Shown here: positions 1 through 64,000 of the stretch, in pieces
How positions within the stretch are numbered: the first letter of the stretch is position 1
Layout: the number at the start of each line of letters is the position of its first letter
Assembly: GCA_002189035.1 (NCBI GenBank)
Contig: NEEC01000025.1
Span: 558,001-622,000, forward strand
From: Utricularia gibba
Lineage: Eukaryota; Plantae; Magnoliophyta
Direction: 5' to 3'
DNA: 64,000 nt
Notes under the pieces: generated by a model
Database searches by the model: none
What the model saw: the letters and a program-made list of their open reading frames with translations, nothing else
What the model was told of the DNA's origin: nothing
Made by a program: the position numbers and the translations under genes

Positions 1-440
1 TTAAATAAATAAACTGCATCATTTAACGTGGAGTGATCAGAAAAAAAACAAGAAGAAAGAAAGGATGTATTGTCCATGTGGGGCCCCTGTAAGTATTTTC
101 TCGATTTTCAATAAAAGGCTAGATTGAGTGTTCCGAAAGTGCAGGAGAAAGTGTAGAGCACAGAGCCGTAGAGCCCTCTTTTTTCAACCTGAGAATCAAA
201 TGGATGTGGAAGTCCAATGGGTATTGGAGAAGATTCGTTGCTCGATTCCTGGTGGTTATGCTGATTCGTCTGTAGAGCCCGGTTATTTTAGTCTGTTTTT
301 TTCTCCTGTGCTTGGCCGGTGGAATGAATCGAGTTCCATAAAAAAGATTTACGGTTTTTTTTGGTTGTTGATTGTGGGAAAAGATTCACTTCTAACTTCG
401 CCGGCGGCGGCGGAGGAGTTCGAGAATCGACTGTGTCAGA

Positions 441-1030
441 ATGGAACCGGAAGAGTCGAATTGGACTTGGATTGAGGACAAGGTGTTTGAAAATAGTTTG
501 TTGGAATTTCCCGAGGGTTTTCCCAATCGATGGGAGATAATCGCGGCGATGCTTCCGGAGAAATCGCCGGCGGATATTGAGCGGCACTATATCGCATTGT
601 TGATCGACGTGACGGCGATTGATGCGGGGATGATTGATCTGCCGGAGTATGAGGAAATGGAAGTCCCTTTGCGGCAGGTATGCCAGAAGAACCCCAAGTC
701 TGGTGTACAGAGAAAAGGCGGGAAACCTTGGACTGTAGAGGAGCACCGGTAACCAATTTTCCCTTTGGCTTCTCCCCATAAAGTTTCTATACCGATCTTC
801 AACAAAGGAAAGAATCAAACTGTGTTCATTTTGTTTTATGATGCAGAAGGTTCCTTCAAGGTCTGGAAAAATACGGCAAAGGAGACTGGAAGAGCATATC
901 AAGGTACGCGCTTAAGACAAGAAACCCGACCCAAGTGGCGAGCCATGCTCAAAAGTATTTCGAACATCAACAAAAGGAGGAGGCCAACAAGAAAAGAAGA
1001 AGCATTTTTTATTCCTCGATTCCTGAATGA
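441..1030 (+). CDS. DIVARICATA-like / SHAQKYF-class two-SANT MYB-related transcription factor (2 exons: 441-748, 847-1030; ~163 aa)
   Basis: Exon 1 gives a SANT repeat ([13 protein letters not shown]...NRWEIIA) and KPWTVEEHR; GT at 749, AG at 845-846; exon 2 reads [38 protein letters not shown]...IPE*. Confidence 0.9.
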
Positions 1031-2390
1031 CACTCCACGGTTGCTAAGCTTTCTAACTAATTTGATTCTTTTGGAATTCCAGTTAGTTCTCCTTCTGATG
1101 TAGATATGGATGTTGATGATTCGTTGGCTAGTTCGTTGATAATGGTATTTCTCTACCTTCTTCAACCTGATATTATTGAAATAGAAACTTCCCCTCACAT
1201 CATGAGCCTGAGTAATGGATCTTGTTTTATGGGTTGAATGATTTGGCAACAAGAGCAGTATCATCCTAAGGGCGTAAAGCTATTGTGATGAATCTGCAAA
1301 ATCTGATAATATATTATCAGATTTGTGTGTGTGTGTGTTTGTGTGTTTTTTTTTTTTTTTGTTGTACAATATAAGAATCTGTATGAAGGTCTACGAGAAG
1401 TAGGTCGCCATTAGAAGACAACATGATGCAAAAGTTGGGTGGCAACTACAAAGCACTTGATCCCACCCTGTTATGCTGCGCACATAACCCTTGTTCCCCA
1501 GCAGCCCCTTGCTTTACCGAGAAAAAGGCAAGTCCTTTGGTCTGTCTTTGAATGAGGCGCTATATAACATACAGTTGCTCTCCTCTAGCAGGTTCTTGGA
1601 AATGTTCATTAGACAGTGTTTTGCAGCAGTCTGTCTACCCTAGTCATTAGCTCAAATCCGCTGCGCATGCCTTTTGCCATGTCATAGAATTGGCTTCCTG
1701 AGCTGACCAGAGACATAAGGTCATCTTCTCAGGGGTAGCTTCGCGTTTGAGAACTGAGCAAGCCAATTTTGAAACAGATCCTAGCCCGCCCTAGTGGGGC
1801 CTTCGGGCAGTTGGCGGTAGGCTGCAGGAAAAATGTTAGTGAACTGCTACTACATTGGTCATTGGTGTCACAAACTTGATTTTCATGTATCATGTTAAAA
1901 CTACTCTTTATCCTCATCATAAATTTTTTTTTATATATTGATATAAAACTCGAAAACGGTTTTTTGGTTTTTTTTTTGGCTTCATACTTGATGCATTTGT
2001 CGGAATAAAAATAAACTAGTATGTTCGTTATGCCAACCGTTGGATGGTTGAGTTCAGCCGACGCCGGAATGGATAGTGGAGTGGTGGGGTCCGGCAGTTC
2101 ACGATGGGATGGTGACTCAGGCGGGGGCGGACCCCAAAATCATGTTGTCCGGAACTGCAGATATGGTTCATTGAAGTGTGTGTAGTGTAGCTAGGCGCTT
2201 GCACAGTTAGCCCATTACTGCATTGCAGGGTCATTCTGTTCATTCGCCCCATCTTCCTTTCATATTCATTAGCCAGTGCTATTCAATTATTTGGCTTTGA
2301 TGGCTAACCCGTGGGGTGACGAAAGCGAAAGATGTGGCTTGAAAGGACCCGTGATTGGTGGGAGGCGCTGAAATCTAAGGCTGTGCGGAT

Positions 2391-4388
2391 ATGGAAGTGG
2401 TGCCGAATGACTCCGACTCGGCAGCCGTCTTTCCGCCGTGGCAGGAGATGTTCCGATCTGCGTCCACGAGAAAGCCGGAGGGCGATCCTGCGACGTCGCA
2501 ATCGCAGGAGAATTGCGATGACAAACAAAGCTCTTTCTCCAGTGATCCTCAGGTACGCCTCGCTCTTTACATAGCTATGGCGCACGCTGGTTTGGCTTTC
2601 GCGATATTTGTTCTCTATGGAGTTTGTAAGATTCTGGAGAACTTTATGCGACCCATTTTGTGGGCTGTGCTCTGTTCAATCCCATTGAGAGGGATTCAAG
2701 AGACCCTTGTGGAGTTCTGGTCTGAGCCCTTGAATCTAGGGCTCACTGAAACCATTCTGGCTGTCCCTGTGGCCATTTTCCGGGTTTTCATTGGAACTCT
2801 TGTGGAAATCAAAGAAGCCATACTCAGATTTGTTCTTAGGAAGAAGAAGGCTACTCTTCAGAGGAAGAAAAAGAGTGGATTCCACAAATTGCTGAGATGG
2901 TTAGTCTCTTTTTCTTTGTTTGTCTTTGCTTATGAGCATATCGGTACGATTGGGTCCATTTCACTTCTACTCTTGGGGTTCATGTTCACCGCTACGGGCG
3001 TAGAATCCACCATGAGTAAGGTTTCTTCATTGAGGAGCAACAGTTTCCGCAGGGTTCCATGGAGCTCCTTCTTCACAAGGGGTATACTGAAAAGATTGAA
3101 AACTTTTGTAGCTACTGGATTGATTGTTGTGATGATCATCGGATCACTGGTTGGCATGATCTTCTTTTCTTATAAGATCGGTATGGAGGGGAAAAACACT
3201 GTCATTGCACTGAAATCCCATTTAGAAGAAAGCAACTATCATGAGATGATAGGGGTTAAGCAATGGATAGAAGAAAATGATGTCCCTTCAATGGTAGATA
3301 CCTACTCTAGCAAGCTTTATGAAACAATTGCTGAGCAGATTGATACCTTGGCTTTGCAATACAATTTGACAGAATTTGTTACCGGGATCAAACAGTTTGT
3401 TGTAACTCCTTCAGGGGACTCCAGCTCCAGGTCTACTACGGTGGTGAACCCTTCTTCCCCTTTCGCTGAAAAGATGTTGCGCCTCAAGGATCGAGTCAAG
3501 GAGCGTGAATGGGGGCAGATATATGCAGAAATTGATGCTATTTTTCGTGAGGTGGTGATCAGTAGAGAGGATTTGGTTGAGAAGGCAAAAGGGTTTGCTT
3601 CTCAAGGCGTTAATGTATTACAAAGTATATTAGTGAGTGGTACATCGATTCTAGGAGGCAGCGCTAGGCTCACATTCGTCATCGGAAAGTCGATTCTCTC
3701 TGGTGCTGCGGAAATATTCAACTTCCTTTCACAATCGATGGTGTTCTTTTGGGTTCTATACTATCTGATCACCTCTGAATCAGGAGGGGTCACAGAACAA
3801 GTAATGTGTATGCTTCCCATCTCCGAATCATCTCGAACACGATGCGTACAAGTCCTCGACAATGCTATCTCTGGCGTCCTTCTGGCTACAGCTGAGATCG
3901 CTTTGTTCCAGGGATGCATCACTTTGCTTTTATTCAGACTCTTTTCCATACACTTCCTCTACATGTCTACTGTGCTAGCATTCCTTAGACCTCTGCTTCC
4001 TCTGTTCCCACCATTGGTTTCAACAATTCCAGCAGCTGTTCAACTGCTGCTTGAGGGCAGGTACTTGGTCGCAATTGGGCTGTCTATCATTCATCTTGGC
4101 TTGATGGACTATGGAGCGTGGGAAATACAAGAAGATATACCTGGTTACAGTGCTTACCTTACAGGCCTCAGCATCATAGGTGGAATGACTCTGTTCTCCT
4201 CTGCTTTCGAGGTTATCTCCTCTCCTCTTTCTTCCATGCTCACATCAAAGTCCATATTCTAGAAATTACAAGTATGGTGTTTTGCGCAGGGGGCAATCAT
4301 GGGGCCATTGATAACAACTGTGGTGATTGTTCTCAAGGACTTGTATGCGGAGTTCTTAATGAAAGTATCCAATGATGACAAACAGTGA
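2391..4388 (+). CDS. Transmembrane protein 245-like (AI-2E/PerM-like) polytopic membrane protein (exons 2391-4211, 4290-4388; ~639 aa)
   Basis: 607-codon first exon with many hydrophobic segments (WQEMFRSAS...[16 protein letters not shown]). A GT/AG intron joins it in frame to [22 protein letters not shown]...*. Confidence 0.85.
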
Positions 4389-5313
4389 ATGGTAGTGCTT
4401 CATGTAATTACTATGTGACTGTAGACATCACAACGCTCATTTGTAAGTGCATCCACCATACCATTCTTTAGCATGATCTCAAGCCTTCACATACAACACC
4501 AGCAGCACCGGAGTGCTTTCGGTGCAACGGCGCCGGAGGGATTCCACATGGTTCGCTCAATTGGCTCATCACCAATAAGATAGCCGAGGGGCAGAGCTGA
4601 TCCTCAAATTCATGAAATGCCACAGACATTTGCTGCGGGATTTCTATGCCTATTCACAGGGGCAACGATCACCCCACAACGAAAGATGTTGCCCCTATGC
4701 TGAAACCAGTTTAACGCATTGATCCAGAAAGAACAGACCCCAAGTTCATGAAGAAGGGGGGCTCACCGAAGCATAAACCACTGACTTCTCAACATAAAGT
4801 AGCCTCCTCGCAATGCTCCCTCCAAAACCTGCAGCTTTGCGTTTTCAGATGAATCTGGTGGGAATCAAGTCTTCCCGAAACATGATCAAGATAAACTGTG
4901 CAGCAGGAGTGCAGTTAGGAGGCAACCAGGCGCTCAACATCCTCACTATTCTGAGATTAGGTTTCAGCAGATCAATATCACCATAGACGAGACGAAAAGA
5001 AGCAAACCACAACGTTGTATGAAAAGTTTAAGAATCCCCATCGGAGAACAGATGCTTCCGATGTAAAACATTCCAGTCGGCAAGTAGAACGATCAAAACA
5101 CTGCGCTGCAATTGCACCTTGAATTTGCAGTTCCCGGTCATAATTCAAAGCTTTCTGTGTTTTCGCAAGAGGTTTGCAATTTGCGCGCGGAGGATAATTT
5201 GACCAAGAGGCAAGATCCGAGTTGGTGCATTCGCTCTACCTGCTACCGTCGATTGTTCGCTTATCAGCGGTCTCGATTAAATCTGATCACTTCGATAGAT
5301 AATGAATCTTGGC

Positions 5314-5378
5314 CGTGGATTGTCAATCAAATCCAACGGCCCAACGATCTTCACACTCCTAGATTGACGCTATATAAA
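5314..5378 (+). promoter_or_regulatory. Histone H4 proximal promoter: octamer-like CGTGGATT, nonamer-like AATCCAACG, TATA box (TATATAAA 5371-5378)
   Basis: Motifs resemble the plant histone Oct (CGCGGATC) and Nona (CATCCAACG) elements and lie 85-150 bp upstream of the H4 ATG. Confidence 0.45.
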
Positions 5379-5406
5379 GCTGAGGCGCATCGGTAGGAAG
5401 ACGTAA

Positions 5407-5775
<369 letters not shown>

Positions 5776-7058
5776 TTTAATTAGGGTTCCGAGATGTTGC
5801 TCGTTGTGAAGTTTGACTAAGCGCACTCTTGTTTTTTTTCTGTTTTATCCTATCTTGATCTTTCTATTGATTTCACTTCTTTAGGGTTGTAATGTTCTGT
5901 GATGAAATACGTCGTTGCCGCTCTAGATCTTGTAACCGGAATCGATTTCGTGCTCCTCTTTCACTGTAATCCATGAATTTGCAGAAGCGTTTCCTGTAAC
6001 CTTCTCGTCGTGATCTTCATTGATCAATTCCTCAACTATTCTTCTTTAGAGTGTCGGGCCGACAGTGAAGAATTTTTCCAGCCCAATTAAAAATCAACTG
6101 GCCCTTTCTGTTGTTGAGTGAATGCGGCCACGATGGTCTTCTTGCATCCAGCCATGAGCGTGCAGGTAACCACCGTCCTTGGTAATCTGTAGATGCCGGA
6201 GGCCTTGTTTATTCGCTCGCCGTCGAAAAATTCCCGGTGTGGCCATCTGTAGATACGCGCATCTTCATTTATATCGATAATGACACCTATGGAGGCGCAC
6301 TGAGATCGGATTCCGAGACCGCTGAAGGGGTGACGCGAGCCGTCAATCATTTTTTTTCCCTCTTAATGAATCCGAACACGGAAGAACTGTAATGCTAAGT
6401 TGAATTGGACTTATCGAAAGGTGAGTACGCCTTCGTGCGAATTTCTTCGTGATGTGTGCATTTTGATGATCGGAGCTGCTCTGGGAGCAAGTCACCATTT
6501 TCCTCCCATTAAATCAAGCGTTTCTCCTTCTCGATCAGACCGGTGGTCACTAGAGAATTGCTTTTGCTTTCTTATTTTTAGCGTTAATGTAATGATAGAT
6601 TTTTTGTCCTATTTATTGGTGGTGGCTTGATTGATTTGTCTTCCAGAAACAGCTCTGATAAAAACGATTAACTTCTTCACCTGGTCGTTATGATTCATTG
6701 TTTGCGGCTAAAATGACCAGACTGCTTTTGTTTCACTGGAATTGATGTCAAATCTTTGTTCTCCAAGGGATCTCTATCCGATGTTATGAATGTTCAAATT
6801 GGAGACATGAGGTTATAAATGTACATTTATTTCTCCTGTGCATCGCTGTTTCGTTCAATTATCATTGTACTATGATTGAGCATCGTCCAAAGGTTGGTTA
6901 CAGTTACCTCACTTTGTAATTGTTATAGTTTCCATGTGTCATGTTTGCCTAGAGCCTGAAAGTGGGCCTGGCAGCAGTGGAAGAATTTATTGATGCTTAA
7001 TCTGGGACTCAATTTTCTGAATCTCTCATAGAAAATAAAGATGCAATCACGGATCCAG

Positions 7059-8273
7059 ATGTCTGTAAGGCTGCGGATATCAAGCAACCCTTTATCATAG
7101 ATAATGGATATTTCTGTCCAGCTCCGAGAGGGATCCTGCCTGAATGCTATAATGACTATTGTAGAATCCAGTTGTATTCATATCTGGGACTTAGGAAAAG
7201 CAGTACTGGACTTTCAAAAAATGTGTTTTATTTTGTATTAACTTTTCATGGGACTTGATTCACTTTGGAATGTAGTTCAGGGGTTGACGGAGGTGCTGCA
7301 TCCGGAAAAACTGCTGTTTGTGGCATGATTATTGAACAGTTCCGTGATCAGCGTGTTGTAGTATTTGGTAACACCTTTCCAATGCTTTATCACGCTCTAG
7401 AGCATACTCTTTTTAGGTAACCACACGATTCCATTTGTTTCATGCAGAATCTGTGTACGCTGGTGTTGATTTCTTCAAGAGACTATGCGGTGTTTCTGTC
7501 ATTCGAAGGTGTGCAAGCCAAAGTTATTGGCTGACTTTTGGTGTAGCTCCTGTGCAGAGAGCCTTGATTTTCTTAGCTTTTCCTGCGATATGAAATGCAG
7601 TGGTGAGAGCATGGAGAATGCTCTGCGAGTCTGCTGCAACAACATTGGGAAAATCCTCATTCACCGTGAAGGCGATAATGGCCAACATGTATGACTTCTC
7701 CTAGAGCCAGCATTTTTCTCCTCATCCTTTCATTGCAGTACCCCCTTTCTTTTTGATGTTGTATTCAAAGCGTGGAGCTAACATATGAAAAACTTTCAAA
7801 CGACATTGCTGACAGGCATGTCTTGTCGCTGGATCCTATACTTGGCACTGGTCGGCTCTTCGGCAGTTCAGGTAGTGATTTCCTCTTGTATTTAAATTCT
7901 CATCAAGCATTTCGTTCAACGTGCAGGAAATTCAGTTGTTCATGCCATTTCTTTACTCATCAAGAAAGGTGTACCGGGCTCAAATATTATATTCCCCATC
8001 TAGTTTCCTGAAGATCGTAACCTCTATGCATCAATGGTATTAGCCAGATTCAGTCTCCCATTGTTGAATAGTAACACCTGCCTGAAAACAACATGAAGGG
8101 TGCATCTCATTCACTCTGGTTCCTCCAGGCACCTCAATGAGTACATGTGTGCAAGCGTTTTCCCAGCCTGAAGATCGTTACCTGAAATCGAAAGCGCTCT
8201 GGATGATGATTTCCGTGTGATACCCGGCATGGGCGAGTTTGGAAACCGATACTTTGGAACAGATGATGGCTGA
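7059..8273 (+). pseudogene. Uridine kinase-like / uracil phosphoribosyltransferase (UKL) pseudogene
   Basis: Exon relics read DIKQPFII, GVDGGAASGKTAVCGMIIEQFRDQRVV, SVYAGVDFFKRLCGVSVIR, GESMENALRVCC..IGKILIHREGDNG, YEKLSNDIADRHVLSLDPILGTG and IPGMGEFGNRYFGTDDG*. Lesions: donor GT>AT at 7101, most kinase-domain exons absent, stop at 8138-8140, 2-nt loss near 8183. Confidence 0.88.
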
Positions 8274-8748
8274 TCTCCACTACCCTGCTCGCTGCCAGAA
8301 GGTTGTGAATTTCACAGCGGTTTTGATACCGGAACTTTCAAAAAAAGCACTTGAGCCCAAGAACTGATCCAGGTGGCTCTCCTTTCCACCACTGTCGCAT
8401 AATGTTTGCACTCATCAGGAAATATCCCCGATTCATGTCCGACGTAGATTTTTGGAATATCCTGAGGTGATGCCGGATATAAGAGCCCTTTGGGGTTACA
8501 TTTTTGGAAAAAGAAAAAGTATGGTGCTCATTAAGCTGAGCCTTGGTTCACAGGATCATGATAATCAGGGCGTTGTGGCCCGATCACTCGTTGCCTATCT
8601 GAGAATGATAAAGCTCGTGTGGTCGGTGCCCTGTGCGACACATGTTGGCTACTCATTGGCGGGTCTTGTCCGAATATGCCATGTAAGCTGCGGCTATATA
8701 GCAGTCACCCGCGCTTTGTAAGCCTCATCGGAGCAGCAAGACTCAGCC

Positions 8749-10028
8749 ATGTCGGCCTTCATCGGAAAATACGCTGGTGCGTTGTGGGTTCCTTGCTCTG
8801 TTTTGTATCCCTTGTGATGTTGGTTTTTAGAAGGGAAGTGATTTTGTAGCGTGCCGTTTCTTTGTTTGCATGTATGTAACCAAAATAAGCTTTTTTTTGT
8901 GTGGTTGATTCAGATGAGCTCATCAAGACGGCGAAGTACATCGCCACTCCCGGCAAGGGGATACTCGCCGCCGATGAGAGCACAGGAACCATCGGAAAGC
9001 GGCTGGCAAGCATCAACGTTGAGAACGTGGAAACCAACCGCCGCGCCCTGCGCCAGCTCCTGTTCACCTCGCCATCGGCGCACAACTATCTGTCCGGTGT
9101 CATCCTGTTCGAGGAAACGCTGTACCAATCAACGGCCGACGGCAAGCCCTTCGTCGAGATCCTCCAGGAAAACGGCGTCGTTCCAGGCATCAAGGTTGAC
9201 AAGGGAACGATCGAGCTCGCCGGCACAAACGCCGAGACCACCACCCAAGGCTTTGATTCTCTAGGCGCGCGTTGCGCGCAGTACTACAAGGCCGGCGCCC
9301 GATTCGCCAAGTGGCGGGCTGTCTTGAAAATCGGGGCCAGCGAGCCGTCGGAGCTTGCGATACAGCAGAATGCTCAGGGGCTGGCGCGCTATGCCATCAT
9401 CTGTCAGGAGAACGGCCTCGTTCCCATCGTGGAGCCCGAGATTCTAACCGACGGTGGGCACGATATCAAGAAATGCGCCGCCGTGACGGAGACTGTGCTG
9501 GCGGCGGTCTACAAGGCGCTGAATGATCACAAGGTGCTTCTTGAAGGAACCCTTTTGAAGCCCAACATGGTTACCCCTGGCTCCGACAGCCCGAAGGTAA
9601 TAACAACGTAATCTTTAAGTCCAATTTCCCCGTCCTTCTGTCCTAATATAACACCCAAACAGGTTGCCCCGGAAGTGATTGCGGAGTACACAGTGGCGGC
9701 GCTGCGGCGCACCGTGCCACCAGCCGTGCCGGGAATAGTGTTTCTGTCAGGTGGGCAGAGCGAGGAAGAGGCGACGGTGAATCTCAACGCCATGAACAAG
9801 CTGGAGGTGCTGAAGCCATGGACCCTGACTTTCTCCTTCGGCCGCGCTCTGCAGCAGAGTACTCTGAAAACATGGGGTGGGAAGCCTGAAAATGTGGACA
9901 AGGCGCAAGCGGCGTTCTTGGTCAGGTGCAAGGCCAATTCAGAGGCCACCCTTGGAAAGTACGGCGGCGCTGGCTCCGGCAACGATTTGGCTTCTGAGAG
10001 TCTGTATGAGAAGGGGTACAAGTATTGA
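8749..10028 (+). CDS. FBA: Fructose-bisphosphate aldolase, cytosolic class I (exons 8749-8776, 8914-9596, 9663-10028)
   Basis: MSAFIGKYA|[31 protein letters not shown]...LKPNMVTPG...[12 protein letters not shown]...GYKY*; no transit peptide; canonical splice sites. Confidence 0.97.
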
Positions 10029-10371
10029 TCGATCCCCACCTTGCCGTGGGACATGGTGGCCTCTTCTACTACATTGTATTATACTTTCAGCTTTCTGAAG
10101 CATCCATCTCCATTCCTCCTTACAAACCAAAAAGATGTTCCGACAGTTTTACTAATCTTCTACCCTGTAAAAAGGTCGTCATAATTTTTCATGTACAAGA
10201 CTATGGTTCGTAATTGTTCAGTCACCTTTGTCAGAATTGGAAACACACAGATGAAAAACAGTATCAGAAAGAGGCTGGGGGGGCAGGAAAACCTTATTCC
10301 CACTCATCAGCTCACATGGGGCAGAGCATTTTCAAGTGAAAAGCGTCATCCTCATAAGAATCACCAATCAA

Positions 10372-10695
10372 TCAGCTGTTGCTTCGAGCGCAGTACGTGA
10401 TCTTGATATATCCCCAGCTGTAAGGATTGGGGTTGATGGGAGTCGCCGTTGTAATAAGATCTTCCTGTACGGCTGCAAGGAACACTGTCTCTGCCCAGTG
10501 CACCGTATCCGATGTAATCCCCCGATTGTGCGAGCATCCGGTGGCTTACATCCGTCGGCATGATCGCGTCGGAGTCGTCACCGATGAGACACCATGGAAA
10601 AGGGCGGCTACATGGTGATCCAACGGTGAAGACGATGCAGCATTGGATAAAAGGCACACAGTTGGGAAGGATATAGCGATCAGAACAAGATTCAT
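10372..10695 (-). pseudogene. RALF (rapid alkalinization factor)-like peptide pseudogene
   Basis: ATG at 10695 opens a signal-peptide-like MNLVLIAISFPTVCLLSNAASSS. A second frame gives CLIGDDSDAIMPTDVSHRMLAQSGDYIGYGALGRDSVPCSRTGRSYYNG and a third gives NPYSWGYIKITYCARSNS*. Two frameshifts; two of four conserved Cys replaced. Confidence 0.85.
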
Positions 10696-11019
10696 GCTGC
10701 GAAATGGAGAACGGATGAACGCCCAAGGAACAGGAGGAGAAACTTAAAAGGGTGTTGGCGCAGTGAATGGAGGAAGAGCGCAAGGTGGGTAACAGAAGAG
10801 CGGTAGAAACTCCATGATTTCTCCAAATTGGTTCTATTTCTCATTTTTCATCAAGTACCAAGCACACTGCTTTCCAATAGTTTGTGTTGGGAAAGACTTG
10901 AACCAATTTCAAGCCTAATTTTTAAACTTATGACTGATACCTCCCAACAAAGCAAGTTATTTGACAGACTACGGAGGAGCAACTGAAACGATTGACTAGT
11001 AACCATCATCAGCCAGCTT

Positions 11020-11600
11020 TGCATCACATTACTTCTTGCTCCTCTGCAGTTGCTTGAATATGCTCGCGGCGCCGCAGAACAAGTTACCAGAGATGGTGAA
11101 ATTTTTGAAATTGGGCAAGGTACTATCCCACCAATCGTGTCTCGAGCTAACAATCCCCAGGTTGGGGCATCGGTCCTGGAGAAGGAAGCAGGAGACACAG
11201 CAGGGTGTAAAGGCAGTACAAATCTGTTGTTGCTGAGATGAAGCACATAGAGGAGAGGAAGGATTTATGAAGTCTGCGCGAGAATTCCACACAAACGGTT
11301 GCTATTGAAATGAGGCAATACAACGCCAGAAGACCTGATTCATCCATCAGGAAAAAACTTTGCCTGCTATTTCATCATCAACAGAAACGACTTCATCCCC
11401 TGTTTCATTCAGAAGTGGAATGCAAGAGATTCCGTTGTATTCATAAACACTTGGGCCGTTCCAGTTGGAAGTGAAGTTGCTTGGATCAGATTATGTCACT
11501 CTTTTCCAAGCTTGAAGAGCTGCACAGGGTTGCTTCAGGATAGAATCTGTCACATTCTTGGAAAACAGTGTGATGGTGGTGCTTCCCTGCAACTTTGAGA
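11020..11600 (-). pseudogene. Leucine-rich repeat extensin (LRX)-type LRR-domain pseudogene
   Basis: Minus-strand fragments read ALQAWKRVT*SDPSNFTSNWNGPSVYEYNGISC, VVSVDDEIAG, ESGLLAL, HFNSNRLCG, LHLSNNRFV and NFKNFTISGNLF. They match the LRX N-terminal/LRR consensus in collinear order, with in-frame stops, deletions and frame changes. Confidence 0.8.
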
Positions 11601-11910
11601 GGCAAAAGAATATGTTGCTGTAGCAACCACCATTCACAATGATCTCCCCCACTGTTAACCCTTAAAGTCTGCATTACGCCTCACTAAATCATTGATCCTT
11701 TTCAGCATGATGCGTCGAATATTAGAGAACAAGATGTTTACGTCTCATCTACCACACCATCAGACACGAGTTGAAGCTTAGAGCCTGTGATTCATCTAAT
11801 GGAACTTCATCAATTCGTAAAACTTTACAGCGAATTACACTGAAGTTTGCATCTTGATCTAATTATTGCATTCATCTATCACATCTTTTTTACGCTCGAG
11901 TCAAAGCAAA

Positions 11911-12435
11911 CTACCTTTTTCTTTTCCCCACCAAGCCGTGGGTGGCCCCTGCGCCATGAACATGCTGAAGAACATCAGAAGCCCCTGGGACGCCATAAAT
12001 ATGTCCGGGTTCATGATAATCCATAACGTTACCACCATAAATACCTGCCCCAATGACGGCGGCTCCCCCCTCTTCACTACCGCCGGAAGAAATCTTCTCC
12101 CCCTCCATCTCCCTGTATTTCCCCAAGTAAACCTTCAAGGGCTCAACGTACTCATCAAAGCCAAGAGTCATCATAGCCCAGAGCAAATCATCGCCATTAA
12201 CAGTCTTCCGCTTCTCCCTCTGACACTTGTCGGAAGCTTCCCCAGTAACAAAACTGATAAACTCAGATACACACTCCTGCACCGTTTCCTTAGCGTCCTT
12301 GGAGATCTTCGCGTTCGCCGGGAGACCCTTCTTCATGATCCTGCCAACGTTGGCAATCGGCAAGAACCGATCTTGCTCTCTGTTTCCGGCGCTACTGTTG
12401 CCGTACCCTCCTGAATCGTTCTCCGAATCCACCAT
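11911..12435 (-). CDS. NF-YB: Nuclear factor Y subunit B (HAP3/NF-YB), intronless, 174 aa
   Basis: [70 protein letters not shown] histone-fold core; ATG at 12435 (MVDSEND). Confidence 0.96.
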
Positions 12436-12866
12436 TTTTTCCCCACAAGCAAAAGCGGCTAGATTCTTTTTCACCCCGACTGCGCTTCTTTGGTTCTTCT
12501 GTATCAAATCACAGCGCAATAATGGATTCGGGATGACCTTAACAACTTCACCTTCGCGTTGACAAACGGAGGAGATAGCGACCAAGAAGATATGCATACG
12601 TGGTGAACTTATTGTCCGCTAATTTTCCAATCGTGGGCCAGCCGCCACCGCCAGCCCAAGCCCACACATTAGGCCCATTTGTCAACCCAGACTTTTATTC
12701 AATTTCTAAGCTCTCAATAAATGATTTGATTCAAGTAGCTAACCTGCGCCTGCAGGCCACGGAGGCAACACCAAAAAAAGAAAAAAACACACTGTCGCGA
12801 CAACATATTATTCCGGGAGGACATCCGTCAGTCGTCATCATCCTGAAACCGCTAGCTCATCGGAGA

Positions 12867-13690
12867 TCAGCCGCCACCGCCGGATCCGTATTTCTTGCCG
12901 AAAACTATGACCTGCAATTTGTCATAGCCTGCGAGCACACCGGCACCAGCAACTGCTCTCAGAATGTTGGCTCCGGCACCCTTGAAGAGGGACTTGGGCC
13001 CCTCCTTTTGTACGATCTGGTTGAAGGCATCGATGGAGCTCTTGTACTTGACAGCCTCTCCGGAGGTCATCATCATTCTTCTGCGAACGGTGTCGATGGG
13101 GTAGGAGGCCAATCCCGCACCAATGGTGATACCCCAACCCAGCAAGAAACTTGCCAAGAAGTTGTCCTGGTCCAAATGAAGAAACATAATGCAATAAACT
13201 GCATTTCGACTCTGAACAAGGTTGGGTTGAGAAGAAAATTACTGACCTGCAATTCACCGGTCAAGATGACTGGTTTGAGGGAATCGTACATGCCGAAGTA
13301 GAGGCCACGGTAAACAATAATCCCAACACAGGAGATGTTGAATCCACGATAAAGTCCAGCAACGCCGTCTGATGCAATGGTTTTTCTATAGACGTCAACC
13401 AGGCCATTGAACTGTCGTTCACCACCCTTCTTCGCGGCCTTGGCATCATTTGCCAACCTTGTTCGGGCGTAATCAAGGGAGTACACAAACAATAGAGAAG
13501 AAGCACCAGCGAGGCCACCAGATGCCAAGTTCCCAGCAAACCACTTCCAGTATCCATCTTTGTCTTTCTTGAAGTTAAACATCCTCTTAAAGTAATCCTT
13601 GAAAGCAAAGTTCAGGGCCTACATATGCACACAGTGTTGGCGTTAGAGAAATTTCCAGTTGTGAAGAACCCTAGCTGTATCTGATGAACA

Positions 13691-13721
<31 letters not shown>

Positions 13722-14211
13722 CTACCTGGGTGGGAAAGTATCTGATAACATTGGCTGTGTTACCCCTCCAGAGAGAGATCACCCCTTCATCCTTTATAGT
13801 TCTTCCAAAGCAATCAGAAATGCCCTTGTAAGGTTCAGAGAGACGACCGGCTCTGATCATCTCATCTTGGTTTTGAATCAAGAGCTTAACTCTTTCGATT
13901 GGGGCAGCAGCAGTTTTGGAGACAGCTGCGGAAACTCCCCCCATCAAGAAATCCACCATAAAACTTGAAAAACCTTTCCCCTTTTCCATTGGAGCGTGTA
14001 CAAGAATTGGCGAGATAGGTGAATACACTTCATTCCCCGTAACAAGAGAGGAAGGGAAGGAAATGCTACGAAGCCCTCCATTGGCATATCCGGCACTCAG
14101 ATAAGCGAAGCTTGAGTTGCCAGACTGCACATGAGAAGAAGTCCGAGATAACAGAAATGATTGGCCATATAACTTCTGACTGACCGACGGATATCGCACA
14201 CTATCCTCCAT
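12867..14211 (-). CDS. AAC3: Mitochondrial ADP/ATP carrier, AAC3-like (exons 14211-13726, 13618-13247, 13166-12867)
   Basis: [39 protein letters not shown]|ALNFAFKD and the RRRMMM signature. The N-terminal extension ([16 protein letters not shown]) resembles AAC3. All exon lengths are multiples of 3. Confidence 0.93.
13692..13721. repeat. (GT)n(AT)n compound microsatellite in AAC intron
   Basis: gtgtgtgtgtgtgtatatatatatatatat read directly. Confidence 0.9.
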
Positions 14212-15915
14212 GCTCACCGGGAATTCAGTGACCTTTGATGGAATAAAACGAGTCAGCAATAGCATCCAAAGAACATCTCAAACAAAATCTTCCAGGCTAA
14301 AATAAAAGATCATCTTCACAAACAATTTAGAAGGCATGAATATCTAATACAGCTGAAACGCAGGGTGGAAAACAGAAAAAAGACTTGTCTTTTTGACGGG
14401 TCAATACAACTCATTCCCGAAAATGCGACCGATCGATCATATTTTCATGAGCGTTGTTGCATAGAATGAACCGCGCCACGAAGGCAGACACTCATAACAG
14501 GGACACATTGCTAACTAGAAACGTCAAACACTCCAGATCCAAGAACACATTTTTTTTCAGTGCCGGCCCGAACATTATCATTTTAGCATCACCGGCATTA
14601 GATCTGATGAAAGTGATGAAAAAATAAAGAAGCAAAATCTGTGATTCCAGCACCAGCGCATCCAGCTGTTCACAAAAAAAAAATGAAAACCATCCCCCAC
14701 TAATCCACACATATTTCTCGAAAATCAATGAAACCCAAGTCTAATCAATGACCCCGCAACGAAGAACACAACGAAACGAAGAGACCAATCAGTGTAACGA
14801 TGCAGGTGCAGCATCGGCTTTACCTATAGAAGGTCGCGAGCGAAGGCAGCGTAGCCCCCAAATGGGCGAAAATTGTCAATATATACTGAGGACCGTGCAC
14901 TAGGGCTTCCGTTTTTTACGGATATTCGCCCTCGGACTTGGGGAAAATTTCCATTGTGCCACGAAAACGGCTTTTTGTTTTTGTAGGATCCCCTCCCCTG
15001 CGTGGTGGGTTTGAATTTGGTATTTTGTGCAGGATATTATCCATAAGCCCGTTTACCTATGAGCCCGGCTCATGCATCTTATCGTTAAGCCCATCCCTCC
15101 TCGGAGTTCAGGGGCCCGCCCTATCCCTTTCTGGGTGGCTGCTGTCGTGGACAGTTTTTTGTGGCTGCCTGAGCTCTCGCAATCAATCAATCAATGGTGC
15201 TGAGCTGATGTTGCGCGTCTGAGAGCGTCATTACTTGGGCCGTGGCGCTGGGCCTCATGAAACCAACAGAGTGACAGAGCACGGCGAGCCCATGGCCGTG
15301 GTGGAACCGGATGAGCAAGGCGACTCACAAACCTGGACCAGGGAGGGGTGTCATCGGATAGGAATTAGGATAGATACAGAGCTTTGGACCAGGCTCTGTC
15401 ACTGCTCATTCGACTGCTCCGACAAGAATTCCGGGTGGCATTATCCTCGGGTCCAACACACATCTCAATTTCGTAGAAATCGTCTGCGGGATCCCAAAAA
15501 CCAGGGTTGAGTTGGATGGAGCGAGTAGTGGTGAGCGCAACCGCAGAAGCAGCAGCCAGCAGGGCGATTGCCAAGTACGATGTACGAGGCGGCAACGGAT
15601 TCCCTTCCTCGCGACTTGAATAATAAATGAAGGGAAAGGGGTGAAGTGAAGTGAAGGTACGAGTACGACCTCATCACCAAAGCAAAGCAAAGCAAAGCAG
15701 CTCTCCCCACCACCACATCTCCAGCCCCACCCCAACAGCACCATTTACTCCTCTCGTCGTACCCTGACCTAAACCCCAATAAATTCCACCCCTCCACGTT
15801 TCGATCCTTGGTTCGCCGCCCTGACGCCCCCTCCCCGAGGGAGGGAGGGAGGGAATACGCCGGAGGGAGGGGAGTTCCTCGGCCTCGTTGGTGGAATGCC
15901 CCACCGTAAAAACCA

Positions 15916-16778
15916 GATTTGCTGAATACCCCGGGTTCTAAAAGTATTATCCAAATACCCCTCTTTTGAATTTTTTATTATTTTGTATATAATTAATGCA
16001 CCTTTTTATCTATTTTAATCCAAAAATATATTTCCCATCTATTTTAAATGCACGTTTTTATCTATTTAATTTTAAATTTAATTTTGATTTCAAGTTAATT
16101 CAATACTTTACGAATTGCAAAATCAAAATTAAATTTTTATTACAAAAATGTTTTTACAAAAACATGTCTTTACTATAATCATAATTTACATCTATAACAA
16201 AAAAAAAAGTATAATGTTACTCTAATGTTTTTGAATGCATCATCACTTGTACACTTACAATATTTTTTTTTTGATCAATGAACACAAGTAATCTAGTTAG
16301 TACATAATTTTACATGTGAATTGTATTTATATAATGTTGCTATAAAAAATATTCAATGAAACAAAACATGGTGAATAATATCCAGAAAACAATTTAATGT
16401 TTTTTATGATATTTGGATCATCTAATATAAAATTATTAAACATTATATATTGTTTAAAAAATTTATTCATGTGATATTACTTATTATTGAAATATAATAA
16501 TAAAATAAACTATTTTCATTAAGTTATTAAAAAATATTTTTATGGTTGTATAAAACAAATTTAACTAAAAATATAAATAAATTAAATCAAAATATTATTT
16601 AAAGTAAATACTTATATAAATGTATTTTGATAATATATATCTAATCATTTTTAATATGTATAATATATATTTATTTGTTTATTTGTTTCTCTCTCTAAAA
16701 AAGGGGTATTTAGCAAAAGAATAACTGAAATAGGGGCATTTCTAAAAGGCTTTGGGAAAGCGGGGTATTCAGCAAATC
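15916..16778. mobile_element. Non-autonomous TIR element (Mutator-like MITE) with very AT-rich interior
   Basis: GATTTGCTGAATACCCCG (15916-15933) is the perfect reverse complement of CGGGGTATTCAGCAAATC (16761-16778), and the match extends imperfectly to about 50 bp. Extra sub-repeats at ~16703 and ~16792. No coding capacity; no clear target-site duplication found. Confidence 0.7.
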
Positions 16779-17083
16779 CTCATTTTGTAGAGGGGTATTC
16801 TGCTAAATTACTCCGGAGTTCCTCTGACCATTAGCCACCATATTTACTGATAACCATCCTGCAAAAGAAATATGTGTTTTTTTGCAATCCAACTGAATCG
16901 AAAGAAAAGCACGGGGCATATAACTGTCCATTGATTACTCGGCCTCGCAGTTGCATTGATTGCTTTGCTGCCCATAGAACCTCTGGGTTCCACAAGTACG
17001 ATCGAAGTGTAGAAAACGAAGGCGATTGATTAATAACGTGAACCTCAAACATCCCTCTCCACTTTACCCCCACATCTCTTCCC

Positions 17084-17650
17084 ATGGAATCCGCTACCCC
17101 TCCTCACCTTCACGATAAAAAGCAAAAGATGAGCGCGGGTGCCGCGGTGGTCATCATCGGCGACGACGACCAGAGGAAGATGAGCACCCCGCGAAAGCCG
17201 CCCGCTGCCAAAGTGTGCCAGGCGGACAGGTGCTCCGTCGATCTCAGCTACGCCAAGACCTACCATCGCCGCCACAAGGTCTGCGAGCCCCACTCCAAAG
17301 CTCCCGCGGTCGTCGTCGCGGGGATCCTCCAGAGGTTCTGCCAGCAATGCAGCAGGTTTACTGAATATAATTGTTTAAATACCTGCAAAAAAAGGATAAG
17401 TTTTCCCGAATTGGAAGACACAGTAATTGTAACCTCTAGAACTGAAAAATTGTATTTTTCCGAGGGCAGATTCCACGAGCTGAGTGAATTCGATGAGTCG
17501 AAAAGAAGTTGCAGGAGGCGGCTGGCGGGGCACAACGAGCGGCGGAGGAAGAATCCGGTGGATAACTCGGCTGCGGAGGGCGGCGGAGGGCGCAGGAAAG
17601 GCGGAGTGGGCAGTGGCGGGCAGGGGAGGAGGAGGAGGAGGATCCGATGA
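17084..17650 (+). CDS. SPL: SQUAMOSA promoter-binding protein-like, small SPL3/4/5 type (exons 17084-17355, 17470-17650; ~150 aa)
   Basis: [46 protein letters not shown]|[28 protein letters not shown], a complete SBP domain with the conserved intron position. Confidence 0.95.
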
Positions 17651-17714
17651 GGGTGGAGGAGAACGGCGACTACAACAAATTCCACGTCAGACTATAATTC
17701 CCGGGAAGCAGCAG

Positions 17715-17734
17715 CCGCTCCCTCTCTTCTGTCA
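17715..17734 (+). promoter_or_regulatory. miR156/157 target site in SPL 3'UTR
   Basis: CCGCTCCCTCTCTTCTGTCA versus the miR156 complement GTGCTCACTCTCTTCTGTCA: 3 mismatches, none opposite miRNA positions 1-13; lies 65 nt after the stop, as in SPL3/4/5. Confidence 0.92.
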
Positions 17735-19419
17735 TTTTCTGTTTTTTTACAATAAGTTTTTTCTGCTGGATGGTGTATGCGAGCTGGGAAGCCAACCATA
17801 ATTTTCTCTGTTGCTGCTCCATGTGTGGTCCGCTACCTGCAAAAAGAACCAATTTTTTTCTAAGCTTCCAGGTGCTTGCTTCATGTTGTGCTCTCCCAGT
17901 TTCTCTCTTTCTGCATTGCGGTTTGAGTATGTGTTCCCCTGTTCTACATCTTGTGTGTTTTTCCAAATGACTGGGGATGCTGTTTTCAAGATGGCTAACC
18001 ACATTAAAAGCCTTGATTACGTCAACATTTGCGGTTGCATATGTTGAGTTACCCCACACATCCATGACCCCTGCGGGGGGACATTCACGATGCCGCTGCT
18101 GCGAATTGCTTGCGAAAGTCACCAGTTGGCATGATTCCATTTCCATATGATGTGCTTCTCTCTAGCGACGAAGAATGGTTGCCGCCAGACACACCGGAGC
18201 CGTCCAAGTGGAGGCTCAAATGCTGTCGCACCTGTGCCTGATCAACAGACACCACCGTCTTCTAGCTGCACGGTGCGGCGACACACAAAAGAGATCCAGG
18301 TGCGAGTAGCCTTTATCCAGCCCTCACCTCAACCCCCCATGTCGTGAGTACTGTTGCTTCTTCGTGCTAACACCGATGTATACGCATACAAAGACACAAA
18401 GTCCAAAACACATGAATGAAAAAGTCGTGAGCCTCATTACGCCAAATAAATTGAATTCGTTAGAATTGGATGAACCAATATAACAAATGAGTTAAATAAA
18501 ATACTACACTAAAATACGATATTACATACGTACATAGATTATATATAAAAAAACAAGAAAACGAATTCTCCAACTCCAACTAATCTACTCTATACGTATA
18601 TGTATTATAAATGTGTATACTAGAGTGTGTGAGAAAAGTGGATATGGTATGAATAAAAAATTGGTTAGAAAAAGATATAATACCCATTTCAGGATTCTTC
18701 CTGAATAAATTTCCATAAATAGACGAATTCATGTATTATTGAATATAATTCATATGTAATATGCATATGCTAAGATATTACAGATATACGTTGGATGTTG
18801 TTTGGCTGGTCGTGGTTATCGAACAGAGACCTCCCTTGTCGGACTTGTGTGTGTTGCCCAAGGGAATCTCCCGTTACTAGAGCCCAAGTCAGGGATGTGG
18901 AATCGAAGCTTGCTGCATCGCAGCAAGAGCAATACAAGTGATGCGCAACCGGTCGTGGAGGGCAGGGCAGCGAAAGGGGGGAAAGCAACAACAAGGACAG
19001 TGTTCAGTTGTGTATTTGTGTGTTGCGGTGCGGTGGTAGGGAATGGGGTCGGATAGAAATGATGAGATGATGGCGCGGCGGCGGATTATTTTAACGCACA
19101 AAATGAATTGAATTATATTATATTATAAATGGCGAATTAATTCGTAACTAAAAAGCGGGGGCGGCGGCCACACAAGGTAACACGTGGTGCATGTGGGGCC
19201 CACCCGCAGGATGTGTTCTTAGCCGCCGTGGGGGCGGGCTTCTCGACTCGACGCCCTCCTCCCTCCTCTTCTTCCAGACGTTTCTGTGAATTTATTCCGC
19301 GATTGAGAGAGAGGGAGAGAGAAGAGGGTCAAACAACAACAAGATGCGTCTTAATACTTTCTGCACCCACACAGTAACAACACTTTGGGTTTCACGGAAA
19401 TCTATCCTCCGATCCTATT

Positions 19420-19979
19420 TCAGGCTTCTTGCGGCGGCGGCTGATTCAGATCGAGACCCACAACCCTTTTGGGTTCACACCCATCGCAGCCTTTCTGATC
19501 CACCAACGACGACCTCTCCGCTTCGCATCGCAACGCGCCGCCCTGGGGGGTTGCGGGGCGCTCGTCCCCATCGACGGCTGAAACAGCAGAACCGGCTGAC
19601 CGTTGGGGAGGACCGCGACCGTCGGTTGGGGCCTCAAGAAAGAGTAACCGTTGAAGGAGCCGATGGTCACCGCGGAGTCAGCGTTGGGTCCGCGGAGGCG
19701 CGTGCCGACGTCGGCGCTGGACGACTCGGCGTTGCTGCTCATGCTCGGACTACGAAGGGCTTCCAACGGGAGAGGGAAGTTAGTCTTCGCCTTGTGACCA
19801 CGGAACTCGAGCGCAGCGGCGTCGTAAGCACGCGCCGCCTCTTCCGCCGTGTCGAACGTACCGAGCCAGACGCGGCTCCGCTTTCCCGGATCCCGGATTT
19901 CTGCGGCGTACCGACCCCAAGGCCTCTTCCGTACTCCCCGGTAGTGGACCACGTTATCACCGTTGCTCTTGGCCGCCAT
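19420..19979 (-). CDS. ERF: Group VIII (class II, EAR-motif) ERF; apparent 1-nt frameshift at 19545-19550
   Basis: AP2 domain [57 protein letters not shown]. Adding one C to a C6 run gives the C-terminus ...SSLVDQ...[12 protein letters not shown] (EAR). Confidence 0.9.
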
Positions 19980-20839
19980 TCCGTCGGCGCCGTATCTCTA
20001 GGAATCCCCAGGAGCGGCGGATGATGCTGGAACAGAGATCCCAAGACCGGTGCAAGTAAATATTCCACCGGGAATGGGAATATTTTTATAGGAGTCAGAA
20101 ATTAAAAAAATCAGGAAATATTGCGGCGCGTGGAATCATTCAACGGGCCCCCCAGGGGTAGGCACACGTCAACCGTGCGAGCCCGCCGCCCAAGGAGGAG
20201 TGCCGTTAAGCGCTTGCAATTAAGGCAAGGCTTTGCTTAATTAAATCCGTAATCCCCCCAAAAACGTCGTCATCAAATGCTAAATAAATCCATCAATTAA
20301 AATAAATTCGGTTCGTGAAGCCCAGGGGTCTCGGCGAAATAAAGGAAGAGTTTAGGGGTGAAGTAGAAGGAGCAGCAAACATAATAATGATGTGTGGCGC
20401 CGTGGTGGGCCGGGGGTGCATGTTTGGTAACGGTGTCCATCCTCCACAGGATTCCTAGATGTGTGTACTTTGTGGCAGAGCGACCATTTCCCCATTCTAC
20501 CCTTCCAATCCAATTTCCTGTCCCCCCAATCGGAGTCCACCACGTGTATGTTATGTGGGCGCCGCAGTTGACTATTTTGCCCTTGCCGCTCGGGCTACCG
20601 TACTCGTCAAGTCACCCGTATAGCAGGCCCTATGCTGTTGGGCCGTGATGGGCTATCGAGCAGTGCCTATTCGCGAACCGCGACGAAGAAGACATGAAAT
20701 TGGTTTCTTGATCCGAGGTCCAATTCCAAAGCTTGCACTGATCGTTTATTCGGTTGTCGAGCGCCGCCAGCTGCCTCGCCGGCCCGGAGCCTTGTTCGGA
20801 CTTAGGGTTCCTCTACGTTGTTGATTGTCGTATCGAGCG

Positions 20840-23800
20840 ATGAGGGTGAAAGTGATTTCCCGATCCACCGATGAATTTACGCGGGAACGAAGCCAAGACC
20901 TTCAGGTTTCTTTCTTTTTTTTTTTCCAATTTTGCGTATGGAGTCTTCCTCAATGCCAGATGGTTTGCTTTATTTAGGCTGAAAATGGGATCTTTTTTCT
21001 CCTGCGCAGAGGTTTTTCGTAACTTCGACCCTGGCCTCCGGTCTCAAGAGAAGGCGGTCGAGTACGTTCGTGCTCTCAATGCAGCTAAGCTGGACAAGGT
21101 AACATTGTCTAGTGAGCTTTATTTGCCATGGTTATGTCTGAAAGGCTTTTTCATATTGCGCTTTTGTTTGTACAAATTATCAAGTTAAGGAAACCTACGT
21201 CTTTCTTTGTGGTCTAGATATTTGCGCGACCATTTATTGGGGCAATGGATGGGCACATGGATGCTGTTTCCTGCATGGCCAAAAACCCTAATCATTTGAA
21301 GGGAATATTTTCTGGTTCTATGGATGGAGGTAAACTGCACTTTATGATACTGTTATGATCCTCTATTTAAAGAGGCGGTGATCGTGAGATTTTTTAGTTA
21401 GAATTCGATGAGCAATGTATTCGCTGAAGCTCAACATCAATTTACTTACTTTTTCTTATGAAAACCATCATCCACTGCATTTATTTAAATATGCTCATCC
21501 TTTTATCGATTGTATACATCTAAATTTGTTGGTTGTGTTGCTTGTTTTCAGATGTCCGTCTTTGGGATTTGGCCAACAGGTATGAACTCTAAAGTGATAA
21601 TATTGCATGTTTTATCACATTTGGATTTTAGAAAGCGTTTCATTTTCTTAGGAAAGTATACTAAGGTAAATATGTGTGGAACCATGCCTTGGGTTGTAAA
21701 CAGATTACCAGTTTATGTCTTTATGAGTAGATTTTTCTAAAGGTTTAACACTAAATTTGTATTCTTTTTATATTAGGCGTACTGTTTGTCAGTTTCCTGG
21801 TCACCAGGGTGCTGTACGCGGTCTTACAGTATCCACAGATGGTCAAATTCTTGTGTCCTGTGGTACAGATTCAACGTAAGTCCATCTACTCAAATTAGCT
21901 TGGAACCAAGCTGAGTCTACTGTAATTTGGTTTTATTATTATGATGATGACAAGACTTAGTTCTTCAGGGTGAGGCTCTGGAAGGTCCCTGACACTAGCG
22001 TATTGGAACCTGATCATTCAGAAAACAAGGATGGGAGGGTTTGTAATTTTTAATGAACTTGATCATTGTTTCCCTTTTAGTATTGCATCAATCTTGGATC
22101 TGCCTGATCCCCTTGACGACTGACTTTTGGTTTATTGCAGTCACTTGCAGTTTATGTCTCGAAAAACGCTTTTTGGTAAGTTGAATTGCATCTTAACAGC
22201 AATATGTTTCCTCCAACTTATCTTCTCACTTTTCTTTTCGCCTTTTCAAGTTTAAACCCCAGGTTTAATTAGATTTACCTGTTTGTTGTATTCTAGGGCT
22301 GTTGATCACCAATGGAAGGTGATCTTTTTGCTACAGCCGGTGCTAAGGTGGATGTATGGAATCACAACAGGTTTTCCCAGGATTTTTTTAATTTTTTTTT
22401 AGAGATGTAGTTACTGTATTTCATGGTCGTAATTTCCCAAAATGCATGATTTGATGCAGGTCTCAGCCTGTCTGCAGTTTTGAGTGGGGTGTGGATACAG
22501 CTATATCTGTGAGGTTCAATCTTGGAGAGCCGAATGTACTGGCTGCATCTGCGAGGTCTGCTTCCTTTCTTTTGCGTTTTGCCAATTGATTAGCACCATT
22601 TCTATCTGCGATGCATTATCGCTGATGTATCCCTTTTAACATTTTTCATATCCCGATTTCCATGTGCACTGCAGTGATCGAAGCATTACTATATATGATT
22701 TGAGAATGTCCTCTCCTGCTAGAAAAATTATCATGAGGGTATGACCATCTTTTCATTTGGTCATTTACTTTTGTGAAAGTTCTACATTTCATCTCTTTTT
22801 GGTGCCCACAGACAAAAACGAATTCCATTGCCTGGAATCCAATGGAACCTATGAACTTCACAGCCGTAAGCCAACATTGATCTCCGTTTCCATGAATTGA
22901 AGCATGAAATCTGATACTGGATTTTTCTGTTTGCTGATCCTATTTTGTTGCTCTAAATCAGGCTAATGAAGATTGCAATTGCTATAGTTATGATGCACGA
23001 AAGTTAAATGAAGCAAGGTGTGTGCACAGGGACCATGTATCTGCAGTGTAAGGCCTTTGTTTCTCTACTTTCTCTGCGTTATCTAATTTTTTCCGTGAAT
23101 CTAACTTTTCACTTAAATGCTGCAGTATGGACATCGATTACTCTCCAACTGGTCGTGAATTTGTAACTGGGTCTTACGACAGAACAGTGAGTTTTGTTAT
23201 ATGTGTTATTCCCTTGGAACATTCTTCTTCTTCTTCTTCTTCTTCTTCTTCTTGAATATCTCATGTCTTTATTCGTTGACAAACAAAAGATGTTTTTGCA
23301 TTTTTTCAGGTTAGAATATTCCATTATAACGGTGGTCATAGTCGAGAAATCTATCACACCAAGAGAATGCAAAGGTCTAACCTTGTTGCATTATTCTTTA
23401 CATGAGGATGTGGTTTCCAAAAGTAGCTATGATTTCAGAAACTCAAGTCCTATTCAATGTTCTGTAGTTATTTCATTTTTGTCCCTCGTGCAGAGTTTTC
23501 TGCGTCAAGTTTACCTGCGATGCTAGTTACATTGTATCTGGAAGCGATGATACCAACCTTCGGCTATGGAAGGCTAGAGCTTCTGAGCAACTGGGAGTGG
23601 TATGAATCCCAATCCCTTTGTCTCTCCCTTTTTCATATTTTAGCAGACTAACATAGCCACCACATCTTTTCCAGCTGATGCCTCGAGAACGCAAGAAGCA
23701 TCAGTACATGGAAGCCGTCAAGAACCGTTACAAGCATCTACCAGAGGTTAAGCGCATTGTCAGGTATGCTGCATGCATATACGCATCCAGCAGCCTTGGT

Positions 23801-24012
23801 AGTAGCAAGCAGGATGCTCATTCATGGTTGCACCGGCATGTTTTGACAGGCATAGACACTTGCCAAAGGCGATATACAAAGCGGCGTCGTTACGGCGGAT
23901 CGTGGCCGATGCGGCTAGGAAGAAAGATGCGAGGAGAAGAGCTCACAGCGCTCCTGGAAGCATCCCAACAGTGGCATTGCGTAAACGAAGGATCATCCAA
24001 GAAGTCGAATGA
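20840..24012 (+). CDS. DCAF13: DDB1- and CUL4-associated factor 13 / SOF1 (WD40, U3 snoRNP), multi-exon; apparent 1-nt loss at 22314-22315
   Basis: MRVKVISRSTDEFTRERSQDLQ...RNFDP.LR.QEKAVEYVRALNAAKLDK; NSIAWNPMEPMNF; DIDYSPTGREFVTGSYDR; SGSDDTNLRLWKA; C-terminus RRAHSAPG...LRKRRIIQEVE*. Confidence 0.95.
23222..23253. repeat. (TTC)n microsatellite in DCAF13 intron
   Basis: About 10 TTC units read directly. Confidence 0.9.
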
Positions 24013-25302
24013 TCTCCAATTTTCCGTGCCTCAACCCCCGAGAGATTTTCAGAAAGAAAGGCGTTCGATTATGTAATTTTGTAGCATTATTGGGCCATTT
24101 TGCAGATTATACCCAACAAGCTGTGGGTTTAGGCCCAATGCGGTTTTCCAACGTTATGAAGTCGCCCACCTTAAATTACTAAACTAACTTGGTAGGCATG
24201 CCGAAGGAAACATAACGGCTACCGTCTCCGCGTCGTCGGTTTCCGCATCAGTATACGGTGCGCCGCCGCAAGTTGTCCTTCCCGACGAAGTTTCGATCGG
24301 TCTTCGAATATGCTGATGCTCTTCTTTCTTCTTGTTTTTTTATTTCTGCAATTTATGTGTCTCTGGTTTTTGATTAAGGTTGTAGGCCCCCGACTGATTG
24401 AAGTGTTTGCCTGGAGTAAATGAGACAATGCTCCATGGACCGCCACTGCCTTCCTCAGTGCCGGCAATGGCATCATTACTCGCTGGCTTCCGGAAGGTGC
24501 GTGATTGCTAAAATTTGAAACTCTTCTGTCTGGTAATTGTCTCTTTGTTTTGTCTACCATTTCAATGAGATGACTGTTCTACGTTCCTATCTCTGTGTAG
24601 ACGTACTGGCTCTGCTTCCCTCGAAATGACTCTTAACGCTTGGTTTTAGTATGAAATTTAGGCGCTAATAAACTTGAATGAAGATAGAGAAGCTGAAGGA
24701 AGCAGTATGGACAGTTTCAGATGGAAGACAAGTACTAGTGGCATCCTCCTTGTCGCGGTTGTAATGTTCAGTGACCCCTTGATTGCAGAGTCAACTTGCA
24801 TAGCAGCACTTGCGTTGTGATTAGATGAACTTTCTCCAACGACCACAGAGCTTTCTGAGGCGAATTCCACATCTTCTGAAGCTTTGTTTCGTCGGTGTTT
24901 CATGCCATTCATTCTGCACAGGTATATGAATGGCATACAACAAGTTTTTCTATGTGGTCTGTCCGAGAGAACGGGAACGGTGCCATTATGATAATAGACA
25001 CGAGGCACCTACGGTGCTTCCTTATTCAGATACGAATTCCTTGGCCGCAGAGTAGTTATCTCCACAAGTTTCAGGTTCACATCACAAGAAGGAACATCAA
25101 TGGAATGAAGTTTTTCAGGTAACAAGAATTTCTCATCACCTCGAATTTGCATGGGAAAATATCCGTCATTGAGAAAGGTGGATTAGTTTCCCAGATTGTG
25201 TTTCAACGGAGAAGTGATCATCCTGCTTGGCTTTGTTGAAATTTCGACGAATTTGGATTCAACTTTCCTTGGCACCTTTTCACAGCTCCAAGGCAATTTG
25301 AT

Positions 25303-26889
25303 TCAGGCAAAAGACGGTGGTATCTTGGACATTCCCTGCCTCTGTAGCTCAACCATGACGCTGTCCACAGACGGCGGTTTAAGACCGAGTGGCAGCGGCA
25401 TCCATGGCTTCGACAGCACATCTCCGATGGCTGCATCGATGGTTTCCGTTGACTGTAATGCAGTTGACGGATATCAGAAAAATGCATAGTTATCCTTGAA
25501 TTCATGAAAATTTGAAGACTAAAGTTTACTGGGTGAATGTCTGCAGGAGGTTGAGGAAGTGTTTGGCCGTGATGCATAGCTGGAAGGGGAAGGTTGGTGG
25601 TGGCGGTGGTGGTATACCGGGAACGGGAACGGCCGGGAACCTTTGCGCTACTGGCGGCGGGAGATGTGGCGAAAAGCATGGCGTTCCTGGTGTTGGGACC
25701 TGTGTGCGAAGTGAAAACAGTGGACCAGAGGTCAGTAACGCCAGGCTAAACTGAAAGGGAGTTGGCGTCACACGGTGGACTCACGTGGTGGTGGGAATCC
25801 ATAAAGAAGGGTCAGCAGGTGGCTGAGAATTGGGTGTTTGTGCCGTCGCCGGCCAAGCATGCGGCGGTGCCGGTGGCTGAGACAAATGCTTGGGAGGCCA
25901 CATGTGCATATACGATTGGTCAACGGATGGGTGACCCCAGACATGAAGGGGCGTGAACGACGGTACCGTTGGCACCGGAGGGAATCCGAGAGTGGGTGGC
26001 GCAACCCATGGGGTTATATGATCTTTCTTCGCCGGACCGGAACCCCCGGCTGCAGATGCGCCATATATCTGCCGCCGCTGGTTCCAGTTCGCCGCCTCCG
26101 CCTCCCTGGCCAACAAATGTTTCCGGTGGGAACGGTATTTCTGCAAGATGTGATTTTTATGAGTCCCAAAATAGAAAAGGAACAAAGCAGCAGAATCGCG
26201 CAGTACCCACTTCTAGTTTCTCGCGAATATCCAATCTTTTGATGGAAAAGAATAATAAAACAATACCTGGAGATGGCTAGCAACGTTATGGCGAGTTAGA
26301 CAATCAATCCCCATGAGCTCAAGAATTCTTGACGGCACCGCCTTGTCTACCCCCAGCTGCTCCACCGCCTGCACAAATTTCCGGTGGAGCTCCGGCGTCC
26401 AGTCCACCTGCGAATCATCCAAAACAGTGATGAAGTTTCTGCTGCTAGATCTCAGGAAACATGGGATGGATGAGTTCCCTGAATGCCGCCGCTATCACGG
26501 AACAGTTGCTGATGTTTAAAAAATTAGGGGTTCGATCTGGATCCCCTTACCTTAACTTTCTTCTTCCCTGTTAGATCTTTCGAACCGGGTGCTGCAGATC
26601 TCTTTTCCTTGATAGAAGATCTTTTCTTGAGTTGAGCTGATGATGGTTCGGATGCTGTTTTCTCATCTTTCGTGTTGAATTCGTCGGCGTTGGGGACCGA
26701 GAAATCCGGGAAGCTCCCCGGGTCCATTTGGAGATCGCCATCGTTGATTCCGGCAAAGAAGTCATCGAAATCAAGGGTTTCGAGGAGACTCTCGACGGAG
26801 AAATCGGCGCCTTGCAAGGATGGATCTTGCTCCATCACTGCGGCTTCCCTTTCATTATTCAAGCTTCTGGGAGGAAGCACAACGAGCAT
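25303..26889 (-). CDS. GLK: GOLDEN2-like (GLK) GARP transcription factor; two apparent 1-nt losses (~25793-25795, ~25586-25589)
   Basis: KKKVK|[33 protein letters not shown]...[11 protein letters not shown]|[21 protein letters not shown] domain and AREAEAA motif. Last exon [38 protein letters not shown] is the GCT box. Confidence 0.93.
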
Positions 26890-27186
26890 GACTCCCGAGG
26901 ATGATCAGTTACAGTTCTCCGGAGTGGCGTTGCAGAGGGAGAGGAGAGAAGGTGAGTGGGATTTTCAACCGCGGAGGAAGGAAGCCTCGCCTCTGTCAAG
27001 GTTTTGTTTCTATGTCGCCGCTGGCTCCTCCATATTTATGCATGCCAATATTTATTTATTTTTTTTAAAAAAAGAAAAGAAACCAGAAGCAGTGTTTTGA
27101 ATTCGAAAATACATCCTCCTTTTCCCAAGAGGAATAAGAAGAAGAAGAAGATGAGAGCATCAAAATTACACACACAAGGCATGCAT

Positions 27187-27213
27187 ATGTATGTATGTAT
27201 GTATGTATGTATG
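27187..27213. repeat. (ATGT)n tetranucleotide repeat upstream of GLK
   Basis: atgtatgtatgtatgtatgtatgtatg read directly. Confidence 0.9.
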
Positions 27214-29500
27214 CAATGGGGCGGCGTTTGGTTTGGGTTGGGTTGGGTTGTCCAGGCGGAAACCTACCGGGTACCGCCGGGCAAGTGCCAAGCAAGGTGA
27301 CAACCAGTCGAATCGATGTCGCCCTGCCCTGCCCTGCCCTGCCCTTTGAGCGAAGGAAGGAATGAGCGAATGGATGTGTGTGCAGTGAGTGTAGTGTACT
27401 CGGTACTCACAGCATCCATCCTTTCAAGGGCTGTGGTGTGGTGTGTTTCGTTCCGGCGGGGTCGGGAAAAAGGGGGGGGGAGGGGGAGGGGGTATCCTCG
27501 TCATTTCCTGTGAAAATAATAATGAATAAGAATAGGAATAGTTGACGTGGCGACCCCCCTCTGAAAATAAATAAATAAATAATCATCCCGAGTCCGAGGA
27601 CGTCGTTGCGCCACGTCCCTGCACTTGAGAGACACAGACTTTTATATTCTGTATTTTGGTCCACGTCGATGACTAAATGCGCGGGGGCCACCCCCTCCCC
27701 TCCCCCCTCAAATATAAAATACTTAAAAAAACCAACGAGTATTATTATTATTACTACTCCGAATAAAATGAACCCAAGTGCAAATTCCCTTCCCTTCGGC
27801 CTCGTCTCGTCGCCACTGCTACCAGGCAGCAGTAGGCAGTATATGCGCGGGGACGGGGACGTTGGTTGATTGGCTCGTTCGCTCAGAAAAATAGGGTTTG
27901 AAGGAACTTGTGTGCTGGGCGATGATGGGCTGTGCTGTGCTTTTCACCTGTGTACGTCCAGTGCCGTGGAGGGGCGAAAACAAACTCTCCCTCCCTCCCT
28001 ATCGGCTGCCTGGTAAGTGGTAAGCCTTGTTGGTTACTGGATTGGATTGGATTGGATAGGAGCGGCGACAAGTAGGGGAGGGAGGGCATGGGGTCAGTCA
28101 GTGAATGGAATGGAATGGCGTGGGGGGTCAATGCCTGCCTCTCTGTCTCTCTCTCTTTCATGGGCTACTTGGCAAAGAGAAGACCAGAATCCATCCATCC
28201 CTCTTCTTGTGTTTGGATTGAACGAGCCCCTCCGGCTCCGGTCCCGTAAATGCCGCTGCACCTCCGGTTCCGTCCGGGGAGCATCACGTTAAGCCGTGGA
28301 GAGGGAGGCCTGCGCTGTTGGATCTCCTTGAATGGAATGGAATGGACTGGAGTTGGGGCTAGTTTAGTTTCGGGGCGGGGATCTTGAGATTCGGATTAAG
28401 ATCCGATTGGTTCACGCGCAAGTCTATGTGCTGTGTGCTGTGCTGTGTGCTGTGCTGTGCTCCCTAGAAGACCAAGTCCATCAGTGGTTTTCCCGCAGGG
28501 GCAGCAGTTGCCGTCACCACCAACTAATCATTGAACAACTTGGATAACTCACATTAATCGCATCATCTTCCTCTTCTCCAAAACCCACCTAGCCTTCCCT
28601 TCGTTTTCCTTCCATTGCAGACGGGCCTAGGCCTAGGCCTAGGTCAGAACCCAGAGCGCTACCCCTTAGTTTATGCTATCTTACTGCAACCCTGACCTGA
28701 AACTGGCTTGCCTTGGCTATGGCAATCAATTTTTGCCATAACACACACACGCTCGATCAGCATACTCAACTCTTTCCCCCCGCTCGTGGTCGTGGGTACA
28801 ATCTCCTCCTCCAAGGCTCTAACCAACCCCTCCCGGTTTGTGTTTATGAACCAAGGGGGGTAGCAGTTTTTGCCTTAAAAAAAAAAAAGAAAAGAAACTG
28901 GAGGTTTTCAGAGGAATGTGACAGGATAAGAAGAAAGGGATAGAAGAGAAGATATCCCTGTCTCTGGCCGAAAATTGGCGGGGACTTTACACTTCCCAAC
29001 GTTTTCCTGGCCAAACACTTTACACTGTGCACCCGTGAGCTGAGGTGAGCACCGTGTGAAAACAAAAGAAAAAAGGAAAACAACAACGCCCTGTCTGTCA
29101 CTCCTATTGATTGATTTTACCTTTGCACACATTTGTTTCGTCCCTCAGATTTACTCACTGACGACGGAGCCTCGCCCATTTCTCTCACACACACTAACCA
29201 CAAAAAAATAGGTAATTTTATAACAGTAGATATTTTTCAAATTAACTCCCCGGCCCCGCCCCGGTCTCTGGTGAATTTAATACTTGCACATGTCGCCTGT
29301 GGTTAGCCACAAGTAGGCAGGCAGGCCCTCTGAGGACTGGACAAGACAAGGAAGGAAATACATGTTACTGGATAAAGTACGTTTCCGTGGTTTTTTGGAA
29401 GATAAAAAGGGCCGTTGTTATTTCACTTCACACAAGGCCTTGTTGAGGCTATCTTATTATCATACATCCAGAAAGCGCTTTCAGAAGGAGGAGCACGGGG

Positions 29501-32500
29501 CTAGTAAGCTTCAGCCTGAGACCATGAGTTCGCTGCAACCCAGTCAAACGCAATGGGGCTCAGGAAGGCATCAGGAATCCCGAAGGCAGTGACCAGAGCA
29601 AGAGCATGAGGCCTTATTTCGCTGCAGAGCTTCGGGATCTCCTTTCTCACGGTGGCAGCATTCTCCGTTGTCAAGTAACCGTATCGGAGAAATGCCGCAT
29701 CTTCATCCAGTGTGGCCATGACGTATGTGGTCCTCAACACAGAGAGGATGCTCTGCAACATTCTTTGCATGTGATGACGTCTGGGGATCCCCCGGCAATG
29801 CAATGGGGAAACTGGGAAAGTGAGTTACCTTAAGAGAGGCATCTGCAGAGCTCATCTCGGCTTCCACGAAAGTCTGAAGGATTGAACGGTCTGCGAAGGC
29901 ACGTCCCAGATCTTCAGCTAGCTGATAATTCTGCAGAAAAAAAAAAAAAAAAAAACACGGCTGATCGCAGAGGAGTGGCAACAAAACAGAGTGTTTCAAA
30001 TCCGGGATGCATATTTACGGCAGCTGAAGCCATCTCCTTGCTATATCCCTGCGACTGGCATCTGGAAACCTCAGCAGCAAACCGGTCTAAAAGATCCCTT
30101 TCTCTCAGGCAAAGGATGTCATTCTGCAGCATTTCGAGCAGTCGTGAGAACCACTAATCGTTGTTATTCGTGAGAGAAACAGGGAGAAGCTTTGCATGTG
30201 ACCTGAAATTGACTGTTACGGAGTGTGGCTGATGTAAGCTGCCAAGGAATAACAGGACGAGGCTTGTTCATATGATCCAATCCCAGTTCTTTAAAGGGTT
30301 TGTTTTTCTTGTTCGCAGCCACATACTCAGCTAATAATGCCTTGCTCACCTGAAATGAGAGTTTTGGTCGCCTCATTATGGGAGTTGTGGGTTTTGCTTA
30401 ATCTCACTCTGTATACCTGTTGCATCAAAACATTGTTATCTCCCTCAAAAGTAGACTGCACATCAAATTCTCCCTTTTGCTGACCGATGCGGTTCTCCGT
30501 TTTCAAGCCTTGACCCCCACACGCCTCACGACATTCCTGAGTTCCAACTCAAACAGTAGATGTAAGACACAGGCAACTCATTGTATGCATAAAGACGGAA
30601 AGGACACCTGCAGAGTTTGCATGTTATGCCACGTTAGAATCGCCTTGAATGCACTGGAAATCACATGAATCGCCTTGCTTAATTGTGGTGTACGTTTGAC
30701 ATACAACATTTTCAAGTAGTTGGCAGCAAAGCTCATTGCATATCTGCAACACCGGAAACATTATGGCTGGCTTCTGAGAAAGCATAGAGCGAGTTTATAT
30801 TCAGAAAAAAAAAAAGGAAAATCCTCAACGTTTTGGCAAGAAGAGGCAGAAGGCGATGCTGGTGACTCGGGTAGTCAAGCAAGAGTACTTCACTGCTATT
30901 TGGTGTAATGGAGAATGCCCGCCTTGTCAACGAGTACCGAATGGCTATGGCTAATCCAACCTACAAAAGTTCAGGGAACAGATAAATGGCTAGTTCCAAG
31001 TGCCAAAGTAGTGGAGACAGCACGAAATTCCAGTCACCTTTGCTGAGTAAACAGCAGCAGCTGCAATGTTAACACGACCAGATGTCAAGGGAGCCATGAA
31101 TGCTCCAAATCTCTGAAACCAAGAGTTATATACTAATCCACTAGGAAGAAAGTACGTAATTCAAACCGTGAAGCTAATGCAGATCATATCACCTGATCTG
31201 GGTCCTTTATTGAGCTCAAGTACTCGCCATTTGGAGAAACATCAGCGACTGAGTTCAATAAGTTTTCCCTTGGGATGCGTACATTATCAAACCTGAAAGA
31301 AATCCATTTTGGCAGGATTTTGATGATGATATGAACAGATACTGTGGAACACGAGTGTACTAGTCGCATTTGTTTCATACCAGATTCGCCCATTGTCCAC
31401 TCCATTCAAACCAATCTTGTGGCCGCAATCAGCAATATGGATATTGGGGCAGATGTTTCCATCTGCATCTCTGATCTGTGCAATGAAAGCATGGACGCCC
31501 TCATTCTTTCCATTAATGATGAGCTGGGAGAAGGCTATTGTGTGCGTTGCATGCTACAGAAACACGGAACTTGTCACGCACCATGAATACCAAGAAACAA
31601 GACATGGAGCATGCGGATCATAAAAATACAAGTAAATACCAACGCTGCTCCACCAATCCAATACTTCTGAGCTGATTCACATGGAGTGTTGATGACAAAT
31701 TCTCCAGTTGTAGAATCATACGTGGTGATCGTTTCAATGCCACGAACCTGAAAATGCACGGACTCAAACTGCATCATTTCATCTCAAGCTAGTAGGTTAA
31801 CATGTTTCATCCAATATCCATGCACATACATTGCTTCCATGCCCTAATTCTGTCATTGAAAAGCAGCCTTTGACTATGTAATTTTCTGTGGCACTCAACC
31901 ACTTATCATGATGCCTCTTCGTGCCGAAAAACTGAACCGCGCCACCCCTGAACCATTAACAGGACGAACCTCAAAATGCGCAACTGGTAGATCAACATAA
32001 AGGCATCCGAAATAACCAAACACAGAACATACTAGACATAAGTATTCCTCCACAAACAATCTACATATTGTGAAACTCCATGCACATTTCTAGCAGTTAA
32101 TTGTTTAGAGTCCCTATACAATTTTGCACTAGAGTCGAATGTCTTCATCCTAAGGCACATAACATGAAAAATACCTCAACCAGAAGTTGCAAGGAAAGAA
32201 TTATATCTCAGTCATAAGGATAAATTACCATAGGAAGAAGTGGACACCAAGCTTTATAGCAAGGGAGTGATCGAAAATTGTAGCCACTTCCAAAAGGGCT
32301 AACTTTCTCAACTCCGATTCAACTCCTCCTTCGGTAAGCCAACCCTTGAACACTCCATGATCCAGCAAAAATTCGATTCTCTTCATCGTGATCTCCCTCT
32401 GCTGTTCCATAGACTGATTATAATCCGGCACAACGAAAACTTTTCCACCTCTCAACTTCCGATTGAAAAGGTTACTTTGGATCATCAAATTGAAAAGCCA

Positions 32501-32698
32501 ATTCCTGTCCTCCACGTTGTGCCCATCCATCAGTTTTCGCATCGACTCGACGTCGAACGAAAAGGGTTTCTCTGAAAACTCTGGAGGAGTGTAGGCGAGG
32601 CATGGTGACGATGAAACGATGTTGGTTCTACTTGCATCGCAGGGGTTACCCTGAAGATGTCCAGCTAACACCTGCGTCCTGAAACCTGATCTCTCCAT
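29501..32698 (-). CDS. ACX3: Peroxisomal acyl-CoA oxidase 3 (medium-chain), multi-exon
   Basis: Cleavable PTS2-like RTQVLAGHL; [18 protein letters not shown]; KLGVHFFLW|[13 protein letters not shown]; [13 protein letters not shown]; NGVDNGRIW; CREACGGQG; [13 protein letters not shown]. Exons checked appear in frame. Confidence 0.95.
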
Positions 32699-33536
32699 GG
32701 GGGTTCTTGTATGATCAAAATGGGAATCCTCGCCTGGAATTGAAGATGTCAATTTTGGGCAAGGGAAAGCGGAAATATACAGGCAATGAATTTATTGCAC
32801 TCCCATTGGGATTATCCAAAAGTTTGCCCCATACGTCTTACCAAATTATATACACAGACGTATCCATGGACGCATCCCAAACTTCGAAATCTAGAAGAGG
32901 TGATAATGAATGAGATCTTTTCAGCGGATAAAAGTCCAGTTTTGAAGATGATGGCTTCCTGAATACAACGGGCAAATTCCCTGGTTTTCTTCAAAACTGT
33001 GCTTTTTTAATGGTTGGTAGTGCGATTTTCAACTGGCATAATGGATTGCCTTCACTCTTGAAAAAAGCCGGATTGGACTGCATTTCCCTGGCAAAATCCA
33101 ATTTGATGTCAATTTAGCAAGGGGCTGTAAACGAGCCACCGCCATTACCTGCACATCGTCATCATCACCCGGTTCTTCCACTGTGTAGCCTTCGAAACCC
33201 CATAGGAGCCGGCTCTGTTTTCAGACTCCCAATCTCGTTTTTGACGGAAAAACTAGCACGCATGCGTTGGAAGCGTCCTCCGGGGGAGGAGCGGCAACTA
33301 GTGGCGGCGATCGGCCCAGAAGTATTTGGGCCTTCTTACTGGGCCACATTCATCATGTTTTATATTCGCGACATGGGCCGTTTTCATCTGTTTACTACCC
33401 GTACGGAAGGAAGGGGGTTCGTGGGGGCAAAATGTTATATGAAGCGATTCGACACTAAACACGTGCTGACAAGTGACATCGCAATGATTGTACAAGGTGA
33501 AGGTACTGTACTCATGCCTCTGGATGCCGAGGTTTA

Positions 33537-34149
33537 TCAGTTGCGATTGTCCTCCTCTTTGTCGCCGCCGTAGATTTGTGACGGGTATCGGAACCCTCCG
33601 CAGCGCCACGGCTGTAAACCCACATGATCGGCCGGAGCTGGCACCCACGGATGCGCCTCTAATGCGGTCCCATCCATCATCACCATCATCATCTCCCTGT
33701 GAGCAGAAGAATGCTCCGGCGGCGGATAGCAAGTGGTGTCCATGGGGTGGTTTACAAGAAACCCATTTCCCTGAACACGAGCGGCGTAGAGAGAAAGGGC
33801 CAGATTCTGGGACTGGAGAGACTCCGCGGGGGCGGAATCAAGGGATTCATAGTCAAATTCATGAAGGAAGAGCCGGTTGCAGCTCCCTGCCCCAATTCCC
33901 GCGACCCGCAGTCAAATTCCGCTGCCGGCGGCGAGTGGTTGAGCCTTGCTATCTCGCTTCTAGCCTTGCTGATTAGCCAGTCGACGGCTTTAGTGGGTTG
34001 GTCGTAGCCCAAACGGTCCTGCAATTCGTAGAGTTGAATGGCGGTGTAGGCAGAGAGCCTCACTCTCCTATCCTTCATCCCTTGGGCGTTTGGATTTTGG
34101 TGTGGCGATTACGCTTCCGGCGCATCTCGGGTTCCGTATCCGCGTCCAT
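33537..34149 (-). CDS. TCP: Class II CIN-type TCP transcription factor, intronless, ~204 aa after restoring two 1-nt losses (34079-34081, 33828-33832)
   Basis: MDADTEPEMRRKRNRHTKIQTPKG / MKDRRVRLSAYTAIQLYELQDRLGYDQPTKAVDWLISKA / ESLQSQNLALSL...GGFRYPSQIYGGDKEED. Span is 613 nt, +2 = 205 codons. Confidence 0.82.
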
Positions 34150-34528
34150 TGCTCTTGGCTCAGATTTTTGCAGAATTGAGGGAAGGAGAAGAATGGGATG
34201 AAGATGATGATGGATGCAAGAAGAGATACACAACTGAATGCAACAGTTGACGCATTGCACAGAGAGTGGCCTACGCACCTCCACCGCACAACACAACGCC
34301 TCCGCCGCCCGTCCGTCCCAATTTTATGGGCTGCCACATGCCAATAAATAAATAAATAAAGTTTTCGCGGGCTGCAACTGCATCGCTCTCTTTCTTAACA
34401 CGGATCCATATATGAGCCCGTTATTATTATGGGCCGGAATTGGCCCATTATCCCCCCCACCCCCCCCCCCCCCTCAGTTGCTGCTGTTCTCTGGATCGCT
34501 GCTTCTCAGCCCCATCATCAGTTTCACC

Positions 34529-34953
34529 ATGGCAACCGCTGCGCCTATGCCCTCCGCTTCCACCACCTGTACTCTCGATATGTCTTGTAGCACGCCGTCG
34601 AAATCGGCAACTCTCTCGTTCGGCTTTATTTCGTCGACATCCCCGTCGCTTAGGCTTTTTCAGGCTGCCGCGGGTCTTTCCTGATGTGGCTCATCATTGG
34701 CTGCCTGCATGGTCTCTGCCCCGGCGATCCCTCCTCCTGCTTCTCTCGATTTCGAGACATCCATTTTTACTAAGGAAACAATCAGCCTTTCTGGTCTCGA
34801 CGAGGTCATGTTTCGGTTTTGTCATTCCGAATCTGCTGCTGTTTTATTTTGTTAACAAAATACTTAATGCAGCAAGTATACAACCTGTTCAACCTGTTAC
34901 CAGATGCATTCAAAGGTATTAAGCAGATTGGGGGTTATTAGCTGGGGGTCTCA
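34529..34953 (+). pseudogene. Ketol-acid reductoisomerase (KARI/ILV5, plastid) 5' fragment
   Basis: Transit-peptide-like start, in-frame TGA at 34682-34684, then GSSLAACMVSAP...ASLDFETSIFTKETISLSGLDE| and [23 protein letters not shown]|. No further KARI exons recognised before the PEPC 3' end. Confidence 0.88.
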
Positions 34954-35299
34954 GGTGTTTATAATGGACCTTCGTTTCAGATTTTCTGAGCTGCCCACCG
35001 GCGAAATATAATGGATCTTCGCCGCACTTTCCATTGTGCTTCTATAGGACAACAAAGAGCTCTCCGTTTAAGTCAGGGGGGATGCGTCAGTCTTCGCGAT
35101 CATTTTGGACCAGTCTTCATGATCTGGGTTCAGGATATCATTTTTATTTCGTTTCAATCATCGATATTCGTATTTTAACTTATTAGTGAGGATGCATAGC
35201 GCAGCCCGACAGTTGATGCAACACATCACCCAGCCGAAGCCACAGGACACAGACGCGGACACTTATTCTGATAACCTCACTGAACATCCCACAGCCTTG

Positions 35300-38200
35300 T
35301 CAACCAGTGTTCTGCAGTCCAGCAGCGATACCCTTCATGGTTAAGATGAGGGTGTCCTCTAAACCAGGAGGATACTCGCTGGTCGGGTTCAGCTTCACCA
35401 GTTCATCAGCAGCTTTGGTTGAGCCGTCACCTGTGATGTCTTTCGAGAGATGCCTCCCGATTTTGACGCTGAAACCTGGGTCACGGATCCGCTTCAGAGT
35501 ATATATTTGGGACACGTTGAGGACTGTGATGTAGGGATCTCGCAGCCGGAGCCTCTGTCTCAGATACGGGTCCCCTTCCAGTGGTTCCGTGTGTCCGGCA
35601 ACCTAGCCAATAGCCATAGATAAATTAGTGAGAGTCTTGTTTTATGATGTTTGAACAAGTGGGTGAACGATTGATTACCTGGAGGATCAGCCCCCTTGTT
35701 GTTTCGTAGTTCACCAGAAGCTGCTCTCCGAAATGCTGTAGCTCGTGAGAAACTAAGATCTTGTTGTAGAGAGCAGCAATTCCAAGATCTGCCTTGGCCA
35801 AAACCATCTCGATCAAGTCGATTGTGACCCTGAAGAAAGGCCATTCTTTGTACATGTCTTTGAGCATATGCAGATTCTTTACATCCTTGCCAATGACCGT
35901 TTTTATCGCAGATCCAAATCCCAGCCAGACCGGAAGATGAAATCTTGTCTGCGTCCATGCGAATATCCAGGGGATTGCTCGGAGTGATTCGATTCCTCCA
36001 CTGGGTTTGCGTTTCGATGGGCGGCTGCCGATGTTCATTCTTCCGTACTCCAACTCAGGAGTGGCCTGCCGTGGATGGTATTCAAAATAACGTATGGCAT
36101 ACAAAAGTAGTGGTGGTAATACATGGCGTAGAGGAGTGAGCAGAGGCTTACAAGGCGAAAGTATTCCACAAACCGAGGTTCACGGAAGACCAAGGAACGG
36201 TATTCTTCTGTGGCAACCACAGCCATCTGATCCATGAGTGCACGCCACTCAGGCTTTGGTGCAGTGGGAGGATTCATTCCATGCTCGAGGGTAGCAGCAG
36301 TGTAGCGTTGGAGGGTTCTGAAGCATAGATGCTCCTCTCCAAAGGACTGTTCAATAACTTCTCCTTGCACGGTGACACGGAGTGATCCGTTGATGGTGTC
36401 CCGCGGCTGAGACAATATGGCGAGATGAGTCGGGCCACCCCCTCTTCCAACTGTCCCACCTCGCCCATGGAACATGGTAAGCTTCACACCATATTCTTTT
36501 GCTACCTGAACGAGCTGCTCTTGAGCCTTGTACAGCTGCCATGCTGCGGAGAGCCGCCCAGCATCTTTACCAGAGTCTGAATACCCGATCATGACTTCCT
36601 GCTTCCCGTTGATCCTGTTGCGGTACCAGTCTATGGAAAATAGTCGAGCCACAGCAGCTGGGGCATTCTCAAGATCAGCTAGCTTCTCGAACAAAGGGAC
36701 GACCCTCAATGGGGTTTTCACACGGCACTCTCGTTGCAGAAGCTCCACAGCGAGAACATCAGATGTGGAGGTTGCCATTGAAATGATGTAGGCACCAAAA
36801 GAATCTGAGGGGAGCTCAGCAATAACATGGAATGTGTCCAAAACATCAGCAACTTCCTCTGTCTTTCGCAGATCATCCCCCAGAAGTGGACGCTTTCCGC
36901 TTAGTTCAGCCAAAAGCCACTGCAGACGGCGCTCCTCTGACCACTCCTTGTAAGAACCAATTTCAAGGTGCTTTGTAATGGCATCTAGAACATCCGTGTG
37001 CCTGTCCGACTCCTGCCTGATATCAAGCCGCACCATCGAAAGCCCAAATGTGGAGACTTGCCGAAGAAAATCAAGAAGGCTTCCATCAGCGATACACCTA
37101 TCACCGCAGGCACAGAGTGATCTGTAGCACAGCTCCAGAGGCTCCAGAAACTGAAGGCAAGAAACAAGAGCCATTTTCAGTAAGTTCAATGCTAGATTAC
37201 AAATAATTCAAGCTGAAACGCAAGAGGCTTTGAAGAGTTTGATGACTAGGAGTCACCTCTTCAACATCTGTTAAGGTGGACTCCAGTGGAATATCAGAAG
37301 ATCCAGTTGCTAAAATCTGTCGAGCACGTTCACGGGTGTTGTACAGTTTATCCCTCACATCTCCCAGAATGACACGATAGGGTTCATTCAGTGGAATTTG
37401 CTTCCAAAACTCTGGTTCCCATGGAGCATATCAACAAATATAAATAAACAGCTCCAGCTGAACAAAGAAAGTCAAGATCTCACCAATGTAATGCTTGGAG
37501 TCTTTTTTGGATGACATACGAAGCTGATTAGCACGCTCCAGAAGCTCATCGTTGCAGCGCCACATTGACAGCTGGTAGAGAACACAGTAGTGAGAAATGA
37601 CGAACAGAGAATCCTACTATTCCTCAACAGTAAGCTATGAAATCTCAAGATGAGGAGATTGTTGGAAGTTTCACCTCAAACATGAGATCCTCAATCTGGG
37701 AAAAGTAAAGATTTGCTGCCATCATCCGAGCCAGCAAGCACACATCTCTGGTAACTTCTGGAGTTACTCTTGGATTACCTGCAAGGGAATCAAACTTACT
37801 AATAATGCCTTCAGGAAATAGTCATATGATTTAGAAGGTTCACAATACCATCACGATCGCCACCCATCCAAGAGGAGAACTGAATGAGAGGGGCATTGTA
37901 AGGAACACGCTCATTGATGCCAATGTTCTTCAATGCAGTGTCAAGGCGGCGTAGGAACTTTGGCACTCCCTTCCATATGGTCTCATGGAAGTAGCTCATC
38001 CCAGCTCTCATCTCATCTTGGGAGTGGGGGGTTTCGACGGATTTCATCAGTGCGAAATGCTGCTTGTATCTAAACAATGTTTCCCATCATTAGTCCATGA
38101 ATACAGGGAAGCAGATGAGTCTTCAAATAGAATACCTCTCTTTGTAATGCCTCGTCAAGTTCTTGCTTGTCATCAGGTGTTATATCCTTGGTGTAGAGTT

Positions 38201-39106
38201 GACCCAAGCAATCACGAATTCTGCAGGCAATTCATGTGGAAAGTATAAGCATCTCCGGTAAACATCAGCACATATATGGGGAAACACTGCGGTTTTGTGG
38301 AAAGAACCTTCCATGTTTCTGGAGCAAGGATCTACGAACAGACTGCGTAGGATGTGCAGTCAATACCAAATCAACTGTTTGGTTCTTCAAAGCATCAAAC
38401 ACTTCCTCAGGAGACTTGTTCAGCTGAGTGACGAGCCTCTTCAAGGTCTCCTCAATGTCAGATTCAGTGGTTGCAGAACCCTCATCAGAAAAGTTGCGCT
38501 TTTTGAGCTTGCTTCTTCGCCTGTTTGCAATCTGAACTTCTTCAGCCAGATTTGCCAAATTGAGCATGTTTGTGAATGCTTTGGCAACGACGATGGAGTC
38601 CCCTGCATCAAGACTAGTAAGGACTCTCCCAAGCTCCTCCAACTTCTGGAGATCATGTTTGCCTTCATACTCCGCAGAGATCTCATAGCAGTCTTGAACC
38701 TGGCACAAAATGTAAAAAAAACAGAAAAAGAACTCAGAATCATGGAACAATAAGGCACACTTGCTAGCCGCCACTTCCGATCCTCCTCACTCAGCCTTAC
38801 AAAAAAAAAAATATCTTATCTGGAATCAAAGACAAGAACTTGACTGCGACACTTCCACAAACATGTATATGATCTTGACCAGAAGGAGACATAGACGGCA
38901 AGTTCACAAAACAATCGAATATCACTATTTTGAACCTTATCGCGAATCTCCTCTCCATGCAGGTCATGAAGAATATCTAGAAACCGATCCAAAAGCAGAG
39001 CATCATACTCCACCAACTTATCATCCTCAGACACTTTCCCCGGCGCCAGAAGCCTCAATTGGGCGTCAATTGACGCCATTTTCTCAAGTTTTCGGCTCGT
39101 CTCCAT
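35300..39106 (-). CDS. PPC: Phosphoenolpyruvate carboxylase, plant type, C3/housekeeping signature; apparent 2-nt loss at 38020-38031
   Basis: [11 protein letters not shown] phosphorylation site, [50 protein letters not shown]-terminal QNTG*. Confidence 0.97.
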
Positions 39107-40646
39107 ACTCGCCTCTTGCTAGTGAATGGGAAAAGCACAAGTTTGTAGTTTGACGATCGCCCACCCTTTTCTTCCCCAACAGAAAGCAGAGAAGAAGAAG
39201 AGCGCTAAAGGAAAAAGGAGCACACTGTCGCCGCTATTCGCGATAACCGAATTGCCGATGCGAGTAGAGTGTCCCCCACAAAGGGTTTTATAGAGGCAGG
39301 CAGGGACTAGACCAATATAGCTTTAAACGGAACACCACAAAACAAGAAAGAAGAATATCCCACTTCAACTCAACAAGTCTCCGACGGCACACTCACAAGA
39401 TCCAATCCAATTCAAGATTAGTCGACGTGGGGATTTTCAAACACAATCAAAGAAGGTCACCCGTCACAATTGAAAGCGTGCACCTTCCGATTTTCTCGCA
39501 AGGATGAGTTGGGTCTATTATCCGTTGGATTTGAGATAAAGCGGCGTGCGCTTCAGGGGGCAAGTGGTCGAAGATGCTCCACGTTCATGGGGTTATGAGC
39601 ATAAATAAATTTGAGAATTCCATTGCCTCAGCAGTCGGCAGCCCCACCTACTTACATCAGACATCACAAGCTCCAGTTGAGTGTGCACGCCGTACCCTCA
39701 AGTCAACCCCGTAAATTATGTATGGGTTTACATTTTTGGCTCTTCTTTAACGGAGGAGAATGGAACACGAAAGGACGCTCACACAAAAGACTCGGATTTT
39801 CCGATCTTAGATGCAAAGACTCCAGAATGGCTGCTTCCTGTTACCCGAGGGGAGGAACCAAGAAATACCCATAATCAAACAAACGCACCCGGATTACTCT
39901 GATCCATCACCAATGAAACCAGACACAGAAAAATGAATTCAGAGTAGGGATGGCAAGTCCCAACCACTCCAATAACAACTCACTCCGCCCAATAATTACA
40001 ATAGCGAGAAAGCAGTGAACGAAATTACTGCCCCAATTTCAAAACCCAACCAATATAAACACCTGTCGGAAAACGAAGGAACTGGTGAATATGGGTGCCA
40101 TTTAAGATTCCCGACACTATTCAAACACAAAATTTATATTGATATTGATCACTGTTTTTTCACGATGTTCACTTTTGTAAATGCATGGTGAACATGGCGT
40201 CTCAATCCTCACACTCACCGAGCGACACCAACTCTCAACGCAATATGTTGATTTTTTAAAAAACTGCATAAATCAAAATTTAAAATTTTTTTTTTTAAAA
40301 TGGATGAGGGATAATTTTACGTGGATAATCACTGAAAAAGGAAAGGGCCCGATCCTTTTTTTATTATTTTTTTTGTACAAGTAGAATACGTTTGGCGGAG
40401 AGGATAATATTGTCGACGTGGCAACGCAAAGCACTGCGTCTATCCTGTGATTTGCATTTGTGCAGTCCGCATAATTGGTGACTAATTGCCGACTCCGTGG
40501 CAACGGAAATATGGTCGCGTGCGGGGGAGGAGTATCTGACGAGGCATATGCTCCGATATCGCCACGTGTACGACGGGGATGAGAGCTACCAAAGGCACTT
40601 GGAGATAAGTAAGTCATCACTGAACTTCGCCTAAACAGCTTCCTTA

Positions 40647-42763
40647 ATGGCGGTAGCCACCGACTCTACTTCCATTGACGACCTACCGGAAGCCGTCCTC
40701 TCCACCGTAATCGCCGCCGTGTCCGATGTCCGCAGCCGTAACTCCGCCGCCCTTATTTGCAGGAAATGGTGCAGAGTGGAACGCGCCACTCGCTCCTCCC
40801 TCACGCTACGGGGAAATCTCCGGGACATCTTCATGCTGCCCTCCTGTTTTCACTCCATTTCCCACCTCGACCTCTCGCTTATTTCCCCCTGGGGATACCC
40901 GCTGACATCTGCTTGCGATCCGCGGTTCATTGTTGCCATCCTACGCCGGGCCTTCCCTTCGATTACCTCCCTGACTTTCTACGCTCGGAACCCTGATACT
41001 ATCACACTCGTAGCTCCTCTCTGGCCGAATCTCAAACACGCCAAGCTTGTGAGATGGCACCAGCGGCCCCAGATCGCTGCCGCCGGTGATGAGCTGAAGA
41101 TACTCTTTTCCTTGTGCGAGCAATTGACTTCCCTTGACCTTTCATTGTTTTATTGCTGGACAGATGATGTTCTCCCTACGCTTGAATCCTACCCTTCTGT
41201 TGCTGGGAATCTAACCCGCCTCAATCTCTTGAATCCATCCTTCTCAGATGGGTTCAAATCGCACGAGATTATGGGCATCACCGCTGCTTGCCCCAATTTA
41301 CAGGATTTTAGGGCTGCCTGCCTTTTTGATCCAAGGTACATTGGGTTCATCGATGATCAAGCCTTGGTTGCCATATCGACCAACTGCCCCAAGCTGGCTG
41401 TTCTTCACTTGGCCGACACGTCTGCTCTGTCGAGCGCGAGGGCCAATTTGGAGGACCAAGTGCAAATACCTGATAACTCCCGAATCAACGCGACCACGTT
41501 GATTGAGATGTTTTCTGGACTTCCGCTGCTCGAAGAGCTGGTTTTCGATATCTGTAACATTATAAGAGACAGTGGCCCGGCTTTGGAGGCTCTCAATTCC
41601 AAGTGCCCAAATTGAAATCCTTGAAGTTGGGGCAGTTTCATGGGATTTCATTGCCTGTTGAGTCGAAGCTCGACGGCATAGCCTTGTGCCAAGGACTCGA
41701 CGCTCTGTCGATCAGGAACGTGGGTGATCTGTCTGACATGGGATTGATTGCAATCGGTAGAGGATGTTGTGCAGTGGCTAGGATTGAGGTTCATGGTTGT
41801 GAAAACATAACCATCAAGGGTATGAGGACCTTGGCGTGTTTGCTCCACAAGACGTTGAAAGAAGTGAAGATCTCTAGCTGCAAAAACCTTAGTGGATCAG
41901 CAACATTGAGGGCATTACAGCCAATACAGGATCGAATTCAGAAGCTGCATTTTGATTGCATCTGGGATTCGATTGAAGACGTTGATAACACGAATGAAGT
42001 TGAAGATTTTGATCAGTATCCAGGTGATGAAATGTGGTGCAGGTCTCTTAAGCAGACTGAAGAGCACCACAGAAGCAACTCGATCTCTGGTCCTACTGGG
42101 AAGAAGCGAAGACTTTCTTATCATTTGTCTGTGAATGTCGAGTGTGGATCTAGTCTGAGCACATGGGATAGATTACAGAGCCTTTCACTCTGGATACCCG
42201 TGGGACAACTTCTTACTCCTTTAGCATCTGCAGGGATCGAAAAAGCTCCAAACTTGGAGGAGATTACTATCAAAGTTGAAGGTGATTGTAGGGAATTGTC
42301 TAAGCCGGTGGAACGTGAGTTTGGTTTGAGCAGTCTCTTGAATTACCCCAAGTTGTCCAGAATGAACTTTGACTGTGGTGACACAATAGGTTATGCACAC
42401 ACAGCTCCTTCTGGCCAAATGGATTTGAGTTTATGGGAACGGTTTCACTTGATCGGCATAGGGCATTTGAATCTCAGGGAGCTGGATTACTGGCCGCCGC
42501 AGGATCGCGATGTAAACCAGCGGAGTCTGTCACTTCCAGCAGCAGGGCTTCTCCAAGAATGTATAGGGCTGAGGAAACTCTTCATTCATGGAACAACACA
42601 TGAGCATTTCATGATGTTTCTGCTGCGGATTCCCAACTTGAGAGATGTCCAGTTGAGAGAAGACTACTACCCGGCGCCGGAGAATGATATGAGCACTGAA
42701 ATGAGAGCTGATTCCTGCAGCCGATTCGAAGCTGCACTTAACGAACGACAGATTCCTGACTGA
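40647..42763 (+). CDS. MAX2: F-box/LRR protein MAX2/D3 (strigolactone/karrikin signalling), single exon; apparent 1-nt loss at ~41606-41611
   Basis: F-box DDLPEAVLSTVI; SHLDLSLISPWG; LVRWHQR; ACLFDPRY; GYAHTAPSGQMDLSLWERF; LDYWPPQDRDVNQRSLSLP; REDYYPAPENDMSTEMRADSCSRFE. Two ORFs overlap at 41603-41615. Confidence 0.95.
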
Positions 42764-44145
42764 CCAGAAGGATGACTCTTTTTATTCATCCATCCTCTCT
42801 TCCAAATCAGCAACAAATGCTGCAAATATAAAAGGGCTACATCTTCTGCTGTCTTTGGTCAATTAACACGTTGCCATTGCTGATCCGACTTCGTTTATCT
42901 GTGTCATGGAGAGCAACACAAACATGAGTGAAGAAGCATGATGAATATTTGTTCGCAAAATGGAACCCCACCACTGCATAACCTTCATAGGCTTGTCTCT
43001 TGACTCACTCGGGGAACCTCAGTGCTATGCCATACCCCCTAAAGATGCATTTTTTTATCACGAGTTCCCCTATTGCAGTGGGCAACACGTAGATGGAGGT
43101 ATGGAGAGTAGCTGTCACCTTCAGCATCAAGAATATCAAGAAAATAGTCAATGGTTTCACACCTTTCCTTTCCGACAAAAACGATGTAGGACGAGTGACC
43201 CATGTGTGATGTAGCGGTGAGTGGGTGCGCACTGGTAACTTTTGGGTTGTTGCCGGAGCTATATCACGTGTTCACGGAAATGGATTCTTTAAAGGGGAGT
43301 CAAGTATCGATTCATTCTGGGAATCCATCGATAAAACAGCTCCAAATTTGCTACTCCAAGTTAAGCATAAAGAAATCATTTTTCTTCTTTCTTCTGTGTC
43401 TTGGCTATCCTTGCGACTTCAACATTTTCTTCTAACAAAAGATCAGCATCTGGGTGTGTGCGCAGGCAGTATCACTCGCACCTGCTTCAAACTTCTGGGA
43501 TAGTAAATGTGGGGAGACATGAGCAATTATTGTGATCGCCAGAATCAAGAATTAAAATCTCAGCAAATGGCATAGTCCTGGTGATTCTTCCTTCGAATGG
43601 GAAGACCGGTGAGCGCCTTTTCAAGATTGAAAGCTTCGCCACTGCGATGATCGCTTATTTCTGCGCTCTCCAAGTTGCTTCATGGCAGTTTTTGCAGGTG
43701 TGAATGTTTTCAATCTCCATTAAGCAATCTTCATGATTCTTGTGGCAAGCAGGTAATATCATCGTGAAACCGTGTCGCCACTCTGGAGGTATCCTGTACT
43801 GATAATCCTTTGTCGTACTCCCTCATTTCTCTGGGACTCCAGTTGTTTCATGGATCTTTTTGCAGGTGTGGAGTAAAAAGCAGGACTACTCACAGATATT
43901 TTTTCCGGTTGTGGATTCCTTTTGCTCTAGTTGCATTGCAGCAAAGTTGGTTTAACTCATCACAAAGCCGCGAAAAGGTTCATTCACTGGCTTACTTTCT
44001 GGGTTGGTGGCAAAAGCCTGTTTCTTTTTTTTTTTTTTTTTCCATTTCTTCAGTGAATTTCGAGCTTACCAGAGAATAAGTAGTTGGTTTATGTCTGCAG
44101 TCATCATCAGAAAATCTTGAAGGGTCATAATTTGTACTGCATCTG

Positions 44146-45771
44146 ATGCTGGTGAAGGATCTAATGGATGACAAGAAACTTGATTTGAACAAACCCCTGT
44201 TATCAATTAGGAGACAACATCCTCCAACTTCAAGAGCTTCTTCAGAAAGATATGGTGATAGTAGAATCAACAGTTCTGGATTTTCCATCCCTCGACTTCC
44301 GCCATACAACTCGGAGCTGAAATCTGGACCTATTAGAGATCCTGGAACTGTTCCTTTTCTATGGGAAAGGACTCCGGGACGGCCAAAGGAGGATGGCGAA
44401 CCCCAAGTTCAAAATCAAGTTGCTCCTAAGCTTCCTCCAGGCAGAAGCTCGATGGCTAGTCGAATAGATTCTCACCATGCTGAAGCTGGAAAATCCGTTT
44501 TTGGGTCCATGAGATCATTTGTTAATGAAGAGATGAAAGACTTTGTGAGGAACATAGCGGTGACCGGAGAAAGAAAGAGTTCCAGCTCGGGGGATTGTGA
44601 TCAGGAATTTGTAGACGCGCGAGATACTCTATCCAATTCAGGATCTTCTTATTTGAACTGTAGTAGTATGAGTCATTTCGCTGGCCTGGATGATCTTGAC
44701 GATGATGCAGCCCGAGGAAACTATCCCAGTGATCCACAAACTCAGGCGTTGATGATGGAGAGGTTTCTTCCAGCTGCAAAGGCATTGGCTTCTGAGAAAC
44801 CAAAGTTTTCACCGAGAAAACTATCATCACCTAGAGAACCATCACAGAGAACGAAGCAAACACCTCTTAAGCCTACACTCAGATACGGACCTAGTTTCAC
44901 AAAGCGATACTCCATTTTGGGCAAGGATGCAGATGGAGACCAAGAGGAGGTTCAAACATATTATCATGATCATGGTAGTTTGTCACAAGGGTGCGGTATA
45001 CTCCCCAGGCTTCTGAAAGGGTCAGTTTTCCTAAACCCTGTTCCTGGTTCGAGTACGAGAATGAGAGGACCTTTTTCTCCGGCTACTCGAACAAGGCCTA
45101 AACCGCAGGTGTCTGGTCCTCTGACTAAGCGAGTTCGTGAAGATAAAAAATATCCAAGTGATTCCCAAAACATAGAAACTGCAGGGTCTAAAATCTTTCA
45201 AGATAAAGTCATTGATAAGCGGTCAGATTCAGGGAGTCACGTGGACGAAAGAATTGTTTATGTTGATACTGTGCAAAATTTGGGGACTCCGAGTTCTTTC
45301 TCCTCAGGTTCACAGGACAGTTGTGTTGTTTCAAGAGATGGAGATAAAGAGATCGCCGTGAAGACGATGAATCAGTTGCATATACTAGAAGACATCAAGA
45401 CAATCACTTGTAAAGATGTGGAAACGCTGCCTATTGATGCATATAATGATCCCGATAAGCTGCTATCAAGACTAATTACCGTCGAAAAGGCCCAAGCGAA
45501 GCACATAGAGCATCCGCCGGAGCCATCAGCATCAGATCCGAATGATTCAGAAAATCCACCACCGAGACCAACAACTGTCAAGAAACAGCAAGAGAAATAT
45601 TCGCCGCTTCCCGTTGCTCCGCCGCTACCCAAATCTCCAGCAGATTCTTGGCTATCCCGCACTTTACCCTCAGTATCCAAGAATGCATCTGCACCGTCAT
45701 TTCCTGCCTATGCAACCAACCGGAAAAAGAAAGGCTTCAAGGTGCAGCCACGCAATCAGGGATTCGAGTAG
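44146..45771 (+). CDS. DUF688-family plant protein of unknown function (541 aa)
   Basis: KKLDLNKPLLSIRR, ELKSGPIRDPGTVPFLWERTPGRPK, MMERFLPAAKALASE, CGILP, PPLPKSPADSWLSRTLP motifs typical of DUF688. Confidence 0.82.
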   Translation: MLVKDLMDDKKLDLNKPLLSIRRQHPPTSRASSERYGDSRINSSGFSIPRLPPYNSELKSGPIRDPGTVPFLWERTPGRPKEDGEPQVQNQVAPKLPPGRSSMASRIDSHHAEAGKSVFGSMRSFVNEEMKDFVRNIAVTGERKSSSSGDCDQEFVDARDTLSNSGSSYLNCSSMSHFAGLDDLDDDAARGNYPSDPQTQALMMERFLPAAKALASEKPKFSPRKLSSPREPSQRTKQTPLKPTLRYGPSFTKRYSILGKDADGDQEEVQTYYHDHGSLSQGCGILPRLLKGSVFLNPVPGSSTRMRGPFSPATRTRPKPQVSGPLTKRVREDKKYPSDSQNIETAGSKIFQDKVIDKRSDSGSHVDERIVYVDTVQNLGTPSSFSSGSQDSCVVSRDGDKEIAVKTMNQLHILEDIKTITCKDVETLPIDAYNDPDKLLSRLITVEKAQAKHIEHPPEPSASDPNDSENPPPRPTTVKKQQEKYSPLPVAPPLPKSPADSWLSRTLPSVSKNASAPSFPAYATNRKKKGFKVQPRNQGFE

Positions 45772-46478
45772 AGCGTACGTTTCTGGATCACGGATTTGCG
45801 GTTTTGCCTCCAGGGTCTTCATTCTTCGTACACGTGTCGAGTTCTCATTGACTGACGAGCAAAGAAGGTTTATTATTGGGCTTGTATAAGGTCCATTCTG
45901 AAAGCCCGGTCGATACACAGCATTCGTATTACCGTACACCTAATAATAATAATAATATATGCTTAATTTTGAATAATAAAGATTTTTGAAAAAGTCAAGG
46001 CGCGTCATGCGCGGCAGGAAGGAGCGGCGTGGACCAAACAGACGCCGTGAGTCAATGCGACGGCGAATTGCAGCTGCATGTTGACTTTTGCCACGTAGAT
46101 AACGAAGGGTTGACCCATGCTACCGAGAATATTTCAAATGTTTGAAAACCATGCAAAGGGAACAGAGCGACTGGCGAGGAAAAGGAAAAAAACAAGGCAG
46201 GAAGGTCATCTTTTCATTCTTAAAGCCGAATCGTAGTATTTTAGTGTAAAAGCATTAAACTAAGTTGATGGAAAACAGCGATGCCGCCGGTCCATCGTCA
46301 AAAGCAGGTCACTTTCGACGTGAACAGTCAAATATAACGATGCGAAGGTGCATCCATTTCTACGGGAGCTCAATGTGGAAACACAGAACAAGGGAGTATC
46401 TTTTTGCCTATAAAGGCACTGCAAACCCATGCTATCAGAACCACACAACTCAAACGAAGAAGCTAAGATCTAAAGCCC

Positions 46479-47623
<1,145 letters not shown>

Positions 47624-48180
47624 TTGTTCGCTTTTCCAGTTATCCGGATATTTATTTTGTGATTCAATGCTTCAATAAAATATACCTTTTTATTGTTCAT
47701 TTGCATGCACATAAATGGATGGAGTCTTCTTCAAACTTTCCCTAAATAGACATTGTTATTATTATCAAAGAATTGAATGCTCTTGATAATATTCCATATA
47801 AATTCATTTTGTAAATAAATTCCATATTATAGCAGGTGTAGAGAGTGGGCCATGGGGTAAGCAACAATGGGCTGGGGTCATGGGCTTAGGGCAGCCCACT
47901 TCCATAATTACACATTGAAAGCATCTGTAATTAATAATAATATGTAGATGTTGAGTGTTCAATTATTTTAACACCCGGAGAACAAATCTTGTGTCATTAA
48001 TAATATAAAAATAAAAGAAAAGAAAAAGGAGAGCAGCGTAGTCACATGACCTCAACAGCAGCATAATGTAATGTAATGCGGATTGCGGCATCCCCAGTCT
48101 TTCGTCGTCATCAACGTATGACCCACAAACTCCGCCCCCAACCGCCGCCACCGTGAAGTTTGTTTCGCCGTTCAGGGGGC

Positions 48181-51098
<2,918 letters not shown>

Positions 51099-51546
51099 TT
51101 CCAATGTGCATTGAGTTTAGTGTTCCACTTGCAGTAAAGGAAGCTTACTAGAGGGAGCCTTCGGTGAGCTGTTTATCATTGTGTAAGCATGTATCTTGTT
51201 CTCAGGTTGGTTGAGTAGGTTTTGGCATTTAATCATCTAATGGAAAGAAGCTTCCTTGCCTGTGTATATGTGTTTGTTTTTGTTGCTTCCACTCCTGTTG
51301 ACGTACGGTGAATCCCTTTATAAAACTGTTGTATTCGTCCCTGAATCCTTTGTTTTTCCAAATATCAGTAAAAAGGGATAAGGTTCTCAGAGGGGGGAAA
51401 AAGTGCATCGTTGACAACCCTTGAACTGGGTGCATACAATCTCCAATTGCATCATCATGATACAACAAGATTATTATTGGCCGTAAGGGAACCGAACAAT
51501 GCTCAAAGATGATCAGTAAACCTGAATCGATTCAGCAATGAGGTGC

Positions 51547-54329
<2,783 letters not shown>

Positions 54330-55647
54330 TTACAGAGACCTTGGTGCGACTGATGATACCGGTGAAAGAAAACCAAGGAAAACAGTCGCTATTAGTAGCA
54401 GTAGCAGTAGCAGCAGCAACAGATTCGCCCTGTATCGGACTTCCCGCATTTTATACCTCTGAAGAAATATGCTAAAAAAAACTGCCTAAAAACGGAGTGT
54501 TTTTTTTAAATGAAATAATTTGTAGAGTCATTGTCAACGTAATTTATCTAAAAGTAATATAATTAATTATACAGTTAAGGTGGGCCTTTGTATGAAGGTA
54601 GAATCTTCTTGTGGCCCAGTTTCACTGTACCCAAGTAGGCCCAAATAAAAGATTTTGTAATGAAAGAAAAGATATTTTGGTAATTACTAATTAGGGCAAG
54701 CTCTAGTTGAGGATAGGTATGTATAATCAGGCGCGTTTTTGTGGAAAGTTTGCTGTCTCCTTTTATTTTCCAGGTCGGCTGACAAGTGGCACCCTCAGAC
54801 TCGGTCAAATTCAAGAATCCAGCCAGTCAAGTCGGTGACTACTCTCGCTCCGACCGACCGGAAGGCGTTGGGGTGTGAGATGAGAATGGTCTTGGGCCCC
54901 CGCGTCATGGCCGCCTACTAACGGGGCCCACATCCGGCGAAAAGAAGCCCCGGATGATGGCAGACGTCACGTGCGCCACGGATGCCTTGCCAGCCGGTCC
55001 TCCTCTTCCTCCTCCTCCTCCGCTTCTAAAGTCGGCTGGCCGGGATGAGAAAAGAACCTTATCCTCTTCCTTTTGAGGAGATCTTCCTAATCCTCACCCA
55101 CTCGCCAGCTTCACCCATACACATTCAATGCAGTGCGATGGAACGCCTTTTTTTGTTTTAAGTAAATAAAAATGTGGGAATGCGAATCCCATTGATAATT
55201 CGTTCACAAGCTTTGAATTTCAAGACTTGTGTTCCTTTCAAACCCTAGCTAGTATCCTCATTCACAATCCTTGCCTCATGTTTTGACCCTTCTGTTTCTT
55301 TTTCTTTTGTTTTCCGTAGACGCTACAGCACAGTTGCTGTTCAATCCAATCGCAAAGGTTAGGCGCAAGCCGCAGTGTTTGATTCAGTATTTTGTACGCG
55401 TGCCTAGGAATTCATGATCATTAATGGCGTCTTTCGGTCTAGATGAGCTTACTTTCTATTCTGTAATCGATCATTTCGCGTTCTCGTTCCAGATTTCCTA
55501 TGGTAAATTGTTCTTCTTGAATGTAGGTGATTTGGAAGCAGCGACTTGAACGAGAGCTGGAAATATACCGCTCGTGGTATTTTTTTTCTGAAAAAAGTCT
55601 TTCTCCCGTAATTGTTTGAGGAGTAGTGTAGCCTGGATTCTGCCAAG

Positions 55648-58510
55648 ATGATGTCAAGATCTTATACCAATCTTTTGGATTTAGCATCTGGAAATTTTCC
55701 TGTAATGGGTAGAGAGAAAGAAAGGAAAGGCTTTCCCCGGGTAATGACGGTGCCAGGGAACATCCTTGAGTTAGATGATGAGCATGCTGGTAGCGTTACT
55801 TCTGAAAACCCTTCTTCGATAGCAGGGGACCGAATGATTGTTGTCGCAAATCTTTTGCCTTTGAAGGCAAAAAGGAGGCCTGATAATAAGGGGTGGAGTT
55901 TTAGTTGGAATGAGGATTCTTTGCTCCTGCGGGTTAAAGATGGTTTTCCTGAAGAGATGGAGGTATTGTACGTGGGGTCGTTACATGTTGATGTGGATCC
56001 AATGGAGCAGGACGATGTAGCAAGTTATCTTTTGGACAAATTTAAATGTGTGCCTGCATTTTTGCCTCCCAATCTTTTGGAAAAATTCTACTACGGTTTT
56101 TGCAAAAAGCATTTGTGGCCACTTTTTCACTACATGCTACCATTTACTCCTGATCATGGAGGTAGATTTGATCGGTCCTTGTGGGAAGCTTATGTGTCTG
56201 CAAATAAGGTTTTCTCACAGAAAGTGATTGAGATCCTCAACCCTGAAGATGACTTTGTTTGGATTCACGACTATCATTTGATGGTTCTTCCCACCTTTTT
56301 GAGGCGGCGCTTTGTCTGCTTGAGAATGGGATTTTTCCTTCACAGTCCATTTCCTTCTTCTGACATATACAGATCACTCCCTGTTAGGGAAGAAATTCTC
56401 AAGGCATTACTCAACTCGGACCTCATTGGCTTTCATACATTTGATTATGCCCGCCATTTTCTTTCTTGTTGTAGTCGTATGCTGGGTCTAGAGTATCAAT
56501 CAAAACGGGGTTACATAGGGCTGGATTATTTTGGAAGGACTGTTGGAATAAAAATTATGCCCGTGGGTGTACATATGGGTCACATTGAGTCAGTGATCAG
56601 GCAAGCTGACAAAGATTTAATAGTGGAAGTACTAAAGAGCCAGTTCGAAGGTAAGACGGTCTTGCTTGGAGTTGATGATATGGATATATTTAAAGGTATC
56701 AATCTCAAACTTTTAGCTATGGAAGAGATGCTCAAGCAGCATCCGATTTGGCGAGGGAAGGCTGTCCTGGTGCAGATTGCAAATCCTGCCAGGGGGAAAG
56801 GTATTGATTTAGAGAATGTACAGGCTGAAATAGAAAAGAGCTGCAATAGAATCAATGAAGAACTTGGAGCCCCTGGATATGATCCAGTTGTTTTGATTAA
56901 CCGCTCTTTGTCAACCAGTGAAAGAATGGCGTACTACAGTATCGCTGAATGTGTTGTTGTAACTGCTGTGAGGGATGGGATGAATCTGACACCTTATGAA
57001 TACATTGTTTCCAGGCAAGGTGTCTCTGGGTTGGGTGTGGGGTCCGATCTGTGTGGACCCAAAAAAAGCATGCTTGTGGTTTCCGAGTTCATTGGATGCT
57101 CTCCTTCTCTTAGTGGTGCAATTCGCATCAATCCATGGAACGTTGAGTCCACATCGGAGGCTATGAATGAGGCCATATCAATGTCTGAATCAGAGAAAGA
57201 GATGAGGCATGAAAAACATTATCGATATGTTAGCACTCATGATGTTGCTTATTGGTCCAGAAGCTTTTTGCAAGACATGGAAAGAACTTGTGCTGATCAT
57301 TTCAGGAAAACATGCTGGGGCATTGGCCTAGGATTTGGATTTAGGGTGGTCGCTCTAGATCCTAATTTCCGAAAGCTATCGACAGTTGATATTGTAGATG
57401 CTTACACTAATTCTTCAAGCAGGGCTATTTTACTGGACTATGATGGGACATTGATGTCTCAGAATTCGATTATAAAGGCTCCAGGTGCCCAAGTTATCTC
57501 TCTACTGAACAGTTTATGTGCTGATCCCAGAAACATAGTTTTTATGGTGAGTGGAAGAGGAAAGAGTATTTTAAGCAAGTGGTTTCAACCTTGCAAGAAA
57601 ATTGGACTTGCTGCAGAGCATGGCTACTTCTTGCGGTATGACTTTTATGTTTATTTCGTTAAATTTTTGTGAAGAACACCACGAGTCTGGGGTCACTCTG
57701 CACGTGATTAACAGGAAAACTTTGAGAAGCACTCTGGTGTCTTGCTTTTTCTTAGTAATTTCTCCTGTATTTACTTTCGCAAGTTTGCGTTCCTGTTGAT
57801 GAATTTCAGATTGCCACAGCAAGAGGAATGGGTGACTTATAGCCAAGGTTCTGACTTTGGATGGATGGAAATGGCAGAACCTGTTATGAAGTCATATACA
57901 GAGGCTACTGATGGTTCAGGGATTGAGAGGAAAGAAAGTGCTTTGGTTTGGCATTACTGTGACGCAGATCCTGGATTTGGTTTCTCCCAGGCAAAAGAAA
58001 TGTTAGATCATTTGGAGAGCGCATTGGCAAATGAACCTGCTTCGGTTAAAAGTGGGAAGTTCATTATAGAAGTCAAGCCACAGGCATGTCTCATGACTAT
58101 TCTTTTGTCCACGTTTTTTTTGGCTCATGTCATCAGCCTTTTTCTTCTCTCATAAATGGCCGTTAATTACCTTACTTTTTGTTATGCTCAGTTACTTTTT
58201 GTCGCTGCAGGGTGTCAGCAAAGGCATAGTTGCTGAAAAGGTTTTCACGTCAATGACCGAGAAAGGGAAACAGGCTGATTTTGTTCTATGCATTGGTGAT
58301 GACAGATCAGATGAGGATATGTTTGAACTTATTGGGACTGCCGTGTCTAGAGGGATTCTTTCCTATAAAACACAAGTATTTGCGTGTACCGTTGGGCAAA
58401 AACCAAGCAAGGCTAAGTATTATTTGGATGATTCCTTGGAAGTCATACAGATGCTCAGGTCCCTCGCTGATGCTAGTGAATGTCCGGATGATGAAACCAA
58501 TGACATATAA
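55648..58510 (+). CDS. TPS7: Class II trehalose-6-phosphate synthase/phosphatase, TPS7-like (exons 55648-57635, 57810-58083, 58211-58510)
   Basis: MMSRSYTNLLDLASGNFPVMGR...PRVMTVPG; WIHDYHLM; GFHTFDYARHF; LGVDDMD; LDYDGTL HAD motif; EVKPQ|GVSKG; CIGDDRSDEDMF. Confidence 0.95.
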
Positions 58511-59967
58511 GCCTCAGATGTTTGACCGCAGCGCTCCTTATACGAACCCATCTAGTCCCTCAAGGGGGACCTTACCGATAAACTCATGGAATCTCTTACA
58601 AGGATCATAGGCTAGATAATATGAACCAGGTGGGCTCTGAAATGCAGTGATGTAGTAGCATTTGTTGATTATCCTGAGAGGAGTTTTTGAAGTTGAAATC
58701 TGGTGTTCGATTGTTGCCCTGCTCTGCCGTTTGCCTTGGTTGTTTTTCTGGTGTCGCTATGGAGGTGATTCTGTGCTTCGAGCTGCAGGATCCATGTGCG
58801 ACTCATGTATTGACGTTCATAGAAAAGGTATGCATCTTGGGAAAATCATTCTGCTCACTGAACGGGGCGAATAGCTGGAATCCAAAAGCTCTTGGAATTG
58901 AAGAGGAACCGCTCTGCAAACCATTTAAATGACGTCAAAAGATAGAGCTTCCCAGCCTGAGATTAAAAAGGGCCATACAGAAGAAAAGAGCGCACCAAAA
59001 GTTCATTATTACCCTGACTGGAATCCAAAAGCAGAACCCTGGAATTGACATGGGTAATAGTATCAACATTCTCTCCCAACTCAATGGGAATGGCTGACAC
59101 TCGCATCCGTTGCTCATTTTTACCAGTAAACAGAATAGGGAGAGCATTTTTCTTGTATGTTTCCCTTGCCACAAATGGTTCCAAGCAAACACAACTGGAA
59201 TTTTGATTCAGCAGTTACTGCATTGTTTAGACAGAGAATTGAGGCGAATAGATGATAACTACTATTGAGGCTCATTGCCCTGGAAGGTATCTTCATTGAA
59301 AGATTAACAGCTGTCTGCTCCGCCATACGATAGAAATCTGTTTCATGCATAGGAACCAGGGTCGTATGACGAAAGGATACTCTCCTACTAAAACTATCTA
59401 GGAAGATTCATAAGTCACCAAGGAACGATATATGGAAGCTTTAGAAGCATGGTGGGATATCATGGGGAAAGATCATGATGAGATAGACCTTAAATCTTGG
59501 TGCAAAGCTGACAGTTGAAGGAAGAAGTGACATTATTTATTCTAGAAGGAAAGCTACTACTAAGAAAGACTAATGTTTAGTTAAGACATCATACCCTTGC
59601 TTGCTTTTGAAGGAAAGAAATCCCTTTTTTTTTTTTTCCGCAAGGATGCTGTTTTAAAAGAGACATCCATAAGGTATTATGATCCTGTATTTTGCTGTAG
59701 TTCTCTTTTCTTGATTCACAAACGGTAGAAAGAAGAAAATTGCTCTGAGGAACAAAGCAAGTCTTAATGGAACTACTTCTAGTTTGTAAGATTATGTTGT
59801 AAACAAGCCTTGTACTAATCTCATGTGAAAACACTTGACAATGATCGGCATTTGATGTCCATTGTTCAATATTGCCCTAAAAGAGATCAGATAACATGAT
59901 CACCCGTAAAGAGCAGGTAGTACTGTAAAACAAGATAATCCATAAAGACTGAACAGAACCCACAAAT

Positions 59968-61837
59968 CTAAAGTCTGCGCAGAATCAAGTGAGCACCGTG
60001 CTGAGGCTGAACTGTTATCTTCGAAAAAGGGGCGTGTGTGTAGGATGGAGAGAGTTCAAAAGAGAACTTCTGCAGAATCATGGAGATGACCGTTTTCGCT
60101 TCCAACAGCGCGAAAGTTTGTCCAATGCAAATGCGGGAGCCCCATCCGAAGGGAAAGAACAGCCCAGGGCTCTTCATCGCATTGCTAATTCCTTCGCTGA
60201 ACCTCTCTGGATTGAACTCCATGGCATCTTCACCCCATACTGTGGTATCGTGATGTAGAAAGATGATCGGCAATGACAATCTCACTCCGGCAGGTAATGT
60301 TAGCTTTCCCAACTTGGTTTCTTTTTTAAGTAGGCGTGCAAGAGCGACAACTGGTGGATATAACCTTAACACTTCATGCAGGATCATGTTCACCTGAAGT
60401 TGGAGGATCATGGGTTAGTTATGTGCGATGGATTATGTACTATTACCCTGGATTGAATCAAGTAGTGAGAATCACTCACCGTTTTCAGGTGATTCACTCC
60501 TTCATAATCTGGATTCTTCTTTCCAAATACACGCAGAACTTCTTCTCTGGCTTTGTGTTGCCATTCAGGATGTCGACTCAGTAAAACCAATGTCCACAAG
60601 ATCAGGACCGATGTTGTCTCCTGTCCTGCAAAGTAGAAAAGCTTGCATTCCTCTACGATGTCGCTGATGCTCATTCCGAAGCTCTTGTTTCCACGCTGCT
60701 CCATTTCTTGAAAGTTGGATTCCAGCATAAGAGTTAGCAAGTCGACATGAGTCACTTCCCCTGTCTTAATGGCCTTGATTCTGCGATCAATGAGACCACG
60801 AATCAAACCCTGTACTTCTCTCTCGATCGCATTCATCCTCCTGGTGGCTTTAGTGGGTAGGAATCTATAAAGATGAAGAACAGAAAGCATTTGAAGAGGT
60901 TCCGTTGCAAAAGACTTGCAATCCACTGGGATACTACACACTACCTTGAGCCTGGAACGTATAACGATCGCAGAGCCTTGAGCACATGATCTTCTAGTTC
61001 TCTCTGAAGTTCGAAAATCCTTCTACCATCTTCAAAGCTGCTGCCAAAAGCAGTTCTTGAAATGGCATCACTTGTTATGTTCTGCATGTACGGCCACACG
61101 TCCACCTCCCGGGAGCCATCTGAGGGCACAATCTTATCCCATTTGTTCAACACTTCTTCACAACTAAGAACGAAAGCTGGTATAGTCAACTGCAGGACAA
61201 GAGAAGCACCAAATCTCAAACCGGAACTCAGATATCAATCAGGAAAAGGCACATGTTTCTCGGATAACCTTGAGCTTCTCTATATGGAAAGCTGGGTTGA
61301 GAATCTTTCTGTGTTTAGCCCATTTTTCTCCTTCGTAGGTAACAACTCCCTGGAAAAGCAACCTTCCCGCGGGATTGCTGCCTACTGCAATCCCAAAAAT
61401 ATCTGGTTTGTTCATTATCTCCTTCACAAGTTCAGGTTCCGAGACAATAATAGAAGGCCTAGGTCCAAGCCAAAAGAAGCTATCTTTTCCTGCAAATCAA
61501 GAAGCAATTTTTTGACAAACCCAATCAAGATCCAAAAGTTCTCTTCGATGACATAACGCATACCATGAGTCTGAAAGATTTTGCAGAAAAAAGCAGCGAC
61601 CCTTTGCTCGATATTATCGTCTATATTGATGGGTTTTGTCTTGGCGTTCTCAGTAGCCTCATTCAGGTCCTTCAAATCCCCATACATGAAGGTATACGCG
61701 TTACCTTTGAGACCCTGTTTCCTCAACAACGCTTCCAGCCTCTTGGGTGTGATGTAAGCCCAGTTGGCTACCTTCCACAGATAAAACAGCACGACGACGG
61801 AGACAAGCGCAGGAAGAAATGCGGTGAGGACTTCCAT
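59968..61837 (-). CDS. CYP72A: Cytochrome P450 CYP72A subfamily, 5 exons
   Basis: Membrane anchor, [49 protein letters not shown] (ExxR), [16 protein letters not shown] heme motif; ATG at 61837 (MEVLTAF). Confidence 0.94.
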
Positions 61838-64000
61838 ACCCACTGTCTTGCGAGAGTCTCGTCTCCGATCATACAGCTCTATAAGAAGAAGAAGATGCTT
61901 CGAGGCAATCAGAAGATTTTCTAGTTCCGGAAGTCCAAAAACGATGAGCTATGCGATGACGCACAGATCATCCGTGTCTATCCAGACAATTCGTTTAAAT
62001 CTACGGCAGTTGAGCGTCATAAGATCCCTAAGGATGACTGTCTTGTCCTATTCGATTTCCATAAAACACACTCCATCTTCTCCAACTTTGCCTCTTCTTG
62101 CCCGAAAGCTAGGTTTCCACCGTCCCTGCAACTCTCTTCTCGGGGTCCCAACCGTGAAAAGAGGGTCTTCCTTAACCCGGCCATTAAAAAAGAAAGATTG
62201 GTTTTCAGCATACTTACGTATCGACAATCTTGTCGTTATTCAACGGTTAACCGTCATTTGTCCCTTAATCGCACTGCTAACTAATTCCTTCCCCGAACCT
62301 CTCTGGTTCCACTTCCATGGCGTCTTCTCCCGGTGATTAAGAAACGATGACGGTCGCGCAAATTACAGGAGTCAACCATAGTCCACACTCCACATCCGAC
62401 CCACATATCCATCGTTCATTCTCGCGGGCTTATCCTTGCTTGTGTCTCGTCTAGTCGGATGATTGGCTGATTATCCTTTTAAAACCAATCCCGGTTACAC
62501 TTTCTTCAGGCATTGGGAAGCACGATAACGCGCTGCTCTGCTATCGCAGCTGGTAGATTTGTCCAAAGATCCGACAAGGTGTATTGCGTTGCGCCTTGGG
62601 GTAATTACCGTTCGCACTTTTAGTGTTCTTACAGAAAAAAAAAGGACGCTGTTCGTTACATTTATGAATGGAGGAGCCGGAGGAGACATTAGAATAATCG
62701 GAAAACAGGGTGGGCGGTCGAGTTGCTTTAATCAAATCTAAGAAAATGTTTGTAACAAATCTACAAAATGAGAGAGACGGCGACGGGGGCAGAAGCAGAA
62801 CCCAGCCTTTTGCTCCGGCGAGGGTCCTACCTGCAATTATTTTCCTCTTGTAGGGTCCTTTTGGCAAATGAAAATTCCGTGTCTTGCTGCTTGTTTATGT
62901 TTTCCTTCCCCCACTACCGTCAGCAAATTTGACCAACTTCCCTATCTTGCTGTTTTCCTCTTGAGAACCAATGCGGCTGATTGGGATCCCCATTCCAATT
63001 GAAGTGCATTGCCCACGAGTTTAAGTTTGGGCTTTGAGATCATTGAAGTGCTGCAGTGTGGATGACGAGTGAAAGAAAAAAAAAAGTATCCCTTTTTGGC
63101 ATTTTCAAACATTGTGTGAAGCATCCAGACAGAGTAAAAACTGCAATAGTAGCACTGAAAGAGCTCTACTCGAGTCCCATAATTGTGAGTCTATTCGTCC
63201 ATAATGCTGTGATGTGATGTTACAGAGCTTGTTATGGTTAACTTGTTCACAGGGAGGGGGCCACAATGCTCATTTTTCACATGTATCACTGTGAAGGGTG
63301 AAAGGAAGATATGGTATCAGCAGTGAAAAGTAAAAGAGCATTAGGAGAAACACAGTCAAATGGATTGGAAAACGACACCACTAGTCTTCGATGGAGAGTG
63401 AAGTAATTTTGCTGAAAGCCACGGTACTTTTGAAGCATGCTTTTTTTTTTTTTTCCTAACACAAAGAAACAATGCAGGCAAAAGAAGAAAATGGAAGTTT
63501 GTTTAAATCAGATTGGAAGTGGGTTCCATATCCTGCCATGCCGTTGCAATTATGCTGTTTCTTCACAAAACACTTGGGATTTTGTCTTATGGGATCAAGA
63601 AATCTTTCACTGTTGTTTACTGACAGAGGCTGGTTTTTGCTTATTGCTTATAGATATTGTGTTGTGTCTTGTGATTGCGTATCTTGGCTCACTGTGTCAC
63701 AGTTCTGTGTCTGGTGTTGAGGGATTTGCAGACTGTTGAACAAAGTGTCCTAATTTGATACCAGGATTAACGTTTTTCACGATTTCTTATTGTGTCTGGT
63801 AGGCATCAAACAGATAACAGAAGAACAGTAACTTGTAAGGTGATGATTCAAGTGCAGAGCCATAATCAACAGAAACGAATCAAAGAGCATTGATTATAAC
63901 GCGTTCAAGATCTGGAAAATTGTAGCAATAGAAACAAGCAAACTGTTCGAAAGAGATACTGAAGCTTGAGCACTCTTTAACGGGGTGAGCATGGAGCTAG

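Follow-up and report, generated by a model that had tools for sequence, protein, structure and literature searches.

Adjacent LRX-like and RALF pseudogenes as the probable relics of a tandem gene pair inherited within Lamiales

The window, by which we mean the whole 64-kb stretch of DNA that was analysed, carries on its minus strand an SBP-box gene, an ADP/ATP-carrier gene (AAC), an NF-YB gene, an LRR relic and a RALF relic, in this order, followed by an aldolase gene on the plus strand. The LRX-like LRR pseudogene lies at 10999..11559 (-), as located by tblastn with 10 orthologs, and the RALF pseudogene at 10372..10695 (-), as identified by Pfam PF05498 and a match to RALF4 in the PDB. Between them is a minus-strand spacer of 303 bp (10696..10998), measured from the end of the LRR homology at 10999 to the start codon of RALF at 10695. 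The upstream syntenic anchor is an intact NF-YB3-like gene at 11911..12435 (-), within an ORF of 11911-12597 (PF00808, E 3e-27), and the second anchor is the AAC gene, a mitochondrial carrier (PF00153), at 12830..14265 (-). An intact class-I fructose-bisphosphate aldolase gene (PF00274) at 8901..10028 (+) is convergent with the RALF relic; its two exons were searched each alone, not joined, and the gene is complete across two ORFs, which cover PF00274 profile positions 1-229 and 235-349. The initial annotation, which had described LRX-type LRR and RALF remnants in minus-strand tandem, about 0.3 kb apart, between intact aldolase and NF-YB genes, was borne out in all these points by the Pfam, PDB and tblastn searches.

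At 303 bp, the spacer between the two relics is shorter than its counterparts in Phtheirospermum (0.9 kb), Rehmannia (1.8-2.3 kb) and Phlomoides (9 kb). The window holds about one gene per 5 kb, and the spacers near the relics measure only 0.2-0.4 kb; since the window is gene-dense throughout, the short spacer alone is no proof of promoter deletion. From this gene density, together with the long branches of the window sequences compared with other Lamiales, the source looks like a compact, fast-evolving Lamiales genome. Besides the SBP-box gene, the window contains a PEP carboxylase gene, an F-box gene, a DUF688 gene and a trehalose-phosphate synthase gene, and a 623-aa ORF (2391-4262, (+)) with an AI-2E_transport match below threshold (31.1 bits against a cut-off of 34.3).

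The RALF relic was recognised through a 140-aa ORF (10361-10783, (-)) that matches PF05498 with an E of 1.3e-11 and 45.7 bits, against a cut-off of 22 and the 88-101 bits scored by intact RALF orthologs. Its matches in the PDB are RALF4 chains only, and a word-index protein search with it returned no matches, the query being too decayed. A total of 11 intact RALFs align to the relic in two frames (10630-10433 and 10428-10378), and the signal-peptide ORF (10695-10546) stands in a third, with the signal peptide, the propeptide and N-terminal part of the mature peptide, and the C-terminal part thus spread over three reading frames. Two lesions break the frame: the loss of 2 bp near 10430, in the interval from the second to the third cysteine, and a further frameshift at about 10600-10640. 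Cys2 was changed from TGC to GGC (YYNC to YYNG) and Cys3 is gone (RGC to WGY), which leaves Cys1 and Cys4, two of the four conserved cysteines of a RALF. The RRxL cleavage site now reads HRML, and the one continuous ORF of a RALF, with signal peptide, RRxL and YISY, is no longer present. Nevertheless, YIGY (as in RALF4) and the YY loop are retained, and the relic has lineage motifs in common with the RALFs of the orthologous tandem pairs, namely SxRMLAQSG in the propeptide and ITYCAR-N- at the C-terminus. The sequence is unable to encode a RALF and is a relic rather than a functional member of the family.

The LRR relic is broken as well. Among 177,635 PDB sequences, a 47-aa piece of it (11350-11490, (-)) matches only LRX2 (E 2.6e-6) and LRX8 (E 1.7e-4), and each of the 10 intact orthologs gives three collinear tblastn pieces in two frames. 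The first piece corresponds to ortholog aa ~45-114 (11559-11362), the second, in another frame, to aa ~113-164 (11363-11208), and the third, a weak match, to aa ~313-372 (11121-10999). What is retained comprises the N-terminal cap with LRR1-3 and, further on, the final LRR with the beginning of the Cys-rich tail, so that the cap and LRR domain characteristic of LRX proteins can still be recognised. Only 86 nt stand in place of ~148 codons (ortholog aa ~165-312), a net deletion of ~360 bp. The relic also contains three in-frame stops, one of which stands where LRX8 has Tyr87, at least two frameshifts, a cap cysteine changed from C to Y and an in-frame deletion of ~4 codons, and its identity is ~50% at positions where the orthologs share 70-80%. 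Assembly error as the source of the lesions was rejected in view of the substitutional stops, the lost cysteines, the ~360-bp net deletion and the low identity.

The intact ortholog in Perilla is a 405-aa single-exon LRR protein encoded in a collinear block of AAC, NF-YB and the LRR gene. It aligns to LRX8 (E 1.5e-125) in a single stretch of 422 bits that takes in the LRX-specific Cys-rich tail; the Cys-rich hinge of LRX proteins is therefore present in the ortholog, and the corresponding match of the relic (aa 313-372) is weak. An origin of the relic in an LRR family other than LRX, for instance among receptor kinases, receptor-like proteins or PGIPs, could draw on the finding that the intact ortholog also matches GSO1, ERL2, PEPR1 and others. 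However, the kinases reach their scores as sums over several stretches, the cap piece of the relic matches only the two LRX proteins in the PDB, and the relic is syntenic with the LRX-like ortholog, so this origin is refuted and we give it almost no weight.

Across eudicots, 120 orthologs were compared, with lengths of 336-459 aa and a median of 404 aa. None of the 120 has three or more SPPP repeats and only two have a single one; the C-terminal extensin domain that defines LRX proteins is absent, and because the ortholog clade has no extensin domain we file the gene as LRX-like and not as LRX. The partner gene, which the initial annotation had called LRX-type, thus belongs to the LRX-type LRR family, as proposed, and not to the receptor kinases or PGIPs, although it is not a canonical LRX but a member of a conserved, extensin-less clade of ~400-aa proteins. 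Several Lamiales members of this clade end in a short Ser/Thr-Pro motif, e.g., STPPP or TSPP, which may be a vestige of the extensin motif.

The residues reported by Moussu et al. (PMC7132299) at the RALF4 and dimer interfaces of LRX8 were mapped onto the orthologs via the chain numbering, which was fixed by the 6TME monomer mutations. Almost all are kept in the 120 orthologs: H150 and E266 in every one, E313 and C157 in 118 each, F221 in 117, A133 in 119 and Y87 in 115, while F109 is Y or F in 120/120. The exception is Q314, found in only 84 of the 120. The kept contact residues speak well, if indirectly, for an ability of the extensin-less clade to bind RALFs, and the intact proteins of a pair could bind each other in the manner of LRX8 and RALF4.

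Relatives were entered through NF-YB protein matches in Lamiales, and the collinear loci were then examined. The window NF-YB shares 79-80% DNA identity with its counterparts in Perilla, Rehmannia and Phtheirospermum, which lie upstream of the LRX-like gene. In Perilla, Phtheirospermum and block 2 of Rehmannia, NF-YB is in turn preceded by Mito_carr genes, with which the window AAC gene is collinear. A tandem of an LRX-like gene followed by a RALF gene, in the same order and on the same strand, was found at four loci in three other species. Phtheirospermum japonicum (L015) carries AAC, NF-YB, the LRX-like gene (a 385-aa open frame) and RALF (a 113-aa open frame) with a spacing of 0.9 kb, whilst Rehmannia glutinosa carries NF-YB, the LRX-like gene, an intact RALF of 123 aa and a Cu_bind_like gene in two homeologous blocks (L010 and L014), with spacings of 1.8 and 2.3 kb. 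In Phlomoides rotata (Lamiaceae, L016), an LRX-like gene is followed on the same strand by RALF, both as open frames, at a spacing of 9 kb. As these relatives carry RALF beside the orthologous LRX-type gene, the window pair is the relic of an inherited tandem arrangement.

A chance juxtaposition of members of two large families, confined to this genome, was the alternative that the initial annotation had kept in view. A rough estimate from family sizes gives ~0.04 adjacent RALF/LRX pairs expected per genome, and a wide scan would accordingly yield some; yet the same pair with the same upstream anchors recurs at four loci in three other species, which refutes chance and leaves it hardly any probability. 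Phtheirospermum, Phlomoides and both Rehmannia homeologs thus provide the RALF genes next to LRX-type genes on which that annotation had made its proposal depend. Of the longer order it put forward for comparison, aldolase, RALF, LRX, NF-YB and AAC3, the part with AAC, NF-YB, the LRX-like gene and RALF recurs in relatives, while the aldolase does not and the tight linkage is not universal. No aldolase adjoins the RALF/LRX-like pair in any relative examined, and the aldolase junction is specific to the lineage of the window. No description of RALF/LRX gene adjacency was found in the literature searched.

Some features of these loci concern their annotation. The LRX-like frames of Rehmannia are each interrupted once in the assembly (L010:11352-11400 and L014:10911-10993), one in an N-terminal His/Thr run and the other near aa 310, and introns bridge both in the annotation; these breaks could be long-read indel or assembly errors, or the start of decay in a tetraploid. 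At L010:10001-14728 (CM071931.1), a single 453-aa gene model, P0129, carries via an intron both LRR and PF05498 domains, and this LRX-like/RALF fusion could be a prediction artefact or a reflection of read-through transcripts. In Phtheirospermum (L015:12059-12400), the RALF annotation begins at an internal Met and gives 64 aa, and the full ORF is 113 aa with a signal peptide. The top-scoring NF-YB database match, P0001 (393 aa), consists of three tandem copies of one NF-YB sequence and was set aside as probably an assembly or annotation artefact; it does not represent the NF-YB protein of the window.

The tandem arrangement is not found everywhere. In Perilla, Erythranthe and Sesamum alatum, the LRX-like gene is present, but neither a RALF gene nor a relic of one occurs within 10 kb of it. 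In Solanum pinnatisectum (L017), the best-matching RALF is followed by a Cu_bind_like gene, as in Rehmannia, and preceded by an LRR-malectin kinase gene, with no LRX-like gene within 10 kb upstream of this syntenic RALF. Because the Phlomoides pair is itself 9 kb apart, the 10-kb limit is no proof of absence in large genomes. Still, with RALF missing nearby in three Lamiales and the LRX-like gene missing in Solanum, tight linkage is not required, and the tight pair is a candidate ancestral state. On chromosome 13 of Erythranthe guttata (L006/L011, about 2.92 and 3.10 Mb), two near-identical NF-YB genes (K2P 0.014) lie ~185 kb apart, and the LRX-like gene follows 9 kb downstream of the second alone; this suggests a local duplication that may have displaced RALF. 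NF-YB loci examined in Erythranthe (13G030000) and Sesamum latifolium are non-syntenic or paralogous, with no AAC, LRR or RALF there.

Taken together, we consider it highly probable (about 85%) that neither member of the window pair is functional and that both descend from an ancestral tandem of two genes, the order of which was inherited and both members of which have lost constraint. The product of the upstream ancestor would have been a secreted, extensin-less LRR protein of the LRX family, ~400 aa long. Its downstream neighbour, read in the same direction, would have specified a canonical RALF propeptide, complete with signal peptide, RRxL site, YISY, YY loop and four cysteines. A common ancestor within Lamiales would have passed on the order AAC, NF-YB, LRX-like and RALF, and in this genome both genes would then have lost constraint, with the stops, frameshifts, cysteine losses and ~360-bp net deletion accumulating in them and the flanks staying intact. 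The pseudogenes are an ordinary double gene loss.

The phylogenetic analyses bear on the timing of this decay. In the DNA tree of the LRR part, the window has a terminal branch of 0.64, the others 0.0-0.24. Its RALF branch measures 0.45, compared with 0.0-0.21 for Lamiales and 0.41 for Solanum, whereas the intact NF-YB, at 0.25 versus 0-0.15, exceeds its relatives by much less. The two relics are both old and over-diverged to a similar degree, which fits a joint loss and fits separate losses equally, and as the estimates come from 210-350 sites the two losses are not separately datable. The LRR-part DNA tree groups the window relic with Sesamum alatum (97%). In a 27-taxon protein tree, for which the two reading-frame pieces of the LRR relic were joined with an X at each stop, the relic is placed next to the core-Lamiales families sampled, on a long branch of unresolved position (58%). 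The window sequences are about equally distant from all the sampled Lamiales families.

One route by which both genes might have been lost is fractionation after a whole-genome duplication, where the block would have been a redundant homeologous copy, each gene would have been lost independently and intact paralogs would persist elsewhere. The two homeologous copies of the whole block in Rehmannia, the extra NF-YB loci with neither AAC nor an LRX-like gene nearby in Erythranthe and Sesamum, and the gene density of the window, as in compact, heavily fractionated genomes, are in line with this route, which we regard as a tentative but serious possibility.

Another explanation, which takes up the proposal of a coupled and possibly co-regulated module in the initial annotation, is that a functional cassette was lost as a unit, the LRX-like protein having been the dedicated binder or secretion partner of the adjoining RALF, with selection keeping the linkage and the failure of one gene dooming the other. 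Several observations would agree with it: the tandem arrangement is conserved across Orobanchaceae and Lamiaceae, the RALF-contact residues are near-invariant in the extensin-less clade, and the excess divergence is of similar size in both relics. In the intact neighbouring RALFs, the YY loop and the four cysteines that LRX binding requires are all present, and the secretion of RALF4 by insect cells depended on co-expression of an LRX (PMC7132299). The linkage in a looser form may also be old. By locus tags, Erythranthe has a candidate pair (RALF 13G029600 and LRX-like 13G030400); Escallonia herrerae has another (RALF RJ639_028759 and LRX-like RJ639_028769) on one 0.98-Mb scaffold; and by published coordinates the candidate pair VvLRX10 (409 aa) and VvRALF8 of Vitis lies 63 kb apart. 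These tags and coordinates give a hint of an older, looser RALF/LRX-like linkage, and if it is real, the two genes would have shared a neighbourhood since early core eudicots and become immediate neighbours later in some Lamiales.

However, tight adjacency is broken in at least three Lamiales with an intact LRX-like gene, and in Solanum, and the divergence estimates cannot date the losses separately. Because AAC and NF-YB share the synteny of the LRX-like gene to the same degree, the linkage is explained by plain descent, and neutral synteny is enough; with loss of intervening genes, neutral synteny would likewise yield linkage that is first loose and then tight, AAC and NF-YB travelling with the LRX-like gene in the same way. 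The case for selection on the RALF/LRX-like linkage is weak, and the loss of a cassette as a unit appears unlikely. A putative ligand-partner module is plausible on structural grounds. A wider proposal, that the extensin-less clade would be soluble RALF binders or secretion partners, that the downstream RALF would be the cognate ligand, that the two would form a co-inherited cassette, perhaps loosely linked in core eudicots, and that their joint decay would reflect mutual dependence, seems quite improbable.

With the window pair read as relics of an inherited tandem, the value of the pseudogenes is as a pointer to a conserved tandem of RALF and an unstudied extensin-less LRX branch that keeps the residues of the RALF-binding pocket. 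If the neighbours bind, the order of the genes would point to a candidate ligand of a clade without known function, and would provide a natural soluble LRX for the study of RALF/LRX cell-wall signalling. Binding between the neighbours is directly testable with the co-secretion and ITC assays used on LRX8-RALF4 (PMC7132299).

Among the known systems, the closest are the Arabidopsis LRX8/LRX2-RALF4 complexes (PDB 6QWN, 6TME and 6QXP; Moussu et al. 2020, PMC7132299). The intact orthologs share with them the sequence of the LRX LRR fold, the Cys-rich tail, the dimer cysteine and the RALF4-contact residues, and the neighbouring RALFs share YISY, the YY loop and the four cysteines. They differ in that the orthologs of the relic have no extensin domain, so that no covalent wall anchor is expected, and in that their pairing with a RALF is predicted from sequence. 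To our knowledge, the LRX and RALF partner genes of Arabidopsis are not adjacent. We take the upstream ancestor gene to be of the same kind as At4g28380 of Arabidopsis, which presumably adjoins AAC3 (At4g28390), as the LRR relic is near an AAC gene. Like At4g28380, which is annotated as an LRR family protein (PMC3289092), and the short VvLRX members of 394-426 aa (PMC11606049), the orthologs of the relic are ~390-410 aa long, encoded by a single exon, and composed of an LRX-type LRR and a Cys-rich tail. No function or ligand of At4g28380 or the extensin-less clade was found described in the literature searched.

The architecture of the natural extensin-less clade is the same as that of the engineered LRX1 and LRX4 without the extensin domain (LRX-deltaE; Herger et al. 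2020, PMC7357788). LRX-deltaE is soluble and retains its binding partners; however, it is artificial and dominant-negative in plants, whereas the natural clade could be a sink, a chaperone or a signalling partner. The SCR/SP11-SRK pair of the Brassica S-locus is a genetically linked plant ligand-receptor pair in which selection on matched alleles maintains the linkage. While matched alleles are under selection there and the window pair is known from gene order and sequence, both place the gene of a secreted cysteine-rich peptide beside that of an extracellular LRR or receptor partner, a putative one in the window pair.
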